From positions 88,428-152,427 of the IMG/VR virus record IMGVR_UViG_2595698455_000001: a DNA stretch of 64,000 nucleotides; one strand, given 5' to 3'. The stretch is from a virus. Its lineage: Duplodnaviria > Caudoviricetes. The notes under the pieces were generated by a model, which was not told the DNA's origin, made no database searches, and was given only the letters and a program-made list of their open reading frames with translations. Positions 1 through 64,000 of this stretch are shown here, one piece after another; the first letter of the stretch is position 1, and each line of letters begins with the position of its first letter. The translations under genes and the position numbers were made by a program.

Positions 1-1276
1 TCGACAACAGAACCTTTTCGTTGTCACCAACCATTATTGATATGTTACCAAACTCCAATGTTATTATCTTTTCCGACTCTATTAAACTACCTATCTTAAG
101 TCTGTCTTCCACAGCGACATCCCCGTTGATGACAAACACATTGGGCTTGACAGCGCTCAGCATCTCATACACGACCATCATGTGGGCGTCGATACGCTCG
201 AACATGATCGCCACGTTCCCTTTCAGGTTAATAGCCATCTTGGCTATCAGTTCGTTGCGGGATTGGTGTGTGATGAGATACTCTATTTCCTTGGCGTAAT
301 CCCCGTCCAGACCGACAGCATCCGCTGAAGTGTGCTTCAGCTGGATCATCTTCACCTTGATGTCGGTGGCATACCCAAGGTTGATAAGGTCGCGAGCCGT
401 GATGATCTTGTGGTACGCCCCGAAGTGGGCTACAACCTGCAGCCCTGCGACCTTCGTGTTTGCCAGAGTACCCGTAACGCCCAGACGCTGGTCGGCATAG
501 ATGCAGTTGTTCAGGATGTAGGACAGCTTCTCAGACTTGGAGGTGTGCACTTCATCCACCACGATATCACCGAACTGGTGGAACCACTCCTTCGGCTGAT
601 CCTGAATCCCCTGCCACGTACTGATGACGATTGGCTTACTGATCTGTTTGGTCGCACCTTCAAAGATCAGCTGAGTATTGACAACAGGCTTCCAATCACT
701 GCCATGTGCGTACTCTTCAAAGTTGTCGTACAGCTGAGTAACCAGGTGAATCGACGGCACCACGATAAGCGTCCTCAGATTGCTTTCGAGAGCTTCTCTG
801 CGCTGCCTGTAGTACCGCGCCATGACGTACAGAACAAAGGACTTACCAGCACTCGTGGCCAGTTCACAGACGCATCTGGTTTGGCGCATAGCCTTGGCGA
901 TCGTATCGAACTGGTAATCACGGGTTTCGGCGTCGATGTACTCGTGATTTTCGGTGCGGATCTTTGGATGCAGGCTGTTGATAAATTCACGGATCTCTTC
1001 ATCAGGGATGTCCTGGATGTACTTCAGAGCCGGATCCAGTTCGATGGTGTATTTGTTGTTCTTACAGAACTTGAACACCTCGAACAGAAGTCCGATATCG
1101 ATCAGGCCGGAAGATTTGGTGAACAAGCGAACAACCCCGTCCCATTTAGAGAAGGGGTTGGGAACGAAGTTTGGATCTTCAAATTTGAAGTAGTCATTCA
1201 GCTCTTCCCTGATAGAAAGATCTGCGATGCAACGCATGCGGACTTCGTTAACCTTAACAATCTGAATGTCTGCCAT
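1..1276 (-). CDS. uvsW: UvsW-like SF2 DNA helicase (runs off the window edge)
   Basis: Manual translation from ATG at 1276 (MADIQIVKVNEVRM..), Walker A ATSAGKS, IVVDEVH motif; next to exonuclease and uvsY. Confidence 0.9.
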   Translation of the reverse strand, partial: MADIQIVKVNEVRMRCIADLSIREELNDYFKFEDPNFVPNPFSKWDGVVRLFTKSSGLIDIGLLFEVFKFCKNNKYTIELDPALKYIQDIPDEEIREFINSLHPKIRTENHEYIDAETRDYQFDTIAKAMRQTRCVCELATSAGKSFVLYVMARYYRQRREALESNLRTLIVVPSIHLVTQLYDNFEEYAHGSDWKPVVNTQLIFEGATKQISKPIVISTWQGIQDQPKEWFHQFGDIVVDEVHTSKSEKLSYILNNCIYADQRLGVTGTLANTKVAGLQVVAHFGAYHKIITARDLINLGYATDIKVKMIQLKHTSADAVGLDGDYAKEIEYLITHQSRNELIAKMAINLKGNVAIMFERIDAHMMVVYEMLSAVKPNVFVINGDVAVEDRLKIGSLIESEKIITLEFGNISIMVGDNEKVLLS

Positions 1277-1304
1277 ACAAAATCTCCCAAGATATATGGG
1301 ATAT

Positions 1305-2051
1305 TTAGCGGTTCTCCCAGACTCCGTTCTGTTCTTTGTCCATTCGATGATACAGTCGAACGCGCTCAAACATCTTTGTCAGGATGTCGTCACGATTGAA
1401 CTCAATGACAGTGGGTAGAGGAGAAGACTCGTTGGCGATTACATTGATGAGGCGGGTGATCTTGACACCGAACATCTGCTGGAACATGACCGAATATAAG
1501 CACAGCTGGATACTGTAATCCTCGATCATTCCCCGCGTCTTCATGATGTTCGATGTCTTGAAGTCGATGATGGCAGGCTTGCCCTCATAAACCCCGATAA
1601 GGTCCACTCGACCTGCGAGACCAAGCACCTCGCTATATAATGGGATCTCCTGAGCATAGATCTTGGTCATCTTGTTCAGATAGGGGAACAGCTGCTTGAA
1701 CATGAACATGTATTCGCCAGCCGCTTCCAAAACTTCTTTCATTGGGCGGTTCTTCAAATACAATTCACATGCAAGATGCAGCTTCTCCCCACGATCCGCG
1801 CAACGCATGGTCTCAAGGTCGGCGGCCTCCGTGCCCAGCTTCTCCCTCCAAGCATCAAGCCATTCATGGTCACCAGTTCGCCCCAGCATAGTCGTGACAG
1901 ACGTCAGCTTGACACCAGTTGGTGACACATAATGACGACCGTTCTCCGTCGTCACACACTCCAGTTCCTTATGAGGAAGTTCGTACTGCTGGAATGTGTA
2001 ATGACGATTTTCGAAGTCGTTCAGCTTGCGTAGAGCCTGGAGAGATGCCAT
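1305..2051 (-). CDS. PD-(D/E)xK (Cas4/RecB-like) exonuclease
   Basis: SVTTML, GEKLH, AGRVDL..IIDFKTS, QLCLY motifs; start set at MASLQ. Confidence 0.85.
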   Translation of the reverse strand: MASLQALRKLNDFENRHYTFQQYELPHKELECVTTENGRHYVSPTGVKLTSVTTMLGRTGDHEWLDAWREKLGTEAADLETMRCADRGEKLHLACELYLKNRPMKEVLEAAGEYMFMFKQLFPYLNKMTKIYAQEIPLYSEVLGLAGRVDLIGVYEGKPAIIDFKTSNIMKTRGMIEDYSIQLCLYSVMFQQMFGVKITRLINVIANESSPLPTVIEFNRDDILTKMFERVRLYHRMDKEQNGVWENR

Positions 2052-2506
2052 TACATTCCTCCGTCCATGTATTTTCTCCAATCAATGGCGTTCTTCACTT
2101 CATATCCGAGCTTGTTCAGGCGATCCAAACATGTCTCGATGAACTTGACCTTTGCCTTCTGCTCTTGAAGCAGGACAGACAGTTCTACATAGTCTTCGTC
2201 GGCTTTGACCCAAGCGTCTAAATCAGACTTCAGTGGGCGAACCTTCAGTGGTCGCTCGGCATAGATGTTAGGCGGTAACTCCCCTGCATAGTAGCGGCGC
2301 AGGTAAAGATCGATCTGGCGGAATCGCCCGTTGAGGAATTCAAGATAACGCCCCTCACGCAGGTAATGGCGCTGCACTGCCATCCAAGAGCGCCCGATCT
2401 TCAATGAGATTTGGTCGAGGTTGTGATCTTCCGGATCCACTGTAACCAGCGGCTCCAGTTCATCCATGATGTCCTCGGTTGCCATTGTCTGTAGTTGTTC
2501 TTTCAT
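2051..2506 (-). CDS. uvsY: Recombination mediator UvsY
   Basis: YYAGELP..LKSDL..KNAIDWRKYMDGG matches the UvsY pattern; synteny. Confidence 0.85.
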   Translation of the reverse strand: MKEQLQTMATEDIMDELEPLVTVDPEDHNLDQISLKIGRSWMAVQRHYLREGRYLEFLNGRFRQIDLYLRRYYAGELPPNIYAERPLKVRPLKSDLDAWVKADEDYVELSVLLQEQKAKVKFIETCLDRLNKLGYEVKNAIDWRKYMDGGM

Positions 2507-2548
2507 AAAATATCCCAGCTTGTCAATGTCATGGAATTATACTGCATC

Positions 2549-3049
2549 TCACGGGTTAGGAACAACTTCTTTGGTGGCCAGCTGAGGAACCATCTGCTGG
2601 AACTTGAAGGTCACCGTCGTCACCAGCTGAGGTACTGCCGCATCTACATCGACCAACACGTTGTCAAGAGCAGTCGGGCGTGCGTCTTCCAGCACCAGAG
2701 TCAGGCCAATTGGGCGGTTCAGGTTGTCCAACAGCTCAATCACGATGTCCTTGCTGACAGGCATGTCCAGCCCGACATTGGACTTGATCCAGTTGTGTAT
2801 CTGAAGCCACGACTTCCAGTCCTCATCTATAACGAAAGTAAATACGATGGGATCATATGTTAAACGTTCCGACGGTATGGACACAAGCACATCGCCTGGA
2901 GATGGGCCATCGATGCCCTCTGAATAGAGACCAGGAATACTGAAGTCGTGAATATTGCGGGACACAAGCGTTAAGTCGCCGATTGATAAGCGCCATTTAT
3001 CAGACGCCGCGAAGTTAGGGTTTTCGTTCTTGAATTGTACGTCAGACAT
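2549..3049 (-). CDS. gp3: Tail completion / tube terminator, gp3-like
   Basis: FSIPG..YDPIVFTFVIDEDW..W..WI pattern; start at MSDVQF. Confidence 0.8.
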   Translation of the reverse strand: MSDVQFKNENPNFAASDKWRLSIGDLTLVSRNIHDFSIPGLYSEGIDGPSPGDVLVSIPSERLTYDPIVFTFVIDEDWKSWLQIHNWIKSNVGLDMPVSKDIVIELLDNLNRPIGLTLVLEDARPTALDNVLVDVDAAVPQLVTTVTFKFQQMVPQLATKEVVPNP

Positions 3050-3086
3050 AATAGCACCTTTTGCTGTGGAGATACTTGTGACCCTG

Positions 3087-3728
3087 ATGCGCGGGATCAA
3101 TAGAATGATGTTGGCATGTGCGGCGCTCCTGCTTGTGAGCTGTCGCATCTTTGTCACGCCAATCATTTCTGTTTCCGAACTCTGGAACCCAGAAGTGCGC
3201 ACATTGCCTGTCACGATATCGGCTGATGTTCAGACCTGCAACAAAGGAATCCTTGATGGGATCGTCCAAGAGTTCCAGACGTTCCAAAAACTGATACCGC
3301 TGGGTTGCTTCGAGGAGAACACCAACACCCTCAAGCCTTACTGGGAGACTACCATTCCCCTGCTTCGAAAGGGTGATGAGGGGAAGATACCTTACCTGTC
3401 AGCCAGTATTTATTACTCCCAGAACAACAGCATCATCATCACATTCAACCCATCGTTCTATGCAAAGCTGAAGCAACACACTGTAGGTCGCCTTGATGTC
3501 AACTCTGAACTCACTGTGACATTCAAAATCGTGAATGACTCGGCCAAGCCTGTGAGGATAGCAACACAGGGTGTGTTCGTGAACGGGGAAGCAGTTGGGA
3601 ATGAAATGAACATATTTGAGGTGAAGCCGGAAGGAACGATATGGATCAGGCTGAGCAACGTTGGGGTGAACTCCCTACTGTTGGATGGGATTGAACCAGT
3701 GGGAGTTCTTCCGGCTAGATCAAGATGA
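3087..3728 (+). CDS. Putative lipoprotein
   Basis: Signal-like N-terminus ending LLVSC; sits opposite to its neighbours. Confidence 0.65.
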   Translation: MRGINRMMLACAALLLVSCRIFVTPIISVSELWNPEVRTLPVTISADVQTCNKGILDGIVQEFQTFQKLIPLGCFEENTNTLKPYWETTIPLLRKGDEGKIPYLSASIYYSQNNSIIITFNPSFYAKLKQHTVGRLDVNSELTVTFKIVNDSAKPVRIATQGVFVNGEAVGNEMNIFEVKPEGTIWIRLSNVGVNSLLLDGIEPVGVLPARSR

Positions 3729-4457
3729 TCATTTCAGGGCGTTCTTCAGATTATCGGAACCGATGCTGTTGATGACGCCTCCGGCGCAGATGTCTTTCGC
3801 CCACTCTGAGATTACGTTGGCAAAAGAGAAGTTCAGACATTTGCCAATCATGTCTTGGATGTGGGCCAACTCTGCTGCAATACCGTTCGTGATGTCTTGA
3901 GCAACAGCGGCTACTGATGCCACGGCAGTGTTGATCGCCTGGGTAACTTCGGCGGCCAGCGCCTGAATAGCAGCCAGACCAGCACTTACCCCCTGAGCCA
4001 CCAATTCAGCCAGCTCATTCATCTTGTCTGTGACGGTTGTAAGGACGCTCTGCATGGTGTTGAGCCATTGCTTGCCAAGGTTCTGGATAACTCCAAACGC
4101 ATTGTTGATCAGATCGCAGTTGTTTGGTTCTCGGTCGATAGACTTCAGGCCGGACTTGTACGACACAGATGTGCCAATGCGGGAATATGCCTCGTTCACT
4201 GACTGGTCGCCATAGTTGTTCAAAGTGGTGATGCTGGCGTTGGCTGAGTTGAACATCGCCGTCGATTCATTGAGTTTGGCTGTCGTTAACCCACCTGCCG
4301 TCAGAGCGTTTTGGATCTGCGTATTTCCGGTGTTAGCTAATCCGGCTGTAGTCGCCTTGCCACTGGTGATTAATCCCTGTGAGGTGCTGCTGAGGGACGG
4401 GAGAGGATTGGTAAAGGCGTTGCCCTGAGATAGGGCGTCATAGATCTGTGCGTTCAT
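3729..4457 (-). CDS. Hypothetical, probably virion protein (Ala-rich, helical)
   Basis: 242-aa ORF preceded by CTAAATACCCC late motif. Confidence 0.7.
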   Translation of the reverse strand: MNAQIYDALSQGNAFTNPLPSLSSTSQGLITSGKATTAGLANTGNTQIQNALTAGGLTTAKLNESTAMFNSANASITTLNNYGDQSVNEAYSRIGTSVSYKSGLKSIDREPNNCDLINNAFGVIQNLGKQWLNTMQSVLTTVTDKMNELAELVAQGVSAGLAAIQALAAEVTQAINTAVASVAAVAQDITNGIAAELAHIQDMIGKCLNFSFANVISEWAKDICAGGVINSIGSDNLKNALK

Positions 4458-4494
4458 AAGAAAATACCCCCATGGATGATGGGGTATTTAGGGA

Positions 4495-4662
4495 TCAGGG
4501 TAGTTTGTAAACGAAGTTTGACCAGAACTTGCGAGCAAACTTCTTGATATAGACCATTCGGGTGGCATATTCCCCATCCTTCAGGTCATTGTAGGTCTCA
4601 AATCCCACTGCGCCCAGGAAGTAAGCCGTGAAGATATAGCAGAACAGATTGATGACGAACAT
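4495..4662 (-). CDS. Small membrane protein (55 aa)
   Basis: Manual ORF MFVINLFCYIFTAYFLGAVG..; GGAG RBS; late-type motif upstream. Confidence 0.6.
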   Translation of the reverse strand: MFVINLFCYIFTAYFLGAVGFETYNDLKDGEYATRMVYIKKFARKFWSNFVYKLP

Positions 4663-4702
4663 GATGTGTCTCCGCTGTGTGAACTCAAATATTTATGACA
4701 GG

Positions 4703-5125
4703 TTACAAAAGGCGCTTGGTTTTAGGCTTGCCTATCAGTGTGATGTCCACAGGGAGGCCAGCTTTCTTGCAACGGTTGATCATATCCAGAGTGCCAGTAG
4801 ACGAGCCGTCCCACATTGCAATCGGATAAACTTCCAACTTGGTCTGATGCGCCAACTGCAATGCCTTGTCTAACATGTCCTGGTTGCGCTTGTTGCCCAT
4901 CCCGTTCCCATACTTTTCATAATAGCTTGGAGGGATTGGCATAGGGGTGACATCAACATAATTGATTTCAGCCCAATCACGGCAAATGGTATCGACGCCA
5001 GAGGCTTCACCCTCAATCAACGTATAGACTTCATGAGGATCCAATAATTCATCCAGCTTGGCGAATACCTTATCCCGCTCGGTAATTGAGCGGGAACCTG
5101 TGATGAGTACGATATATTTCTTCAT
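4703..5125 (-). CDS. SLOG / DUF2493-like protein
   Basis: ITGSR..GEASGVD..RNQDM..WDGSSTGTLDMI. Confidence 0.8.
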   Translation of the reverse strand: MKKYIVLITGSRSITERDKVFAKLDELLDPHEVYTLIEGEASGVDTICRDWAEINYVDVTPMPIPPSYYEKYGNGMGNKRNQDMLDKALQLAHQTKLEVYPIAMWDGSSTGTLDMINRCKKAGLPVDITLIGKPKTKRLL

Positions 5126-5130
5126 GGAAC

Positions 5131-5451
5131 TCACAGCGCCCCAAGATTGCCGATGACATACAGGGAGCACAGAGGAGTGCCTGACGAACGCGGTTCTATC
5201 GTCATCCCGCTCAGGCGGATCAGTTCCAGCAAACCGTCGGTGGTCTGATACGCGCGTGTCGAACCGTTCGGACGGTATAGCTCCAACTCGGTTCTGCCTT
5301 CCTTTAATGCATTACGGATGCGGGTGAACACACTGTGGCCGCCGAACTTCTGCTTCAGAATGTCCAGTTTGGTGGTCAGGCGACGGCGAGGTTTGCGAGC
5401 GCGTGGGTTCTCTTTCGCGACTGCTTCTAAAATTGGGATGCTGTTGGCCAT
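5131..5451 (-). CDS. Hypothetical basic protein
   Basis: ORF with GAGGA RBS. Confidence 0.65.
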   Translation of the reverse strand: MANSIPILEAVAKENPRARKPRRRLTTKLDILKQKFGGHSVFTRIRNALKEGRTELELYRPNGSTRAYQTTDGLLELIRLSGMTIEPRSSGTPLCSLYVIGNLGAL

Positions 5452-5510
5452 GATAAAGTCCTCTATTTGTAGGGGATAGGGTATGCGGTTAACATACCCC
5501 ATTCAAAGGT

Positions 5511-5792
5511 TTAGAACAAATGCTCACCTTCTACATGGTATGCTAACACGCCGTCAGAACATTCAAAATACATGTTATCGTATTCCCACAGAGCAGTGAT
5601 TTCCTCACCCTGGCAAACTACTGAAAACTTCGGCTGGCTGGTCATAACCGGAAATTTTTCAGGGGAAGAGATTGGGGTGAATTTGGCATTTCTGACGACC
5701 ATACCAACAATTTGCTGCAATGTTACTTTGTAACGAGAGTGAGTGATAGTGCCAGCATTCAGGGCTTCGGTCAATTGCGCTTTAGTTGTCAT
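5511..5792 (-). CDS. Hypothetical protein
   Basis: ORF with AAGGA RBS and TTCAAT-type promoter upstream. Confidence 0.65.
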   Translation of the reverse strand: MTTKAQLTEALNAGTITHSRYKVTLQQIVGMVVRNAKFTPISSPEKFPVMTSQPKFSVVCQGEEITALWEYDNMYFECSDGVLAYHVEGEHLF

Positions 5793-5895
5793 GATATAGT
5801 TCCTTCATTTCAGAGTCAGTGTTGTGCTGCTTATGGAATGAAGTATACGGGGTTTATTGAAGAAGTAAACCCCGTTTATTGAATAAATTTAAAAT

Positions 5896-6131
5896 TTATT
5901 TGAAGCGGTCGGGAAGGGTGTCGTGCAGTTCAGCTGACATAACCAGGAACTTGCCATCTTTGGTCGGGAAGCAATAGTCCTTTTTCACGATCTTCAGGTG
6001 CTCTGCGGTAGCCCGAACACACTCATCGGTGATATCGGTCTTTTTGCCAACCCACATGGACTTGACTGTGTCCAGAGTACCCTGATAAATGGTTCCACCA
6101 ACGGGCTTGCGCCGATAGTTTTGATTCTCAT
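5896..6131 (-). pseudogene. Small phage protein broken by a 1-nt frameshift (or sequencing error)
   Basis: MRIKTIGASPL continues in another frame as GTIYQGTLDTVKSMWVGKKTDIT..RFK*; span 236 nt, one short of a codon multiple. Confidence 0.65.
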
Positions 6132-6139
6132 GATCAACC

Positions 6140-6580
6140 TCAGTTAATACGGAACAGATGTGGATAACCGCCAGGATGACCCTGACCCGTAACGAACACG
6201 TCGAACTTCGAACCCTTGATCAGACCAGGCAGATTACCAGAGTCTAGTAGTTCGCGGATCTGGTCCATCGCCAGCATCCAGTTCTTGGCAGGTTCGGCTT
6301 CAGCTTCACCGCGATTGAGGACGAGTTCGCCTTCAGAATAATACTTCCCGCTGTCCTTCATGTAATACAGCTTGATGTGGATGTACTGAGGGGACGGGAC
6401 CAAGCGCCAACCATCGTCAATCAGATCCTGGCGATCATTGTCCAGGGACTGATAATCGATATCACCAGATGCCAGGCCATAGCTGCGCATGTAGCGGAAC
6501 TTCTCAACGCGATCTTTCACGTCGGAGATGAAGAACTCCTTCGTGGCTGGACTGATAAAAATGTATTTCTCTTTTGACAT
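6140..6580 (-). CDS. Hypothetical protein
   Basis: MSKEKYIF.., AAGGA RBS; YMKDSGKYYSEG motif. Confidence 0.7.
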   Translation of the reverse strand: MSKEKYIFISPATKEFFISDVKDRVEKFRYMRSYGLASGDIDYQSLDNDRQDLIDDGWRLVPSPQYIHIKLYYMKDSGKYYSEGELVLNRGEAEAEPAKNWMLAMDQIRELLDSGNLPGLIKGSKFDVFVTGQGHPGGYPHLFRIN

Positions 6581-6734
6581 GATGTGGTTCCTTTCTTTCA
6601 AAGAATGATGTGTTCGTCGATATCGGACTGCGTTGCAATCTCCCCAGCGGACGTTGTTCTCGGTTGTGATGAAAACACGGTTCAGGTGAGAGGCTGGCAC
6701 GTACACTAATGTGTTATTACTTCTTCTAAAGTTT

Positions 6735-6908
6735 TCATTCTGTTTCCTTAATTTTAGCGGTTATTGCTTCCAATGGGGTTTGGCCTGAAGAATAGGCTTC
6801 ACGCCATTCGGCTCGATTGAAAGTCGCGGTATTATATTTGGAAACCCGCATCAATTCGTTGTGCCATTCATAAAATGTGGAATTTTTGTTGGTCATGGCT
6901 GTAATCAT
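6735..6908 (-). CDS. Small hypothetical protein (57 aa)
   Basis: Manual ORF MITAMTNK..WREAYSSGQTPLEAI..; GAGG RBS. Confidence 0.55.
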   Translation of the reverse strand: MITAMTNKNSTFYEWHNELMRVSKYNTATFNRAEWREAYSSGQTPLEAITAKIKETE

Positions 6909-7004
6909 GTATTCGCCTCAATTTTGATAATGCGAGAATTTTAACATGTAAACAACTGTATATTAAATCAATGTATTGAATAACACAAGTATAAATATGG
7001 ACAA

Positions 7005-8480
7005 TTAACGGTCTAATCGGTATTTGATCAATCCACAATTCCAAATCCTGACCAGCCCGGCTTCGGTTGCTAACTGGCTTTCTGTTTTGCCTTCTACGTC
7101 ATACCCCATCCGAGCAAATGAATCCTTTCTGAAACCGAACTTGTGCTCACGCATAAATGTACCAGGCTTGTGATATTTGTAATCCGGCTTCTGTACTTCC
7201 TCTTCTGTGAACCCGTGGGATAGGTAAATGTTCGACAGTCTGCTTACGACACACCTGTCGCCAAAAGAATAGATTGGGATACCAACAAATTCCCTTCTGA
7301 AGTGTGATAGAAGTTTACCGAACGCCCCATGACACTCATTAGAGGCAAATCTGACTAATTCCAGGCCATCTTTCCTTTTGGTAAACAACATCACAGCCTG
7401 TATCACACCAGCCTTATCAATTAGCGATAAGTGGTGGGTGGACGATACGGAACCTTGTATATGATGGGCGTCTAGAAACTCCCTCACACCGCTCATATTG
7501 CCCCAAACAACTTTATGTTGGCGAGCGTATGAGACAGGTGTTTTAATGCCGAGTTTTGCCTTCAGGAGGGATCTAACCACATCCTGTTTCTCAACCCATT
7601 CGTCTTCCCAAATATGAATCAACTGGATACCCTGAGATTCACACATTTCAGTCTTTTCCAGATGATATCGCTTCTCTTTAAAAACTTCTGAATGCCAATA
7701 TAGCCCGTTAAATTCTATGGCAAGTTTGTGTCCCGGGCAATAGATATCCAGTTGTTTGCCGGACAATACATTGTAATCAGAAACCGTGTTCACTACTCCC
7801 ATTGAGGTGAGAAACTGGGATATTTCTTTTTCATAAGAAGATTTCTTATGTCTGACAGAACCATTGTTGGACAGCGCACGTTTCAGTATGGCTGAGTTTT
7901 TCATGGGGTTATCAACCCCATAACGTTCCTGTAATGTTATTAACGTCTTCTCCCTCACACCCGGTAGTTGTAGGGTAGAGCTACTCCCATATTTGGATAT
8001 GTTTGAATTCTCTATAACCTTCCGGCCAACCCCACCTTTACACATAGAAACTTGATAACATTCTTCAGAACAATATGTTCTGTAATCTTTATCATTGATG
8101 TAAAAGTTGGTTTCCCTGGAACATACAGGACAAGACTTCGCGTTTCTATTGTGTAACCACGCCGTGATTTTACAAGCCAGGTCTTGTAGGGTGTTATGGG
8201 CGTTGGCGAATAATAAGAGGTCCACCTTGATGTGCTTCATCAGCAGTTCGGATTTGCATTTCTGTATATCCAACTTACCGTTCTTAGTGAACATATGCTT
8301 ATGGAAAAATTGACGATATGAGTCTTCATCCGAAAGACACATTGCATCAGCAACAAATTCTGGGGTTAGATTTTTCATTGTGTTACTAGAAAATGTTTTA
8401 CAACTGTCCGAACAAAATTTCTTATCTTTCCTGGCAGCTTTAAACTGTTCATGGCAGATGCTGCAGATTACCTGATACAT
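7005..8480 (-). CDS. Hef-like free-standing homing endonuclease, paralog 1
   Basis: CxxC fingers, YG repeats, LDIYCP..AIEFNGLYWH..LIHIWEDEW nuclease domain; AT-rich. Confidence 0.8.
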   Translation of the reverse strand: MYQVICSICHEQFKAARKDKKFCSDSCKTFSSNTMKNLTPEFVADAMCLSDEDSYRQFFHKHMFTKNGKLDIQKCKSELLMKHIKVDLLLFANAHNTLQDLACKITAWLHNRNAKSCPVCSRETNFYINDKDYRTYCSEECYQVSMCKGGVGRKVIENSNISKYGSSSTLQLPGVREKTLITLQERYGVDNPMKNSAILKRALSNNGSVRHKKSSYEKEISQFLTSMGVVNTVSDYNVLSGKQLDIYCPGHKLAIEFNGLYWHSEVFKEKRYHLEKTEMCESQGIQLIHIWEDEWVEKQDVVRSLLKAKLGIKTPVSYARQHKVVWGNMSGVREFLDAHHIQGSVSSTHHLSLIDKAGVIQAVMLFTKRKDGLELVRFASNECHGAFGKLLSHFRREFVGIPIYSFGDRCVVSRLSNIYLSHGFTEEEVQKPDYKYHKPGTFMREHKFGFRKDSFARMGYDVEGKTESQLATEAGLVRIWNCGLIKYRLDR

Positions 8481-8535
8481 AATTGATCTCCGTTGTATGG
8501 TATCTAGTATAACCCGTTTAATGTCATGAACAAAT

Positions 8536-8559
8536 AAAAACCCCGCCGAAGCGGGGTTT
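8536..8559 (-). terminator. Rho-independent terminator after gp23
   Basis: AAACCCCGC-cgaa-GCGGGGTTT with flanking A-run. Confidence 0.8.
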
Positions 8560-8587
8560 GTTAGGACGTAAGCCATTGTTTTAATTA

Positions 8588-9910
8588 TTAAAACAGGCCT
8601 TTTATGAGTCCCTTACGGAAATACGGGTTGCTGTCCTGAGCGATACCATCAGCAGTCACATAAACCTGCGGATCCTGGTTCGCTGGGATCTGAACGAACG
8701 GGTTGGCACAAATCCCGTAGCGTGTCTTGAACGCCATACGTGGGCTGAAGGTGGTTTCACCCTGGGTGCGGTACATTTCCAGCGGTACATACGGCGCGAA
8801 GAAGATACCAGCATCCAGCGCGGTCGCGCCTTTGTATGCCAGGGTGATGTACTCTGCTACTGCATACGGGTCGATGTAGACACGCATACCGTTAGACAGA
8901 ACACCAGCGAAGGTCTGGCCGGTTGGGTCGATCGCCAGCTTGGTGTTTTCCTGCAGCGCCGGAGCGTAATCCAGCATGCCGGACATCGCCAGGGCAGATG
9001 CTACGTTCGGAGAACACAGAACACGGTTGCCTTTACCACGACGGGTGTCAACACCGATGCCGTTCGCTTCAACTTCCAGCATGAAAGTCATGTACTTCCA
9101 TTTTTCCAGCGCCCAACGACCGGAGATGTCGGTGGAGATATCTACAACGCCGTTCGCGCCGAATTTTTTGAAGCGTACAGCACTGAAGTTCATGGTGCGG
9201 ATAAACTCACGGTTCATCTCGGCCTGAATTTCAGTTACCATCACGTCGGACAGGATGCTGTCAACGTCTTCGCCGTGGATCGCCATCATGTCCTGGCGCA
9301 GTTCGTGGCTGTAGTCAGCGTACAGGCCGCGAGACTTCGCAGTCACGGTTGCTTTCTGAACGGTGATACCAACACGCGCCCAAGGGTTGGTGGTAGTACC
9401 CAGAAGTTCAGCGTCGGTGGTTGGCATACCTTTACCGATGGTGGTCACGCCAGCGCCGGAACCTTCGATCTCAGCCTGAGTAAAGCCAGATGGGTCACCA
9501 GCCTGTACAGTACCGTCACCAGAGTAGCCAGAATCAGCTTCCTGCATGAACAGTTCTTTACGGGACTGTTGGGTGTTGGAACCGTCGGCGATGCCCTGAC
9601 GAGCACGCAGAGCAAAGATCTGACCATCAGGACCAGACAGCGGCTGAACACCGAAGAAGTCCATCGCGATGTTGATTGGAGCCAGACGTTTCGCCATGTC
9701 GATCAGGACTGGCTGCCATTTGCCCACGGAGTTGTTTACAGAACCAGGAGCGTCAGATTCGCCCAGGTTTTTGGCGTTCCACTCAGCCTGGTTTTCCAGG
9801 AGGCGGACAGCCACGTTTTCGGCAGACAGAGGCTGAATCTGTTCGGATTCTTTCTGAAGAACAGGCAGCCACTCTTTGCGCATTTCTTCGGTTACAAGTT
9901 TCTTAGCCAT
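8588..9910 (-). CDS. gp23: Major capsid protein
   Basis: GVQPLSGPDGQIFALR, AKSRGLYADYSHEL, FAPYVPL, FKTRYG. Confidence 0.97.
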   Translation of the reverse strand: MAKKLVTEEMRKEWLPVLQKESEQIQPLSAENVAVRLLENQAEWNAKNLGESDAPGSVNNSVGKWQPVLIDMAKRLAPINIAMDFFGVQPLSGPDGQIFALRARQGIADGSNTQQSRKELFMQEADSGYSGDGTVQAGDPSGFTQAEIEGSGAGVTTIGKGMPTTDAELLGTTTNPWARVGITVQKATVTAKSRGLYADYSHELRQDMMAIHGEDVDSILSDVMVTEIQAEMNREFIRTMNFSAVRFKKFGANGVVDISTDISGRWALEKWKYMTFMLEVEANGIGVDTRRGKGNRVLCSPNVASALAMSGMLDYAPALQENTKLAIDPTGQTFAGVLSNGMRVYIDPYAVAEYITLAYKGATALDAGIFFAPYVPLEMYRTQGETTFSPRMAFKTRYGICANPFVQIPANQDPQVYVTADGIAQDSNPYFRKGLIKGLF

Positions 9911-10001
9911 GATGCTCATTCCTTACATTGATATTCAGTTAAGTTGAAATTACTTAGTAGTTCAAAATCAAGCCCCCTTTCGAGGGCTGTGGCTGCTAAA
10001 A

Positions 10002-10874
10002 TTAGCCGTTGATGCCGTATTTCGCACGATACGCTTCGCGCTGGCGACGAATAGATTCTTTCAGCTCTTTACCAGCTTCGTCTTCATCATCGTCGTCTTT
10101 GTCGTCATCGCCTTCTTTCTTAGGCTTTTTGCCTTCATCGACTTTGTCTTTGTCGCCTTTGTTGTCTTTATTGTCGTCGTCGCCGTCTTTGCCGCCGACC
10201 TTATCCTGGAAGTCGTCGTCATCACCTTCTTTCTTGGCGGACTTGCCTTCTACCAGATTACGGAAGGTGTGAACACGAGAAGCGAATTCGCTTTCAGTGG
10301 TGAATTGCACCGCTTCCAGCAGATTGACAACAGTTTCTTTCTTGGTGTCAACCATACCTTCACAGATACGGGAGATCACAGAGTCACGCAGAGTCGCATT
10401 CGCGGCTTCTTTGATCTGGCGGTTTTCGCTTTCTGCTGCAGCCGCACGTTGTTCAGCTTCAGACAGACGACGAGTCAGCGCAGCGATCTGGCCGTTTTCG
10501 TCGGTAGCAAAGTTGATGCCAGCTTCTTTCAGAACGCCAGTCAGGCCAGTCAGCAGGTTTTCAGCTGCTTCACGCTTGATCTGAGCATCGATTGCAGGAG
10601 CGTTGGTGTTAGCCCACTCTTCTACAACGGCGTTCAGGAAGCTGTCAACCTTAGTCGCGATTTCCATCACGTGAGACTCTTTCAGCTGAGCAATCTCAGA
10701 CTGATGAGCTTCAACCAGACGCAGGCGCTCTTCGTTGCCAGCTTGTTCGGTTTCTTGAATAGCGGTCAGGCGAGCGGCTTCTACTTTAGATTCCAGCAGA
10801 CCAGACACTTTATCCAGGAAGTCGGTGCTGAGGCCGTTAACGCCCTCAAACAGTTTTTGCAATTCAGGTTTCAT
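10002..10874 (-). CDS. gp22: Prohead core scaffold protein
   Basis: Coiled-coil, acidic; lies between gp21 and gp23. Confidence 0.9.
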   Translation of the reverse strand: MKPELQKLFEGVNGLSTDFLDKVSGLLESKVEAARLTAIQETEQAGNEERLRLVEAHQSEIAQLKESHVMEIATKVDSFLNAVVEEWANTNAPAIDAQIKREAAENLLTGLTGVLKEAGINFATDENGQIAALTRRLSEAEQRAAAAESENRQIKEAANATLRDSVISRICEGMVDTKKETVVNLLEAVQFTTESEFASRVHTFRNLVEGKSAKKEGDDDDFQDKVGGKDGDDDNKDNKGDKDKVDEGKKPKKEGDDDKDDDDEDEAGKELKESIRRQREAYRAKYGING

Positions 10875-10919
10875 GATTGTTTCCTTCTGAACGATTTTCA
10901 GTATTTAGTGAGGCTGAAT

Positions 10920-11588
10920 TCAGCCCAGATGTCTCAATGCGATATCGAGGCGGCGCAGGAAGTCGTCTTCGAACTGCACATTGGTTTTCACCAACGAATC
11001 GACCACTTGCCCTTTGATGTCTTTAGGAACCCAGATTCCTGAAGATTCATCAAGCTGCCATTCAACAGATTCGCTCACAGCCTTTACATAACAAACTTGT
11101 CCAGAAGGACGGTCGACTGCATCAACAGCAGTGAGCATAAAGCCAGGTTGAACGTCGTCATAACCGTTCACCGACTTGGTCTCACCAAGGCCACGTGTAG
11201 ACACGGCCAAGTTGAAGTCTGCTTCGGCCAGAGCACGAATGATCTGACCTTTTGGTGTATTTAGCACACGCGCTCGACCGATTGCATTTGTACCCTCCCA
11301 ACGGAGGCTCTCGGTCTTCAGCGCAGCTTCAGCGATATCTGGGAAAGGGTAGTCGGGATGTTTGAGTTCACCGATTGCGCGACGATCCTGAACATACTCT
11401 TTGTCATATGCTTCGACAGCTGGCATGCCCACTTTCTGGAGATCGTAGTTGCGTCCATTACGGTTCACCTGATTACACATCACGAATGGACCTTCGATGA
11501 ACATAGCCTTGCCCCCAGTGGAGGTTGTGCTTTCACCGATTTGGAGGTCTTTCCCTATCGCCGTGATCTCACGCAACAGTTTCATCAT
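10920..11588 (-). CDS. gp21: Prohead protease
   Basis: NRNGRNY, GELKHP, VSTRGLG, DAVDRPS. Confidence 0.95.
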   Translation of the reverse strand: MMKLLREITAIGKDLQIGESTTSTGGKAMFIEGPFVMCNQVNRNGRNYDLQKVGMPAVEAYDKEYVQDRRAIGELKHPDYPFPDIAEAALKTESLRWEGTNAIGRARVLNTPKGQIIRALAEADFNLAVSTRGLGETKSVNGYDDVQPGFMLTAVDAVDRPSGQVCYVKAVSESVEWQLDESSGIWVPKDIKGQVVDSLVKTNVQFEDDFLRRLDIALRHLG

Positions 11589-11595
11589 TCGCTCC

Positions 11596-11901
11596 TTAAC
11601 TCAGCCCCATCATACGACGGAACTTCATCGCTTTCTTCTTACGACGCTCAATCTTGCGATTGTAGCCCATACCCATGCGTTTCTTGGCTCGTACCGCTTT
11701 ACGGTTGCCCAACTTGCGAGTACGGCGCTCACTGGCGACCATAACCTCACAACGGGAACCGTCAGCAGACAGCTTGAAACCAGGAGCACACTGCAGACGG
11801 CGGCGGCGTTTACCTTTTGCATTCACCTTGTCAATGACTTTCTGCTCGTCCATGCGGGAAGCCAGGAAATCAGCGAATGTAGCAACTTCTTCGATTTCCA
11901 T
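11596..11901 (-). CDS. gp68: Prohead core protein, gp68-like
   Basis: Very basic small protein; synteny. Confidence 0.75.
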   Translation of the reverse strand: MEIEEVATFADFLASRMDEQKVIDKVNAKGKRRRRLQCAPGFKLSADGSRCEVMVASERRTRKLGNRKAVRAKKRMGMGYNRKIERRKKKAMKFRRMMGLS

Positions 11902-11911
11902 GATGTGCTCC

Positions 11912-12079
11912 TCATTCGTCTTCGGCAGGAGACATGTCTTGACTCAGAGAGTTCATGACATATGCAGTGCCCTGTTGGACGAGTTCCTGGGCGCGAGCAG
12001 ACAGTTCAGTTTGACATTCTGCAACAGCAGCATCGGTGTCACCAGCGATGATTGCTCTTACCAGATCGATAGCAGCCAT
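11912..12079 (-). CDS. Prohead core protein, gp67-like (55 aa)
   Basis: Manual ORF MAAIDLVRAIIAGD..; GAGGA RBS; lies between portal and gp68. Confidence 0.65.
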   Translation of the reverse strand: MAAIDLVRAIIAGDTDAAVAECQTELSARAQELVQQGTAYVMNSLSQDMSPAEDE

Positions 12080-12117
12080 GATCATATCCTCTCAAATGTT
12101 TTCTATACTTAGTCGAA

Positions 12118-13809
12118 TTATTCTTCACCACCAGGCTGGATTGGCGCTGGGATGACGTTAGGTCTGAATTTCAGTGGGCTGACTTCCCCGCCGCCGAAGC
12201 CGCCGGATTCATCTGCCTGCACTTCAGGATATTTGCCTTCTTTCTTCTCTTTGGCGATCTTCTCTTGCTGATCTTTAATGTCTTCGTCAGACATACGCAG
12301 CAGATTGCGCTGAGCATAATCGATAGAGAACAGGGTGCCAATGTACGGTTCGATCTGGCCAAGAGCAGACATGCGTTGCGCCAGGATTTCGTTTTCCTGC
12401 TGCTCACGGATGAAGCTGTCAGATGTGAACTCGAACTTGACAAACGGCTTGATCTTTTCGTTCCAATCAGTCTGGTCAGTGATGTTCTTCAGGATCAACT
12501 GACGGCGAAGAAGTTCAAGGAAGAATCCTGAATAACGACGACGCAAGCCTGCGCAGAATTTATTGAAGCGCAGTTCTTCCTGAGTGATTTCAGCAAGGTT
12601 GGAACCACCGATGTTGATAGAACCTTCCTCTTGGAGACGGCTCTTAGGGATCATCAGAGCCTCATAGAGCTTCTCACGGAAGTATACCACATGATCCATT
12701 TGACCCAGCTGATCGCCACCGCCTACGTTGGAGATCTCCGTTGCGTTATTCCCTTCACGACGTGGCAACCAGTAGTCTTCGGCGATACCCATCAGATGAG
12801 TGTTGCCTGCCACTTTACCAGTGGTGCGGTCATACGCCAGACGGTTCTTGAATTTACCCATCATCGCCTGCATATACTCTTCCGCAGACTTCTTGCCCAG
12901 AGTACCCACGTCGAGATAGAACGCTCGCTTCTCTGGAGCACGCGTGATGGCGTAGATGACCGTCGCATCCTCAGTTGTAACGAGGTTGTTCAGGGGACGG
13001 ATAGCAGGGTTCAGCAGGCCTGGGATCACACCGTTGGACAATGGATCTTCACCGCTGTCGATATAGACGATGCTTTCCTCATCGAATACTAGTTCCTGCT
13101 GTGACGGCTGGAAGTTCTGCGAAGTACCAGACTGGCCAGTGAACTGATTGCGGTTGTAGTTCGGGTTGTAGTAGTATTGAAGTTTGACTTCTCCAATTAC
13201 CTCGATACCGTCGCGAACTTCTTTCTTCACGATGTATACAGGGCGGATACAGCGCGAATCCAGCATCACCAGTTTGGCAATACCGCCTTTCTTGTTCTTT
13301 GGATCCACGACAACATGATAAGCCTGACGACCTTCTACATACCAACGACGAATCTTCTGGTATGCGGTGTTATCGAAGTCCATGAGCTGGAGGACTTCTT
13401 TGAAGGCATCGCTGATCTTCTCTTTCAGGGCGTCATTGATCCCCTCAACCTTCTCTAGATTGATGGTGACGGGTGTCTCATCCTCTTCACAGGTGACGAC
13501 GTCGTTCACGATGATGTCGACAGCCTTACGGATCTCAGGTTGCTGAGCCATAGACTGGTATTCTTCGACGACTTGTTTGACGCTGAGCAGTTCACTCTCA
13601 ACTCCTACGAAATTGAATGTGTTGGCACCGCCCTGCAAGATGATAGAACCATCCTGAGCATCGTCCAGCGCAACAACAGTCGCTTTAGAAAGCAACTTCT
13701 CTTCTTGGTTCGTCACCAGTTTGTCGGTGTCTACTGGGGCTTCAATCTTCCCGCCAGTACCGAACAGACCGAAGAACCCGTTTCCGAATGCACCATTACC
13801 GAATGCCAT
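12118..13809 (-). CDS. gp20: Portal protein
   Basis: YAITRAPEKRAFYLDVG, EDYWLPRREG, ITQEELRF. Confidence 0.97.
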   Translation of the reverse strand: MAFGNGAFGNGFFGLFGTGGKIEAPVDTDKLVTNQEEKLLSKATVVALDDAQDGSIILQGGANTFNFVGVESELLSVKQVVEEYQSMAQQPEIRKAVDIIVNDVVTCEEDETPVTINLEKVEGINDALKEKISDAFKEVLQLMDFDNTAYQKIRRWYVEGRQAYHVVVDPKNKKGGIAKLVMLDSRCIRPVYIVKKEVRDGIEVIGEVKLQYYYNPNYNRNQFTGQSGTSQNFQPSQQELVFDEESIVYIDSGEDPLSNGVIPGLLNPAIRPLNNLVTTEDATVIYAITRAPEKRAFYLDVGTLGKKSAEEYMQAMMGKFKNRLAYDRTTGKVAGNTHLMGIAEDYWLPRREGNNATEISNVGGGDQLGQMDHVVYFREKLYEALMIPKSRLQEEGSINIGGSNLAEITQEELRFNKFCAGLRRRYSGFFLELLRRQLILKNITDQTDWNEKIKPFVKFEFTSDSFIREQQENEILAQRMSALGQIEPYIGTLFSIDYAQRNLLRMSDEDIKDQQEKIAKEKKEGKYPEVQADESGGFGGGEVSPLKFRPNVIPAPIQPGGEE

Positions 13810-13876
13810 GATTAAGTCCTCAACATTTTCTTGTAATTAGTGAGGGGGAATAAAGATTCCCCCAGCACTGAGGACA

Positions 13877-14410
13877 TTAAAGAGATCGGTCAGAGATGGC
13901 CTGGAAGTAACGCAGGTCAACAGTGAACTGAGTATATGAGTCCATCGCGGACATATCCAGTTCCAGCTGGCCGAGGTTCTGAGGCCAAGTGCCCTGCAGA
14001 GTCCAGGTTTTGGTGACGTTGTCGTTCGCGTCCAGCAACTCCATGATCACGTCACGGAAGTAGTCGTCAGCGTTAGCGCTCGCACGGTTGTTATTGCTGC
14101 CGTTGATGTACTGCTGCCAGACCTCAAAGGCGTTATATGGACCGTTCTCTACCACGTTGATGAAGGTGATAGGCAGCGCTTCAAAGCGACGGTCACCAGG
14201 GAATGGAAGTTCACGACCACCCCAAGGCACAAGTATTTCCCCGAGCTGGCCTGTTGGTGTATTTGTGGTGACCGCCAACAGCGAAACATCACGGATAGTA
14301 TCGCTGCCAGCCACGAAGGAAGGGAAGTTAACAGTCACACGCCAACGGTGTTGGCGCTGAACGCCACCCCCGCGTGACATAGCTGCTCTGAATTCATTAA
14401 CTGTACTCAT
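13877..14410 (-). CDS. gp19: Tail tube protein
   Basis: GRELPFPGDRRF, WPQNLGQLELD. Confidence 0.93.
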   Translation of the reverse strand: MSTVNEFRAAMSRGGGVQRQHRWRVTVNFPSFVAGSDTIRDVSLLAVTTNTPTGQLGEILVPWGGRELPFPGDRRFEALPITFINVVENGPYNAFEVWQQYINGSNNNRASANADDYFRDVIMELLDANDNVTKTWTLQGTWPQNLGQLELDMSAMDSYTQFTVDLRYFQAISDRSL

Positions 14411-14471
14411 AATCATTCTCCAAAATGTGGTTAGACAATTCTAATTAGCTGCCAACCAGTGGTCTTTAATC

Positions 14472-14550
14472 TTAAATCTGTGGCTCTCTTCCTTTGGTAT
14501 ATCCCAACTTCAGGAATTGGTCCAGAATCTATATGGCTGTTGGTAATCAT
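14472..14550 (-). pseudogene. Possible relic of a deleted homing endonuclease gene
   Basis: Late motif, RBS and ATG followed out of frame by LDQFLKLGYTKGREPQI*. Confidence 0.4.
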
Positions 14551-14600
14551 TTCAATGACCTCTCTTGTATCGGGTATTTATTCCCCGAGAACCCATTGAA

Positions 14601-14620
14601 ATGCCCTCCGAAGAGGGCAT
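14601..14620. terminator. Hairpin / terminator
   Basis: ATGCCCTC-cgaa-GAGGGCAT. Confidence 0.55.
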
Positions 14621-14700
14621 GGTCGTTCTCCTCTGAATAGTGTAAATATTTAGTTCTGAAATAAATGGGGTTAAAATATTCTAAAGTGAGGATATTTATT

Positions 14701-16491
14701 ATGCCATTCCCTGATAAAAACTGTTCATGTTGTCACAAACCATTCACCCCGACAAGGAAAGCTGCTTTGTATTGTGGTGATGACTGTAAATCATTCATGC
14801 TGGGAACGATGAAACGCAATCCGGGTTTGTTGGATGACATCCCAACTAACGAATCTGAGTGCCGCGTTTGGGTCGATAGTAAACTCAGGAAGAAAGATGG
14901 TTCGCTGAACTACAAACTCATTTCCCACCACCTACTCATGGCGCAGACAGGGCTTGATATTGTTGGTTACGTGGTAAAGCACAACGACCTTCTTGAAGAA
15001 CCCCAAGCAATAACTGCTTGGCTATATGATATTCAGAAGTCTTGTTGTATCACTTGTGGTTCTGACGTAGGTTTGGAAATGGAAGTCAAACCACCGAGAT
15101 ACAAAAAGTTTTGTTCTGAAGAGTGTCAACGCGAATCAATGAAGATAGGAGGCGCAGAACGGGACAATTTAGACAACTCCCTATCAGAGAAATATGGCGT
15201 AGCCAACATATTCCAACTGGAAAAGATAAAACAAAAGTCCCGGGAAACTGTCCTTAAGAAATATGGGGTCGACCACCCTATGAAGTCTGATGTTATAAAG
15301 GACAGAGTGGCTGCTTCCGTCATGGAACGCTATGGCGTATCACACGTCATGAAAGTGCCAGAAGTGAGGGAAAGGGTGATTGAGACTTGGAGGAAGATCT
15401 ATGGTGTGGATCATCCAATGTTCCTCAATTCCATTATAGAAAAGAGAAAGAAAACATGCGTCTTAAAATATGGGGTTGATTATCCGTTGAAGGTAAAGGC
15501 TATATGGGATAGAAGCCAGGCCAATACCAGGATCATTTCAAAAGAAAAATACGGCGTACCTCACTATTTCTCTTCTGAAGAATATAGGAACTCTTTCACA
15601 TACCCCAGCAGCCAAAGCCAAAGCCAAACGCAACCAGAAATAGAAATATGTTCATACCTGGATTCATTGGGTGTTATTTGCGAATCTGGTAATTTCTCTA
15701 TCTTGAAAGGCAAAATGTTCGACGGGAGGGTGACCACACGCCAGATAGACATATACTGCCCAGAACATAAGTTGGCAATAGAATTCAATGGGCTGTACTG
15801 GCATTCAGAGAAATATCGATACAAAGACTACCATCTTGAAAAGACCATGTACTGTGAAGCCCAGGGTATTCAGTTAATCCACATCTGGGAAGATGAGTGG
15901 CGTGACAAACAGGAAGTGGTTAAATCACTCCTTAAAGCAAAATTGGGGATAGGGAAACCGTTGTCGTACGCTCGCCAACATACCATTGTGGAAGGATCCT
16001 ATAGAGCGTCCAAGGACTTCCTCGACCGATTTCATATACAAGGTAGTGCAGTGGCAACAGATTACATACACCTTGTAGACAAAACGGGGAACATTCAAGC
16101 AGTGATGCTGTTTACCAAACGGGTGCATGGTATTGAACTGGTGAGATTTGCTTCTAACGGTTGCCATGGTGCATTCTCGCGCTTGTTGAAATATTATATC
16201 CCTCGACATCGGGGAGAGGTAGTATATTCTTTTGGAGATCGCTGTGTTGTCAGTCGTTTGAATAACGTTTATCTTAATAACGGGTTTATAGAGAAGGAAA
16301 TCCTTCTACCTGATTACAAGTATGTGACCCCCGATTATCACCAACGAGTCCATAAATTCAGTTTTAGGAAAGACAAATTTAGAGAACTCGGTTACGACAT
16401 AGAAGGTAAAACAGAGGATATGCTGTCGTCAGAAGCTGGCTTGACGCGTATTTGGGGGTGTGGTCTGATACGTTACGAATTGGTAAAATAA
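14701..16491 (+). CDS. Hef-like free-standing homing endonuclease, paralog 2 (antisense between gp18 and gp19)
   Basis: Same architecture as paralog 1, six YGV repeats; GAGGA RBS. Confidence 0.8.
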   Translation: MPFPDKNCSCCHKPFTPTRKAALYCGDDCKSFMLGTMKRNPGLLDDIPTNESECRVWVDSKLRKKDGSLNYKLISHHLLMAQTGLDIVGYVVKHNDLLEEPQAITAWLYDIQKSCCITCGSDVGLEMEVKPPRYKKFCSEECQRESMKIGGAERDNLDNSLSEKYGVANIFQLEKIKQKSRETVLKKYGVDHPMKSDVIKDRVAASVMERYGVSHVMKVPEVRERVIETWRKIYGVDHPMFLNSIIEKRKKTCVLKYGVDYPLKVKAIWDRSQANTRIISKEKYGVPHYFSSEEYRNSFTYPSSQSQSQTQPEIEICSYLDSLGVICESGNFSILKGKMFDGRVTTRQIDIYCPEHKLAIEFNGLYWHSEKYRYKDYHLEKTMYCEAQGIQLIHIWEDEWRDKQEVVKSLLKAKLGIGKPLSYARQHTIVEGSYRASKDFLDRFHIQGSAVATDYIHLVDKTGNIQAVMLFTKRVHGIELVRFASNGCHGAFSRLLKYYIPRHRGEVVYSFGDRCVVSRLNNVYLNNGFIEKEILLPDYKYVTPDYHQRVHKFSFRKDKFRELGYDIEGKTEDMLSSEAGLTRIWGCGLIRYELVK

Positions 16492-16513
16492 AAACCCCGC
16501 CAAAGCGGGGTTT
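16490..16513. terminator. Bidirectional terminator
   Basis: AAAACCCCGC-caaa-GCGGGGTTT between convergent genes. Confidence 0.8.
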
Positions 16514-16517
16514 GTTA

Positions 16518-18416
16518 TCAGGAGGCCGCGACGATACCACCACCAGTTTCGACTTCGCTAAATTCCATATCTGGGCGAACGGCGGCGAAATCAAGATACA
16601 CCCAGTTAATGCTGTATTCAGGCTTGAGCCAGATACCCGCAACCATCTGGTTCGCAGCGATGATATCGGCAGTGTTGTTGTCTGCATCACACTTGACAGT
16701 ACCGTCATAGATCGCGCCCATGTTGGTCAGCTGACGCAGATACGGACGCACCGCGTTGCTGAACAGGCTGCGAGTGAACTCATCGTTGTTCTCACCAAGG
16801 TAGTATTTGGCGATTGCAGCGATGTTCTGCTCGGCCATGATGAACAGGCCACGAACGTTGATGCGGTCGAACGCAGATGGGCGGGTCAGGCCAGTCTTGT
16901 CCCCGTACAGCACGATGCCTTCGTTGGAGAAAGTGACGATGCTGTTGATCTGGTTGCGGTACAGGACAGCACGCTCATCAGAAGACGCAGACCACGCCAT
17001 GCGGTTGTAGTTGTTGTATTTGCCACGGTTGTGGAACGCTGGAGACTTGTAGATACCAGCCAGCTCAATGCTGCGTGCCCAAACACCCGCCGTACCACCA
17101 CATGCAGGGATCCAACGCATCTTGTCGTTGTACTTGTCGTACACATACGCCCAGTTGTCGTCCATGAAGAAGTAGGAGGAGTCGCGCACCAGACTTTCAC
17201 GCCAGGCCACAACATCATCCATCTCACGACCACGGTTGCCAACAACGTTATCTCGCAGTGGAGAAACGAAGGACACGGTGTCTTTGCGCTCGGTAGACAG
17301 GTCGATGATGGCCTGCTGCTCGATGAGTTCTTCACAGTATGCGAACACTGGCTTGGCAGCGTATGCTTCTGCGTTGTTCAGAACTTCGATGGCCGCCACA
17401 CGGTTCACGTCGTAATCGTCAACACCACCTTCCAGCTCGGTCACGCCAGCCGCCAGAGTATCGGTGAAGACATACACCCAGTTGGACGTGTCGTTGATCA
17501 CATCTTTGAAGTATGCGTTCGCGCCGTCGGATTTCTTAGAACCCTGGGTCTGTTGCATCAGTTCATACTTCTCGATAATGGAGCCGGAAGTACCAACAGT
17601 GGTCACAACGTTGCCGATGGTGATACCTTTGGAGGCTTCAACCGACACAACAACTGCAGTTTGTGGACCGATAGCAACACGAGTGAAAGTCACAGTGTTG
17701 GACTTGGCCACCACATTGGTGAACTTGTTGGTCAGAGCCGCCAGATCAGTACCCAGCTGAGTAGCGATATCGGCCGCTGTGTCACCAGTCAGGAAGTCGT
17801 AAGCCACGCCATCAACAGTGATGTTACCATCAGCCGTCGCAGTACCAGACAGGGAGATACGCTCAACCTGACCGACAGCACCGGAAGAGTTGGTGATGCG
17901 ACCCACTTTGTCCAGAACGACGATGTGATACTCACCAGCCTGTGGAGAATAGGCGAAGTTGTTGCGGAATTCCCAAGTCGGGAAAGACGCTGCATCACAA
18001 ATGTTCACTGCCACATCGTTGCCCAGAGAGCCAGGATAACGGCCAGTCCAGGTGATAGATGCAGATGGGCTTGCTGATTCAAAGTCCAGCTTGTTCTTGA
18101 TGGTGATCGCCGTCTGTCCTTTGGTCACAGAGTTCTTGGCCAGAGGACCGACAACACGGGTGACCCATGCCATAGAACTATAGGACAGGAAGTCCGCCAC
18201 GACCAGGAAGTCGACAGCAGTGTCATCGTTAGGTTTGAAGAATTTCTTCACCAGACCAGTCTCACCACCAGTAACCAACACAGGGAGTTCAACTTCACCC
18301 CACTGGAATTTACCGACGGTCGCGCCCTGAACAACAACGGACGGAGACGTCTGAAGCGTGGCATCACGCTCCGTCCACTGTACGGACGGCGCAACGCTGA
18401 AGCTTGTAGTTGCCAT
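16518..18416 (-). CDS. gp18: Tail sheath protein
   Basis: GKFQWG, SPAFHNRG, YGDKT, FDRINVRGLF. Confidence 0.97.
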   Translation of the reverse strand: MATTSFSVAPSVQWTERDATLQTSPSVVVQGATVGKFQWGEVELPVLVTGGETGLVKKFFKPNDDTAVDFLVVADFLSYSSMAWVTRVVGPLAKNSVTKGQTAITIKNKLDFESASPSASITWTGRYPGSLGNDVAVNICDAASFPTWEFRNNFAYSPQAGEYHIVVLDKVGRITNSSGAVGQVERISLSGTATADGNITVDGVAYDFLTGDTAADIATQLGTDLAALTNKFTNVVAKSNTVTFTRVAIGPQTAVVVSVEASKGITIGNVVTTVGTSGSIIEKYELMQQTQGSKKSDGANAYFKDVINDTSNWVYVFTDTLAAGVTELEGGVDDYDVNRVAAIEVLNNAEAYAAKPVFAYCEELIEQQAIIDLSTERKDTVSFVSPLRDNVVGNRGREMDDVVAWRESLVRDSSYFFMDDNWAYVYDKYNDKMRWIPACGGTAGVWARSIELAGIYKSPAFHNRGKYNNYNRMAWSASSDERAVLYRNQINSIVTFSNEGIVLYGDKTGLTRPSAFDRINVRGLFIMAEQNIAAIAKYYLGENNDEFTRSLFSNAVRPYLRQLTNMGAIYDGTVKCDADNNTADIIAANQMVAGIWLKPEYSINWVYLDFAAVRPDMEFSEVETGGGIVAAS

Positions 18417-18468
18417 AATCTTATTCCTTCTCGGTAGAGTTTCGCTCAATTTGAAAGATATTTAGTGA

Positions 18469-20670
18469 TCACCGTCCGAGCCATTCTTCCATGGACATGC
18501 CAGATCGTTCGTCATAAACCTGCACGCCACTAAATCCTGGCACATTCTCCACAGAGTGTGGATCAGGAGCCGACAACACACCGCCGAAAGGCATCATCTG
18601 TGATTCTTCCATTGCAGACAAGCGGCCTCTCATGTCGACAGAGATACTGGAGTTGGTGAGGTCACTAAACCATTCTTGTTTCACCGCCCATGCATACAGC
18701 ACAAGAGGCATTACACAGTCATCATGACAACCATCATCGGCTTCATACCTTGTCCCAGTCCATACGAATGTACTGAGTTCATCTATCGTGTCTTGGTCGT
18801 CAACAACCAGCATCTCCCTTTCGATCAGGGCTTTCAGGTTAGCACAGCCGTTTGTGCGTACCTTCTTGTTGGTGTTGATACCAGGTTCAGGACGCCGCCC
18901 ACCGATTCGCTTACCAGTCCCCTTGGCGTCTGTGGTTGTGAATATGATCTCAGGATATTCAATTTCCTGATAGAGTATCATGATCACCTGACCGCCGACG
19001 TCGTTGTTGGTTTCAACCAGCATCGGACACGTGCCATACTTCTCGCCCATGTCTGCAATCGTGTATGCGTACATCATCGGAGGTATCGTGTTGTTTCGAT
19101 ATTTGGCCGCGATCTTATGAGGGTACTCTGTGATGTCGATGATAGTCAACACCGAGTAGTCCCCCTCCACACCCTTGCCTGTATCCGCGATCCCCATGTA
19201 GATGTGCTTCGGATCGTAGTCGTGATAGATCTTGGTGAACTCGTTTGGCTCTTCGTAGAGCTTCGAGGTCATCTTGTCCAGACACTTGGCTGGGATAAGT
19301 GAACCGACCGACCCACGGAACTTGATGCCAAATTCCTGATCGAAGCGTGCATCCCCCAGCTTCGCCCTCTGTTTGGATTCCCAGTTTGGATCCTTGGTGT
19401 ATGTTGGTACACGGTTCCATGGGACTTCGGTGAGATTGAAGTCGTTGTACTGAGGGTGCTCTGGATTCGCCTTGGTGACGATGTCGTAGAACAATCCGCG
19501 CTGACCTTTTGGTGTACTTGTCAGGATACAACGTGAAGTCTCTGCAGATGCAATTGCAGGGAATGTTGACTCCCAGAATTCAAAGTCGTTTTCAATGAAC
19601 GCCACTTCGTCCACATACAGGAGCGATACAGATCGACCACGGATGGAGTCAGAGGATGTCGCATAAGCATAGATCTTCGATCCGTTTTCGAACTCGATGA
19701 GCGTGGAGCCGAACTTCTCACAACCCTGCTGGAGGAAGAATGGCAAATCCTGGTATGCCTTGCGAATACGGTCCAGGATTTCAATCGCCTGCTTCTCTTT
19801 GTTCGCCAGTACTGCGATCTCTTTGTCGGAGTGGAACATTGCATACCAGAGAAGGAACGCCGCCACGACAGTCGTGTTATGACTGAGGAAGCCGTTGGTG
19901 TAGTAGCGCTGGTCACTGGATTTCACCTGTAGGTCATACATGTGGTGCATCTTACCAGTCTGCCAGACCTCAACGACTTCTTCTAGACCTTCTTCGGTCA
20001 TCAGCTGCGAACCAGCCACCAGATCCTTTGCGAACACTTCTTTCATGTTCTGATTGAAGAACATGTGATCATCGGCTACGTTGATACGACGACCACTGGA
20101 AGTGACGACAACATACTCTTGATACTGCTTGGTCTTGTGTGCTGCGATAACCGGAACCCAGCCGATATCACAGCGAACGAAATAACGCTTGCCGAAGCGG
20201 CTGTCTACGAACTTATCGTGTTTGCCAAAGGCATTCAGTGGCTCAGCGTGATTCGGTCCCTCGAAGCGGCTGTGAAGCTCCTCGATGGTGACTTTAAACT
20301 CTTCTTGGCTGACTGTGTCGTATACCTCAACGATACTGTCGCCTTTCACACACTTACCTGACTGACGCGCCTGGACAACAGCGTTGAAGCGGTGATCCTG
20401 GAAGTCATGGAACAACTGCTTCTGATAGTCGTGCATATCGAAGAGGATGAAGCCTTTATCGATGGTCGTGATCTTGTAGTAGTTGGCAGCGAAGTAATGA
20501 GCATCCATCGCGCATTCTACGAATTCGTCTTCTTGCTCATCCGTCAACATCAACTGAACACGAGGGGCGCGCACAGACGGCTTGCGCATGAACGTTTGGT
20601 CCATACGCAATTTGACGTCTGGTATTTTAAAACCGGTTTTCTCTGGTGCCCAATCTATCTCATATGCCAT
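18469..20670 (-). CDS. gp17: Terminase large subunit with intein
   Basis: ARQSGK|TT Walker A, YVDEVAF, TSTPKG, HDDCVM. Confidence 0.96.
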   Translation of the reverse strand: MAYEIDWAPEKTGFKIPDVKLRMDQTFMRKPSVRAPRVQLMLTDEQEDEFVECAMDAHYFAANYYKITTIDKGFILFDMHDYQKQLFHDFQDHRFNAVVQARQSGKCVKGDSIVEVYDTVSQEEFKVTIEELHSRFEGPNHAEPLNAFGKHDKFVDSRFGKRYFVRCDIGWVPVIAAHKTKQYQEYVVVTSSGRRINVADDHMFFNQNMKEVFAKDLVAGSQLMTEEGLEEVVEVWQTGKMHHMYDLQVKSSDQRYYTNGFLSHNTTVVAAFLLWYAMFHSDKEIAVLANKEKQAIEILDRIRKAYQDLPFFLQQGCEKFGSTLIEFENGSKIYAYATSSDSIRGRSVSLLYVDEVAFIENDFEFWESTFPAIASAETSRCILTSTPKGQRGLFYDIVTKANPEHPQYNDFNLTEVPWNRVPTYTKDPNWESKQRAKLGDARFDQEFGIKFRGSVGSLIPAKCLDKMTSKLYEEPNEFTKIYHDYDPKHIYMGIADTGKGVEGDYSVLTIIDITEYPHKIAAKYRNNTIPPMMYAYTIADMGEKYGTCPMLVETNNDVGGQVIMILYQEIEYPEIIFTTTDAKGTGKRIGGRRPEPGINTNKKVRTNGCANLKALIEREMLVVDDQDTIDELSTFVWTGTRYEADDGCHDDCVMPLVLYAWAVKQEWFSDLTNSSISVDMRGRLSAMEESQMMPFGGVLSAPDPHSVENVPGFSGVQVYDERSGMSMEEWLGR
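19876..20352 (-). mobile_element. Mini-intein (159 aa, no endonuclease domain) in the TerL Walker A motif
   Basis: GK|CVKGDS...ADDH...MYDLQV..YYTNGFLSHN|T; removal restores GKTT. Confidence 0.92.
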
Positions 20671-21544
20671 GATGACTTCTCCACTCTAGCCATTTAGGAC
20701 ATACGGAAGGAACCCAACCATTCTGGAATCTTTTGGTTATGGGTTGTATAGAATTTATTTTTTTATAACGTTCATCACCAAATACTTGACGACAAAGACA
20801 AATCCCCGTTACCCCATTCCTCCATGCTTCGTATATCAGATCGGATTTCAGATAGAAAGGAATATTTTGTTCGTTAAATCTGTTCATTTCCCAAGGCATC
20901 AAACTAGATTTCCTTTCTCTCATGAGTTTCTTACTTTCTTCGGAATGGGTTCTTCCATAGAAAGGATTCAACTCTCCGGTATTCTGACTGGAATTGGATG
21001 CAGAAATTTTGTCTCGCGTTTCTTGAGAAACAACAGCGCCAGAACGAGGGTGCCCTCTTTCTTTCCATGTTTTCTTCAACGATACCGAAGATTTTAATCT
21101 CTGCTCTGCACTGATTACCAGCCCCTTATTTCTTTCGGAAAGTTTCTTCCTGGTACTTTCCCTAAACATAGGGTTATCTACCTTCATCCTTTCAGATGTC
21201 AGTACAGACAATTCAGAATAGAATGCAATTTTCGATTCTTGGTATAATCTGGAAGTACGAATAATCCCATTCGAGTTTCGCATGCAATTAAAGGCGAACA
21301 ACATTTCTCTCGTTTTGGTTATTTTCCAAAGCAACAGATGACATACGAAATGCGCTTTGGATGATAATCGGATAAGATTTTTTGGATCTTCTCTGAAGGA
21401 CGGATACAAAGATTTTGGAAGAATATGGTGAACTTCTCCCTGGTCGTTCACCACACCCTTCGCTAAAACCTTAACATATCTATTGATAAGTGTATCCTCG
21501 GGATAATCTCTCCTGAGGATATCAATTAGATTCTGATACGCCAT
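20660..21544 (-). CDS. HNH / NUMOD3 homing endonuclease
   Basis: EVHHILPKS..NLIRLS..AHFVCH; SEETRxKIS-like and GELNPFYGRTHSEES motifs; overlaps terS and terL. Confidence 0.85.
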   Translation of the reverse strand: MAYQNLIDILRRDYPEDTLINRYVKVLAKGVVNDQGEVHHILPKSLYPSFREDPKNLIRLSSKAHFVCHLLLWKITKTREMLFAFNCMRNSNGIIRTSRLYQESKIAFYSELSVLTSERMKVDNPMFRESTRKKLSERNKGLVISAEQRLKSSVSLKKTWKERGHPRSGAVVSQETRDKISASNSSQNTGELNPFYGRTHSEESKKLMRERKSSLMPWEMNRFNEQNIPFYLKSDLIYEAWRNGVTGICLCRQVFGDERYKKINSIQPITKRFQNGWVPSVCPKWLEWRSHHGI

Positions 21545-22223
21545 TGTCTTCACCTTCTTCCTTCGGTTCCACAGGTTGTTCAGCCTGAACGTCTATCACT
21601 TCTTCGTTCGGCTTAACCTTGGACTGAGTACGCTCGTCAGCACGCTTCTTGGCATCCTCGATTGTCTTGAGTAGATCACGAGAAGAACGCGCCTGTTTCC
21701 CGACTGTAACCTTGGTTGCACCATCTGGAGATGTGGTGACCTCGACAGTCGTGTCATCTGTTGGAGGTGGCTCTTTGTCGCCTGTGACCGCCTTGATGGT
21801 CTTCTGGTTCTCCATCAGGTCTTTGTTCAGGCCGCGCATGAGTTCGCCCAACTCCTTGAAGACTGTGAACGCCCGAGGTGCTTCTGTGGTCGTTGCGAGT
21901 TTGGCCGCCTGTCCCATCATGAACATCGTGGCTTCCTGCATCGCATAAGTCGTATCACGGATGCGCTTGTAATCCGTGGTGGCGTCCGTGTCATCAAAGT
22001 CGGGGACTTTAGAATCCTTGGACTTCAGCTCTTCAGGGTCCAATGAAGGAGGGAAGACAACAGGCTCATACCCTGCAGGCTTTTCACCCAGCCACTCACC
22101 AGTAGCGGGATCATAATCTTTCCCAGCCACAGGCGCGGTCTTCTCCATCACTTCCTGAGCGACCTCATCCCGCGCTTGGATAGCGCCGAGGGTAGTCAAC
22201 AGGCGTTCTGACATAGCACTCAT
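21522..22223 (-). CDS. gp16: Terminase small subunit
   Basis: DYKRIR..APRAFTVF..L; synteny. Confidence 0.85.
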   Translation of the reverse strand: MSAMSERLLTTLGAIQARDEVAQEVMEKTAPVAGKDYDPATGEWLGEKPAGYEPVVFPPSLDPEELKSKDSKVPDFDDTDATTDYKRIRDTTYAMQEATMFMMGQAAKLATTTEAPRAFTVFKELGELMRGLNKDLMENQKTIKAVTGDKEPPPTDDTTVEVTTSPDGATKVTVGKQARSSRDLLKTIEDAKKRADERTQSKVKPNEEVIDVQAEQPVEPKEEGEDNGVSESN

Positions 22224-22225
22224 AA

Positions 22226-22921
22226 TCAATCTCCAGGATGATGTACACCGTCTTTATCGACGCGGAACCACTCTGGTAGTTCCGACCACGGCGTTTTCAA
22301 ATCATTAGACATTTCGATAATTATCTCTTTGATCCCGTTCGGATCCCCACCACCGCCGTTGTCCACCCAATAGTCATAGCCATAGATGAAACCACTGACC
22401 ACAAAGGTGAAAGTACAATCTACGTGCGGTGATTCAGAAGCGTCTCCTTCCCAGTTGTCCGACATCTGGTGACCTGTCAACTGCAGCTTAATCTTCTGAT
22501 CTTGCTGCAGTGTGTCGTTGTCCTTGATAGCACAGTCCAGAGATGGTGTGAACACAGAATAGATCTGTTCCAGCACCTGGAGCATCTCAACCAACTTCTT
22601 CGTTCGGATGTTGTACTCAAAATCGATATTGATGGGGATGCGCTGCTTCGCCCCTGCTGTCGGTGTGCTCTGGCGATTATGGAATGACTTTGTCACGCTC
22701 TTGTTTGGTTCGAATTGCCCAAAACTGAACGTCGCAAACGGCAGCATGTTGGACGGCACGTTACGATTGAGGTCATTGCGTCGCCCGATGGCCATATGCA
22801 ATGGGACTTCCATAAGACCGCGCTCTGTGTCCACCTTCAGATCAGACATGATGGTGGCGAACAGATTGATATATTTCAGCAGCGACTCATGGTAGAAGTA
22901 ATTTTCAAATGGTCTGGCCAT
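22226..22921 (-). CDS. gp15: Tail sheath stabiliser
   Basis: YFYHESL, VLEQIYSVFTP; synteny. Confidence 0.88.
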   Translation of the reverse strand: MARPFENYFYHESLLKYINLFATIMSDLKVDTERGLMEVPLHMAIGRRNDLNRNVPSNMLPFATFSFGQFEPNKSVTKSFHNRQSTPTAGAKQRIPINIDFEYNIRTKKLVEMLQVLEQIYSVFTPSLDCAIKDNDTLQQDQKIKLQLTGHQMSDNWEGDASESPHVDCTFTFVVSGFIYGYDYWVDNGGGGDPNGIKEIIIEMSNDLKTPWSELPEWFRVDKDGVHHPGD

Positions 22922-22923
22922 GA

Positions 22924-23574
22924 TTATTCTCCAAAGTCGATCTTCATCTTGTCTACTGCAAGCCCATGCTCAAGCACATCCGCCAAAGCATTGTCGGTCT
23001 TCATCGAAGAATCCTTGTACACATCCGGTTCGTTCTCTTCGTCCAGGATGGACAGGCGTTTGTCGATATCGTCGATCTCTGGCACCCCAGTATCGAAGTT
23101 TTCGTTGCCGTACTGGAACAACGTGCATGGCAGAGAGAACGTATACCATTTACCGAATTGCATGAAGTCTTCGTCATTGTTCGGGTTGTTGACCTTGAAA
23201 ATCTTGTTCGCCAGCGGTAGGTAGATCAAATCACCTTCCTGGGGCTGTTGTTCTAGGCCGACACCGTTGCCAATCACTTCTGCAAAGCGGCGACGAGAGA
23301 TAGAGAACGTGACCTCGTCCTGTAGCTGAATGCCCCCGAACTTCTCCCACATCTGGGTGTTGAAGCCCTGGTAGTCCTGCATGTACGCTTCGATGTCGAA
23401 CGCCTGATCGAATCTGTGGTTAGCATCGTTGGTGACAGGAAATTTTTCAACGATGGAACGTGGTATATACTTGATGTCTATCCCACGCAACTCAATCATT
23501 TCCTGCACCAGGTCATCAATCAGCTTTTGAGTGCCGTTGTGTCCGGTGTAATTGAAGTATCGAGAAGTAGCCAT
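22924..23574 (-). CDS. gp14: Neck protein
   Basis: KFGGIQLQDE, PQEGDLIYLP. Confidence 0.92.
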   Translation of the reverse strand: MATSRYFNYTGHNGTQKLIDDLVQEMIELRGIDIKYIPRSIVEKFPVTNDANHRFDQAFDIEAYMQDYQGFNTQMWEKFGGIQLQDEVTFSISRRRFAEVIGNGVGLEQQPQEGDLIYLPLANKIFKVNNPNNDEDFMQFGKWYTFSLPCTLFQYGNENFDTGVPEIDDIDKRLSILDEENEPDVYKDSSMKTDNALADVLEHGLAVDKMKIDFGE

Positions 23575-23632
23575 AATATTTTCCTCAAGATTTAAATATA
23601 TTTAGTTGAATTTGTTTTTAAGGTGAATCAAT

Positions 23633-24340
23633 ATGATCGTCTTGACAGAAGAAATTGCTTCTAAGAGAATCAACTCATATGCTTCTTCTAAAGGTGGAAT
23701 ATTTCACGGATTTGTCGGTGGTAAATTTGTCACCAACCAAACTAAGTGTATTTTGTTTTGTGAATCAGGCCATGAATGGCACTCAGCAACTTACGTGAAT
23801 TTGATAAACAAAGGGAGTTGGTGCCCTTCATGTCGTGGAAACAAGAAAATCTCAAATGAAGAAGCTAAAGTCAGGTTATCAGAGTATGCCGTAAGCAACG
23901 GTGGTAAATTCATAAATTTCATTGGCGGGAAGTACAGGGACAATGTGACAATTTGTGTCATGGAATGTTCTGAAACACACAGGTGGGAATCCAGGTACGG
24001 TAATTTAGTCAACAGCCGAAGTTGGTGCCCGTATTACGCAGAATCGGGTTACAATTATTCTAAGGAAGGTTTCTTATATATCCTAGTCAACGACGAAGGT
24101 TGTATGAAAGTAGGAATAACCAACTCGCCTAAGAAACGCATAAATTGTTTAAGAAGCACTACCCCATTTGACTTCAACGTTCTGGAAATATTCAATTCAA
24201 CCGACGGATTATTTGTTTCCAGGTTGGAAAGAATTTCTCATAGAATGTGTAAAAGTGCGGGGTATAAGGATTTTGACGGTGCGACTGAATGGTTTGTATA
24301 CGATGGGTCAGTCGTAGATTTTATCAGAAAGAATTTTTGA
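23633..24340 (+). CDS. GIY-YIG-like (T5orf172-type) homing endonuclease with Zn-ribbon repeats
   Basis: Two C..H.W..WCP repeats; FLYIL..MKVGIT..R..GATEWF. Confidence 0.75.
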   Translation: MIVLTEEIASKRINSYASSKGGIFHGFVGGKFVTNQTKCILFCESGHEWHSATYVNLINKGSWCPSCRGNKKISNEEAKVRLSEYAVSNGGKFINFIGGKYRDNVTICVMECSETHRWESRYGNLVNSRSWCPYYAESGYNYSKEGFLYILVNDEGCMKVGITNSPKKRINCLRSTTPFDFNVLEIFNSTDGLFVSRLERISHRMCKSAGYKDFDGATEWFVYDGSVVDFIRKNF

Positions 24341-24408
24341 AGTGGCCATATCAATACCCTCAATTTTGAAGGTATTTAGTCGAAGTTTATTCTTTTGAGG
24401 AATAGCTC

Positions 24409-24633
24409 ATGCAAGTGGAAGACATCAAAGAAACACGCGATGGTCGTCGAGTTCGTATTATCTGCATCGATGCGAAAATCGCAGACGGGGCATATGACAT
24501 CGTTGGCTTAATCAAGGAGCCAAACGGCACCGATTTCATCGAATGGTGGGATAGCAAGAACATCAGTGATTCTGGGAAGTATATCCTGGCCGGGGACAGG
24601 TCTCATATCAGTGACCACGACCTCAAGCTGTAA
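24409..24633 (+). CDS. Hypothetical protein
   Basis: TRDGRRVRIIC motif; GAGGA RBS. Confidence 0.7.
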   Translation: MQVEDIKETRDGRRVRIICIDAKIADGAYDIVGLIKEPNGTDFIEWWDSKNISDSGKYILAGDRSHISDHDLKL

Positions 24634-24636
24634 AAG

Positions 24637-24659
24637 AAAGCCGGGATAACCCGGCTTTC
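24637..24659. terminator. Bidirectional terminator
   Basis: AAAGCCGGG-ataa-CCCGGCTTT. Confidence 0.75.
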
Positions 24660-24661
24660 TG

Positions 24662-25420
24662 TTATCCCATGTAGAAGTCGATAGGGTACTGCTGTCCAGT
24701 GCGCAGTTCTTCCTCCAACCGCTCGATCTCCGCTTCGGCCTCACTGAACATAGTATCACCATCCAGCTCGATACCGCCAGGGAGACGGATGCCTCTTGCC
24801 TTCTTCAGCACTTCTGCCCAACGGCGTTTGACCAGCGCGGTTGCATATGCCTTCAGCCACATGTCATTCCATGCTTCTTCATTGCCTTCTACCTCTGGGT
24901 CTATGTTCTGGAAACATTTGAACGCCAGAGCCTCGTCCTTCGTCAGGGCGAATTGAGGATAGAGTTTGCGCTGGAATTTCTTGTACACGAAGGTGCGCTT
25001 CACGTTCAGCACACTGGTGATGTCAGACAGACGCTGCTGCATGGACACGTAGTCGATCAGGCGGATAGACACCAGCGCCGACTTCGGCACCAACATCGCT
25101 TGTGCCATCTGCCACTGAGGAGTTGCCCAGTTGCCGATAGATTCGATTGGTGGTCCTGGAATGACTTCGGTGACGTCGTCGATATCTTTGGGGAATTCGA
25201 TATAACCATTGGTAATGGTTTCTTCTGTCACTTGGTGAACAAAGAACGCGTCTTGGCTACCATCGCGATGATATTCCCAGAATTTCTGCAGAGCGTCATC
25301 CACGGCATCCGATACCTGTGTTGGGTCAAGGTTGATCTGAATTACAGGTGCCCCCAATTTCTTGAGAATGTAATTCATAAAGCCTTTACGGTCTGTGATT
25401 GAATTAACGGCCATTGCCAT
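24662..25420 (-). CDS. gp13: Neck protein
   Basis: LGAPVIQIN, WLKAYATAL, LPGGIELDG. Confidence 0.93.
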   Translation of the reverse strand: MAMAVNSITDRKGFMNYILKKLGAPVIQINLDPTQVSDAVDDALQKFWEYHRDGSQDAFFVHQVTEETITNGYIEFPKDIDDVTEVIPGPPIESIGNWATPQWQMAQAMLVPKSALVSIRLIDYVSMQQRLSDITSVLNVKRTFVYKKFQRKLYPQFALTKDEALAFKCFQNIDPEVEGNEEAWNDMWLKAYATALVKRRWAEVLKKARGIRLPGGIELDGDTMFSEAEAEIERLEEELRTGQQYPIDFYMG

Positions 25421-25742
25421 TCCTTTTGTTGCTCTGAAGATCGGCGACGGTGATACGCAGGGTGCGAACGTCGTCGGACAGACTGCTGCTATTGAGTTTT
25501 AGCTCAGCAACGTTCTGCTTGACGTAGTTGACGTCTGTGTTCAACACGGCAATCTTCTCACTCATATCGTTCACCTTGGTGAGGATTTGGTCGACCTTGT
25601 TGGAGTCACGCTCAATCACATCAAGACGGTTCTCAAATTTGCCCATCATCCAAACAACAGAGCCGACAGAGACTATCGCTGCCGTCAGCACTCCTGTGAG
25701 GATGGCTTTCACATCAATGATATTATTCGTCGACGTTGTCAT
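25404..25742 (-). CDS. Single-TM coiled-coil protein
   Basis: Hydrophobic N-terminal helix followed by heptads. Confidence 0.7.
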   Translation of the reverse strand: MTTSTNNIIDVKAILTGVLTAAIVSVGSVVWMMGKFENRLDVIERDSNKVDQILTKVNDMSEKIAVLNTDVNYVKQNVAELKLNSSSLSDDVRTLRITVADLQSNKRNGNGR

Positions 25743-25974
25743 CTTGGCCTCCTGTAGGGATTTCGATCCCGAGGTGCTCCGCCATGAGTTGTACCGTCGC
25801 TGTCAGTTGATCTATCTGCGCTGCCTGCGCTGCAATAGTCCTGTCCTTTTCTTCCTGATTTCGACGGGCGTTCAGAGCCGCTAAACCAGCAGCACTGTCT
25901 GTGCAGATGATAGCCCCAGGGCAAGAGCTACTTCTCATCATCGATGCATGCCCCTGTACTTTTACACCACGCAT
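25723..25974 (-). CDS. Hypothetical protein
   Basis: ORF with GAGGA RBS inside the late operon. Confidence 0.7.
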   Translation of the reverse strand: MRGVKVQGHASMMRSSSCPGAIICTDSAAGLAALNARRNQEEKDRTIAAQAAQIDQLTATVQLMAEHLGIEIPTGGQDDNVDE

Positions 25975-26024
25975 GATAATATCCTCTGTTGATGGCGGGG
26001 TTGCCCCCGCCTTGATAATACTAC

Positions 26025-29000
26025 TTATGCCAGAGCGATCAAACGGAAATCTTTGAACGATGGCGGTGCTGTACGGTTGCCTCTCACCAGCAGGCGGATC
26101 TTCAGGCCAACAAACGGATTGGTGCTGTCCACAGTCTTGTCGTATTCGTATTCGAAGAATGTAGAACCGTCATTGACCAGAGGGGATGTCGGTGTCACAG
26201 TTTCCCATGCCACACTATCCATCTCCTGACCTGCACGCAGCAGTTTAACCTGCACAGTCATTGAAGACTGAGAAGGCAGCATTGCGCCGAAGTACTGTTT
26301 CAGAGTAGTGCAAGGGTTATCGAAGCCGATATCCTTGGTCACGTAGCTGAACACGTCTTCAAACGGATCCACACCATAGGTGTTGAATATGATAGTGAAG
26401 TCATCACCATCGATCATCGGAGCCGTGTACACGTTGCTTTCATTGCGCGTCATGGTTGCCCGCACCTGGAAGTCACCCACTTGGCGATAGATTCCTTCCG
26501 TCGGCAGCGGCACGTCCGTATCAGATTCGAACTCAGCCCAATCAGAGAATGAGTTAGAGGTCGCATCGCGGTAGCGGTATTCCAGTTTCAACACAGAACC
26601 TTCCAGAGCTGAATTGGTCACACTTGCATAGAACATGTCGACCAAGTAGTTGCCCAGGAAAGAAGCCGCCTCGCCGCCAATCTGGCCGTCAGAGTCTGCG
26701 CTAGAACTCAGCACAACTTTGAACGTCGTGAACGTCGCATCAGTCACTGTATGCTGGATGTTCAGCTGCTCTGGAGTAAACCCACAACCTCCTGTCAGAC
26801 CGGACAATGTCACCGTTTCACCCGCAGTCAGGCCATGCCCTGGAGCGTACACAGTGACAGTTGAAGAACCATTGACACAGTTCACAGCGTTCAGACCCAG
26901 AGGACGAGTCTTCGGACCGACTTTAGCATCGAAGGTTACTATGTTGTCGCCAGCACCGAAGTTGCAGCGATACACACGGAACTTCATATCAGCAGTCTGG
27001 TTCGGAGTCCAGGTCGTACCGTTGGAAGATGTGAAGAATACGCCAGTGTACGGCTGCTTGGCGATGAACTCGTTGGTCAGCAAGTTCTTTTTACCCATCT
27101 CTGCGATGTATGCATTGTAGTCCTGAGTGTTGGCCAGGAGAACAATCGCGAACTCAGTCTGAGCCTGCAGATACACAGGATAATCAAACTTGAACATCGT
27201 CGGTACAGAAGAGTCTGTGGAGGTGAAAACTTCTGATGGGTTCAATGTCTTACGAGTAACCACTGTCGTCGCTGGCAGACCATTGCTCATCTCACGGATT
27301 TCCAGAGTGATCGGGATATCGCGAGACTTGGTGGAGAAGAACACTTCAATGCCTTCGATGTATTCGCCGCCGATGTTGGTGGCAACCATGAAGGATTGAG
27401 CAATCGGGTCATTCCACTTCGCGACTTCAACCGTTTCCGTTTTGTTTTCGGTAGACTTGGTTGCAGTGTAGCCCAGCACACGAGTGTTGACATAAGTCTT
27501 CTGGATGCCCTGTTTCTTACCAAAGGACTTGTGAACGGCCTCGGCATTGGTCAGGGTGTCATCAGCAGATTTGCTGTCTACAGGACTGTCAGTCAGACGG
27601 AACACGTTATCACCCGTGTTGAACTTGATAGTCTCGTTCTGAGGAACTGCAAACACGCCTTTGATGTTGCCATTGGCATCAGTGTTCAACGCACCGCCCA
27701 GTGTCCCGCCGTTTGGAGTACAGTACGGACTGACATCACGCCCAGAGAAGAACGGATATACACGAGTAAACGGACGCAGACCTGTGGCTTCGAAGTTGAT
27801 GTTCGTTTTGCGCATGTATGGGATAACCTGCGTTTCAACGATCTGTTCGCCAGTCAGGGTAGTGGTCGTCTTGTCGGTGTACGTGTACGTGGTGACGTCA
27901 CGGGTGGACACAGTCGTGCGGTAGCGATAGCCCCACCATACACCGCCTGCGCCATGTGGTTCCCACACACGCTCAGACACAGACACAGTACGCCATGTGC
28001 CATACACAGAACCCTCTTTGATCGCACCACGGGTGTTGATCGTTTCGTTGATCACACGTGGAGCAACATAGTAGTTCTCAAACCAGTAGTCAGTAGTCGG
28101 GTTCAGTTTCAGGAAACCTTCCCAGTTGAATACTGCATACGGGTTCACGTTGATGGTCGTGGTCGCATAGTCCTGACGTACAGAGATCTCACGGGTGTAG
28201 TTACACACAACCATTCCATCCTGAACGTTGTTCCAGCCGACTGGCGTCAGGTCAATCGCGTTCTGCTGAACAAACGGGCGCAGGCGACCATTATCAGTAT
28301 CGATGGACCCCATCCAGTCTGGAGACAGGTCGTCGATCAGACGGAAGTCTTTGAATGGATCGGCAGCGATACCATTTTTGAAGCGCGGGTTGCCAGTGAT
28401 CGGGTCGAACACCTGCTGAGTCATAGCCGAGGATTCCAGCTGAGACAGCGAGGTGTAGTATTCGACGTTGGAGATACGGGTCTCCAATTTGCCGATATCG
28501 CGCATCGTGTAGCGGCGGTTGTCGATAGTGCGGATCTGGATGTCATCGATGTTAGCTGTGTAAGGCGGGATCATCAATTCGTACAGGCGCATGCCGTTGT
28601 CTGGGATTGCAGGCGAAGCCAGATTGTTGGAGCTCACGCCACGCGCTACGTTGAACACGCCATTGTCTGCCAGGTACACAGCATCGATGCGAGGCAGATA
28701 ATATTCTGCGTCTAGGATGATCGCGGTGTTCGGACGAACCATATCGGTGTCAGAAGCGCCGCTGGTGATCTTAGGACGGAAGTCCAGGCTATCAGCCAAT
28801 CCATACACCGTACCAGAACTGGATGAAACATAGTTCGGGATGTCCTGGTAATCGATAGACGAATAGGAGTCCGCTGTGAAGAAATCACCGGAGCTGTGAG
28901 CAAAATACTGATACACCACCGTGAACGTCCCTGAAATGACCCCAGTGCCCGATAACAGGTTAGAACGGTAGTATGCAGCATCACGCTGGCCGCCGTCCAG

Positions 29001-30863
29001 AGTGAAGTTCGAGGTGACGTCAGCGCCACTTGAGTTCTTCACACTGACCAGCTTGTAGCCGTCATGGTTGCCAAGCTGTATGCTGGCCGCCGAAGTGAAC
29101 GTCACGGTCTCAGTCACTTCAGTCACGGTCTTGGTTTTGATAGTCGCTGTCGTGCGTACCATCAACGCCAAGAGGTTGATAGACTGGTTGGCAAAGCCTG
29201 CACCCAGGGAAATTTGCAGAGCCGAACCAACAGGAGTACCAGTCAGGGACAGACCTGAAGATACATCGAACTGAGCTGCAGTACCATCTGCCTTCGCCGC
29301 CGAATACAAAGAGAATTCAGGACTGAAGCTGTACCCCAGAGGAGCAGAGATAGAGCCTGCGCCAGCAGAGTTCAGAGTGATCTTGTTAGAACGCAGAACA
29401 GTGTAGTTGATATCGATGGTCCCAGTAGGCGCGAGGGTCTTCACGCCGAACACAGGCAGAGGGAAGATCAGGTCAATCGCCGAACTCTGGCTAAACTGGT
29501 TGGATTCCAGATCGCAAGAGAACATTGTTGTACCGCTTTCTTCGTATGCAACCTTGGTTACAGCACCCATGTCACCAGTCACAACCAGATCTCGCATATA
29601 CAGACGGAATTCAGTGCCAGAGCGCTCCGCTGAAATCAACAGCGCTGTGGCCTGGGTTACGCTTGAGGCGTTCAGGAACTTGTAGCGGATCGTGCGAGAG
29701 ATGACTGGAACCCCTTTGGAGTTCTTGGACACCAGGTAGTTGCCTGTGGAAACCGCCACAGGGTTGTTGTTCAATATGTCGGTGTCACGAGCCTTGTCTA
29801 TGGTGACCAGTTCTTCACCGAGATTCTCGATTCGACGGCCTCGTACATAGGAAATCCCTGGCTTCATAACAGCCACGAATTTGCTTTCGTCCCCGCCTTC
29901 GCCAGCAGTGTAGACCCCACCGTTGTTGTTCTCTTTCAGGTGCTCGCGCAGGTCGATCTGATGAGTAGAGACGTTGTAATCCCCGTTGGTCTCATAGGTA
30001 CGCTGTGCCATACTGTCTTCGAGGATGTTGTACGTGGACTGAGTCACCATGGACTGAATGCGACCATCCTTCACCTTCGCTAGTTCAACGAAGTTGGACA
30101 CTTCTTCGTTATAATCGAAGCGGGACAATACCAGGTCCACGCGGAAACGATGCGCGCCGGGGGCTTTAGAGTTTGGGGTTCCCTGAGCATTGGAGAACAG
30201 ACTTTCGTCTTCTACTTCAGTGACGATGGTCTCTGTTACTTTGAAGCCCACGCGGTGCGAAGTGGAGTTGGATGTCTTGTCCACAATCAGAGTCGCTGGC
30301 TCAACATCCAGGAACATGCCACGGACGAAGTAAACGCCTTTGGTCATGCGAGCAACGATAGAACCGCCGACAGTCGCAGCAATGCCATAACCGATACGAA
30401 TGAAGTTATCGTTCACGTCGTATGTGTTGAAATACAGATTGTCACTAACACCAAAGCCGTCAGAGGAACCGCTTTCAGTCATCTCCAGAATGGCATACAT
30501 CGTGTCGGGTTCTGAAACATAGCGCTCCAGGGACAGTACACGCGCCTTGGCGTTGTTGTCTTTACCCAGGACGTACAGTTCTGCGATGTTTTCCAGGTCG
30601 GTGAACTCAGTACCGCCAGCCAGAGTGAACTTCATGGACACTGCAGTGTTGGTGATCGTCAGGCCACCTGGGATAACCATGGAACCGTCTTTGAATAGAT
30701 GATTGCCAAGTTTCTCCAGTTGGTCCTGGAAGATGGTCTGCATCTGGTTTAGTTCACGCGTCTGAACTTTGATAGGTGCCGGACGGAATAAGATGCGCGA
30801 AAACCGCTTCTCTGGATTCCAGTCATCCCAGTACGGGCGGCGGTTGAGGTTCATTTCTTGCAT
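26025..30863 (-). CDS. Large virion protein, VriC/VrlC-like (DUF4815-like)
   Basis: 1612 aa; PYWDDW..ILFRP..QTRELNQMQ; DPIAQSF; follows the tailspike cluster. Confidence 0.88.
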   Translation of the reverse strand: MQEMNLNRRPYWDDWNPEKRFSRILFRPAPIKVQTRELNQMQTIFQDQLEKLGNHLFKDGSMVIPGGLTITNTAVSMKFTLAGGTEFTDLENIAELYVLGKDNNAKARVLSLERYVSEPDTMYAILEMTESGSSDGFGVSDNLYFNTYDVNDNFIRIGYGIAATVGGSIVARMTKGVYFVRGMFLDVEPATLIVDKTSNSTSHRVGFKVTETIVTEVEDESLFSNAQGTPNSKAPGAHRFRVDLVLSRFDYNEEVSNFVELAKVKDGRIQSMVTQSTYNILEDSMAQRTYETNGDYNVSTHQIDLREHLKENNNGGVYTAGEGGDESKFVAVMKPGISYVRGRRIENLGEELVTIDKARDTDILNNNPVAVSTGNYLVSKNSKGVPVISRTIRYKFLNASSVTQATALLISAERSGTEFRLYMRDLVVTGDMGAVTKVAYEESGTTMFSCDLESNQFSQSSAIDLIFPLPVFGVKTLAPTGTIDINYTVLRSNKITLNSAGAGSISAPLGYSFSPEFSLYSAAKADGTAAQFDVSSGLSLTGTPVGSALQISLGAGFANQSINLLALMVRTTATIKTKTVTEVTETVTFTSAASIQLGNHDGYKLVSVKNSSGADVTSNFTLDGGQRDAAYYRSNLLSGTGVISGTFTVVYQYFAHSSGDFFTADSYSSIDYQDIPNYVSSSSGTVYGLADSLDFRPKITSGASDTDMVRPNTAIILDAEYYLPRIDAVYLADNGVFNVARGVSSNNLASPAIPDNGMRLYELMIPPYTANIDDIQIRTIDNRRYTMRDIGKLETRISNVEYYTSLSQLESSAMTQQVFDPITGNPRFKNGIAADPFKDFRLIDDLSPDWMGSIDTDNGRLRPFVQQNAIDLTPVGWNNVQDGMVVCNYTREISVRQDYATTTINVNPYAVFNWEGFLKLNPTTDYWFENYYVAPRVINETINTRGAIKEGSVYGTWRTVSVSERVWEPHGAGGVWWGYRYRTTVSTRDVTTYTYTDKTTTTLTGEQIVETQVIPYMRKTNINFEATGLRPFTRVYPFFSGRDVSPYCTPNGGTLGGALNTDANGNIKGVFAVPQNETIKFNTGDNVFRLTDSPVDSKSADDTLTNAEAVHKSFGKKQGIQKTYVNTRVLGYTATKSTENKTETVEVAKWNDPIAQSFMVATNIGGEYIEGIEVFFSTKSRDIPITLEIREMSNGLPATTVVTRKTLNPSEVFTSTDSSVPTMFKFDYPVYLQAQTEFAIVLLANTQDYNAYIAEMGKKNLLTNEFIAKQPYTGVFFTSSNGTTWTPNQTADMKFRVYRCNFGAGDNIVTFDAKVGPKTRPLGLNAVNCVNGSSTVTVYAPGHGLTAGETVTLSGLTGGCGFTPEQLNIQHTVTDATFTTFKVVLSSSADSDGQIGGEAASFLGNYLVDMFYASVTNSALEGSVLKLEYRYRDATSNSFSDWAEFESDTDVPLPTEGIYRQVGDFQVRATMTRNESNVYTAPMIDGDDFTIIFNTYGVDPFEDVFSYVTKDIGFDNPCTTLKQYFGAMLPSQSSMTVQVKLLRAGQEMDSVAWETVTPTSPLVNDGSTFFEYEYDKTVDSTNPFVGLKIRLLVRGNRTAPPSFKDFRLIALA

Positions 30864-30946
30864 TTAATACCTCCAAATGTTGTTGTATTATTTAGTTGTT
30901 GCACCCCCAAATGTTATTTGGGTGGGGATTACACCCCACCCGTCTA

Positions 30947-32593
30947 TCACCCCAATTTGTACCAGGACCAACTAGGACCAGCGCTATACACGAGTGTTAT
31001 GGTGTCCATTGGGAGTAATATTACGGTGCCGTTTGTTATACCGAGAGTACCCCCATTTCTGAGAATAGCACTAACAGTGCCACCCCCAATTGTAACGACA
31101 ACAACACGCCCCGTCGTGTTTGTGACTGAAGACCCGGATGCAGGTAATCCTGGTGTGGTGATATCCAATTGATCATTCTGGAATTTTACACCCACTGCAT
31201 TATTGGGATCTACCAACCCATCGACCTGAGAAACATTTGGATTGATTATCAAGAACCGGTTTGTTGAGCCAACTGGCGCTTGAGCCAAAAATTGTGTCCA
31301 CAAACTGAACTGACAACCGATAAATGTATGTCCGCCAGAAGTCGGCACTCCGTTATACAATGCGATGTTAATATTTTCAAAATCGCAACCGATAAAATTA
31401 TTCGTGAATGACACGCCATCAAGGAATGACACGCCATAGCTCGCATTTCCAAAACTACAAGACACATAGGTTGTAAACCCAACTTGTCGAACAACAAGCG
31501 CACGCCCCACATTAACACCAGTACCGGTTGCATAACAATTGGCGCGCACATTAATTAACGAGCATTGGACACCGTATTCTAAACTCAGGGCCACAACATT
31601 GTTATCACCAATGCTGCTGCTGTTTAGAAACGCCAAATCCTCAAGGCGTGCCACATTCAAAGGATCCACAAAATTAGTGTTCCCGATTTGACACAAGATC
31701 CCAGCGTGTGATGAACGAACACTCATCCCTTCCCAAACAAAATCATACCAATCTGCGGTCGACTTGATAATTAATTGAGTAACACCTGCAGCTGCGTTAG
31801 GAAACCTCAACTCTGTTCTGCTCACGCCCGCACCATATATTTTTATACCAGGCGCATCCATGTTTAATGTAACGGGGCTGGAGAAGTTATACACATGGGG
31901 AAGAAATTTTATTGGACGACCACTTGATAATGACTCGGTTAACACACGTTGTATTGCATTGTCATAAGTTGTTTCTCCAGAAAATAAATAATCGTCTATA
32001 ACGAGATCGGCGTGGTTATTAAGTTTTGTGGTGCTTATTTTAAGAGTAGATAAATCATTTTGCACGTTTCCATCCGCTGAACCGATAACACCAGCGCCTG
32101 CCGAACTGAACAAATTTTCTCTCAAAGAAGGATCATAAATTTTTATCCAAGTGGTAGGAGAAATACCACCACTTGCCTCTGGTGAAGAACCAAGAGGTAC
32201 AATTTTAGGGAATGTGCCACCCCATCGATATTTACCATCATCGTGGGTGAGTAATTCATTTTTTACGCCAAGTGTGCCACCAACTGTGAATGTGCCACCA
32301 ACTGTGACAAATTCACCACGCAAAACAGCCAGTGCCCCCAAATCGACAGTCCCCCCATTATGAGTGAGAATGGCATTTGTTAAGGAGATGAAGACGGAGT
32401 CGGAAGGTAAGTCGGAAGGTAAAGCATAAGAACGCTCTGTGTTCTTATCGTAGATTACTTTATACCCAGATAAAGATACGCCCGCTTTGGCATACAATAC
32501 CTCAGACTTCTTACACCCGAATTTGCGGGCGATGGAATCCTTGTTAGTCTCTTTTGAAACAGAACCTTTCGGCTGTGAGAATTGCGAGTTCAT
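30947..32593 (-). CDS. Tailspike with putative depolymerase (beta-helix) domain
   Basis: ViI-type head MNSQFSQPKGSVSKETNKDSIARKFG..YRWGGTFPK..; beta-helix-like body; AT-rich. Confidence 0.88.
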   Translation of the reverse strand: MNSQFSQPKGSVSKETNKDSIARKFGCKKSEVLYAKAGVSLSGYKVIYDKNTERSYALPSDLPSDSVFISLTNAILTHNGGTVDLGALAVLRGEFVTVGGTFTVGGTLGVKNELLTHDDGKYRWGGTFPKIVPLGSSPEASGGISPTTWIKIYDPSLRENLFSSAGAGVIGSADGNVQNDLSTLKISTTKLNNHADLVIDDYLFSGETTYDNAIQRVLTESLSSGRPIKFLPHVYNFSSPVTLNMDAPGIKIYGAGVSRTELRFPNAAAGVTQLIIKSTADWYDFVWEGMSVRSSHAGILCQIGNTNFVDPLNVARLEDLAFLNSSSIGDNNVVALSLEYGVQCSLINVRANCYATGTGVNVGRALVVRQVGFTTYVSCSFGNASYGVSFLDGVSFTNNFIGCDFENINIALYNGVPTSGGHTFIGCQFSLWTQFLAQAPVGSTNRFLIINPNVSQVDGLVDPNNAVGVKFQNDQLDITTPGLPASGSSVTNTTGRVVVVTIGGGTVSAILRNGGTLGITNGTVILLPMDTITLVYSAGPSWSWYKLG

Positions 32594-32647
32594 GAAGAAT
32601 CTCCTGTCGTTACTTATGAAGAATATATGTTTATGATGAAGAAAGAA

Positions 32648-33262
32648 CTAAACGGCGTATCTCAGCACCAATGCGATATTTTTACCAGAAATATCTGCAT
32701 TGGTGACGTCTGTGCCTGTTTGTGTGAGGAATCGAATCAAATTTTCTCCTCCTTTCACAACGGCAAGCCCAATAATGGAGTCGTTTAACACAGGACATAT
32801 TCCAGAATATGTAATCTCTGGAAGACCAATAGATGGAAGACCTGAAATTACGGCTAAACGCGTATCTGATGTTGTTGGGTATAGAACATTCAACCACACC
32901 GTGACAGTATTCCCATCGCGAATATATTTCTGAGCACCTATTGTGGTCAAAGTTGCCGAAAGGCCGGAGGCGTCCGCAGGCTCAAACACACCAACAGTCT
33001 GATCTTCTGGTGAAATGATCTTATCAAACAAACAATACACAACATCACCATTTCCAAGAGCATGGTCGAGATGGATGGAATTACCATCAATTTCATAATT
33101 GTTGACAGGGACTTGTACACCACCATTAATGGTGACAAACCCTGTCAGGGGAAAGAAGGGCAACGAGATTGACTCCTCTCCACCTGTTGCTGTATACGTG
33201 AAAGGAATCTGATGCGGAGCAGTGACTACGGCTCCAAATATACTTTCAATGTTTCTAGACAT
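32648..33262 (-). CDS. Short TSP2-like adaptor without catalytic domain
   Basis: N-terminus GAVVTAPHQIPFTYTATGGE..INGGVQ; only 204 aa. Confidence 0.75.
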   Translation of the reverse strand: MSRNIESIFGAVVTAPHQIPFTYTATGGEESISLPFFPLTGFVTINGGVQVPVNNYEIDGNSIHLDHALGNGDVVYCLFDKIISPEDQTVGVFEPADASGLSATLTTIGAQKYIRDGNTVTVWLNVLYPTTSDTRLAVISGLPSIGLPEITYSGICPVLNDSIIGLAVVKGGENLIRFLTQTGTDVTNADISGKNIALVLRYAV

Positions 33263-33312
33263 TTGTTTAATACCCCATAAAGGATCGCCAATATGGGGTA
33301 TTTAGTGAATAT

Positions 33313-34827
33313 TTACCGCCATGCCGTAATAACGACAGGAATATCACCGGTCCCACTGTCTACTATCTGTCCTGTGGTGGTATCGATTACTCGTACATTA
33401 AAGCCAGTGGATGAGTATGTATCTGCATAAACAACATATTTCCACGTGTTTGGTACAACACTCGCGTGAAAGTCTGATTGAATAATGACTTTACTCGCGA
33501 AGAAACCGATGTTTATGAAAATACCTGGGGTGATGTTTGTTATTCCAACATAATCTGGGGCAAACCCAGTATAGGGGATAAGGGAGACAACGACGTTACC
33601 TGGCACATAAGTCAGACTGGAGCCTGTAACATCACTGATTGTAGATCCCGTTGGGATACCAGAGGGAATTCTCCAATATTTCTGCGCAACCACATCGAAT
33701 AACACCGTCTTACTGTCAAGTTTGGCGGACCTATTGCTACTAAGAATCACCTGGGAAACGGGTACGTTCGCAGCTCGAGCAACTTCATTCGGAGTGTGAT
33801 CTATCTGGTTGTATAGTGTTGGGTCACCGTTAACAACAATTACCACCTCATCGCCCATGTCCAGCTCATGGGCTAACGTGATTACTTTGGTTGTAAATTC
33901 GTATTGAAATCCCAAATTCTTATGTTGGCGGACACCGTTTATGAATATTTCGGACACGTCTTCGGCATCTACATCTAGAGTAATGGTGGTTTCACCGCCA
34001 ATTGCGGAGCCAGAGTTATAAACCCATGTAATGACTGTCCCACTTCCAGAACCACTTCCAGAACCCAATTGAATGGGAACATACTGAATTATCTGGAGTT
34101 CTGAACCAGAAGAGATGGGCGGGCTGAAATCAACATTGAACCCATCCAGAGAATACTTGGATTCCGTCAGACGCTTGCCGTCAACATATACGTCAACAAT
34201 GGACGGTTGAGACGTCAGGGTGACTTGCGTAGTGTCAAATGAAACAGTTTCTGTAAAAATCATACGACTGTACACACGACCCTGGCCGAGACCGACACCT
34301 GCAGTCACAATCCACCCACGTACATCTCCGGACCAGGTAAATGTCGCAGAAACACTATCCGTGGACAATGTCATCGACTCAGTTGAACCGTACATTGGGT
34401 GGCCATTTGGATCGATGGTCAGAGGATATAGGGAGAACTTCCCGTACAAATCACAGACCGTAACAGAATCGCCAACGCGAGTAGGGGAAGGAAACACCAC
34501 CGTAGAGACGCCCGTGGAGTTGTCTACCAGATAGCCTTTCCCTTCAGCGAGAGTTGCCGTAGAGGCATGCGGAAGGGCTTCCCAGCGGATACCACCGCCA
34601 CCCAGCGGCAACCATCCACCATTTTCGTAGAAGCCCTCAAATTTGTCGGAGTCAGCATTATAGCGAATAGAAGACGGGAGGCCAGCGCTAGTATTACCCT
34701 CAGGCAAAGTCAGGACAGCATCCGGCCCGTGTTCAATCGTGCCTGTGTTGAGGATACCGGCCAAAGTAGACTGCTCTTCAGCCCCCAGGCCGAGAGGGAA
34801 AACAGGCTGTGTTGGTTTGTTAGCCAT
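33313..34827 (-). CDS. TSP4-like branching adaptor without catalytic domain
   Basis: MANKPTQPVFPLGL anchor, several XD-like domains, GSGSGSG linker; 504 aa. Confidence 0.8.
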   Translation of the reverse strand: MANKPTQPVFPLGLGAEEQSTLAGILNTGTIEHGPDAVLTLPEGNTSAGLPSSIRYNADSDKFEGFYENGGWLPLGGGGIRWEALPHASTATLAEGKGYLVDNSTGVSTVVFPSPTRVGDSVTVCDLYGKFSLYPLTIDPNGHPMYGSTESMTLSTDSVSATFTWSGDVRGWIVTAGVGLGQGRVYSRMIFTETVSFDTTQVTLTSQPSIVDVYVDGKRLTESKYSLDGFNVDFSPPISSGSELQIIQYVPIQLGSGSGSGSGTVITWVYNSGSAIGGETTITLDVDAEDVSEIFINGVRQHKNLGFQYEFTTKVITLAHELDMGDEVVIVVNGDPTLYNQIDHTPNEVARAANVPVSQVILSSNRSAKLDSKTVLFDVVAQKYWRIPSGIPTGSTISDVTGSSLTYVPGNVVVSLIPYTGFAPDYVGITNITPGIFINIGFFASKVIIQSDFHASVVPNTWKYVVYADTYSSTGFNVRVIDTTTGQIVDSGTGDIPVVITAWR

Positions 34828-34879
34828 TTCAAATACCCCTAAATGTGTTCATGTCATCTAGGGGTATTTAGTTTTCACT

Positions 34880-36091
34880 TTAGAAAGAAGCGACCAGATT
34901 GTAGTCAACGGAGCAAGCTGTCGTCGTGTTCGCATTGGTTATCGTCAGACGAAGTTTTGAAGACACTACAGAACCTGCGAATGTCACCGTACCGGAAGTG
35001 GACTTCTGCACCAGCAACTCTGACTTGATAGTCCCGTCGCGAGTGATTGTCACGCGATACGTGTCCACGACGTTTCCCGTACCCCATTGTGCGCTGATCA
35101 ACACCTGGCAAAGGTTCACCAAGTCGAAGTCCGGCAATGCAGAGTTACCCGAAGCGGCGACAATGATACTGCTTGGGTTGGTCTTCCCAATCTTTACACG
35201 GGCAGCAATATCCGCGTCCAGACTCGTCATTTTGGCATTGTAGGTCGCTGTGTTGACCTTCCCTGCCAGAGTGGTGTTGATCGTACTGATATCGCCCTGA
35301 ATGCTGCTAATAGAACTATCAAGTGAGGTCATCTTCGTATTGTACGTGCTGACGTTGACTTTGTTGTTTGTCAGATCTAAGATGCTGGCGTCCAGGCTTG
35401 ACATCTTCGTGTTGTAAACAGAGGTGTTGACCTTCGATGCCAAAGTGTTGTTCACAGTATTGAACTGTGTCTGTACATCCGACATATCGGCGTCGTAATC
35501 AACAATCTTCAGATAAGCGTTGAAACGCACATCATTGAAGATAGAAGTCACAAACACAGACGTGTCGTATTTCACAGTGCCTGCCCCGCTCACCATGAGA
35601 AGAGTCGACGGGACACCAGAACCAGAGTACGTAGTAAGGTTGGTCCCATCGAAGGCGAGGGAATTGTAACCGTTGGGTAGTAGTTGGATCTTCAGACCAG
35701 AATTCACTCCAGCAGTGTCCTCACTCACCCCATGTTTGCGGAGCATGGAGAGGTTAACGCCATCAGTCGATGAAGTTGGCTCATCCGTGATGGACAGTTT
35801 CTTTCCAGCCGGAACGGTCAGGCCGCCATTGGCAGTCAGTAACGCAGCAAAAGTCTTGCTCCCGTTGATCGTTTGTTCACCACCGTCGGTACGGATCACT
35901 TTGTTATTCAGCGTGTCGTAGATATCATCCACAGAACGCTTCAGCTCATACGTCAGATGAGCAGACGGAGGGAACAACGGGTCATCAACGGCGAAATCGT
36001 TGATAACATCGTTCTTGCTTACTTTGCCGTCAACAGAACCAAGAATTGCATCAATCTGCTGACCTGTATATTGACTCAGGAAATCGGCCAT
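34880..36091 (-). CDS. Baseplate / tail-associated structural protein with coiled repeats
   Basis: Three KVNxxxYNxKMxSLD repeats; upstream of the TSP cluster. Confidence 0.75.
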   Translation of the reverse strand: MADFLSQYTGQQIDAILGSVDGKVSKNDVINDFAVDDPLFPPSAHLTYELKRSVDDIYDTLNNKVIRTDGGEQTINGSKTFAALLTANGGLTVPAGKKLSITDEPTSSTDGVNLSMLRKHGVSEDTAGVNSGLKIQLLPNGYNSLAFDGTNLTTYSGSGVPSTLLMVSGAGTVKYDTSVFVTSIFNDVRFNAYLKIVDYDADMSDVQTQFNTVNNTLASKVNTSVYNTKMSSLDASILDLTNNKVNVSTYNTKMTSLDSSISSIQGDISTINTTLAGKVNTATYNAKMTSLDADIAARVKIGKTNPSSIIVAASGNSALPDFDLVNLCQVLISAQWGTGNVVDTYRVTITRDGTIKSELLVQKSTSGTVTFAGSVVSSKLRLTITNANTTTACSVDYNLVASF

Positions 36092-36093
36092 TT

Positions 36094-36948
36094 TTAACTC
36101 CTCGAACTTTCCAGGAATACGGTAAACCCAGCAGGATGGAAATGCTGACGGAAGACGCGCTCAAACACGCCCTCAAAATCAGATACGTCGCCAGGGACTC
36201 TTATCACGTAAGTGAATTCATCATAGTAATAGTCATCGCGCATTCCAGTTGCGCCATCACATTCAAAGTTATCATCCAGGCCGCCGATCTCTTCCTTTGG
36301 ATAGTATACAGACACAGGACATCCAAAGTAAATCCAGAAGAACAGTTCGATAGCTTTCTTTGTGCCACGAATACGATATATGTGCTTGAGCAATTTCAAC
36401 CAGCGCACATGGTCCAGAGTTCGGCGTCGGATCCCCGCCACAAACACAGAGAACGTGTCGCCGTCTGAAGTCACCAAAGAGTCTGATCCATTAGGCACGA
36501 AGTGGCCAAACTCAAGGAAGTTCTTATCCACCGTTCTTTGGAAACCGAAATCATCATACCAGTCGTCGATGCGTTCATTCTTGTCTTCCATGGACAACAA
36601 AGGCCGACCATCAACATCCAAGAGATCCTCAGCATCCAGCGCCATCATCTCTTCAAACGTGCGCGACAGGAACTTGTCTTCCAGGAAGTCTTTGGCCTCA
36701 GTGCCAGGAGTCTTCCGCTTCTTGATGTCGATCAGCTGTACGAGAGGTGAATCTTCGGTATTCGGATTCACCCAAGCCTCTGGGTCTGCAAGGTAAGACA
36801 AGATCTCTTCTTCAGTGAACCCCTGTTGGCGATACAGCCAATTGAAGAACGTGTCCATGAACTCAATGAACGCAGGGAATTCGTTCTGGTAGAACAACGG
36901 GGTTTCATACTTCACCCCATTGTGTCCGTTATTAAGATCTTTGGACAT
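36094..36948 (-). CDS. gp7: Baseplate wedge, gp7-like
   Basis: YRIRGTKKAIELFF, HPAGF. Confidence 0.8.
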   Translation of the reverse strand: MSKDLNNGHNGVKYETPLFYQNEFPAFIEFMDTFFNWLYRQQGFTEEEILSYLADPEAWVNPNTEDSPLVQLIDIKKRKTPGTEAKDFLEDKFLSRTFEEMMALDAEDLLDVDGRPLLSMEDKNERIDDWYDDFGFQRTVDKNFLEFGHFVPNGSDSLVTSDGDTFSVFVAGIRRRTLDHVRWLKLLKHIYRIRGTKKAIELFFWIYFGCPVSVYYPKEEIGGLDDNFECDGATGMRDDYYYDEFTYVIRVPGDVSDFEGVFERVFRQHFHPAGFTVFLESSRS

Positions 36949-38710
36949 AACGCACCTCCGGCAGGACAGTTACTGCGCCAATGCGCAATACCTGGTTCTG
37001 CACCGCCTGCAGGTTCTGATTCAGACCATCAGGTGACACCACGATAGTCACACCCTCGGCATTGTAGTTTGAGACAGTGATCTGTTGTAATTCCACCACG
37101 CCATTCACATAATCCACAGTACCAACCGCCTGCACCAGATACTCTTTCGTCGTATCTGTTGTGCTGACCTTGTACATATTCAACACACCACTGACGTCTC
37201 GTATGTAGTATGTGAAATCCACCTCAGCCGGAAGCGGCTTGAAACCACTGATGCGCACAGAACCAGCGGCGATAGACCTGTCAAAGTCAAACGTGAAACT
37301 GTCTAGAACCCCATAGTCCGGCTTGAAATGGCGCTTGTACTTCACGGATGCGATGTTGGACGCAATAGAACGGTCCATCTTTGTGATGGCTTCTTGCAGC
37401 TGCTCTTTATCGAACAACTCTTCGAACCCTTCAAGGTTAGATGCACCCCAATTGACAACACCGCTTGAAACAACGACCTTGAGTTGTTCTTCATTGAACG
37501 CAGTGGATGTCGGATCCCAGAACACGGTTGTGGTCACATCGATGTAAGTGATGTCAGCATCGACAATCTTTGGCGTGATGGTCCCAACGTTATACTTGTC
37601 TAACGTCGCCACGATATCTGCCTTCTCAGCGTCCGAAAGCGTCTCGCCAGTAGTAGGGATGACAGCAATGTACACGTATCCGGAGTCGGGAGGAGAGAGC
37701 GTATCTCCGCCATATGCCTTAGCACGTGACACATTAGAGAACAGACGCTCTGTCAGTACAGCATAATCCATCTCAGCAACAGCCGCGCCCTCAGCCTGGT
37801 ACGCCAGTGGTGCAAGGCGCTTCGTGTCTTCAATGCTTTCTGGGGCGGCACCGCCTGATGAGCGCTCTGACACCAGTTCAACGTCCACGAGGTTGAAGCC
37901 ACCGATAGATGAAGCAGAAGACAAAGAGGTGATGTCGTTGCCATCTTCACCAGATGTCTCTAGATACTGCAGATAGACGACGTTTCCGTCTTCGACGCGT
38001 TTGCATATGTACCCATCACCGAATTCAAAGGTGTACATCCCATCCAGACCAAGTTCCACAAAGTAGAGCTGGGCGTATTGGCTCAGGTCGAACGGACTGA
38101 CATAACGGGAATATGTGCTAGTCTCATCTGCTGTGTCAGAGGCCGCTACCTGTACCACCATATGGTTGATGTCAACAGTTGAAGACGGGATCACATAGGA
38201 AGAGATCGCGCTACCCTCAACATCATATGATTTGTACAGCCAGTTGCCCTGAACGAGCTTCAGGTTTTCAAATTTGTAGGAACCATCAACCAGCGTCGCA
38301 CTAACAGGAGTGTCTACAGTGAAGTTGTAGGACTTGCCGTCCTTCGCTCCAATGAACATCGCCCGACGATCTATCACGATGGTATCGGGGGCTGTGCTGG
38401 CGTCGTATGGAGTGACTGTCACGTTGGCGTACAGGAATGATGCCTTGTAGTTGTCAGGGGTATACGAAAGGAACCCCGCCGCGAGGCCGACGTTGGATCG
38501 CTGTTGTGCCGAATGAAGGTGGCTCTCACCATTCAGCATGTTTTGCATGTACCCGACGGCGTTGGCATCCGAGGCCAAGATACGAATGATAGCACTGAGG
38601 CCGGAACCTTCGAAGTTGTAATCTTTGAAGGTCGGGTCTGCTTTCATTCGCTTCTTGAGAAGGAACTCGAAAGTCCTGACGTCGAGTGAGGGAACTGTTT
38701 GTGTAGCCAT
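36932..38710 (-). CDS. gp6: Baseplate wedge protein
   Basis: FKDYNFEGSGL, FGDG, GGAAPESIE, GTVDYVNG. Confidence 0.93.
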   Translation of the reverse strand: MATQTVPSLDVRTFEFLLKKRMKADPTFKDYNFEGSGLSAIIRILASDANAVGYMQNMLNGESHLHSAQQRSNVGLAAGFLSYTPDNYKASFLYANVTVTPYDASTAPDTIVIDRRAMFIGAKDGKSYNFTVDTPVSATLVDGSYKFENLKLVQGNWLYKSYDVEGSAISSYVIPSSTVDINHMVVQVAASDTADETSTYSRYVSPFDLSQYAQLYFVELGLDGMYTFEFGDGYICKRVEDGNVVYLQYLETSGEDGNDITSLSSASSIGGFNLVDVELVSERSSGGAAPESIEDTKRLAPLAYQAEGAAVAEMDYAVLTERLFSNVSRAKAYGGDTLSPPDSGYVYIAVIPTTGETLSDAEKADIVATLDKYNVGTITPKIVDADITYIDVTTTVFWDPTSTAFNEEQLKVVVSSGVVNWGASNLEGFEELFDKEQLQEAITKMDRSIASNIASVKYKRHFKPDYGVLDSFTFDFDRSIAAGSVRISGFKPLPAEVDFTYYIRDVSGVLNMYKVSTTDTTKEYLVQAVGTVDYVNGVVELQQITVSNYNAEGVTIVVSPDGLNQNLQAVQNQVLRIGAVTVLPEVRYVQRS

Positions 38711-39042
38711 GTTAATCTCCATCACCTGAGCTTGAATATGGTGTTGAAGATATTTAGCCGGAGCGGATTGAAATGGCTTCCTCGCGCTCGCGATATATCG
38801 ATTATATTAACCTACTCGCTTCGCTCGTAACACCGCCTTGACAGGCAGTCCCATTCCGCAGCCATGGAGGCTGCTTTTCGTTGTTCGTTAACACTCACAA
38901 CTCAAAGGGCACAACAATACGATACAGTTTGTTGGGGGTGTAGAAAAGTAGTTTTTACCTATCAATTAAGCACGCTGGATATTATTTTCAATAATAGTGA
39001 AATATGCTATGTTAGCATTTATTTGATAGTGGGAAATATATT

Positions 39043-39318
39043 ATGAACAACACATTACTAATCAAGAACGTGAAATCTCTTCTGTTAACTGAGAGATTAC
39101 CCAACTTTAGTGGTTCTTCTCAATCTTTGTTCGATCACGGGTTTCTTGTTAAGGAATATGAATACGATGACGAACAAGTACGTTTTGAATGGGCTGCGTT
39201 TTACCATCCCATTTTAAATATAAGCGTTAAACTCATCCCCAATAAATTTTTTGGGTGCAGATTTTCCGATATAGAAGATCCTGACAAACTACTAAGCGAG
39301 CAGCCTCATGCACATTAA
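39043..39318 (+). CDS. Hypothetical protein
   Basis: ORF after a TTCAAT-type promoter. Confidence 0.55.
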   Translation: MNNTLLIKNVKSLLLTERLPNFSGSSQSLFDHGFLVKEYEYDDEQVRFEWAAFYHPILNISVKLIPNKFFGCRFSDIEDPDKLLSEQPHAH

Positions 39319-39880
39319 CACTGCTGTCACCAAACACATCATTCCTTTATTAGAAAAATATGAAGGGAAGAAATTAAACGATATTCCGTTCCAACAGATA
39401 GCGGAAGAAATTAAACGGCTGACAAAGAAAGAAGCCAATTTCCACCGTGTTCTTTCATCTGGGGTTGAACTCGCGAAATCGGATCTTCGTAATGCTTCCA
39501 CGTTCTCTTTCAACATTGTCGCAACTTCGAATTTGGTGTCCGAGTTAACTCGATCATCACAAGTCCGTCGTGATCGTTTCCGCCATTTATGTGTACCAAA
39601 CAATAATGAGGTAACGCGTGTTGGTATCAAACTGGAAGCAATACGCTCTGAAGTATGCTTCACAGTGAATTATATTCTGGAGCCGGAAACCCAACATGTT
39701 TATTTCGCGGCCGTCATTGGTTTCTACGGCACCTCAATCAATGGCTGGGCCGACCGGGTTGAATTAAAAGAGACGCTGAACAAACATAGCACCCCTTCCA
39801 CCCATTATATGTCACGCGAAGCCGCGCTCGAATATGTGTATCTACTCGAGCGCGATGTGAAGTTAAAAGTGTTTAAATAA
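39308..39880 (+). CDS. Hypothetical protein
   Basis: 190-aa ORF. Confidence 0.7.
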   Translation: MHINTAVTKHIIPLLEKYEGKKLNDIPFQQIAEEIKRLTKKEANFHRVLSSGVELAKSDLRNASTFSFNIVATSNLVSELTRSSQVRRDRFRHLCVPNNNEVTRVGIKLEAIRSEVCFTVNYILEPETQHVYFAAVIGFYGTSINGWADRVELKETLNKHSTPSTHYMSREAALEYVYLLERDVKLKVFK

Positions 39881-39993
39881 CGCTTTTGTCAATAAAGAAT
39901 CGTAGTAAATTTGTATGCACGGGGGGGTTATCCTAGTCTCGTAAGGTGATGCTCCTAACATTCAACAACTATCTTAACTAAGAGGACACAAAT

Positions 39994-40152
39994 ATGAAAA
40001 CTAAGAAATTGGTACTCAAACAAAAAACTGGTATGACTGCTTTTCCAGTAATTAAGCACATGCAGACCACTAACGTTTGCCCAACTTGCGGGCGGAGAGA
40101 CAACGACGGTGGCCCTATGTGTATGAAGACTTTTTGTGATGGGGGTAATTGA
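39994..40152 (+). CDS. Small Cys-containing protein (52 aa)
   Basis: Manual ORF, GAGGA RBS; CPTC..C...C. Confidence 0.5.
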   Translation: MKTKKLVLKQKTGMTAFPVIKHMQTTNVCPTCGRRDNDGGPMCMKTFCDGGN

Positions 40153-40302
40153 TCAAACAACACAGAAATAGAGATTTGGGAGAAATCCCATTGTGGAGGT
40201 TATGAATTAACTTGATTCATTATCTCACTATTTCTTGCCGGAAATAAGTATGATCAACGAGGAGAGGGCACGGTCTGTACCCTCTCCAAAATTTAAAGTT
40301 TT

Positions 40303-40328
40303 GTCAATAAATGGTAACAAAGTATAGT
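40303..40328 (+). promoter_or_regulatory. TCAAT-N14-TATAxT promoter ahead of the RNA island
   Basis: GTCAAT 40303-08, TATAGT 40323-28. Confidence 0.6.
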
Positions 40329-40334
40329 TAACCC

Positions 40335-41067
40335 ACTGAACGAAAGCTGTTAGGGTACTTGACAAACACTTGAGATTGAAGTTGTATATGATATATACCA
40401 GTTCAATTTTGTAACGCTCTCCACCCCAACAACGGTTTCCGTGGGCAGGGTGTGTTATCCGAAGGCATAGAGAGTCAATGCCGAGGCCGTCCGATGGCGC
40501 GTAAACGGGGTTAACCTGATCCCTCGATAAACCACGGATAAAACAGTGTCGTTACCTCGGCGTTAAGAGGAGCCTGGGTGAAGTGTTACTCTACGTTGGC
40601 GGGGCTATCAACCCCAATCTTGCCTCCGAGTGATACCAACCAAGCCTAGTTTGGTCCGAGCGTTAGAGGACAAGTAACTGAGAATAACCAGTTGCGAGTT
40701 GCAGCTTCGGTTGCAACTTTGATGGACTTGGAAACAGGTTTATGAAAGTTGTATCCAACCCGATCTTGCAAGCCCGTATCCCTGTATGGTCAAGACTTGC
40801 AAGTGGAAAGCCCTGGAAAAATAAACGCCTGTTGTGAGGCTATAGTGCGAGCCAATGACCAACAGAAGCGCGTTGCCGTGAGGCGCACAAAGAGGCCTGC
40901 ATGAACTGATCATGCACAAACGGGATAGAGGGTTGACAGTCCTTGGTTGGATGCACAATAGATTATGGGGCGATAGTTTAAGGGATAGCCGTCCGGACGG
41001 TAATTCCCCAGAGAGAACAGCTGGAGGCCAATCCAGCAGGTGAGGTGAAAAGCCTCAGACCCCGCCA
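40335..41067 (+). ncRNA. Large structured non-coding RNA, family unassigned; 5' end estimated from the promoter
   Basis: No credible ORF; many stems, cUUCGg and GAAA tetraloops, long-range pairs, ends GCCA. Confidence 0.7.
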
Positions 41068-41072
41068 ATTCA

Positions 41073-41261
41073 GTTCCCGTTGTATGGCAGTATCTCTGAA
41101 GCTCTTTCACCCGTGCAGATTGAGGCTGTAAGGTTAAATGAAGAGATAGGCTTGGATACAGGCGAACGTGAAGGTAGACATCTGAGTACCGGACTGCACG
41201 GACTGGGGAAGGTTGTTGAGAATAACGGAAGTTGGGGGTTCGACTCCCTCAGGGAACGCCA
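41073..41261 (+). ncRNA. 189-nt tRNA-like RNA
   Basis: GTTCCC/GGGAAC+GCCA acceptor, GGGGG-TTCGACT-CCCTC T-arm, oversized core. Confidence 0.75.
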
Positions 41262-41379
41262 AATATTGTTGGACTGCCAACATGCTCTGGTCTACGGCAG
41301 GCGAGATGGGATCGCGGGATTGAAATACCGCCTCGGGAGCACCTAAATAAACCAGTTGTTCAATAAACAATTGGTGAGT

Positions 41380-41565
41380 ATGATGAAATCATTCAGTGAT
41401 TATCTCAATGAATGTAACGACGAGCCGATGGTTGAGTTCGTCGAAAAGCGCGGTGACAAGTGGGTTGTTCTTGACCACACTAAGACGAAGGTTCTTGGTA
41501 CACATGACACCAAAGCTGGCGCTGATTCCCAATTAAAGGCGATCGAAGCGAATAAGTACGAATAA
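41380..41565 (+). CDS. Small protein with capsid-targeting-like leader
   Basis: MKSFSDYLNE leader; CTAAATA at 41343. Confidence 0.7.
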   Translation: MMKSFSDYLNECNDEPMVEFVEKRGDKWVVLDHTKTKVLGTHDTKAGADSQLKAIEANKYE

Positions 41566-41566
41566 A

Positions 41567-41643
41567 GATGGTGTAGTTCAGTTGGTTAGAACGTGCGACT
41601 CATAATCGCTTTGTCACTGGTTCAAGTCCTGCCGCCATCGCCA
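41567..41643 (+). tRNA. tRNA with CAT anticodon (Met or Ile2)
   Basis: Cloverleaf, GCGA-CTCATAA-TCGC anticodon arm, GGTTCAAGT, CCA end; T-stem imperfect. Confidence 0.88.
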
Positions 41644-41650
41644 GAATTAT

Positions 41651-41781
41651 GTCGGGTCTTACAGGATGAAATAGAGATCCTGTTTTGATGTACAAGGAAG
41701 CATATTATTCAAAGTGAACATATGATAGCTTTGAAGAAATGCAAACTAAAGATTAGGGTTTGAATCCCTCGCCCGACGGCA
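41651..41781 (+). ncRNA. 131-nt tRNA-like RNA, possibly degenerate
   Basis: GTCGGGT/GCCCGAC acceptor, AGGG-TTTGAAT-CCCT T-arm-like, ends GGCA. Confidence 0.6.
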
Positions 41782-41787
41782 AATAAT

Positions 41788-41892
41788 GGGTGTGAAACGA
41801 AAGCAAGTAAGCACGAAGTAAGCCAGCGACAGTCCTGTGTGACAGCTCCAGAGCCGAACGGAATCTGAACCCGACGAAAGTAACACCCACCA
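41788..41892 (+). ncRNA. 105-nt ACCA-terminated RNA
   Basis: GGGTGT/ACACCC terminal stem plus ACCA. Confidence 0.55.
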
Positions 41893-41960
41893 GTTTCAGA
41901 GTGTAAGAGCTGCAGTAGGTGCACCCCTGCGGATTGCTACACCGTACACTCTGATTCAAA

Positions 41961-42035
41961 TCTACTGTCACGTGGATTGGCTGAGGAAGGATGGCCGATG
42001 TCCTCGAGCGTGACCCAGCACGTGGCGGTAGACCA
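41961..42035 (+). ncRNA. 75-nt CCA-terminated RNA with a 13-14 bp terminal helix
   Basis: TCTACTGTCACGTG/CACGTGGCGGTAGA plus CCA. Confidence 0.6.
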
Positions 42036-42361
42036 AACACGGTAAGCGTTGCAGCCAGCTGTGTATAGGCCAGAAGGCACTGGTCGCCTTAACAGGCAGA
42101 TGAAATGCTCAATCGGGTGTGAAGCCCGTCCTTATTACGCTCGGTCAAGCAGTCTGTTTGTAGACGGTCGGTAAAGGTTTTGCAAGACCTAAACTGGCTA
42201 TCAAACGGATGAGGCGCGACTCTCTGGGTTGATCACCAGAGTACTGAGGTTCAACTCCCACTCACCCAGCCCAGATGGAATGGGTCCATCATCGCAAATC
42301 AGTGTTAGGGTAGTACCAGTGCAAAGTGTGTAGTCATTCAACCCATCCTCAACGATGTGGT

Positions 42362-42391
42362 AAGCCGGATATGGAAATCCGGCTTTCTTTT
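42362..42391 (+). terminator. Terminator closing the RNA island
   Basis: AAGCCGGAT..ATCCGGCTT followed by T-run. Confidence 0.8.
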
Positions 42392-42432
42392 GTCCGGTAT
42401 AAATAGATCTGAACTTGTACAGGAGGTGTATC

Positions 42433-42669
42433 ATGGCAACAGCCAAGTTTACTCTGAGTACAGGTACATGGACACAAGTCTCAGATGGCACATCATTGAA
42501 AACAATACAAGTGACTCAGGGTTCTGTGTATTTGTGCGACAGCCCAACCACGCCGAGTGCTTCCTCTCCGGCCCATACACTCTATCAAGGCAATATCGTT
42601 GTACTCACCCCACCAACAGTCGGATGGGTTAAGAGTGCGTCTTCTGCTTCCTCTATCATCGTGTCCTAG
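42433..42669 (+). CDS. Small Ser/Thr-rich, probably virion protein
   Basis: TATAAATA upstream, AGGAGG RBS. Confidence 0.75.
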   Translation: MATAKFTLSTGTWTQVSDGTSLKTIQVTQGSVYLCDSPTTPSASSPAHTLYQGNIVVLTPPTVGWVKSASSASSIIVS

Positions 42670-42677
42670 GAGGAGTC

Positions 42678-43196
42678 ATGGCCATTCTACCTTCTCCTTA
42701 CCTGGGTAATATGCTCCAGACACACCGCATCAAAGTTGAAGTGAGGTTCTCTGGACTCACGGCGGCTTTGCCTGCTGGAGCGACTGGTGTTGATCTCTTA
42801 ACGTTGTTGGATGGCAAAACACCACATCCTGCTTCCGTGACTGGGTTAGCCCCTTTCTTCAAATTGTCGGATCACAAGTTCCATGCATTTCCGGTCGATT
42901 CCATCTTGCCTGTCAAGGTGAACATCATCGGGACATGGTCTGGGTCGACATCCAACCGAACAATGTTGCTGGACTTTGTCGGCTCCACTGGCAACCAGTT
43001 GTCAAAGAGCCGCGATTCCAGTTTACCGCCTCCGGACGTTCTCTCTTTCATCACGTTCTTCAGTGTTGACAAGGCAGGGAACCTCGTGACCAACGGGGCA
43101 CAGATGAAGTTGAACTCTTATGGTGGTGATTTCACTATCAACGAGATCATTTTGATCGCTGAGCAGGTTGTCCCTCTCTACATGAACACCATCTAA
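42678..43196 (+). CDS. Hypothetical, probably virion protein
   Basis: AGGAG RBS; same late unit. Confidence 0.75.
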   Translation: MAILPSPYLGNMLQTHRIKVEVRFSGLTAALPAGATGVDLLTLLDGKTPHPASVTGLAPFFKLSDHKFHAFPVDSILPVKVNIIGTWSGSTSNRTMLLDFVGSTGNQLSKSRDSSLPPPDVLSFITFFSVDKAGNLVTNGAQMKLNSYGGDFTINEIILIAEQVVPLYMNTI

Positions 43197-43266
43197 TTTG
43201 TTCAATGATTCAAAGGGGTTTAAAATTTAACCGTTAAACCCCTATCATTGATTTGAGGATACACCA

Positions 43267-43854
43267 ATGCGTAATGTTTCTATCTGGGTCAACGAAGCCG
43301 AATGGCATGAACTGACAACTCCCATCTGTATTCGTCTGTTCGAGTACAAAGGCAACAAGCGAACTCTGAATGAGTTTTTGTCGCCGAATTATATCCATCG
43401 TGGTTCCCAGCTGGCTCCGCGTGATCTGAACCAGCCTGGTGAATGCACATCCTTTGACCTCGACGTGAAGGGTCAGGTTGTGCTCATGGGTTACTCTGGT
43501 ATCACCGCTGCCGAAGAAGGCAATGGTCAGCCGTTCATGATCTTCCATTCATTTGAACGTGCCGTGCACTGGCTGGTTAAGAACGGATACGATTTCCACG
43601 GTGATGAGAGCGCAACGCGCCGCTGTCGTAAAGTCGTCGCCGTGGATCTGGACGCCGCGAATCAGAAGTATCAGGCCATGGCACGTGAGTATGAAAGGTC
43701 TCTGGTCAAACCTGTCAGTGTGCAAGGGAATGTAGTTGTTCATGATCAGGGCGCTCCAGTCAAGCCTGCCAGTTCTATCCCGGTGCCTGAGTCTAAAAAG
43801 CCCGTCGAGCACAAATCGTTCTTCCGCCGCCTGCTGGATTTCCTGACCAAGTAA
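43267..43854 (+). CDS. Hypothetical protein
   Basis: GAGGA RBS; TTCAAT-N14-TAAAAT promoter at 43201. Confidence 0.75.
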   Translation: MRNVSIWVNEAEWHELTTPICIRLFEYKGNKRTLNEFLSPNYIHRGSQLAPRDLNQPGECTSFDLDVKGQVVLMGYSGITAAEEGNGQPFMIFHSFERAVHWLVKNGYDFHGDESATRRCRKVVAVDLDAANQKYQAMAREYERSLVKPVSVQGNVVVHDQGAPVKPASSIPVPESKKPVEHKSFFRRLLDFLTK

Positions 43855-43923
43855 GCCGAGATTCTCCTTTTCTATACTCCTGTGGATACGCTATGATAAG
43901 CCAATGTCTACAGGAGAAATAGA

Positions 43924-45531
43924 ATGAACAAGATATGCATTTGCTGCGGCGAGGCGTTTGAAACAAATAGAAATGCCGACAAATATTGCTCACCCACTTG
44001 CATGCAATTCTTTATGAACCAAAAGGAATATCTGACAGAAGAAATAAGGTCTGAGTTGAGTGTTGGTGACCACAGAGAATGGGTTAATAAAAATTTTATC
44101 AGTTCCGGCCTTATCAAAGTCAGATTCTTGTCACACAGGCTTACCAAATTATTTTACGGTGTTGACATCGAAAAGGAAGTGAATTCCTTTCCCCATAGCC
44201 CCAGATGCAACATACAACAAAAATGGTTCGCCTGGCTTTATGAAATTAAGCACAACGGGTGCGTTGTTTGTGGTGAGCCTGTGCAATTTCATGAAACTTC
44301 ATATAGGAAATTCTGCTCCAACAAATGTATGAATAAATCTATGGCGATTGGAGGCGTGCACAGGCATACATTAAATTCAGCCATAGAAGAAAAATATGGC
44401 GAGCACCCCATGAGGCAAGAACACATAAAAAATAAATTAAGAAATGTATTCTTGGAAAAATATGGGGTTCCGAGTAATTTATGTCTTGAGTCCAACAAAA
44501 TAGCAGCCAGGCAAACATTGTTTGAACGTTACGGAGCATACCATCCCCTGCAATCTCCCATTATCATGAGTAAATTGGAAGAAACCAATATGTCTCGTTA
44601 CGGCGTTCCTCATGTTCTTTGTAAAGGTAGTCCAATATGTGAACTTGCTCTTGAAAGAATGAGATATTCGTTGTCCGGGGGTTCCTCAGCAGAATTGGAG
44701 TTGGGGGTGTTTTTGAAAGAAATGGGGGTGGGATACGAGGCTTCAAACCGGTCTGTTCTTTCTGGAAAGGAATTGGACATCTACTGTCCGGGGCATAAAC
44801 TGGCAATTGAGTTCAATGGGCTGTATTGGCATTGTGAACATAGGAAAGTGGGTAAAGACTATCATCTAGAGAAGGTCGAGGCATGTGAAGCCCAGGGCAT
44901 CCAGTTAATCCACATCTGGGAAGATGAGTGGACCAACAAAATGGATGTTGTGAAGGATATGTTGTCGGCTAAAATGGGACTGAATAGACCCAGTTCTTAC
45001 GCAAGGCAAATGTCAACTAAAGAATATGTTTATTCCGAAGTTTTTGAGTTTCTTGAACAACACCATATACAGGGGGCTGTGATCGCCAGCCACTATATTG
45101 GGTTGTCGGACAAACAAGGCGAAATACAGGCGGTGATGTTGTTCACCAAACGGGCGCATGGTATAGAACTGGTGAGATTTGCTTCCAACAACTGCCACGG
45201 CGCTTTCAGCAAACTACTGTCTCACGCTATAAAATACTGTCTGGATCCGAACCAGAAGATATATTCGTTTGGTGATCGCTGTGTTGTAAGCAGATTGAAA
45301 AATGTTTACCTACACAACGGGTTTGTTGAAAAAGAAGTTCTTCCCCCGGATTACAAGTATGTTGTGAACAACTTCACGAAGAGGGATCATAAATTCAACT
45401 GGCGTAAAGAGAAGTTTAAATCCCTGGGGTATGATGTTGACGGCAAGACTGAAGATATGTTGGCTTTAGAACATGGCATTAGTAAGATATGGGGTTGTGG
45501 GCTAATCCGTTATGAGTATGAAGGAAAATAG
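43924..45531 (+). CDS. Hef-like free-standing homing endonuclease, paralog 3
   Basis: Same architecture, four YG repeats, ELDIYCPGHKLAIEFNGLYWH. Confidence 0.8.
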   Translation: MNKICICCGEAFETNRNADKYCSPTCMQFFMNQKEYLTEEIRSELSVGDHREWVNKNFISSGLIKVRFLSHRLTKLFYGVDIEKEVNSFPHSPRCNIQQKWFAWLYEIKHNGCVVCGEPVQFHETSYRKFCSNKCMNKSMAIGGVHRHTLNSAIEEKYGEHPMRQEHIKNKLRNVFLEKYGVPSNLCLESNKIAARQTLFERYGAYHPLQSPIIMSKLEETNMSRYGVPHVLCKGSPICELALERMRYSLSGGSSAELELGVFLKEMGVGYEASNRSVLSGKELDIYCPGHKLAIEFNGLYWHCEHRKVGKDYHLEKVEACEAQGIQLIHIWEDEWTNKMDVVKDMLSAKMGLNRPSSYARQMSTKEYVYSEVFEFLEQHHIQGAVIASHYIGLSDKQGEIQAVMLFTKRAHGIELVRFASNNCHGAFSKLLSHAIKYCLDPNQKIYSFGDRCVVSRLKNVYLHNGFVEKEVLPPDYKYVVNNFTKRDHKFNWRKEKFKSLGYDVDGKTEDMLALEHGISKIWGCGLIRYEYEGK

Positions 45532-45532
45532 A

Positions 45533-46723
45533 ATGAAAACCATCTTTGATATATTGTCTTTAAGACGTGATCTTATACACTGGGAAGATTATCTATATAA
45601 ACACACCTCGTGTGAACTCGTTGCCAATCCTGAAACCAACCAGCAGGTCTGGTTCAAACGTGAAGATTACTTTGCGCCGCTGTCCAACTACGTGAACGGT
45701 CAGCAGGGAATCAATGGCAGCAAACTCCGTCAGGCTATCTGGCTCATGGTTGAGCATCTGAAGGCCGGAGGCTCTCCCGATATTATTCATGGGACCGTGG
45801 TTGGTTCACCCCAGTCCCCGATGGCAACCGCAGTCTCTCGGCACTTCGGCGGCAAGACAACCACTGTACTCGGAGCGACCAAACCAACCACTTGCATGAG
45901 CCACGGCATGGTGGAGATGAGTGCATGGTTTGGTAGTGAGTTCAACTTCGTTGGCTCGGGCTACAATAGCACCATCCAGCCGCGCTGTAAGAAGCTCATT
46001 GAGCAGACCAACCGGAAGGCATACTATCTGGAGTATGGGATAACCCTGGATCATACAGCGCATTCCCCTGAACGAATCGCAGGATTCCATATGCTAGGCG
46101 GTGAACAGGTTGCCAACATCCCGGACCATATCACCGACCTGATCATCCCGGCTGGTTCATGTAACTCATGCACGAGCATCCTGACCGGATTGGCAATGCA
46201 TCCGAAGCCTAATCTGAAGCGTGTCTATCTGATTGGCATCGGTCCGAACCGCCTGGACTTTATTGAGAGCCGCCTGCGCATCATTGGCAAGCAAGCCAAT
46301 CTGCCTCACATTGTCGACTTCACTCGTCGCTATCACGACAACCCAGACTATGTGCACGGCAAGAAGGAGCTTCAGCATGCCTCTAAGAGCGTTTCGCTGG
46401 CTGGCCTCCTAAGTGGTATCAGGCAGAAGGATGAGCCAGAGATAACGCTTCCTCGCTTTGAGGTACACCATTGGGATCTTCACACCACTAATTGGGTTCG
46501 TTACAATGACCTGATGGATTATCAGTGGGGTGATATTGAGCTGCATCCGCGCTATGAAGGCAAGGTCATGACCTGGATCCAACAACACAAGCCAGAGCTG
46601 CTCAACGAGAACACTCTGTTCTGGATTGTAGGCAGCAAACCGTACATCGAGCCAATGAAGGCAGCATGCCCTGAACTGGCTATCCCTGAAGCAGTACCCG
46701 TAAACGGCTTCACCCCTTCCTGA
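45533..46723 (+). CDS. PLP-dependent enzyme of thymidine hypermodification (ViI-type decarboxylase)
   Basis: WFKREDYF..NGSKLRQ, IIPAGSCNS, YEGKV, LFWIVG (PLP fold II); context. Confidence 0.82.
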   Translation: MKTIFDILSLRRDLIHWEDYLYKHTSCELVANPETNQQVWFKREDYFAPLSNYVNGQQGINGSKLRQAIWLMVEHLKAGGSPDIIHGTVVGSPQSPMATAVSRHFGGKTTTVLGATKPTTCMSHGMVEMSAWFGSEFNFVGSGYNSTIQPRCKKLIEQTNRKAYYLEYGITLDHTAHSPERIAGFHMLGGEQVANIPDHITDLIIPAGSCNSCTSILTGLAMHPKPNLKRVYLIGIGPNRLDFIESRLRIIGKQANLPHIVDFTRRYHDNPDYVHGKKELQHASKSVSLAGLLSGIRQKDEPEITLPRFEVHHWDLHTTNWVRYNDLMDYQWGDIELHPRYEGKVMTWIQQHKPELLNENTLFWIVGSKPYIEPMKAACPELAIPEAVPVNGFTPS

Positions 46724-46762
46724 TCTCTCCTAAATACCCCATACAATCCGTGTGGGGTATCT

Positions 46763-47221
46763 ATGAAAACCTTCCTGCAATACCTACAAGAATCAGAACA
46801 TCCTGTGTTCGGCAACCTTTTGCTGTATCATGGGTCTAATTGTGAATTCGATGAGTTCGACTTCAAGCGCTTCGGTCAGACAGACTGCGGTACGCTCGGT
46901 CCTGGCTTCTATCTGACTGGGTTAGAAGAAGAGGCACAGCGTTATGCAGACAACGCTGTCCGATATCGACAGGAAGGGGAACCCCACGTGATGAGTTTCC
47001 GTGTTCGCCTCAACAACCCTATTGTTCTGGATTCCAACAATGCCTCGGCCTGGGAAGACCGGATGAGGGAACTTGGCATAGAACCAGGAAAGGTTCACGA
47101 CAATGCAAAAGAGTTGATGGCTCAGGGCTATGACTCCGTCATCATTATTGATCCAGCGGCTCTGCCTATGGTGAGGGAAGTTGTCGTGTACAAACCAGGC
47201 CTCGCCAAGCGGGAAGCCTAA
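46763..47221 (+). CDS. ADP-ribosyltransferase-like protein with capsid-targeting-like leader
   Basis: LYHGS..F..F..LGPGFYLT..A.RYA..GYDSVI..EVVVY; MKTFLQYLQE leader. Confidence 0.7.
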   Translation: MKTFLQYLQESEHPVFGNLLLYHGSNCEFDEFDFKRFGQTDCGTLGPGFYLTGLEEEAQRYADNAVRYRQEGEPHVMSFRVRLNNPIVLDSNNASAWEDRMRELGIEPGKVHDNAKELMAQGYDSVIIIDPAALPMVREVVVYKPGLAKREA

Positions 47222-47256
47222 ATACCCCATATGGCTAACCCACTGAGGAACCCAAC

Positions 47257-47715
47257 ATGCCAACCTCCAAATTATTTGAATCAGAACACACCAATGACAT
47301 CCCTGTATGGACTGGTGTTCAAGATGGTATCACGATTGAGCTATTTGATCGTGAAGAGACGGGTGCGGAAGAGATCTATGCAGGCGTTGAAGGTACGGAC
47401 GTCGTTCGTGCTGCAGTAGCCCTGGCAACCTTCCTGGAAGATGCGCCGATTGATGGCGTCCCCTTCGAGGCGCACGTAGATCCCGAGGATCCAACGTCTG
47501 TTGTCATCACGGTGAATGGAGTGCCATACACTTCATACAGCATCGAGACGGACGAAGAGGGCAGTGGAGCGCTGTATATTGCCACTGACCTGCAGCTGGA
47601 AGATGACGAGATGGATTATCTGATTCAGAATGGGGTGCTGCCGCCGTTCACTGATGAAGATCTGGACACTGAACTGGCCGCCGTCGGGGACGATGACGAC
47701 TTCTGGGAAGAATAA
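47257..47715 (+). CDS. Highly acidic hypothetical protein
   Basis: CTAAATACCCC late motif, GAGGA RBS. Confidence 0.75.
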   Translation: MPTSKLFESEHTNDIPVWTGVQDGITIELFDREETGAEEIYAGVEGTDVVRAAVALATFLEDAPIDGVPFEAHVDPEDPTSVVITVNGVPYTSYSIETDEEGSGALYIATDLQLEDDEMDYLIQNGVLPPFTDEDLDTELAAVGDDDDFWEE

Positions 47716-47716
47716 G

Positions 47717-47739
47717 AAAAGGGGCGTTAAGCCCCTTTC
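47717..47739. terminator. Bidirectional terminator
   Basis: AAAAGGGGC-gttaa-GCCCCTTTT. Confidence 0.75.
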
Positions 47740-47740
47740 T

Positions 47741-48115
47741 TCATTTCACTTCTCCTTCGTTACCATGTTCAGCAAAGGAAAATGCCAGTTCGTGGGGAAG
47801 CCATTTGACAGCGATACCTTCCTCTAGCATGGAATCATTAACATACTGAGCGAACATCCGGCGGAACCTTTCGTTACTAGCCTCTGAAGGAGTGATTTTG
47901 GCCTCAGAGAGAATTTGCACCAGATTACCCACGACTCGATTCCCGAGGTCATAGCGGATTTCTGTAATATCGTCCACCCGGTTCACATGTACCATCAGGT
48001 GCGCTCGCAACAGCTTCACCATGATTATTCCGGCACGGACGTGTGGTTCGAATTTCTTAAACTCACGACGGGCTTCCAGCGCTTCGCGCATCATGTCTGC
48101 CAAATTCTTATTCAT
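47741..48115 (-). CDS. Hypothetical protein
   Basis: 124-aa ORF in a minus-strand unit. Confidence 0.7.
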   Translation of the reverse strand: MNKNLADMMREALEARREFKKFEPHVRAGIIMVKLLRAHLMVHVNRVDDITEIRYDLGNRVVGNLVQILSEAKITPSEASNERFRRMFAQYVNDSMLEEGIAVKWLPHELAFSFAEHGNEGEVK

Positions 48116-48116
48116 G

Positions 48117-48677
48117 TTACTTCACCTTGCGAGTTGGATATTGGTTAAAGAGTTTGCCCAGCTTGGACACATTGATGATCGTCTGAGTCTTCCAGCGCTG
48201 GGTTCCTTCCGGAGTGGTCACGGTCAGGATTGAATATCCCCAAACATGGGAACCGTCGAGTTCAGCCGCGCTGTGGCTGCCAATCTTGTCTTCCAGTTTA
48301 CAGATGAAAGACTCGTATTGGTGGGCAGCGTTGCGGCGGGCTTTCTTGATGAACAGGCGCTGACGCTCTGGATCAGCTTTGACGATATCCGGTGCGCCTG
48401 GAATATAAGAAGGATTCACTGCCTGCGTCAACGAACGGTAGAGGGTGTGTTTTGACTTCAGGCGGTTGTAATCGGGATCACCGAACTTAACACCAGTAGA
48501 GGAAGGCCAAGGAGCGCACTTCTCAACGTCCCAGCCGTTGGCAGCCAGGTCATCCATCACGTTCTTGACAGTCAGGCGAGTCTTATGATCGCCCAGCTGT
48601 GTCTGTTCATAAATCCTTCCGCGCACTATCGTCGCCCCGCCTTGGGTGACGAGCAATCTCTTGTTTACCACTTTCAT
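48117..48677 (-). CDS. Hypothetical protein
   Basis: TQTIINVSKLGKLFNQYPTR C-terminal motif. Confidence 0.7.
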   Translation of the reverse strand: MKVVNKRLLVTQGGATIVRGRIYEQTQLGDHKTRLTVKNVMDDLAANGWDVEKCAPWPSSTGVKFGDPDYNRLKSKHTLYRSLTQAVNPSYIPGAPDIVKADPERQRLFIKKARRNAAHQYESFICKLEDKIGSHSAAELDGSHVWGYSILTVTTPEGTQRWKTQTIINVSKLGKLFNQYPTRKVK

Positions 48678-48718
48678 TCCCTAACACCAAAAGAAAGGGG
48701 AGTTTCCTCCCCTTGAAC

Positions 48719-49291
48719 TTATTTCTTCAGATCAGGCCACGCACCAGAGGTCGCAGTAGACCCAGCTGGGGGAGTAGACTCAAGATCGGGAGCACCCGAC
48801 TGAGTAACAACAGTGGGATCCTTCTGTACGATTTTGACCCCAAACTGCTTGAGAGCATCCACAGCTTGGGCTTTTCGCCCGTTGCTTTTGTAGTGGTTGT
48901 AGCCTTTGATACCGAATGATGCACTAATTGCTGTCAATAATGAATAGGTATACCATTCAGGTGCGGTATCGAGCGCCTGGAGGCCACCGATTACTGCTTT
49001 GATGAAATCCCCTTTATGATACTCACCAGGGAACAGAATTAGTTCCACAACCGGAGCAGTCATGACGAGGATAGCGGGTACAGCCAGCACGATAGTCCAG
49101 AACTCATCTTTCCACGAACCACCGACTTCAGTGATCTTAGAGAGTTCCCAATCAGAGGAGGACTTGATGGCCTCCAGCTTGACATCGTGTTTGGCCTGAA
49201 CAACTTCCCGCTTATATTGGATCAAATCAGTCCCGAGGTTCCAGAGTTGCTTGAGCGCCCCTGGGATCATACCTACGAAGGGGATTGCCAT
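48719..49291 (-). CDS. Holin-like membrane protein
   Basis: SWKDEFWTIV..PEWY..AISASFG; multiple TM segments. Confidence 0.6.
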   Translation of the reverse strand: MAIPFVGMIPGALKQLWNLGTDLIQYKREVVQAKHDVKLEAIKSSSDWELSKITEVGGSWKDEFWTIVLAVPAILVMTAPVVELILFPGEYHKGDFIKAVIGGLQALDTAPEWYTYSLLTAISASFGIKGYNHYKSNGRKAQAVDALKQFGVKIVQKDPTVVTQSGAPDLESTPPAGSTATSGAWPDLKK

Positions 49292-49370
49292 AATAAACTC
49301 CTTGGTCAATGAATGGCTCTATGGTTAAATATGCCCACGTGCTAACGGCACGGATAACCTGGAGAATTAC

Positions 49371-50788
49371 ATGACCGTTTTCTATACGAACGTTGCCCGA
49401 AGGGGCAATGACCTGTTGATTCGAATCGCGGATGACATGGGCAATCGTCGTCTGCTGAAAAAGAAATTCGAACCCACTCTCTATTTACCCACGGCTGACT
49501 ATTCAAATGTTGACAAAGTCGGTCTGCTCAATGAACCCCTCGTCGCCAAGAAGTTCGCCGACATGCGTACAGCCGATGGCTACCTTGAAGAATATAAAGA
49601 AGTCCAGGGTTCAGCGATTTATGGGCAAACAGATTATGCATACCAGTTCATTGCCCACAGCTTCCCAGGAAAGATTGAACCCGATTACAACAACATCCAT
49701 ATCGCCAACCTCGATATAGAAGTGTTCTCTGCTGGATGGAAAGACGGAGAGATGACCAAAGGTCCATTCCCTCACCCAACCATTGAGCAGCAGACGTTCA
49801 AAGGCAGTGAGGCGCGCATCCGCCGCTTCCATAAGCAAGTCCTGGCCAACCATGACTTCGTCCGTGAGCACTTCCCTGGTTCCTTCATCAGCAACAACGT
49901 CACCGATCAGTTCCCTGTCATTGACAGCAACGGCAAGATCACCCAAGACATGAATGCGGCTTTCCCCATCACCCTGATTCAGCTTCAGGATATGGCGACC
50001 AACAAGTTCATGGTATGGGGTATGCCGTGTTCCAAAGATCGTAATAAGTTCGCCTACGACACCGAAGACAAAGAGATCGGCGGTCTTGAGGTTGTCTATC
50101 AGGAGTTCACTACCGAGCAAGACCTGCTTAGAGCATTCCTGAACTTCTGGTCGGAGCGTCAGTTCGACGGATGGACGGGCTGGAACATTGAGACGTTCGA
50201 TAGCCCTTATCTTGTTGAGCGTATGAACCAAGTGCTGGGTGAGAGCGAAACATCGCGCCTCAGTCCTTGGGGTATCATCAAGAAGCGTATCATTCGCGAT
50301 AAGAAGGGCGACATCACGACGTACCAGTTCGTGGGTTGCCCTATGCTCGACTATATGCAGATCTACAAGAAGCACACGTACACCACCCGTGAGCGTTACT
50401 CTCTTGACTGGATTGCCTATGTTGAGCTGGGTGAGAAGAAGATGGACTACAGTGAGAGCAAGTCGCTCTTTGATCTGTACTTCAATGACTATGCCAAGCA
50501 CACCCGATATGGTATCAAGGACGTCAAGCTGGTATGGCGTCTTGAGCAAAAGCTGCGATTACTCCAGCTGATGTTCGTCCTGGCCTACCGCACCAAGTCC
50601 AACTATGAGGACGGCCTTGGCACTGTGGCTCCGTGGCTGGCAATGTGCTACTATCGCCTCTATGAGAAGGGGATCGTGCCTAAGATCCAGCGCGTGTACG
50701 ATGGTCCGACCGACTTTGAGGGCGCATACGTCATGGAGGTGACACCAGGAATCTACTTCTGGGTCTTCTCTGAGGACTTGAACTCCCT
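49371..50788 (+). CDS. gp43: Family B DNA polymerase, N-terminal subunit, exon 1 (exonuclease domain to motif A)
   Basis: DIEV, GWNIETFD, YGIKDV, FEGAYV, DLNS(L). Confidence 0.93.
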
Positions 50789-51971
50789 TAAATTAGCAGC
50801 ATAGGGGCTTTGGTTGGTGACAACCATCGAATAACTCTCTTAATTGCTGGGAAGTCTCTTTGGAGATAATCAGCAGCCAAGGTCAACTACGAAGACCTAA
50901 ATACTCTTTAACCACGGTGAAGGAGTATGGTCATGAAAGAAATGAAGAGTTTGTTCTATCAAAGGGGTTTAGTTGTTTTAGACGACAAGATAGAAGGATA
51001 TTTGAAGTTTTGCCAGGAACACGGTTACGATGGTGATGAATATAGTGAACGCCATCATATACTGCCTCAGGCGCATTATCCTGAGTTCTCTAAAGAAGAA
51101 TGGAATATTGTAAACTTGTTATACAAAGATCATGTGGAAGCTCATCGCTTGTTACATGAAGCATTACCAGAAGACAAATCAGCGTTCTTTGCGTACTTCA
51201 TGATGAAGTCACATAATGGTGAATTGAGTGAAGAGTTAAGGCGTAAAAACGTAGAAATGTTGTCAGGGGAAAGTAACCCAGCCAAGCGCGATGATGTTAG
51301 GTTAAAAATATCAAAGGCAAAAACTGGGGTAAAGCGGGATGACATGTTAGGGAAGAAATATTTCGGTGCAAGTGAAGAAATCATCGAGAATGTTAAGGAA
51401 AGATCCAGTCGCGCAAACAAAGGCACAGTGCCTGTCAGACTCCCGGACGGTAGTGTTATCAAAGTTTCAACACAAGACCCAAGATATTTGAGTGGTGAGT
51501 TGAAATGTATAATAGGTCTAAAGAAAGGTCAGGTTGGCCCGAATGCCGACCCAAAGGCTAAACAGAAATTTAAAGATTCTTTAGAGAAAAGAAAGGAAAT
51601 GTTTGCTAGCATGAGCGGTGAAGAGATAACGGCTCATTGCCTAGCCCAACAGGATTTAGGAAAGAAAACTGTTGAGTGGGGCAAGCTGGCGAGAAACTTC
51701 AATAGACTCTTTGGTTATGCGGGGTTAGACTCGCGTGATTTTCTTGAAGTGGTAGGTGACAAGGTTCAACGACTATCGAAAGCAAGACCGACGACTAAGC
51801 GTCTGATCTGAAGCGAGTAGAGTAGGGGCAAGCGCCTCGAAATGGAGAGAATCTCTGGGCAGTCCTAGAGATTGTGATATAGTCTGGCCTGTATGGTGAC
51901 ATACAGCAGTGTTCGTTAAACTGGATGGCGAACACGGGGGATGAATTAGCGAGCTTCCCTGAACACAAGCG
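50789..51971 (+). mobile_element. Group I intron in polymerase motif A
   Basis: P1 CCCU|UA with UAGGGG guide; core AATTGCTGGGAA, AATCAGCAGCC, GTTCAACGACTA, GATATAGTC; terminal G; splicing restores DLNSLYPH. Confidence 0.93.
50927..51811 (+). CDS. Intron-encoded HNH homing endonuclease
   Basis: ERHHILPQ..NIVNL..HVEAH; own late motif and RBS hairpin. Confidence 0.87.
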   Translation: MVMKEMKSLFYQRGLVVLDDKIEGYLKFCQEHGYDGDEYSERHHILPQAHYPEFSKEEWNIVNLLYKDHVEAHRLLHEALPEDKSAFFAYFMMKSHNGELSEELRRKNVEMLSGESNPAKRDDVRLKISKAKTGVKRDDMLGKKYFGASEEIIENVKERSSRANKGTVPVRLPDGSVIKVSTQDPRYLSGELKCIIGLKKGQVGPNADPKAKQKFKDSLEKRKEMFASMSGEEITAHCLAQQDLGKKTVEWGKLARNFNRLFGYAGLDSRDFLEVVGDKVQRLSKARPTTKRLI

Positions 51972-52404
51972 ATATCCACACATCATCCAGCAATACAACC
52001 TCGGTCCTGAGACCATCGTTGGCGATAAACATCAGCGCCGTGAGATCATTGAAGCCATGTGCGAAGAACTGGCTGCGAAGATGAACGACATGAGTACCCC
52101 GATGCACAAACGTCGATTGATGAAAGCCCTTCACGATAAGCTGATGCGTGCGATTGACGAGCGCCTGCAGGTTGTTGATGAACTGGTTGCTCTGGGTGAG
52201 TTCCACTTTGAGACCCTGCGTCGCTACAACGTGTCATTCACACCGAACGTGCAGTTCTTCAGCAACGAGAAGATGTCTTTCCTGTCTGAAATCATGCGCG
52301 GTATTTACAGCGACCGTAAAGGTGAAAAACGTGTCATGTTGAACCATGAACAGCTCCTCACTTGGGCGAAAGAGGAGAAACACCATCGATCTAGCAAGGG
52401 ATAA
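51972..52404 (+). CDS. gp43: DNA polymerase N-terminal subunit, exon 2 (ends in the fingers domain)
   Basis: YPHIIQQYNLGPET..YSDRKGEK then TAA. Confidence 0.88.
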
Positions 52405-53233
52405 ATCCCCAGCCGAGTTCTTCCCAGGACTTTCCGATATAATGTGAATGTTCGTTCATGTTCAGGTCTTGGGATCGGTTGATTGTGTTGGGATGAGATA
52501 TGATTTTGTTGTTCTCATCCCAACACCGTTTGATAACAGTTTGCCAAAGTATGCCGTGAACTCCGGCGGCTTCTTTTGCGGACACGAAGATACCCAACGG
52601 TGTCTTGTAGTGTCCCTTGAACATTGCGTTGTTGATGCCTCTGTTGTTTTGGGCAATGATACGACCGGAAGGGGTAAGAGACCCGTCTTTGAGGCGGGGA
52701 TCGTCAACCCGAACTCTGTGTTTGTTTCCATCTTTGTCATACGCAAGAGTGGAACCTTTAGACCATGAAGTGAGGTCAGGATTGGATTCGAATTCTTCCT
52801 TAGTCACGTAGTATGATTTATTCGGATTCGATTTGTGGAATACTCTCACTTTCCCTTTAAATCGGGTAGAGTTTGTTTTAGACGGGTGGTGTTCTTCCGA
52901 CCAGTGTTCGGGGAATTTGCCCTTCATCAGTGAGGATCTTTTTATCTTGAGTGTCTCGTATGCTTTGGAATTGAAGTGATTGCGGGAAACGCGAGTTGTT
53001 CCGTGGAACATGATATTGAACGCCTGAAGTATCTTCAGGTTGTCAGGGTATAATCTAGACAACATCCAATGGGCTATGAAGTGTTGGCGAGCGGTTAGAG
53101 AACAAGTATTGTACGGTTTGTCTTCCCCTCCCATACACAGTGGGTCTATGTGATGGCGCTCTAGATAAGCTGAAGAACCACTGTTGGATTTGTCACAAGC
53201 GACAACAAAGTTAATATATCTTTCAAAATTCAT
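52391..53233 (-). CDS. Free-standing HNH endonuclease, antisense inside the polymerase locus
   Basis: ERHHIDP..GGED..LTARQHFIAH; AGAGG RBS. Confidence 0.85.
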   Translation of the reverse strand: MNFERYINFVVACDKSNSGSSAYLERHHIDPLCMGGEDKPYNTCSLTARQHFIAHWMLSRLYPDNLKILQAFNIMFHGTTRVSRNHFNSKAYETLKIKRSSLMKGKFPEHWSEEHHPSKTNSTRFKGKVRVFHKSNPNKSYYVTKEEFESNPDLTSWSKGSTLAYDKDGNKHRVRVDDPRLKDGSLTPSGRIIAQNNRGINNAMFKGHYKTPLGIFVSAKEAAGVHGILWQTVIKRCWDENNKIISHPNTINRSQDLNMNEHSHYIGKSWEELGWGFIPC

Positions 53234-53279
53234 GTTGGTGTCCTCTACGGTGCTAACGTTAATATATAGGTGAATTGGT

Positions 53280-54413
53280 ATGAGCCCAGAAGAATACAAA
53301 AATTGGTTAACGACTCTGACGGACGAAGAGTTGGAAACAGAGATCCTTAACCAGGATGAGAGAACCGCCACCCAAGATACGATGCAGCAGGGGCTTAAAA
53401 TCCTCATGAATGCTGGCTACGGCGCTCTGAGCAACGTCTGGTTCAAAGAGTACTTCAACCTCAACATCGCCGAAGCCATCACAACGTCCGGCCAGCTGAT
53501 CAACAAGTGGAACAAGCGTTACACCGATGATTATCTGAACAAACTGTGTGGGACGACAGGGCAGGACTTCGTCATTGCGGGTGACACTGACTCCAACTAC
53601 ATCTGCATTGAGCGCCTTGTCAAGCAACTGTGGCCGGATGAGACTGACCACCATAAGATGGTTGATAACATCGATCAATGGATTAAGGACAACTATCAGC
53701 CTAAGACCAATGAGTGGGCACAGCTTCTGTGCAACACCATGAATGGGTTCGAGCAGCGCATGGTGTGGGAGCGTGAAGTAATTGCATCATCCGCCGTCTG
53801 GCGAGCCAAGAAGATGTATGCGATGGCCGTGTATGACAGCGAGGGCATCAAGTATGAGAAGCCGAAGATTAAATTCAAAGGTCTGGAAGCCCGTAAGTCC
53901 ACCACACCTGAATGGTGCCGTGAGCGTCTTGTCAAGTGCTATGAGCGCATCCTGCTCGGCACCGAAGAGGAAGTACAGACGCTCATCAGCGGGTACAAAG
54001 AGGAGTACATGAAGCTGTCTGTGGATGATATCGCCAAGGCGTCCGGTGTGTCTGACATAGAGAAGTGTGTGGCCTCCGACGGTTCGTTCATCTCTGGCGC
54101 TCACTATGCTGCCAAGGCATGTGTGGGATACAACCGCCTTGTAGAGAAGAACGAAGATCTGGGTCTACCGATGATTGAGTCTGGCGATAAAGTGCAGATG
54201 GTATTGCTGAAACAGGGCAACCCGTTTGGCCAGAACTACTTTGCATATCCTGAGTTCTTCCCTGAGGAACTGGGTATGGGTAAATGGGTGGACTATCACA
54301 CAGCCTTTGAGAAGTCCTTCATCGACCCGATTCAGTCTATCCTCGACGTGGTCGGCTGGTCACACAAGCGCCGTGTGAACCTTCTTGCCATGATGCAAAA
54401 GAAGAAAGGTTGA
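53280..54413 (+). CDS. gp43: DNA polymerase C-terminal subunit (motifs B and C, thumb)
   Basis: KILMNAGYG, GDTDS, AKKMY, KGLE; AGGTGA RBS. Confidence 0.92.
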   Translation: MSPEEYKNWLTTLTDEELETEILNQDERTATQDTMQQGLKILMNAGYGALSNVWFKEYFNLNIAEAITTSGQLINKWNKRYTDDYLNKLCGTTGQDFVIAGDTDSNYICIERLVKQLWPDETDHHKMVDNIDQWIKDNYQPKTNEWAQLLCNTMNGFEQRMVWEREVIASSAVWRAKKMYAMAVYDSEGIKYEKPKIKFKGLEARKSTTPEWCRERLVKCYERILLGTEEEVQTLISGYKEEYMKLSVDDIAKASGVSDIEKCVASDGSFISGAHYAAKACVGYNRLVEKNEDLGLPMIESGDKVQMVLLKQGNPFGQNYFAYPEFFPEELGMGKWVDYHTAFEKSFIDPIQSILDVVGWSHKRRVNLLAMMQKKKG

Positions 54414-54445
54414 TTCAATAACCCAAAGGGGGATATAATTCCCCC
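54414..54445 (+). promoter_or_regulatory. TTCAAT-N14-TATAAT promoter with the -10 element inside an inverted repeat
   Basis: TTCAAT 54414-19; GGGGGA-TATAAT-TCCCCC. Confidence 0.7.
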
Positions 54446-54475
54446 TGTAAACCCTTTGACAAACAGGTGATTGAA

Positions 54476-54817
54476 ATGAAACTCAATAAGATTCTTCTGG
54501 TGTGTGCTCTGGCTTTCTCTACCACCGCATGCTCCACCCTACTGGACGTTGCGTCTACTGTTGACCTTGACGCGCCATCGTTCACCAATGATCAGGCTGT
54601 GTCCAAGATGGAAGACACCATCAAGGCTCATGCCGCGCTGGAGAACAGTACTCCTGGACCTCTGCAGACGGTCTGCAACTATGACGATTCCATCCAGGAA
54701 GACGAAACCTACCACTGCACCACCTATGTGAAGCAGGCTTCCGTCGTTCTGTATGCGGATTGTACCGAGACGCAATGTGTTGCTACAGGCTACGACAAAG
54801 TTGAGGAAGACAAATGA
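54476..54817 (+). CDS. Putative lipoprotein
   Basis: MKLNKILLVCALAFSTTAC signal and lipobox. Confidence 0.75.
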   Translation: MKLNKILLVCALAFSTTACSTLLDVASTVDLDAPSFTNDQAVSKMEDTIKAHAALENSTPGPLQTVCNYDDSIQEDETYHCTTYVKQASVVLYADCTETQCVATGYDKVEEDK

Positions 54818-55593
54818 ACAATTTGATCTGCCTTTATGATATGAAATCAAAGGTCGGCGGCCTGTATCGTGTCCTGGTAGATGTTGACCTGACTCTGGTT
54901 GATAGCCTGTCTCCTTGGGTGCAGTGGTTCAACACAGAGAACATCGCTGCTGCCGCACTTGCAACTGGTGACCAAAAGTCCTTCCAGTTCCAGCCGATCA
55001 CCAAAGAGTGCTATATGGCTCATGCTGGTGACCTGGCTATTCTGATGCGTGAACGTGCGCATCCGGCGTGGCTGTACCGTGAAGTCCAATTGGGGCTGCA
55101 CAAACAACGTGGGCCGAGTGGTAACGATCCTATGGACTGGTGGCGTCGTCCTGACCTGTATGCCAAGATGAACCCGCTCCCCGGCGCTTACGAGTTCCTG
55201 GTGAATCTGAAGAAGATTCTGCTCGAAGACTTTGACGATGTTGAATTTGTGGCTGTGTCGAAGTGCGAGCCTGAACACGAGCGCAGCAAGCGCCAGTTCG
55301 TCTATGACAAGTTCCCCGGCATCTTCAACGGGTTTGTCAGCACTGACGAGAAGCATCTGCTGGCTGGCGATGTCCTGATTGATGACAATCCGAAGTATGT
55401 CGAGCCGTGTGGTCTGAACAACATCTTCGTCATCTTTGTTCCTCAGGGCAATTATGAAAAACTGGATCTTTCGAACTCGGAAGATATGCTTTATATTAAA
55501 CCAGTAGAAGGCCAAAACCACTTCGACTTCCTGAACCGCAATATTGTCGAAGTGGTGAACCGCCTGATTGGCCATTATCAATACGTCCGATAG
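54814..55593 (+). CDS. HAD-family 5'(3')-deoxyribonucleotidase
   Basis: DVDLTLVD, PLPGA, DVLIDDNP. Confidence 0.85.
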   Translation: MNNLICLYDMKSKVGGLYRVLVDVDLTLVDSLSPWVQWFNTENIAAAALATGDQKSFQFQPITKECYMAHAGDLAILMRERAHPAWLYREVQLGLHKQRGPSGNDPMDWWRRPDLYAKMNPLPGAYEFLVNLKKILLEDFDDVEFVAVSKCEPEHERSKRQFVYDKFPGIFNGFVSTDEKHLLAGDVLIDDNPKYVEPCGLNNIFVIFVPQGNYEKLDLSNSEDMLYIKPVEGQNHFDFLNRNIVEVVNRLIGHYQYVR

Positions 55594-55602
55594 GAGGAGA
55601 TC

Positions 55603-55908
55603 GTGCAAGAACAATCTAAGTTTGGGGAAACCCCAGACAAACGTTCCGGTGATAGCGATATGGACGGCGCGATCATCCATGTCAACAACTTCATTCGTCA
55701 GCAGGAGACTCCGACTCCTATCGGCGCGGCCAAGGCTCTCCATGAAGTACTGGTAGAGATCGGTCAACGCTCTGAAGCGGATGAAATCTTCTATAACTTC
55801 GACGGCCAGTATAAAGTGAAGTTTGAAGAGAATGGCCGCCCACAGGTTGCTGTATTCTGGGCACCATGGATGGGCAGCGTGAGCTGGCGTATTGAGGATG
55901 ACGAGTGA
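55603..55908 (+). CDS. Hypothetical protein
   Basis: AGGAGG RBS, GTG start. Confidence 0.7.
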   Translation: MQEQSKFGETPDKRSGDSDMDGAIIHVNNFIRQQETPTPIGAAKALHEVLVEIGQRSEADEIFYNFDGQYKVKFEENGRPQVAVFWAPWMGSVSWRIEDDE

Positions 55909-57500
55909 ACAAATACCATTACACGTATAAGATAATTCATATCCCGACCGGTAGATTCTACGTCGGGATACGCTCCTGTTCATGTATTCCAGAACAGGAT
56001 TCTTATATGGGTTCTGGTGTGATCATCAAAAGGTTGTTGGAATCCCTTCCCGCTTCTGAATTTTCAAAGACGGTAATAGAAAAGTTTGAAACCAGGTTGG
56101 AAGCATCCGACCTGGAGTCTATTATTGTTACGGATGAGTTGCTGTCGGACCCGTTATGCCTGAACCTGAAATTGGGTGGAGACAATTCTATCATACCAAA
56201 CCAATTCAAGGCAGCGTTGGCCAGGACTGGCAAGAAATACAAATCTGGTATAAATCCTTGGGATGACCCAGAATTCCGGGAGCGTGTATCAAAATCAATA
56301 AAGGAGAACAGGGATAATTCTTCCTATCCATTCATGGTTTCAAATGGTTATTGGTGGATTTGGAAGGACGCCCGTAGGATCTATAATAGATGGGTGAACA
56401 ACGGTGGTACTGTGAATCCTACCGGTATGCCAAAACGAGGGTGTGGTTACAAATCTATCGGATTGTGGTATTCTAAACTACTGGACACAGAGTATCGTAT
56501 TCTAAAGGGTGACGAGAGCGTCTTTCGTAATATGGTCGCCATGTTTAAAGATGGTTGGATTCCTAAAGAGGACAAACGTTTTATGACTATGATAAATTCT
56601 AGTGTGACGCCGGGTATTGTCGTCATCCGTGGGACAAGTGGAACGGGAAAGGGGACTCGCGTCGTTCAATTCCTTGAGTGGTTAAGAACCAAATATGAGC
56701 CAGAACTTATAGAATACGAATTCGACAAGAAGATGATCCAGGTCGGGTTTTGGTTCAAGGAAATCAATCTGGTATTCATTGGGAAGTATACAGTGTCCAA
56801 CAAATCAGATCTGGCTTCCTGGACTTCCATGGACTTCATCCACTCCACCCTCAAGACTTCTGAGATGGCCAATTCATTGGTGAAGTATCTCAAATTAAAG
56901 TTCAAAGATGCAACTATCATCTTGGAAGGGGAACCTATGATGCAGAGCCATCGGTGGCGTCCTGAGTTCGTCCACCAGGACTTGGGATTCAACAACATGG
57001 CATTCATATCCTTCATCTATCAGGCACGGGAAGATTACGACAAGCGTATCATCGGTCGTTCTGGTAAGGCAGCGAAGGACACTGGCTGGGGGCGAAACGA
57101 TCAATACACAAAGGATCATGTCAAGATCATGAGTGAGTACGCTTCCATTGGATACGAACTTGAACCAGACTCCCAGAACGAATTGTTTATCTCACCAGCG
57201 GCAAACAACAATGGTGTGAAGGCAGTTGGGTGGAATATACTGAAATTCTTTGATGCCCCTCTCCACTTTGTCGGTAGTTTTATTATAGATTTTGTTGGAT
57301 TGGGGTTGTCTAAAGAAGAATTTCAAAAATATTGTGATACCACGCCCATGCTGCGCAAGATTAAGGGTAGCAACCCTTTGGCGCACAGAGTGCCTGAGAA
57401 GCCCCAGAAGGCATCCAAAACTAAAACCAAGGCGAGTGCCCAGCCAGAATCACCGAAGGCAGCGTCGCGCTCTCTCCTTGACCTGATGAAGAAGGGGTGA
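55905..57500 (+). CDS. GIY-YIG endonuclease fused to a P-loop kinase (putative 5hmU-DNA kinase)
   Basis: YTY..FYVG.R..YMGSG..LNLKLGG, then IRGTSGTGKGT; no stop codon between the domains. Confidence 0.8.
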   Translation: MNKYHYTYKIIHIPTGRFYVGIRSCSCIPEQDSYMGSGVIIKRLLESLPASEFSKTVIEKFETRLEASDLESIIVTDELLSDPLCLNLKLGGDNSIIPNQFKAALARTGKKYKSGINPWDDPEFRERVSKSIKENRDNSSYPFMVSNGYWWIWKDARRIYNRWVNNGGTVNPTGMPKRGCGYKSIGLWYSKLLDTEYRILKGDESVFRNMVAMFKDGWIPKEDKRFMTMINSSVTPGIVVIRGTSGTGKGTRVVQFLEWLRTKYEPELIEYEFDKKMIQVGFWFKEINLVFIGKYTVSNKSDLASWTSMDFIHSTLKTSEMANSLVKYLKLKFKDATIILEGEPMMQSHRWRPEFVHQDLGFNNMAFISFIYQAREDYDKRIIGRSGKAAKDTGWGRNDQYTKDHVKIMSEYASIGYELEPDSQNELFISPAANNNGVKAVGWNILKFFDAPLHFVGSFIIDFVGLGLSKEEFQKYCDTTPMLRKIKGSNPLAHRVPEKPQKASKTKTKASAQPESPKAASRSLLDLMKKG

Positions 57501-57700
57501 TCATGAAACGGTTGTCTAATTATCTGTTGTTCATCGGCCTGATTATGGCAGCCGTTTCAATATGCGCTGCCTTGGCCTATCATTTCACTCCTCTGGACTT
57601 AACAACCTCAGAGAAGTTGAACGTGACTGTGATGTACTGTATTGGCGCGGTGATGTCTATCGGCGCTGCTGGTTACAAAATATTCAAGGAACCAAAATGA
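57497..57700 (+). CDS. Small 2-TM membrane protein
   Basis: Two hydrophobic helices. Confidence 0.7.
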   Translation: MIMKRLSNYLLFIGLIMAAVSICAALAYHFTPLDLTTSEKLNVTVMYCIGAVMSIGAAGYKIFKEPK

Positions 57701-58077
57701 AAATCGAAATCCCTCGTGATGCTGTGGCTGTTGCGATCGACTACACCGGAAATGCTAAGCATATTACTGCCGTGCGCCTGATTCCTGAAAAGAACTGCGT
57801 CATCCCTCAGTTCCAGCTGAATGCCAACCCGTCGTCCAAAGACTTCGGTCAGTGGCTGCAGGCGGCTCCGTTCCGTACCCAGACCAATGCCCAGAAGTTC
57901 ATCTCCGGTAAGACCCAAACTGCATCCCGTCTGTGGTTTGTGACCGCCGACCGCCGCTTCTTCGACATGTGGGAACGCCCGATGGGGTTTGTGAAGCCAG
58001 AAGAAATTCAGCTGGCTCCTGAACCTGAAGTTGTTTCTCCTGAAGAGGAAGCGAAAGATGAAGATCAGGTCGGCTGA
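57697..58077 (+). CDS. Hypothetical protein
   Basis: MKIEIPRD..; ATGA overlap, AAGGA RBS. Confidence 0.7.
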   Translation: MKIEIPRDAVAVAIDYTGNAKHITAVRLIPEKNCVIPQFQLNANPSSKDFGQWLQAAPFRTQTNAQKFISGKTQTASRLWFVTADRRFFDMWERPMGFVKPEEIQLAPEPEVVSPEEEAKDEDQVG

Positions 58078-58243
58078 TTTTGTCTTCATGATGCTGATGT
58101 TCGTTTCCTTCATGGTCTCGCTCGTTGGCATCATGGTGACTGAAGGAGTTGAGTAACGCCCCTTCCTGTTACTTTGTCTTATATCGATCGCCGCTTTCTT
58201 CTATTTGGCGTTCCGTGTCGAACTCGGGAGTAAACTTGGATGA
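58058..58243 (+). pseudogene. 2-TM membrane protein gene with internal TAA
   Basis: MKIRSADFVFMMLMF..EGVE*RPFLLLCLISIAAFFYLAF..LG*. Confidence 0.6.
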
Positions 58244-59475
58244 AACATTTGTCTAAAATGCCGACGGGCTATATGCCTCCGGCTGAATGGAAGTATCCGA
58301 TTGATCTGGCTGTTGACTATCGCAAGCCGGAAAATCGCATGTACCTGCTCAAGGCTTGGGTGGAGGCGTTATCCTATACTGAAGAGCACAACCAGCAGAT
58401 GCGTCTGATGGACTATGCAATTGAAGTCACTGAAGGTATCACAGACGCCCAAAAGATCGAACGCAAGATCTGGATGTCGTTCCTTTGGGGCTGCTGCTAC
58501 AACGCCATCGGTCCATGGACAATCTACAGTGAGTTCCCTGTACCGCCTCAGTCCAAAGAAGAGATGCAACGCTTCGCTGACTGGTACAACCTGAACTTCG
58601 AGCGCATGCGCTTCGACACCGACTGCCGCTACCGCAAGTCCAAGATGATCCCTTGTGTTCAGTCCTACATCGACTGGCTTAGAGGCCGCACTCAAATGGA
58701 TGCTTTCCGACCTATGCTGGAACTGGACATCCCCGTACACCAATTCACCAATCTGTGGGATACGGTAATGTCCTGGAAATACTTCGGCCGCCTGAGCGCC
58801 TGGAACTTCCTTGAAGCCCTGAACATGGTCTTTGGCAACATGTGGCAGATTGACGTCCCTGGCTTCATGCTGCGTGACCGCGATGGTAGCGAGTCCAACC
58901 GTAACGGCGCGGCGTTCTTGTCCAACCGTGATGATTGGGTGACCAAGCACGGGAAGAAAAAGATCAATGGCTGCCCTATCACTGATGAAGAGTGTGACAT
59001 CCTTGAGGCCGACCTTGAGCAGGCGTTCCAGGATTGTGTGGCCGAGTTCGGCCACCTGACGTTCATCAATCGCCTGAACTTTGAAACCTCCGGCGCATGC
59101 TGGCTGAAGAAGTTCTTCCGTGAAAAGAACACCCGTTACATTGGGTGGGACGCCGAGCGTACATGGGATGAGATCGACTACATGGAACGCATCTGGCCGG
59201 AGTACTCCTGTGCAGCGCTCTGGGAAGCCCGTTCACTCTGGCTGCCAGATACCCTGTTATGCGAAAAGGCTCCCGCAGGGCACGTTCCAGGCGTCCAGAA
59301 GTGGAAGATGTCCGTGTTCTTTGATACTGGTATCCCTCTGCACATATGGCATCTGCAAAAGGGTACGCGCTGGGAACCATCTGAGGTCTGTAAGAACCTG
59401 AAGGCACCTGTGCACAAGGTTGAGGATAAACCGAAGCCAACCAGCGTCAGTCTTCTCGGATTGTTGAAACGTTGA
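58240..59475 (+). CDS. Amino acid:DNA transferase (aGPT-Pplase2-like), thymidine hypermodification
   Basis: FDTDCRYRK, YFGRLSAWNFLE, ETSGACWLKK; near the kinase gene. Confidence 0.8.
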   Translation: MKHLSKMPTGYMPPAEWKYPIDLAVDYRKPENRMYLLKAWVEALSYTEEHNQQMRLMDYAIEVTEGITDAQKIERKIWMSFLWGCCYNAIGPWTIYSEFPVPPQSKEEMQRFADWYNLNFERMRFDTDCRYRKSKMIPCVQSYIDWLRGRTQMDAFRPMLELDIPVHQFTNLWDTVMSWKYFGRLSAWNFLEALNMVFGNMWQIDVPGFMLRDRDGSESNRNGAAFLSNRDDWVTKHGKKKINGCPITDEECDILEADLEQAFQDCVAEFGHLTFINRLNFETSGACWLKKFFREKNTRYIGWDAERTWDEIDYMERIWPEYSCAALWEARSLWLPDTLLCEKAPAGHVPGVQKWKMSVFFDTGIPLHIWHLQKGTRWEPSEVCKNLKAPVHKVEDKPKPTSVSLLGLLKR

Positions 59476-59511
59476 TATAAATATCCTCGCCTATAAAGTG
59501 AGGATATAATC

Positions 59512-59679
59512 ATGTTACAAGATCTGTTAGTGTATACACTTCCTGGTGTGGTTGTCGGCTTCGTTGCTGGCGCTCTTGTCTTCCGCAAACACGCGCAAGA
59601 CGGTGAAGTCATTGTTCAGAAGGGTAAAGACATCCTGGAACAAATCGAAGCCAAACTGGACGAGCTGAAGAAAAAGTAA
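59512..59679 (+). CDS. Small single-TM late protein (55 aa)
   Basis: Manual ORF; TATAAATA at 59476, GAGGA RBS. Confidence 0.7.
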   Translation: MLQDLLVYTLPGVVVGFVAGALVFRKHAQDGEVIVQKGKDILEQIEAKLDELKKK

Positions 59680-59698
59680 TCTGACTGCGATTGCGTTC

Positions 59699-59740
59699 TT
59701 CAATAAAGGGGAATGGGTTAATATTAGCCCGTTCCCCTTT
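59699..59740 (+). promoter_or_regulatory. TTCAAT-N14 promoter with the -10 element in a hairpin loop
   Basis: AAAGGGGAATGGGTTAA..TTAGCCCGTTCCCCTTT. Confidence 0.6.
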
Positions 59741-59760
59741 CTTTTGCAAGGAAATACATC

Positions 59761-59973
59761 ATGGCAATGCAACGAATTGAAGATGTGTCTCTACTCGATA
59801 TGGAAGCGACTTTTGGCGATTACTTTGAGTCTACCCCAAAACAAAAAGATCCTCTGGTTGGCCGTCTGGTTGTTTCTGAATCATTTGCAGAGAAGGTTCG
59901 CGAAGGTCTTCCTGCAGAATATAGTTGTTTCCGTAATGGCGCTCCTGTTATCATCATGGGTGAATCTAAATGA
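59761..59973 (+). CDS. Hypothetical protein
   Basis: AAGGA RBS. Confidence 0.7.
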   Translation: MAMQRIEDVSLLDMEATFGDYFESTPKQKDPLVGRLVVSESFAEKVREGLPAEYSCFRNGAPVIIMGESK

Positions 59974-60188
59974 TTAAGACTACCAGAACAATGAAGCGCG
60001 CAATCGCTCACTGCGTCCACTCAGTGGCCACTATTATGTTCCGCCATCACATTACATTTGATGAAGCGCTGGACCCACAGTGCCATGAAGAGCGTTGGGA
60101 TCTGTTGTTAAAGAACGGTGCCAATCCTGAGCACAAAGATCAACTCCTTGGGATGACCAAGGCGCAACTCGTCGGTGAATCTAAATGA
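59970..60188 (+). CDS. Hypothetical protein flanked by 16-bp direct repeats
   Basis: ATGA overlaps at both ends. Confidence 0.65.
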   Translation: MIKTTRTMKRAIAHCVHSVATIMFRHHITFDEALDPQCHEERWDLLLKNGANPEHKDQLLGMTKAQLVGESK

Positions 60189-61300
60189 TCTACCTCCTGT
60201 TTGGTGTGCCGTTGATACTGGCCATCCTGTTTGTGGTCTACCACCGCAAGACTCATGAGCCGAAAGAGACTCTGATAGCGACCGCGATTGTAGTGGTGCT
60301 GTCCTGTCTGATTCAGGCGGGGGCTTATGCTGCGTTCTCCCTCGGCAGTTCGGGAGACGTTGAGATCCTGAACGGGTACGTCACTGCAAAGGAGCGGAAT
60401 AAGGTGAGCTGTGAGCACTCGTATGAGTGCAACTGCTACTACACCACATCGTGTTCCGGCTCTGGTAGCAGCAAGTCCTGTACCCGTACCCGCCATTGCA
60501 GCACCTGTTATGAGCATTCTTATGATGTGGACTGGGATGTGCTGACGACTGTTGGTAATCTGACAATCGATCGCATCGACCGTCGTGGCCTTGGCCAGCC
60601 GCCGCGCTGGGCACAGGTTCAGATTGGTGAGCCAGCCGCCCGTGAGCACTCCTACATGAATTATGTGCTGGGCAACAAGGACTCTCTGTTCTCTCGCTCT
60701 GACCAGCAGTTTGCCGAGCGTTTCAAAGACAAGATTCCCAAGTATCCCGAAGTCTATGACTACTATCGTGTCACTCGCGTTCTGAACGTGTCCGGCCTGG
60801 CTTTGCCAACCACATACTGGAACGACTATCTGAATGATGTTCTGAAGAAGCTGGGCGCGGCCAAGCAGGTGAATATCGTCTGGGTTGTGACGTCTGGTCA
60901 GCCAGTTGAATATTTCCAGGGCTTGGTCTACGCATGGGATGGTGGTAAAAAGAACGACGTCATTGTCGTGACCGATATCACCAAGGACATGAAGATCAAT
61001 TGGGGTAAGAGCACGTCATTCGCTGATGGGATGCACAACCGTGAACTTCACTCCCGCAACGGTATGGATCTGACTGGGCATGATATGGGCATCGGCGTCA
61101 TGACAGATGTTGTTGCCAACATCACCAAGGGCTACAACCGCGTCGAGATGAAGGAAATGGAGTACCTGAAGTGGCGGGAACTCAAGACCTGGGAAGTTGT
61201 GATTGTTGTTTTGCTGGGCTGCTTACCGTTCACCGCAATTTTCATATTGCAGCGAATGGAGTACAATGGTGGCCGTCGTCGTTATCCGTTTAATTTTTAA
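60185..61300 (+). CDS. Membrane protein with Cys-rich extracytoplasmic segment
   Basis: Two N-terminal and one C-terminal TM; CEHSYECNC..CSTCYEH; WDGGKKND. Confidence 0.8.
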   Translation: MIYLLFGVPLILAILFVVYHRKTHEPKETLIATAIVVVLSCLIQAGAYAAFSLGSSGDVEILNGYVTAKERNKVSCEHSYECNCYYTTSCSGSGSSKSCTRTRHCSTCYEHSYDVDWDVLTTVGNLTIDRIDRRGLGQPPRWAQVQIGEPAAREHSYMNYVLGNKDSLFSRSDQQFAERFKDKIPKYPEVYDYYRVTRVLNVSGLALPTTYWNDYLNDVLKKLGAAKQVNIVWVVTSGQPVEYFQGLVYAWDGGKKNDVIVVTDITKDMKINWGKSTSFADGMHNRELHSRNGMDLTGHDMGIGVMTDVVANITKGYNRVEMKEMEYLKWRELKTWEVVIVVLLGCLPFTAIFILQRMEYNGGRRRYPFNF

Positions 61301-61319
61301 TCAAAAGAGGAAGTAAAGA

Positions 61320-61889
61320 ATGTCTCAATCTAAGGGTATTGCAACAGGTTGGATCGTTGGTTTGGCTTTGCTGGGCATGGTCATCGTCGGCATCGGTACT
61401 GTCATCAGCTACTTCAACGACTTCAACCGCACTGAACAGCAGGTCAAGAAGTTCAACAAAGACTCTGAGAACTATCTGAGCAACTACACGCTCAAAGTTC
61501 AGGAGACGGCGCAGATTCCTGACATGTACAAAGACGGCCTGAAGGAAGTCATCAAAGGCACGTTCGAAGGGCGTTATGGTGCTGACGGTTCCAAGGCTGT
61601 GATGCAGTGGATCCAGGAACAGAACATTCAGTTTGATTCCAGCCTGTACAAAGAGATCCAGGTTGTCATCAGCTCAGGCCGCGATGAGTTCCGTATCAGT
61701 CAGACCAAGAAGCTCGACATCTGCGCGATGTACGAAACCAAGCTGGCTCAGTTCCCTGGTTCGTTGATTGCTGGCATATTCGGCTACCCACGCATCGATC
61801 TTGACAAGACCTGCCAGGTGGTGAGCGATACCCGTACCCAGGCCGCGTTTGACGCTGGGGTTCAGAAACCGATCAACTTCAAAGGCTGA
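61320..61889 (+). CDS. LemA-like membrane-anchored protein
   Basis: N-terminal TM; YETKLAQFPGSLIAGIFGY resembles the LemA C-terminus. Confidence 0.6.
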   Translation: MSQSKGIATGWIVGLALLGMVIVGIGTVISYFNDFNRTEQQVKKFNKDSENYLSNYTLKVQETAQIPDMYKDGLKEVIKGTFEGRYGADGSKAVMQWIQEQNIQFDSSLYKEIQVVISSGRDEFRISQTKKLDICAMYETKLAQFPGSLIAGIFGYPRIDLDKTCQVVSDTRTQAAFDAGVQKPINFKG

Positions 61890-61893
61890 TATC

Positions 61894-62322
61894 ATGAGCG
61901 TGAAACTGACTGAAGAAACTGCGTTGACTTTGGTACAACAGCAGATGTTCCTTGATGAAGTGGTGATCTCTGCTATCAAGCAAGGGATAATCAAAAACGA
62001 TGCATTGATCACCCGCCCCGAGATGATTCATCATCTGGTGGTGTGCCTCGGTGAAGCCGATAATCCTCGCAAGAAGGTCGTGTTGTTCACCGATGGTGTT
62101 ATCCATCCAAGCGGGAACTGTGCGTTCTTGGATGTGGTCGAACAACCGAACACGAAGGGTAAAGAGATCAAGACTTCTGTTCCGGTGACTCCATACACCG
62201 AGGGTGTTGACCAGCTGTCTTGGTTTGAGACGATCAACACCATCTATGTGATGGCGGTGGGCGGTCGACCTATTCAAGACCTGCGCGGCGTTATCAAACC
62301 AGAACCGAAAACTGAAGTCTAA
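61894..62322 (+). CDS. Hypothetical protein
   Basis: ORF in operon. Confidence 0.7.
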   Translation: MSVKLTEETALTLVQQQMFLDEVVISAIKQGIIKNDALITRPEMIHHLVVCLGEADNPRKKVVLFTDGVIHPSGNCAFLDVVEQPNTKGKEIKTSVPVTPYTEGVDQLSWFETINTIYVMAVGGRPIQDLRGVIKPEPKTEV

Positions 62323-62328
62323 TCGTTC

Positions 62329-62371
62329 TTCAATAAAAGGGGATAGGGTATTATTGCCCTATCCCCTTTTT
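62329..62371 (+). promoter_or_regulatory. TTCAAT-N14-TATTAT promoter with the -10 element in a hairpin
   Basis: AAAAGGGGATAGGGTA..TGCCCTATCCCCTTTT. Confidence 0.65.
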
Positions 62372-62372
62372 C

Positions 62373-62750
62373 ATGGACAAGAACATGACAGACAAGCCAA
62401 GAAAGATTGCGATTGTTGGAGCCGGACTGGGCTCTCGGCTGATCAAAATCCTGCTGGAAGAGAAGCTGCCAGGAGTGGAGGTTGTCCACATCACACCCGA
62501 TGATATTCCGAAGCGTCGGAGTGAACCGGGTGAGCGCATGATCATTTGTGACGAGTTACAACAGATGCTAGACACCAAGGCTCTGATTGCCAAGCTGAAA
62601 CAACGTGACACGGAGATGTCTGCTGAATGTGATATGCGGGAGTTTTACGCTGACCGCCGCTATCAAGAACCCACACGCCTGCGTGGAGCCGCTGCTCACA
62701 AACGCCAGGCCACCAAAATGAAGAACAAAAGCCGGAGCAAACGCAAATGA
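62373..62750 (+). CDS. Hypothetical protein with basic tail
   Basis: KIAIVGAGLG start. Confidence 0.7.
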   Translation: MDKNMTDKPRKIAIVGAGLGSRLIKILLEEKLPGVEVVHITPDDIPKRRSEPGERMIICDELQQMLDTKALIAKLKQRDTEMSAECDMREFYADRRYQEPTRLRGAAAHKRQATKMKNKSRSKRK

Positions 62751-63193
62751 CTACCAAACCAACTTATGAAGAACTGGCACAGACAGTTCTGACATTTGAC
62801 GAAACACTGAAGACCCTGTACAAGGTGCTGGGCAAGAATCCGACTTCAGAGTCAGGCAGCGCAGTCAATCTTCTGTTGTTGCTGAATCCTCTGTGGGATA
62901 TTGATGCCACTGTGGCCGCCCTGAGAGATCCTGGGGCACAGGAGCCAGAGCCAGCCCCTGCCGCCGCAGGCATCCAGAATTATCTGGAGAACTTTGACGA
63001 GTACTCCTTCACCGACCTGCTCCTGCGCGATCTGATCAACACAGAACGTCGCCGCCAGGAAAAGAATTGCCCTGTGGTTCAGTCCGACGAAGAAATCGAG
63101 CAGGCTGTTCGAGACGGGTTGGAAGCCTCTATCGGGCTGGCTGTGATGATCGTCCAGGCGCTGTCATACGCCGCCAAAGGGGAAACCAAATGA
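62747..63193 (+). CDS. Hypothetical protein
   Basis: KPTYEEL start; ATGA overlap. Confidence 0.7.
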   Translation: MTTKPTYEELAQTVLTFDETLKTLYKVLGKNPTSESGSAVNLLLLLNPLWDIDATVAALRDPGAQEPEPAPAAAGIQNYLENFDEYSFTDLLLRDLINTERRRQEKNCPVVQSDEEIEQAVRDGLEASIGLAVMIVQALSYAAKGETK

Positions 63194-63390
63194 AGAAGTC
63201 ATCCGCTGCCGTCGCTGCCATGTTGGCGCTGTCGGAAATGGAAGTCATCGCCACGCATCGCGGGGACGATATGTGGGGACGTCGTTACACTCAGGGCGGC
63301 GCACCCGGTGAACCGGGACATGGCCGCCCGTCTGTAACCCGCAAGAAGAAGGCGAAGACCAATGGAAAGAACAAGCGCAAACGTAAGTGA
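63190..63390 (+). CDS. Small basic protein
   Basis: MKKSSAAV..KKKAKTNGKNKRKRK. Confidence 0.6.
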   Translation: MKKSSAAVAAMLALSEMEVIATHRGDDMWGRRYTQGGAPGEPGHGRPSVTRKKKAKTNGKNKRKRK

Positions 63391-63545
63391 GGAGCGCCTG
63401 AAGGATTTGTCCATCGGCAATCCCAAATTAGCCAGGTCATGGGTGATGTTTGAAGAAGGCAAGATGATGGCCGACGAGATCATCTTCCTTCGAGCAGAGG
63501 TCGCTCGATTAAGTAAAACTGAACCCGAAAAGTAGAGGATATGTT

Positions 63546-63893
63546 ATGAGTTCTATTGAACAGCTGATCACCCCACAGTATGTGTACTCCAACATCGTTG
63601 AGCATCTGCGCTCACAGTTGAACGTGGGAACCCTGAGCAGCACTGACCTGAAAGATCTACAGATCACCGAAGTGGAAGTGGCGGCATTCGGTAGCCGTTA
63701 TCACTTCAACGTGGATTACACCCGCATTGAAGAAGAGAAGGCATCGATCATCGCGCTGGCCACTCCGGTCAACCCTCGCAAAGAACCTGTGTCGGTCACC
63801 CGCACGGTCGTGGGTTATCTTGAGGAAACTCTTGAGCCTGGGGCTACCCGACCGACATTCAACTTCCAGGCACGATTTGCCACAGAAGATTGA
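63546..63893 (+). CDS. Hypothetical protein
   Basis: GAGGA RBS. Confidence 0.7.
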   Translation: MSSIEQLITPQYVYSNIVEHLRSQLNVGTLSSTDLKDLQITEVEVAAFGSRYHFNVDYTRIEEEKASIIALATPVNPRKEPVSVTRTVVGYLEETLEPGATRPTFNFQARFATED

Positions 63894-63900
63894 TCTGAAC

Positions 63901-63924
63901 AAAGCCCTCAGCCGAGGGCTTTTT
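63901..63924 (+). terminator. Rho-independent terminator
   Basis: AAAGCCCTC-agcc-GAGGGCTTTTT. Confidence 0.8.
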
Positions 63925-64000
63925 CAATTGAAGCCCACCACAGTATCATACCCACTCAACCAATATGTTTCCCCTTTGACATTGATAGGATTTCTACACT

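Follow-up and report, generated by a model that had tools for sequence, protein, structure and literature searches.

What does a phage keep in 2 kb of DNA that lies between a promoter-like site and a terminator-like hairpin and holds just one small gene and one tRNA? We addressed this question in a window of 64,000 nucleotides, the whole stretch of DNA that was analysed, which is part of a 152-kb genome, and in 30 relatives' loci, a set in which some phages are counted twice. All features described below are on the + strand. The upstream boundary is a promoter-like site, TTGTCA-16-TATAGT (40301-40328), which is conserved together with the leader block M0 in 13 relatives' loci; the exact 11-mer TTGTCAATAAA of this site recurs at 39886. 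The downstream boundary (42362-42391, block K, found in 7 loci) is an intrinsic-terminator-like element composed of a 9-bp hairpin and a T-run at 42362-42385. A preliminary description of this DNA had placed the bounds at 40303 and 42362, in agreement with these sites, and its statement that one small ORF and one tRNA lie between them also holds. The ORF is a protein gene of 61 aa (41380-41565, family phrog_3684) that is conserved in relatives, having 59-65 aa and in-frame indels in 10 distinct ones, and the tRNA occupies 41567-41643. The region is otherwise non-coding, as expected from its earlier designation as an RNA island: the 2-kb stretch is a tRNA island of an Ackermannviridae phage, made of RNA cassettes and not of coding sequence.

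It is extremely improbable that the island instead encodes several unannotated micro-proteins and that its apparent RNA structure is incidental. The records of Klebsiella phages May and Magnus, with many annotated 30-70-aa CDS across the region, speak for such coding, but the same DNA is left unannotated in the records of other relatives. Except for the gene at 41380-41565, no + strand ORF of at least 60 aa falls within a single conserved block, and the longer ORF at 41080-41346 (88 aa) spans two cassettes, C and C2, that are found separately in relatives. The variation among relatives is helix-compensatory and not codon-patterned.

The tRNA, with anticodon CAT, is detected by both ARAGORN and Rfam and is the sole tRNA of the 152-kb genome. 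It is chimeric, with a Met-type anticodon arm on an Asn-type body (acceptor, D-arm, T-arm and G73); every canonical tRNA has been lost from this phage. In the RF00005/ARAGORN test it alone passes, with 54.8 bits, and no second unit scores as a tRNA in Rfam even at E<=10 over 3.1 kb. Relaxed ARAGORN settings (ps80, long introns) gave 10 calls, evident noise included, among which cassette C is called only with a 98-nt 'intron' and cassette D only with a 32-nt 'intron'. The prediction that tRNA finders would miss most of the units is borne out, with just one tRNA detected by the two programs.

Comparison with the 30 loci resolves the rest of the island into discrete cassettes. Gain, loss and reordering affect each of them as a whole, exactly at the junctions and interchangeably with tRNA genes, and their order is variable, as in locus L029. 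In relatives, genes for tRNA-Met, Asn, Tyr, Ser, Ile, Arg, Trp and Gln are located 0-7 nt from cassette ends; further conserved blocks H, I and J (42036-42361) have tRNA-Tyr, Ile, Ser or Gln at their junctions in relatives. The measured distance between units is 4-7 nt, in line with the 5-7 nt spacers that had been likened to those of tRNA operons. Cassettes C, D, E and G, delimited independently by synteny in the 30 loci, correspond to the previously proposed units 41073-41261, 41651-41781, 41788-41892 and 41961-42035, with exact agreement of the 3' ends and 5' ends within 0-10 nt. Syntenic alignment and covariation analysis revealed compensatory changes in cassettes A, F, G and B, and the comparison of relatives shows most of the units to be predicted non-tRNA RNAs that are conserved at the level of RNA structure on the + strand. 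Yersinia phage CAU_YEP3 has no island, so the island is dispensable.

The first part of the island had been described as one RNA of about 40335-41067. This view had to be given up, since the segment breaks up into five blocks (M0, X, Y, A and B), and relatives place a tRNA between A and B. Block M0 (40329-40371) is the 5' leader of the putative island transcript and has 82-91% identity in 13 loci. Block X (40372-40634) is a 263-nt non-coding block unique to this phage, in whose position relatives have 650-1860 nt of other sequence; no homologue of X was found among 50,697 phage records or in the relatives' loci, and M0 and X together show no excess folding (minimum-free-energy z = -0.95). Block Y (40635-40741) is conserved in 24 loci with 74-94% identity, contains a UUCG-capped hairpin (z = -3.2) and is weakly tRNA-like, solely at the relaxed ARAGORN threshold.

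The best-supported unit is module A (40745-40960), a multi-branched RNA of ~215 nt. It has a closing helix and a GNRA hairpin, and its invariant loop motifs include a UGGU in the best-conserved loop. Among 26 distinct enteric sequences its 52 pairs have 99.5% paired cells and two-sided changes at 14 of the 52, compared to 0-1 in slid controls; the addition of four Vibrio-phage lineages raises the number to 30. The + strand is fixed for this module by invariant or frequent G-U pairs, and its minimum-free-energy z is -3.4. It is common to Salmonella-group and Vibrio phages, between which the neighbouring protein is only ~26% identical. On this comparative evidence, module A is a new, deeply conserved structured RNA. 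No Rfam match was found at E<=10 for 236 nt of the window containing it or for 221 nt of its Vibrio homologue. Among these comparisons an RNase P RNA was considered and rejected, as neither sequence matches an RNase P model at E<=10; the GGAAAG..CCUGG segment, which we take to resemble CR-I of RNase P RNA, is not conserved in the Vibrio homologues. Of the 30 loci that a pattern scan of metagenomes yielded for module A, just two are real (L029 and L055); the other 28 gained no confirmation from the model and were rejected, and 16 pattern loci in unrelated MAGs (genome contigs) were judged by their context to be chance. A second pattern applied to IMG/VR retrieved the same 20 contigs as the first, and a search for relatives with the neighbouring 190-aa protein gave 1 locus.

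The preliminary description had also proposed a uniform array of NCCA-terminated RNAs. Such ends are indeed present in B, C, E and G, and the uniformity does not hold, since these are only four of ~12 non-tRNA blocks. No NCCA or other tRNA-like end is found in A, F, C2 and Y, and neither A nor F, the most widespread cassette, has any tRNA-like feature. Where it occurs, the NCCA end is kept in 50 of the 51 distinct homologues of B, C, E and G while the flanks vary, and the conserved part reaches from the helix start to CCA and no further. The support for the cassettes is comparative. In the single sequence, a helix followed by N and CCA shows no excess over other parts of the window and is at chance level: the rest of the window leads one to expect 4.7 cases with 7-bp stems and 10.8 with 6-bp stems, and 2 and 11, respectively, were observed; 406 of 500 Markov resamples reach the observed count.

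Cassette B (40968-41067; 14 distinct sequences) is a 100-nt RNA with a cloverleaf-like four-way junction, closed by GGGG...CCCC and followed by GCCA, which is kept in all 14 while the flanks vary; two-sided changes occur at 3 pairs (0 in slid controls), and z is -2.75. Cassette G (41961-42035; 13 distinct sequences) is a 75-nt RNA with a 14-bp terminal stem and then CCA, the latter kept in 12 of 13; two-sided changes are present at 4 pairs (0-2 in slid controls), with z of -2.4. Cassette E (41788-41892; 19 distinct sequences) is a 105-nt RNA with a 7-bp terminal helix and ACCA in 19 of 19. Its interior is sequence-conserved and weakly structured, with repeated CGAA(A)G motifs, and folds no better than shuffles (z = 0.0; covariation weak). 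In the comparison with Y RNA, one GNCGAANG-like word in E counts as chance, since by our estimate 2 kb would contain it at about this frequency. Covariation says little for or against the terminal helices of B and E, which are nearly invariant.

In the test for a tRNA-like domain, defined by an acceptor stem of ~7 bp, next to it on the 3' side a T-stem of 5-6 bp with a 7-nt loop of UUCRANY type, and NCCA, cassettes B, E and G carry only the terminal helix and NCCA, and all three elements are found in C, in 5 of 5 sequences. Cassette C (41073-41261) is a 189-nt chimera in which a 6-7-bp acceptor stem, a canonical T-arm (loop UUCGACU) and RCCA, present in all five distinct sequences, are joined to a non-tRNA body of ~115 nt; the whole folds no better than shuffles (z = +0.5), and the order E-C in locus L029 identifies it as a movable cassette. 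The 131-nt chimera D (41651-41781; 6 distinct sequences; z = -3.4) has a 7-bp acceptor stem and a T-arm-like hairpin with loop UUUGAAU but ends in GRCA: its tail is GGCA or GACA, with CCA in none of the six. It is found in Kuttervirus loci and absent from Agtrevirus loci. Profile searches with nhmmer against Vibrio, T5-like, KB57 and As2-like loci gave nothing significant for B, D, E and G and generic T-arms only for C.

Two other cassettes are common to other phage families. C2 (41262-41355), an independent, conserved structured cassette upstream of the small gene, has 90-98% identity among 8 distinct sequences (z = -1.1), and its homologue in the tRNA cluster of Klebsiella phage KB57 (Vequintavirinae), located before tRNA-Lys, contains two compensatory helix changes. 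F (41897-41956) is a 60-nt three-way-junction RNA without a CCA end; across 13 sequences two-sided changes are found at 5 of its 15 pairs, including a covarying closing helix, and z is -2.6. It is present in the tRNA clusters of 72-kb As2-like phages and of T5-like phages; in the latter a gap of 3 nt separates it from the preceding tRNA-Lys, and a ~125-nt unit with an acceptor-like helix and two T-arm-like hairpins follows it. A pattern scan for F gave 31 loci in 24 distinct regions, of which 9 loci (8 regions) with no nearby tRNA and no closing helix were rejected as chance. Overall, cassettes interleave with tRNA genes in the 30 loci and in three other phage groups.

These data bear on the idea that the units are pseudogenes, tRNA genes in decay that were left together with inert filler in a recombination hot spot and are without function at the RNA level. 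The phage is clearly losing tRNA genes, tRNA parts remain in C, D and Y (some of which are called by relaxed ARAGORN), X is lineage-specific without excess folding, and one relative lives without the island. Decay does not account for the compensatory changes that maintain helices in A, F, G and B, for an NCCA that is kept while the adjacent spacers drift, for the conservation of A from Salmonella-group to Vibrio phages and the sharing of F and C2 by several phage families, or for A and F, which lack any tRNA similarity. We judge this explanation very unlikely.

We favour the view that the tRNA island is one promoter-to-terminator unit of structured-RNA cassettes, probably transcribed as a single precursor that is cut by host tRNA-maturation enzymes. 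Sequencing depth gives a weak hint that the island of a relative is expressed: in run X23, probably an RNA run (the label is guessed), a 3,673-nt contig over the island has a depth of 83.6, compared to 3.2-6.1 for the 9 other contigs listed, and in a DNA run depth is flat (129-147). Runs X19, X20 and X24 cover mainly the tRNA and are uninformative. No CCA-adding enzyme is encoded in the 152-kb phage genome, therefore all processing would depend on the host. RNase P is described as using the acceptor stem and RCCA and as cleaving non-tRNA substrates (PMC11143913). In the proposed mechanism, the precursor reaching from promoter to terminator would be converted to stable small RNAs by the host enzymes: cleavage by RNase P would fall at G(+1) of the acceptor-like helices, after AU-rich leaders such as AUUAU|G, and the AAU-rich spacers would be removed up to CCA by RNase E with 3' exonucleases. 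Once released, the RNAs may act as mimics of tRNA ends (ligands or decoys) or have other roles in trans; module A, which lies upstream of the first tRNA, would be set free as an RNA derived from the leader.

An alternative role for the cassettes is that of cis-acting punctuation, similar to t-elements and without function in trans, for which the t-elements of plant mitochondria provide a precedent as cis processing signals (PMC1920247). As structured leaders and spacers, the cassettes would serve the tRNAs and the small mRNA on the same transcript by guiding how these are processed or folded or how stable they are; they would also protect a long untranslated transcript against Rho and RNases. 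This would fit the tight spacing (0-7 nt), the location of C2 directly before the small gene wherever both are present, and the preference of module A for one neighbour: in 27 of 30 enteric loci the first tRNA to follow A is tRNA-Met, at a distance of <=12 nt in 10 of them, and the gap is 5 nt in Vibrio phage K364. However, A, B, C, D, E, F and G are retained in our phage despite the loss of all tRNAs but one, and A no longer adjoins any tRNA; cassettes reorder freely, C2 of KB57 precedes a tRNA and not a gene, and the conservation inside E and A far exceeds what a processing signal needs. A purely cis-acting role is unlikely in our assessment.

Within the favoured view of a host-processed island, a more specific function can be imagined, namely that the cassettes form an exchangeable toolkit of tRNA-end mimics, carried by large virulent phages in their tRNA islands, which, with module A as a partner, serves as an RNA-only module for counter-defence or translation control. 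We consider this proposal quite unlikely as it stands. In such a toolkit B, E and G would be NCCA-tailed minihelices and C and D T-arm chimeras, all released by RNase P, and these mimics would compete with tRNAs for the host factors by which tRNA 3' ends are read, modified or attacked. By analogy with the T-box bulge or the P15 loop of RNase P, the UGGU of module A would bind ACCA ends.

The first stable non-tRNA RNAs to be recognised in a phage tRNA cluster were RNAC and RNAD of T4, and RNAs of this kind are still unexplained. The island described here suggests a phenomenon much richer than two RNAs, with modular families, some tRNA-derived and some not, that are shuffled like tRNA genes, are common to Ackermannviridae, T5-like Demerecviridae, Vequintavirinae and As2-like phages, and were retained by a phage that shed its tRNAs. 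It offers defined, deletable cassettes in easily grown phages, and module A is suited to structural and functional study. In the current view, phage tRNAs counter tRNA-targeting defences (PMC10264068); if tRNA-like ends are used as we propose, a layer of RNA mimicry would be added to it.

About ten to a dozen structured cassettes fit no known RNA family: Rfam searches of the whole window (gathering threshold) and of 3.1 kb (E<=10) gave nothing but the tRNA above chance. HCV_SL8001 (E 0.68) and a CRISPR repeat (E 7.2) were rejected as chance-level matches. Two known RNAs, tmRNA and YrlA, resemble C and D as non-tRNA RNAs with a T-arm and an acceptor-like stem, and YrlA of M. smegmatis is reported to be cut by RNase P and to receive CCA (PMC4201824). 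A tmRNA was rejected as a candidate, with none found in ARAGORN tmRNA mode, no Rfam match and no tag reading frame; tmRNA also differs by its G3-U70 pair, in place of which B, C and E carry G3-C70 or U3-A70 in the acceptor stem. A Y RNA or YrlA was likewise rejected, as there is no Rfam match and no Ro60/TROVE gene in the 152-kb genome. A catalogue of more than 10,000 phage RNA motifs includes some tRNA-like ones (Fremin et al. 2023, PMC10690425); two cassette motifs and the term 'Ackermannviridae' are absent from the six supplementary files that the search covered.

Among phage systems, no paper on non-coding RNAs of Ackermannviridae or on the stable RNAs of T5 was found in the literature collection searched. 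The tRNA region of phage T5 encodes 'stable RNAs', and T5-like phages carry F by tRNA-Lys and then the ~125-nt acceptor-helix unit. GOLLD and ROOL adjoin tRNA genes in phages and have a size of ~580-800 nt. Both were rejected as identities of module A, since their Rfam models do not match and ~215 nt is too short for a 580-800-nt RNA; the host range differs as well, module A being found in Enterobacterales and Vibrio phages. They are described as large ornate structured RNAs of unknown function (10.1101/2024.12.08.627333). The t-elements of plant mitochondria share with the cassettes an acceptor-like helix, with or without a T-arm, within a longer transcript and as a possible cut site. In contrast to these elements, which are cis signals at mRNA ends, the cassettes are conserved well beyond the cut site and persist where tRNAs are gone. 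The blastn search gave no T4-like phage among the matches listed. RNAC and RNAD of T4 (species 1 and 2 stable RNAs) are likewise non-tRNA RNAs inside a phage tRNA cluster, that of a virulent phage, and their function is given as still unknown (PMC9697503). The cassettes have the same type of location, inside the tRNA cluster and on the tRNA strand, and differ from the T4 pair in their number (~12), in comprising several unrelated folds, and in belonging to a different phage family.

The region belongs to a viral record of 152,427 bp and is matched piecewise, at 80-95% identity, by ~250 Ackermannviridae genomes, none of which reaches 80% coverage; the nearest matches are Agtrevirus phages. In relatives the syntenic place, flanked by the gene of a conserved 190-aa protein and by tail-needle-knob genes, is their tRNA island, with tRNA-Met, Asn, Tyr, Ser and others. 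In agreement with the preliminary description, the + strand island lies between TTGTCA-16-TATAGT (40301-40328), a promoter-like site, and a hairpin resembling a terminator (42362-42385), and contains one small gene and one tRNA. The sole credible gene (41380-41565, family phrog_3684) encodes a product conserved in 10 distinct relatives at 59-65 aa, with in-frame length changes. ARAGORN and Rfam agree on a single tRNA (41567-41643), the only one left in the genome. Its acceptor stem, D-arm, T-arm and G73 resemble the tRNA-Asn occupying the same slot in relatives and its anticodon arm (CAT) resembles their tRNA-Met, and thus it looks like a recombinant of an Asn-type body and a Met-type anticodon arm.

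Several other features were observed around the island. The exact 11-mer TTGTCAATAAA is found at 39886-39896 and 40301-40311, where its copies start two consecutive + strand units, a 52-aa gene and then the RNA island. At 41352 there is a nearly identical word, TTGTTCAATAAA. This 11-mer may be a phage promoter motif. An ORF for a 535-aa homing/HNH endonuclease (43924-45531, phrog_3339, E 1e-176) is missing in relatives, and contigs of two sequencing runs connect 43931 directly to 45578, skipping it. In Yersinia (locus L076, 7085-8287) and Vibrio (locus L082, 4260-5091) relatives, the gene of a PLP-dependent enzyme is found 1-3 kb downstream from the site that corresponds to the island.

Division of the island at break points against eight relatives, and placement of the blocks and ARAGORN tRNAs on 30 loci (some phages being fetched twice), revealed a mosaic in the order M0 (40329-40371), X (40372-40634), Y (40635-40741), A (40745-40960), B (40968-41067), C (41073-41261), C2 (41262-41355), the small gene, the tRNA, D (41651-41781), E (41788-41892), F (41897-41956), G (41961-42035), H, I and J (42036-42361), and the terminator block. 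Four of the units proposed in the preliminary description correspond, to the nucleotide at the 3' end, to C, D, E and G, and its first unit, taken there as a single RNA, comprises five separate blocks. Cassettes are gained or missing as complete units, genuine tRNA genes (Met, Asn, Tyr, Ser, Ile, Arg, Trp, Gln) lie 0-7 nt from cassette ends, and the order is variable, one locus (L029) having A, tRNA-Met, E, C, H and I. For the 263-nt X, neither the phage collection nor the retrieved loci contain a homologue. Yersinia phage CAU_YEP3, the closest relative judged by the flanking 190-aa protein (80.5% identity), lacks the entire RNA island, with just 463 nt between the flanking genes (5573-6037 of its locus) and no copy detected by the module A covariance model anywhere in its genome. 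As read off the alignments, without statistics, a unit ends in CCA (or ACA/GCA) followed by an AAU-like spacer, and many units begin with G after AUUAU or AUAAU. The island resembles an operon whose cassettes are conserved structured RNAs, lie on the same strand as the tRNA and can be exchanged for tRNA genes; they have been kept in a genome with a single remaining tRNA.

The strongest RNA case is module A, for which RNAalifold gives a structure of 52 pairs in 26 distinct sequences, with 99.5% of cells paired. Two-sided changes, in which both partners are altered and pairing is kept, affect 14 of the 52 pairs versus 0-1 in controls with the structure slid along the alignment, and none of 500 shuffles attains the observed value for four of five measures. 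Invariant or frequent G-U pairs settle the + strand. The covariance model finds a single copy in the genome and full-length matches in four Vibrio Ackermannviridae lineages (33.6, 23.5, 19.5 and 14.1 bits), where the neighbouring protein is only ~26% identical and the closing helix retains pairing with a wholly different sequence. With the Vibrio phages included, 30 of 52 pairs have two-sided changes versus 3-9 in slid controls (11 sequences, in an alignment fitted to the model and hence biased towards the structure). The first tRNA downstream of A is tRNA-Met in 27 of 30 enteric loci, and lies 5 nt from A in Vibrio phage K364. Module A is matched by no Rfam family, even with the search restricted to 236 nt. 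At least this cassette of the island is a new, deeply conserved RNA family.

The RNA reading of the preliminary description is also supported by compensatory changes in homologues of F, C2, G and B. The ~60-nt F forms a three-way junction with two-sided changes in 5 of 15 pairs (13 sequences), and is present 3 nt past tRNA-Lys in T5-like phages and 7 nt ahead of tRNA-Met in 72-kb As2-like phages. In phage KB57 (Vequintavirinae), a C2 homologue with two compensatory helix changes forms part of the tRNA cluster. Both F and C2 are cassette families found in more than one phage family. The 14-bp stem of G has four two-sided changes (0-2 in controls), and the four-way junction of B has three (0 in controls), its terminal helix being almost invariant. 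The structure of E is weak (three versus 0-2 in controls; folding z 0.0) although its sequence is strongly conserved.

Additional units were noticed beside these homologues. In As2-like phages (loci L119, ~501-590, and L106, ~1120-1204), an 85-nt unit immediately 5' of F has a 13-14-bp closing helix and ACCA. Its first pairs (G1-C72, G2-C71, G3-U70) and A73 match the alanine identity set, which would make it a candidate for AlaRS charging. In T5-like phages (L105, ~775-900; L107, L120 and L137), F is followed by an unannotated ~125-nt unit with a 7-bp terminal helix, two T-arm-like hairpins and a GAC(U/C) end instead of CCA. In KB57 (L104, ~1935-2024), an unannotated sequence resembling a type-II tRNA, with a CCA end and a variable arm that is long, immediately precedes the C2-like cassette.

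The closing helix with CCA, by which units had been delineated in the preliminary description, is at chance level as a single-sequence signal, since stems followed by one base and CCA that close units of 59-233 nt do not exceed in the island the expectation from the remaining window (7-bp stems, 2 observed versus 4.7 expected; 6-bp stems, 11 versus 10.8). Among distinct sequences, NCCA is conserved in B (14/14), E (19/19), G (12/13) and C (5/5), and conservation of these four starts at the first helix base and ends at CCA. The proposed NCCA ends hold for C, E and G, as well as B; D ends in GGCA or GACA. In C, a ~115-nt foreign body is enclosed by an acceptor stem of 6-7 bp, a canonical T-arm and R-CCA, and D combines a T-arm-like hairpin with an acceptor stem of 7 bp; in B, E and G tRNA-likeness is limited to the terminal helix and NCCA. 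As anticipated, units other than the tRNA are unmatched by ARAGORN and Rfam, the tRNA being the sole Rfam match over the island even at E<=10; these models give no support for the units as tRNA, tmRNA or Y RNA. Neither a Ro60 gene nor a CCA-adding enzyme was found in the genome. The conserved, poorly folding interior of E has four CGAA(A)G-type words, one of which fits GNCGAANG of bacterial Y RNAs (PMC4201824), a match judged to be at chance frequency.

Among the sequencing runs retrieved, none is a transcriptome of cells infected by this phage. In sequencing run X23, which is only guessed to be RNA and whose contigs carry no end or strand information, a 3,673-nt contig across a relative's island has a depth of 83.6, and nine further listed contigs across 19 kb have depths of 3.2-6.1; depth is even (129-147) in a DNA run. 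These depths hint weakly at abundant RNA. We propose that one co-transcript (40301 to 42385) would be cut at the acceptor-like helices by RNase P, an enzyme that depends on the acceptor stem together with RCCA and also has several non-tRNA substrates (PMC11143913). RNase E and exonuclease would trim the AU-rich spacers, and the products, mimics of tRNA ends among other small RNAs, would accumulate stably. The cassettes could instead serve purely as cis punctuation, with no role in trans; this explanation is ranked lower, since they persist here after tRNA loss and their order changes freely. We favor a putative trans role as ligands or decoys for tRNA-binding factors.

T5 has stable RNAs, which are among the closest known counterparts of the island RNAs. 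Also among them are RNAC and RNAD, likewise located in a phage tRNA cluster, that of T4, and listed as RNAs of unknown function (PMC9697503). The partial-tRNA design of C and D resembles that of YrlA (PMC4201824) and the tRNA-like domain of tmRNA, but by the models used the island units belong to neither group. In the literature covered, such RNAs were not described for Ackermannviridae, nor were the T5 stable RNAs, and the searched part of an extensive collection of phage RNA motifs contained neither two of the cassette motifs nor the name Ackermannviridae. Non-tRNA RNAs in phage tRNA clusters are known from before and unexplained, and the island is a variant of this arrangement with the A, F and C2 families.

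Follow-up and report, generated by a model that had tools for sequence, protein, structure and literature searches.

Structured RNAs of unassigned function have precedents in phage tRNA clusters. In bacteriophage T4, rnaC and rnaD (the species 1 and species 2 stable RNAs), which are 119–139 nt long, are annotated within the tRNA cluster; to our knowledge, no function has been attributed to either. The same cluster also holds the homing endonuclease gene segB (PMC2330249). The much larger ROOL and GOLLD RNAs (>500–800 nt) occur near tRNA islands and, as reported in a preprint, form covarying intermolecular kissing loops; one GOLLD example lies downstream of tRNA-Met (bioRxiv 10.1101/2024.12.08.627333). 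Candidates for further classes have come from a survey of IMG/VR that assembled 10,006 candidate viral RNAs with covariation in intergenic regions, some of them tRNA-like (Fremin et al., 2023; PMC10690425).

The locus described here lies in a 64,000-nt stretch of DNA (the window) taken from a virus record of 152,427 bp; DNA and protein matches identify the source as an Ackermannviridae-type (Vi01-like) phage with kin in Kuttervirus, Agtrevirus, and Taipeivirus. A preliminary description of the window had proposed an ornate noncoding RNA of about 730 nt at 40335–41067, belonging to the GOLLD or ROOL classes or to a new class of large RNA in an enterobacterial-type phage. The part of this proposal that stood is a new class of structured RNA near tRNAs in an enterobacterial-type phage; the single 730-nt unit, closed by a helix between 40596 and 41060, did not. 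What is conserved is a compact core of about 206 nt, which resembles ROOL and GOLLD in being phage-encoded, multi-helical, and adjacent to tRNA genes. Both show covariation in loops: that of ROOL and GOLLD reflects loop-loop contacts between copies, according to the preprint cited above, whereas for the self-complementary loop of the core an oligomer is a prediction. The core is, however, far smaller than the >~500 nt of those families, even with its 5′ hairpins (~280 nt) and more so in its minimal form (125 nt), and it resides in virulent phages of Proteobacteria. Like T4 rnaC and rnaD, it is a structured RNA within a phage tRNA cluster that includes a homing endonuclease gene; a search of T4 at 70.6–72.7 kb with our covariance model of the core (R1; filters off) gave at best 6.5 bits, so rnaC and rnaD are not homologous to it, and the likeness of rnaC, in its tRNA-like 3′ end, is to module E of the window (see below), not to the core.

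Comparison with Rfam 15, covering the whole window at the gathering score and 39800–41800 at E up to 10, recovered only the tRNA (RF00005) at 41567; the placement among GOLLD or ROOL thus fell away, as did the other families that had been named for comparison (OLE, tmRNA, and RNase P). Homologues from Vibrio and Serratia phages likewise matched nothing but tRNA in Rfam 15, and neither they nor the window matched GOLLD, ROOL, OLE, or raiA. ARAGORN with default settings found no tmRNA, giving only implausible permuted calls at a 70% threshold, and neither ARAGORN nor RF00005 drew a cloverleaf on the core; modules D and E have tRNA-like 3′ parts only. Group I and group II introns were set aside because there was no Rfam match, and the RNA is closed by its own helix P1 and lies between genes. 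In RNase P RNAs, GGAAAG comes after a hairpin, and a CAGAAG motif is also present. Both features can be seen by eye in the core, together with a tRNA context, but its topology differs from that of RNase P RNA, and the long-range helix P4 of the latter could not be drawn by eye. On the strength of these comparisons, the core is a new family of compact phage RNA that matches no described one. A literature search returned no description of it, although one Klebsiella phage paper has an unnamed "one ncRNA"; the main text of the IMG/VR survey has no mention of Ackermannviridae or Salmonella phage, and its catalogue tables may list the motif (PMC10690425).

A mosaic region between two small genes

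The segment 40300–41300 was matched by 259 of 50,697 phage records. The neighbouring 190-aa protein has at most 80.5% identity to any record, and a search for related loci with that protein returned a single one. No open reading frame with family support, PHROG comparison included, lies between a 52-aa frame (39994–40152) and a 69-aa frame (41356–41565); the frame at 41080–41346, which overlies module E, matches no PHROG. With module borders drawn by BLAST against eight relatives (Table 1), the supposed 730-nt unit is best explained as a mosaic of promoter and leader, unique insert, structured RNA, and two separate tRNA-like modules. A promoter scan found a σ70-like sequence, TTGTCA-16-TATAGT, at 40301–40328 (10 of 12 matches), which would place the transcription start near 40335. 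The segment 40372–40640 that follows has no homologue in phages, in E. coli genomes, or in the two patterns searched in IMG/VR, and its fold z-score is −1.16.

Table 1. Coordinates of the modules, helices, and loops in and around the core RNA (positions are those of the window).
Feature	Position	Strand	Remark
Module A (promoter and leader region)	40288..40371	+	conserved at 82–91% (L001–L004, L007, L008)
Window-specific segment, ~265 nt	40372..40634 (to 40640)	+	holds the 5′ helices of the preliminary description
Helix GTAAC / GTTAC	40411-15 / 40585-89	+	present in sequence
Helix TCCGTGG / CCACGGA	40438-44 / 40532-38	+	present in sequence
9-bp helix TTGGCGGGG / CCCCGCCAA	40596-604 / 41060-68	+	present in sequence
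Local hairpin GGGGCTATCAACCCC	40601-40615	+	recurs in L049
Module B, 5′ hairpin array	40654..40746 (BLAST block ~40635-40742)	+	alignment A4, 11 relatives
Ph2	40654-57 / 40668-71	+	89.5% paired, none compensated
Ph3	40676-80 / 40689-93	+	88.6% paired, 3 compensated
Pa	40697-40705 / 40710-18	+	100% paired, 2 compensated
P0, GAAA loop	40719-30 / 40735-46	+	97.9% paired, 6 compensated
Core RNA, ~206 nt	40750..40955 (BLAST block 40742-40960)	+	covariation, model R1
P1	40750-60 / 40945-55	+	closes core; 11-bp helix with one G-U, TGTATCCAACC / GGTTGGATGCA, present in sequence
P2	40765-72 / 40796-40803	+	carries invariant 23-nt loop
Invariant P2 loop CCCGTATCCC-TGTA-TGGTCAAGA	40773..40795	+	enteric to Vibrio phages, L046, L047
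P3	40812-15 / 40921-24	+	encloses variable P4–P8 domain
P4	40824-28 / 40870-74	+	
P5	40829-33 / 40861-65	+	
P6	40838-41 / 40850-53	+	
P7	40875-77 / 40882-84	+	GNRA loop GTGA in window
P8	40898-40904 / 40910-16	+	
P9	40929-32 / 40941-44	+	
Module D	40962..41070	+	separate conserved structured unit
Module E, tRNA-like RNA ~190 nt	41069..41262	+	discrete block in at least 7 records
tRNA, anticodon CAT	41567..41643	+	Rfam RF00005, ARAGORN

All of the helices that had been quoted in the preliminary description can be found in the sequence. Taken alone they are unremarkable: the whole region folds with a z-score of −2.1 on the plus strand and −1.9 on the minus strand, and 40335–41068 contains two perfect complementary 9-mers against a shuffle mean of 0.89, with 23% of 300 dinucleotide shuffles containing at least two. 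It is comparison with relatives that separates the real helices from the accidental ones. The helix between 40750 and 40945 proved to be the closing helix P1 of the conserved RNA, 4 of its 11 pairs changing on both sides among 23 sequences; TGCATGA..TCATGCA is helix P8, whose closing pair covaries between UA and CG. Two further hairpins, AGTTGCAGC-TTCG-GTTGCAACT and GGACTTG-GAAA-CAGGTTT, are helix Pa and part of helix P0 of module B, and both are retained with compensation in the 11 relatives of alignment A4. The hairpin TGAGG..CCTCA falls in module D. The choice of the plus strand was also right, as shown by the many G-U pairs and by a U-G pair that all 23 sequences share.

Module B is accessory to the family and outside its definition, because it is missing in Serratia phages, Vibrio phages, and the uncultured lineage L047. 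Where it is present, Ph3, Pa, and P0 covary and P0, which abuts P1, stacks on it, so the supported RNA extends over ~40676–40955 (~280 nt), or perhaps from 40654. The P0 of the window is the shortest, with a GAAA cap at the point where relatives have an insert of 50–70 nt. A hairpin drawn at 40636–53 was dropped (36% paired in A4). Other elements stand upstream of the core where module B does not: in Serratia phage phiMAM1 (L005, ~1840–1990), an unannotated tRNA-like 3′ end (GGAGG-TTCGAAT-CCTC..., CCA) occurs ~8 nt before the core, which is thereby flanked on both sides by tRNA-type elements, and Vibrio phages (L030, 6910–6950; L036, 765–795) have a hairpin that covaries and whose 12-nt loop (TTCGTTGTTAAT) is conserved.

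Downstream of the core, the arrangement varies. The tRNA(CAT) gene of the window is displaced, lying 600 nt from the core, and in relatives it follows the core: among 23 distinct enteric sequences, a tRNA(CAT) or tRNA-like gene comes next in 9 and module D in 3 (the window counted), and the remainder have an HNH endonuclease gene or other inserts between the core and module D or tRNA. Module D is ~105 nt long, is conserved at 91% identity across 11 sequences, and has three covarying hairpins; it begins like a tRNA with GGGGCGATAG, ends in CCCC-G-CCA, and is found before or after tRNA(CAT) in relatives. Module E has a 5′ GTTCCCG, a T arm GGGGG-TTCGACT-CCCTC, and an acceptor AGGGAAC-G-CCA; four sequences of it share 96% identity, and its GNRA hairpin is re-formed in phage May. 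In Mutine, KpS110, and Marshall (L007, 2201–2656; L008, 2235–2648; L023), HNH homing endonuclease genes sit exactly between the core and tRNA(CAT), recalling segB of the T4 cluster. In Vi01 (L003, 1724–1829), the core and module D are set apart by an insert of ~110 nt bounded by long inverted sequences (CATATTGCTGTGGGTA...TACCCACAGCAATATG). An RNA-library contig (X20) that joins 41068 to 41267 represents a relative without module E, and a further contig (X1) is identical to the window.

Fold and distribution of the core RNA

The core was aligned over 23 distinct sequences (A2) with a structure of 55 pairs in 10 helices and A-rich junctions. In this alignment, 99.1% of cells hold a pair, and both partners have changed in 15 of the 55 pairs, a covariation reached by none of 500 column shuffles; control structures with partners slid by 1–3 columns gave 0–1 such pairs. 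P7 is capped by a GNRA tetraloop in every sequence (GUGA, GCGA, GUAA, or GCAA). In an alignment of 19 sequences that takes in distant members, 38 of the 55 pairs change on both sides, including 9 of 11 in P1 and 6 of 7 in P8, although these figures come from a model-fitted alignment and lean towards the model. The core is noncoding because its alignment contains frame-breaking gaps of 1 and 2 nt and a 16-nt duplication in Klebsiella phage cp21.

R1 scores the window at 265.8 bits (40743–40964) and finds one copy each in the genome of the window, Vi01, and Vibrio phage 1.255.O. No copy was found in Bue1, which has only tRNA-Lys, or in CAU_YEP3, which has no tRNA; both are members of the phage family that lack tRNA(CAU) as well as the core. 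Full-length matches in Vibrio phages (K474, 31.8 bits; 1.255.O, 20.4 bits; K471/D504, 14.2 bits) belong to Ackermannviridae whose marker protein is only 25–26% identical, and by eye P1, P2, P3, P8, and P9 re-form there with different letters, P3 alone appearing as CCUG/CGGG, CUGG/CCAG, GAUC/GAUC, and GAAC/GUUC.

A pattern built on the invariant-loop motif selected six metagenome contigs, of which R1 supports four: two of enteric type (L049 and L044), an AT-rich new lineage in which P1 is weak (L047, 46.9 bits), and a minimal 125-nt form without P4–P8 (L046, 24.7 bits). The family is defined by the frame P1-P2-P3-P9, by the loop AUCCC-NNUN-UGGUYAAG, and by GAMAAAUAA at a distance of 21 nt downstream; the window has all of these, with the same motif spacing as in the two Vibrio loci L030 and L036. 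Matches of the pattern in L043, L045, L048, L050, and L052 found no support from R1. Comparison of these sequences shows how the core folds, which strand it is on, and that it occurs once per genome; it also shows that the core is conserved across Ackermannviridae of enterobacteria and of Vibrio and in two lineages that are uncultured. With one genome per prokaryote species searched, the motif appeared only in a phage-like scaffold of 526 bp (L051) from a Flavobacterium poyangense assembly, positions 1–100 of which hold an enteric-type core fragment (103 bits) that is probably phage contamination.

The P2 loop (consensus C-G-W-AUCCC-NNUN-UGGUYAAG) is the most conserved element. At its centre in the window, TGTA (40783–86) is self-complementary, and among the variants found at this position (UGUA, GGUC, GAUC, UAUA, AAUU, and GUUC) five of six, all but GUUC, are self-complementary, with the outer positions always Watson-Crick complementary (U-A, G-C, or A-U). 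These outer positions, columns 41 and 44 of the alignment, covary perfectly and are each other's top partners (mutual information 0.93), and they have switched state at least four times on a tree from which both were left out. Because they are 3 nt apart, pairing inside a single hairpin is impossible, and the self-complementarity of five of the six variants hints at a kissing contact between two copies; the same short distance means that short recombination tracts could mimic part of the signal. No convincing pseudoknot partner of the loop was found: pairings of UAUCCC with GGGAUA, of UGGUYA with UGACC, and of GUCAA with UUGAC in the loop of P9 were considered by eye and show no covariation. 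The duplication in cp21 (L006, ~2040–2075) is a tandem one, inside this otherwise invariant loop.

Linkage of the core to the tRNA cluster is evidently old. The core ends 1–2 nt before tRNA(CAU) in K474 and K471/D504 and ~8 nt before it in many enteric phages; in 1.255.O, 35 nt separate it from a downstream tRNA-Gly, with tRNA-Met next in line, and in L049 a tRNA or tRNA-like gene comes directly after it. Among E. coli genes, those labelled tRNA-Ile are the best match to the tRNA(CAU) found in relatives (77.9% over the full length; e.g., L004 2901–2977), so this tRNA is probably a lysidine-dependent decoder of AUA.

Competing explanations and significance

On balance, it is probable that 40676–40955 on the plus strand encodes a structured noncoding RNA outside Rfam that is co-transcribed with the phage tRNAs, processed, and active in trans as a stable RNA. 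Rightward transcription would start at the promoter at 40301–40328, and the RNA would be released by tRNA-processing enzymes, as are the T4 stable RNAs; since tRNA(CAU) starts 1–8 nt after the core in relatives, RNase P would make its 3′ end. Once released, it may act in the way that the T4 species 1 and 2 RNAs and ROOL and GOLLD are thought to. More speculatively, the invariant P2 loop could serve as the working surface, and its self-complementary tetranucleotide could join two copies through a kissing loop. The bolder proposal of an undescribed class of phage RNA that is coupled to an AUA-decoding tRNA(CAU), self-associates, and acts on tRNA or translation during infection is doubtful as a whole; if true, the core would be a small relative in kind of the ROOL and GOLLD assemblies, built on a palindromic kissing loop.

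That 40335–41067 is instead one functional unit closed by long-range helices, as first proposed, we consider highly improbable. Its parts probably do share a primary transcript, because no terminator-like site occurs on the plus strand before 42114, and the minimum-free-energy fold uses the helix 40596/41060; however, the upstream partner of this helix (GGCGGGG) is absent from 22 of 22 relatives, the helix is within chance by the shuffles, and CCCCGCC on the other side is kept in 14 of the 22 as the end of module D. GGGG at 40601–04 also belongs to the competing local hairpin that L049 retains, in L004, L009, L014, and L015 a tRNA intervenes between core and module D, and the segment 40372–40640, as noted, is without homologues. 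A region composed of decayed tRNA genes and spacer hairpins without a function of their own might be read from the tRNA-like modules D and E and from weak tRNAs called by relaxed ARAGORN at 40645–40732 and 41187–41257, and it is possible for parts of 40372–40634; for the core it is contradicted by the lack of a cloverleaf and by a fold kept through compensatory changes across phages as divergent as their marker proteins indicate, which leaves it scarcely credible for the region.

Two other readings accept the conserved fold and assign it a different role. A leader that controls the downstream gene, riboswitch-like or through processing or translation, would account for the aptamer-like closing of the RNA by P1 with invariant junctions, for its position just upstream of a tRNA in many phages, and for L047, where the RNA fills the intergenic region and ends 10–15 nt before a ribosome-binding site and ATG. 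In the L047 fold, however, P1 leaves the ribosome-binding site uncovered, no terminator or anti-terminator was found, and the downstream neighbour changes from phage to phage (tRNA(CAU), tRNA-Gly, an HNH gene, module D, other inserts, or an unrelated open reading frame), so a leader is unlikely. It is very unlikely that the polycistronic tRNA transcript is processed by the core acting as a catalytic RNA, self-cleaving or of another kind: the compact fold, the invariant loop and junction nucleotides, the 125-nt variant in L046, and the abutment of the core on the tRNA 5′ end fit such an activity, but the 5′ ends of tRNAs are already produced by the RNase P of the host, no Rfam ribozyme family matches, and no cleavage site can be inferred. 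The trans-acting stable RNA accordingly remains our preferred reading.

Carriers of the core include Vi01-, CBA120-, and Det7-type phages and the Klebsiella phages of Taipeivirus, which are among the most sequenced phages and those most used for therapy and biocontrol; in such phages this conserved gene is unannotated or hidden under small "hypothetical protein" calls, and R1 is now available for annotating it. Because the core is compact, strongly covarying, and easily transcribed, it suits structure determination, and it offers a tractable genetic case for the long-open question of why structured RNAs are kept beside phage tRNA genes. Annotations as "hypothetical protein" overlap the core at L004 2641–2841, L030 7005–7124, and L036 888–1013 and are probably spurious, and the phage tRNA(CAT) is probably misnamed "tRNA-Met" in many records.

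Follow-up and report, generated by a model that had tools for sequence, protein, structure and literature searches.

A string of structured RNA cassettes, one a new covarying RNA family, appears to fit the tRNA region of an Ackermannviridae-type phage better than a single 730-nt fold

In the tRNA region of an Ackermannviridae-type phage, a stretch described in an earlier note as one ornate non-coding RNA of about 730 nt appears, by comparison with related phages, to fit better with a string of separate RNA cassettes. The comparison makes a solid case for one of them, module B, as a new, well-supported RNA family; B measures about 215 nt and has eight helices, and the strands that join them hardly vary. 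Our reading, to which we give a probability of about 0.6, is that the front part of the tRNA operon is a polycistronic precursor of self-contained structured RNA cassettes. The earlier observation was therefore confirmed in part: its helices are present, and P1 and P7 of module B and the UUCG and GAAA hairpins are supported, while the outer helix that was to close the whole fold is not. Likewise, its interpretation stands as a non-coding structured RNA in a tRNA region, partly of a new class, and is not upheld as a GOLLD or ROOL or as one giant fold.

The window analysed here, 64,000 nt long, forms the end of a 152,427-bp IMG/VR virus record with an estimated completeness of 97%. Both the non-coding stretch and its flanks have matches in Ackermannviridae phages of Salmonella, Klebsiella, Escherichia, Shigella, Enterobacter and Serratia, and judging from these matches the source is an Ackermannviridae-type phage of the Salmonella/Klebsiella type. 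They bear out the earlier assignment to an enterobacterial-type phage, in whose tRNA region the stretch lies. The flanking proteins matched solely families without known function in a PHROG search. With 40160-41370 as query, 268 phage records matched, none of them covering 80% of it, and BLAST against the relatives, which were taken from outside the genus Limestonevirus (HE600015), returned a mosaic of conserved and unrelated blocks. Among the 28 related loci first collected, B was present in all 28, C in 15 and D+E in five. The alignments of these loci reveal a cassette structure with tRNA slots (Table 1).

Module B was aligned with MAFFT over 24 distinct sequences, and the consensus comprised 50 pairs in nine helices, namely P1 to P8 and a 2-bp pairing within the P2 loop. 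Compensatory changes occurred at 14 of the 50 pairs, and 98.7% of the cells were paired. None of 500 column shuffles matched this, and only 0-1 compensatory pairs were left when the partners were slid by 1-3 columns. Module B therefore covaries, and it does so on the plus strand: conserved G-U pairs, such as U-G at 40814 with 40922 in 24 of 24 sequences, indicate that the plus strand is the RNA strand, as had been proposed from the G-U pairs. Two of the helices noted earlier belong to this module. The pairing of TGTATCCAACC (40750-60) with GGTTGGATGCA (40945-55) is P1, with compensatory changes in 4 of 11 pairs, and the TGCATGA/TCATGCA hairpin is P7, whose closing pair, among the 24 sequences, is U-A 16 times and C-G 8 times. 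The P6 loop is of the GNRA type (GUGA). The near-invariant strands are AUCCC..U.UGGU.AAG in the P2 loop and GAAAAAUAAA and GGAAAGCCCUGGAAAAAUAAAC. The GGAAAGCCC of B resembles the GGAAAGUCC of RNase P, a likeness which we take to be superficial; the bacterial RNase P RNA models, with their conserved P4 regions, gave no match at E<=10. Compared with phage EspM4VN, identity was 94.9% in B and 93.6% in C, against 79.0% in the neighbouring protein gene. A pseudoknot between the AUCCC of the P2 loop and GGGAU near 40922 was considered and rejected, because the Vibrio phage copy lacks GGGAU and keeps P3 by a compensatory change.

A covariance model, R1, was built from module B. It scored the window at 264 bits, the window being one of its source sequences, and found one B copy per phage. 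The independent members scored 270 bits (L032), 223 bits (L175), 40.7 bits (L036) and 32.9 bits (L033). The copy in Vibrio phage K476 (32.9 bits, E about 1e-10) ends 4 nt before a tRNA in sequence where BLAST finds no similarity, and the copy on an unrelated 70-kb IMG/VR viral contig (L036) lies in an intergenic gap and is equally invisible to BLAST. Vibrio phage K386 gave a weak match of 12.1 bits. When the distant members were added, 37 of the 50 pairs were compensatory versus 6-11 in the slid controls, in an alignment that was fitted to the model and so leans towards the structure. A loose-pattern search of IMG/VR gave nine new loci, one of them real. A loose pattern of 19 fixed bases was also run on genome and metagenome contigs, and in both scans the best 80 of at least about 120 matches were searched with R1. 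Among the matches listed, one of 80 was real on genome contigs (L086, a 526-bp scaffold and probably phage carry-over) and one of 80 on metagenome contigs (L175), figures which say little on the range of B. A BLAST query taken from K476 together with its tRNA was swamped by tRNA matches.

Modules A' and C are conserved companions of B. Loci of Kuttervirus, Taipeivirus and Agtrevirus share conserved pieces of A' in front of B. The UUCG and GAAA hairpins that had been noted earlier as local structures are both kept in relatives, and in the latter, the last hairpin of A', the base is kept and the tip varies. Kuttervirus loci have C by itself, with a tRNA on either side. In 11 sequences, compensatory changes were seen at three of the 28 pairs of C, a variation too low for a real covariation test, and TGAGG/CCTCA was invariant in 11 of 11 sequences, which says nothing for or against that helix. 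The first hairpin of C (40988-41001) is a perfect palindrome with a CCGG loop invariant in all 11 sequences; such a hairpin could in principle form an intermolecular duplex.

Table 1. Features of the stretch and its surroundings, in window coordinates
Feature	Position	Strand	Remarks
Promoter-like site TTGTCA-16-TATAGT	40301..40328	+	10/12 consensus matches; would start transcription near 40335
Conserved 5' leader	40335..40371	+	aligns in most related loci; sequence just 3' of it does not
Orphan block U	40372..40629	+	no homologue; contains helices at 40411-40589, 40438-44 with 40532-38, and left arm 40596-604
Module A', row of hairpins	40630..40743	+	fold z-score -3.23; 1/200 shuffles as good
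A' hairpins	UUCG about 40696-40719; GAAA 40722-40743	+
Module B, multi-helix RNA of ~215 nt	40745..40960	+	covariation, model R1, fold z-score -3.42
B helices P1, P2, P3	40750-60/40945-55; 40761-72/40796-806; 40812-15/40921-24	+
B helices P4, P5, P6	40829-33/40861-65; 40838-41/40850-53; 40875-77/40882-84	+
B helices P7, P8	40898-904/40910-16; 40929-32/40941-44	+
Module C, cloverleaf-shaped	40965..41070	+	fold z-score -2.24
C closing stem; hairpins	40969-72/41063-66; 40982-41008, 41020-41037, 41039-41061	+
Module D, putative tRNA-like cassette	41073..41261	+	3' end and slot
D acceptor 5' strand; discriminator G; CCA	41073-78 with 41252-57 (6 bp); 41258; 41259-61	+
D T arm	41234-50	+	GGGGG-TTCGACT-CCCTC, canonical
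Module E, conserved spacer after tRNA or D slot	41262..41348	+	widely conserved
tRNA-Met (CAT)	41567..41643	+	downstream; ARAGORN and Rfam; the phage's only tRNA
Terminator-like hairpin and T run	42362..42395	+	9-pair stem; possible operon end, membership presumed

The main rival explanation is a single giant RNA akin to GOLLD and ROOL, into which the sequence from the leader to C (or E) would fold and as which it would act. Such an RNA might self-assemble; its 5' half would be variable and its 3' half conserved, with tRNAs nested in the linkers. The four long-range helices and the local hairpins on which the idea was founded are all present in the sequence exactly where they had been placed. 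Folding of the 736 nt was more stable than that of dinucleotide shuffles (z -4.0 on the plus strand vs -2.9 on the minus strand), the minimum free energy fold includes the outer 9-bp helix, and no tRNA interrupts 40335-41072 in this phage. Inverted repeats of 7 nt numbered 27 against 14.3 +/- 4.9 expected, a count reached by 1.2% of shuffles. However, the outer helix (40596-604 with 41060-68) was at chance level: two perfect 9-mer inverted repeats were observed vs 0.88 per dinucleotide shuffle, and 23% of shuffles have at least two. The other of the two repeats (40636 with 40942) was set aside as not conserved among relatives. The left arm of the outer helix falls in block U, for which there is no homologue, and of 17 related loci with C, 16 lacked the motif of this arm, GGYGGGG, in the upstream sequence (compared up to 2.5 kb, much less in some). 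The right arm has a conserved local partner that uses the same bases, GGCG at 40969-72 with CGCC at 41063-66. Both helices inside 40411-40589 fall in U as well. Furthermore, A', B and C, each taken alone, account for the folding excess, to which neither U (z -1.29; 26 of 200 shuffles fold as well) nor D (z +0.15) contributes. B and C are each closed by their own terminal helix, A' consists of local hairpins, and the cassettes are variously combined, 13 of 28 loci lacking C and most lacking D. With a closing helix that is neither above chance nor conserved, 250 nt of orphan sequence and conserved parts that are self-contained, one fold of about 730 nt is not supported, and we consider a single giant RNA rather unlikely.

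Comparison with known RNA families points in the same direction. At gathering scores, Rfam found one tRNA in the whole window and nothing else. In 40100-41450, cmscan at E<=10 returned only SNORD12 (E 9.6, chance) and a 17-nt tmRNA T-arm match at 41234-50; beyond that fragment, none of the GOLLD, ROOL, OLE, tmRNA and RNase P models, the check proposed with the original observation, matched there at E<=10. The GOLLD model (RF01998), which covers the conserved 3' domain, also had no match at gathering score window-wide, and the ROOL model (RF03087) had none at E<=10, so that the suggested membership of either class was not upheld. The alternative suggestion of a new large RNA class survives by half, since part of the stretch matches no Rfam family and is a new class, while a large single fold is unsupported. 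ROOL, roughly 580 nt long with many pseudoknots, differs in this respect from B, which is about 215 nt long and in which no supported pseudoknot was found. In the part of a cryo-EM preprint accessible to us, GOLLD is presented as a large phage-encoded RNA of unknown function with a variable 5' region and a conserved 3' region, near tRNA islands and Met-tRNA and sometimes with tRNAs within its linker, and ROOL as a highly structured phage or prophage RNA, often near tRNA islands and without known protein partner. As far as that part of the preprint goes, the stretch shares with ROOL that it is structured phage RNA near tRNAs, and its layout parallels GOLLD in the variable 5' part, the conserved 3' part, the tRNA-island location, the Met-tRNA and the tRNA nested in relatives (between B and C), which is context only and not family-defining. 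Because GOLLD, by the same account, carries tRNAs in its linker, nested tRNAs alone do not exclude one large RNA. In contrast to GOLLD, there is no sequence or structure match at E<=10, and the units here are small, self-closed and variously combined, with no conserved helix that joins them. Descriptions of this RNA were not found in the literature on ncRNAs or transcriptomes of Ackermannviridae, Kuttervirus or Viunalikevirus, or on structured RNAs of phage tRNA clusters, a search that stopped short of the candidate tables of PMC10690425. That study, in the portion available to us, is a catalogue of viral RNA candidates of 29-151 nt (Fremin et al., 2023; PMC10690425), which may include pieces of this RNA.

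Upstream of the modules, the block 40289-40371 was conserved at 82-91% in relatives. The start of transcription predicted from the promoter-like site, near 40335, coincides with the start coordinate given in the earlier note; five promoter-like sites were found in the region vs 3.9 expected, and the site at 40301-28 is weak by itself. A motif, TTGTCAATAAA (TTGTTCAATAAA at 41356), stands ahead of three plus-strand units, at 39886, 40301 and 41356, and only the copy at 40301 passed the promoter scan. Directly upstream of the promoter-like site, a GC-rich hairpin at 40258-40288 (GGAGAGGG...CCCTCTCC) may end the transcript of the preceding small genes; it was unflagged by the terminator scan because no T run directly follows. 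Block U had no match in the phage collection, in E. coli genomes or in plasmids, nor did an exact 21-mer from it match IMG/VR, and relatives hold 700-1700 nt of unrelated sequence at its position. Within these variable blocks (L002:1565-1714; L003:2346-2455; L001 ~2072; L002 ~2028) there are matches below threshold to permuted tmRNA (29.4 bits) and to STnc100 (33.7 bits), and also T-arm-like GGTTCGA.TCC motifs that ARAGORN did not call as tRNA. The variable blocks of relatives may be further tRNA-like cassettes.

The tRNA genes of the relatives fit between the cassettes. Most relatives have a true tRNA-Met between B and C and another tRNA in the slot of D. May and EspM4VN carry an insert of 76-90 nt, a tRNA, precisely at the junction of B and C; P46FS4 and the window lack it. 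Module D substitutes for a tRNA-Met base for base between CCCCGCCAAT... and ...AATAT(T)GTTGGACTG: two loci (L011, L013) have a true tRNA-Met in exactly this slot, and in another (L019) D is missing and C joins E directly. The identity of D as a tRNA-like cassette would rest on this slot and on its 3' end, where it encodes GCCA. Module D has an acceptor stem, a T arm and an NCCA end but neither a D arm nor an anticodon arm, which is the layout of the tRNA-like domain of tmRNA and recalls viral tRNA-like structures. The T arm matched the tmRNA model over 17 nt with 11.3 bits (E 0.045; gathering score 47). Unlike tmRNA, however, D has U-A at acceptor position 3-70 in place of the alanine identity pair G3-U70 and shows no recognisable tag reading frame in its 189 nt. 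ARAGORN -m found no tmRNA even at a relaxed threshold, and neither Rfam (RF00005) nor ARAGORN matched D as a tRNA. An intron-bearing tRNA was rejected as well, because ARAGORN with introns was empty at the default threshold and made scattered low-score calls at relaxed ones. On our reading of the alignment, the substitutions in D have no 3-base period.

Module E is more widespread than D: a D+E query matched 85 phage records, most of them over E only. Eight distinct sequences of E were aligned and gave one possible compensatory change, E varying too little for a real covariation test. An alifold structure of D+E that paired the 5' strand of D with E was discarded, since D occurs without E in SeF3a and the structure had a positive covariation term. 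The segment 41237-41330, which holds the T arm of D and E, matches a separate group of 143-147-kb Klebsiella phages (KpS8, KB57) at about 78%, which suggests that this cassette is shared beyond the Ackermannviridae. Downstream of the tRNA, 41645-42678 adds about 1 kb with short ORFs only; within it, 41774-42037 and 42032-42140 match the spacers that flank tRNA-Tyr in EspM4VN and P46FS4, and the tRNA itself is missing in the window. From such comparisons, tRNAs seem to be lost and gained exactly at the borders while the spacers stay.

We propose that the precursor would run in the order leader, orphan block U, A', B, C, tRNA-like D and spacer E, with B as its functional core. In relatives, host tRNA-processing enzymes would release the cassettes as separate stable RNAs, since true tRNAs lie between the cassettes and tRNA processing would free them; the RNase P cut at the 5' end of a tRNA would at the same time make the 3' end of the preceding cassette. 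This phage has lost all tRNAs but one and retained the cassettes. Here the leader, U, A', B and C (about 40335-41072) may stay joined in a single RNA of about 740 nt whose 3' end would be set by an RNase P cut at the tRNA-like 5' end of D. Together with a start near 40335, such a cut would explain the coordinates of the earlier note without a global fold. Transcription, RNase P processing and any role are what we infer; as to the role, a trans-acting stable RNA that aids phage translation, tRNA metabolism or host defence is a weak guess. A similar route is followed in phage T4, where species 1 and 2 (rnaC, rnaD), small stable RNAs of unknown function, are encoded in the tRNA gene cluster, co-transcribed with the phage tRNAs and matured by the tRNA-processing machinery. 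The cassettes are likened to these RNAs by description and not by sequence, B being larger and from another phage family.

The position of B also permits a reading in which it is a cis-acting leader of the adjoining tRNA-Met, that is, a sensor or processing element for tRNA maturation, folding or release. B ends 0-12 nt before a tRNA in phiMAM1, IME250, May and the Vibrio phages K476 and K386; wherever the record gives the identity of this tRNA, it is tRNA-Met. The nearly invariant strands between the helices of B are like those of junction RNAs that bind ligands or RNA, and the invariant UGGU of the P2 loop could in principle pair with the ACCA end of a tRNA, a possibility drawn from 4 nt. 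However, the window and P46FS4 have no tRNA after B, and yet B is about 90-95% identical to the relatives. The contig L036 has B with no tRNA within its 11-kb locus, which indicates that the linkage of B with tRNA is not universal. T-box and riboswitch families had no match at E<=10 in 40100-41450, and no terminator or other expression platform follows B. We therefore hold a cis-acting leader to be improbable. It is a similarly long shot that A', B and C with nested tRNAs form one RNA machine of a new class, either a self-assembling, tRNA-presenting scaffold like GOLLD or ROOL or, in the case of B, a ribozyme or sensor directed at tRNA-Met.

It could further be argued that the stretch is what remains of a decaying tRNA cluster, spacers and dead cassettes without a function of their own, conserved through recent common descent. 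The phage has one tRNA and one B and has lost all its other tRNAs, U is an orphan, neither U nor D has a folding excess, and cassettes are gained and lost between relatives. In addition, the region can be absent altogether. When the neighbouring 190-aa protein was used as query, one close relative was returned, Yersinia phage CAU_YEP3 (L031), the closest by this protein (80.5% amino-acid identity), and the whole RNA/tRNA region is missing from it, with about 460 nt left between the 190-aa gene and the tail completion gene; the region is therefore accessory and dispensable in at least one phage. Nevertheless, decay cannot hold for B, given its compensatory pairs, its conservation above that of the flanking gene and its Vibrio phage copies in otherwise unalignable sequence, and A' and C fold better than shuffles. 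That A', B, C and D were kept beside a single tRNA also argues that these cassettes are not mere tRNA spacers, and we find decay of the whole quite improbable.

Between about 40160 and 41355 the ORFs are short and overlapping only, with none of at least 30 aa inside 40366-40645. Very improbable indeed is the reading that the stretch encodes small proteins, for which speak the ORFs of 31-88 aa in the window and the 30-78-aa 'hypothetical proteins' annotated across the homologous region in the public records of May (L001), FKP10 (L007), SeF3a (L045) and P46FS4 (L003), because those ORFs lie on both strands at positions that are inconsistent between records, SeF3a labels its own as PHROG singletons, the B alignment has 1-2-nt indels that would break any reading frame, and base-pair covariation with G-U is the pattern of RNA. 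These annotations are probably spurious calls over a structured RNA. The shortness of the ORFs, the indels, the covariation and the G-U pairs agree with what had been claimed at the outset, a non-coding structured RNA on the transcribed plus strand.

Phage tRNA islands hold structured RNAs without a known function, such as GOLLD, ROOL and the T4 stable RNAs, a long-standing puzzle; to these RNAs module B adds a compact and strongly covarying member. Since Ackermannviridae are easily grown and engineered on laboratory hosts, deletion, probing and structure work are within reach. For annotation, the public genomes leave 1-3 kb blank here or fill it with dubious 'hypothetical proteins'. Gain and loss of tRNAs exactly at the cassette borders hint at a modular building of phage tRNA operons. 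If the doubtful RNA machine, as a scaffold or as a tRNA-directed B, were true, it would be the first of its kind among those Ackermannviridae of Salmonella, E. coli O157 and Klebsiella that are used in therapy.

Of 23 sequencing runs listed, just one contained at least half of the sampled words. Four runs were compared, and one of them (X1) matched the window with few or zero differences, in four pieces of low depth. Two RNA-library runs (X22, X23) carried the B-tRNA-C-tRNA order of a relative on long metagenomic contigs of 5.6 and 4.0 kb, which say nothing on transcription, ends or processing. In Klebsiella phage FKP10, a second and degenerate R1 match (45.6 bits) lies at 1524-1759. It adjoins a duplicated block of tRNA-Met, tRNA-Arg and a small ORF that is repeated at an exact offset of 1000 bp, and either a terminal repeat or a duplication made in assembly may account for this.
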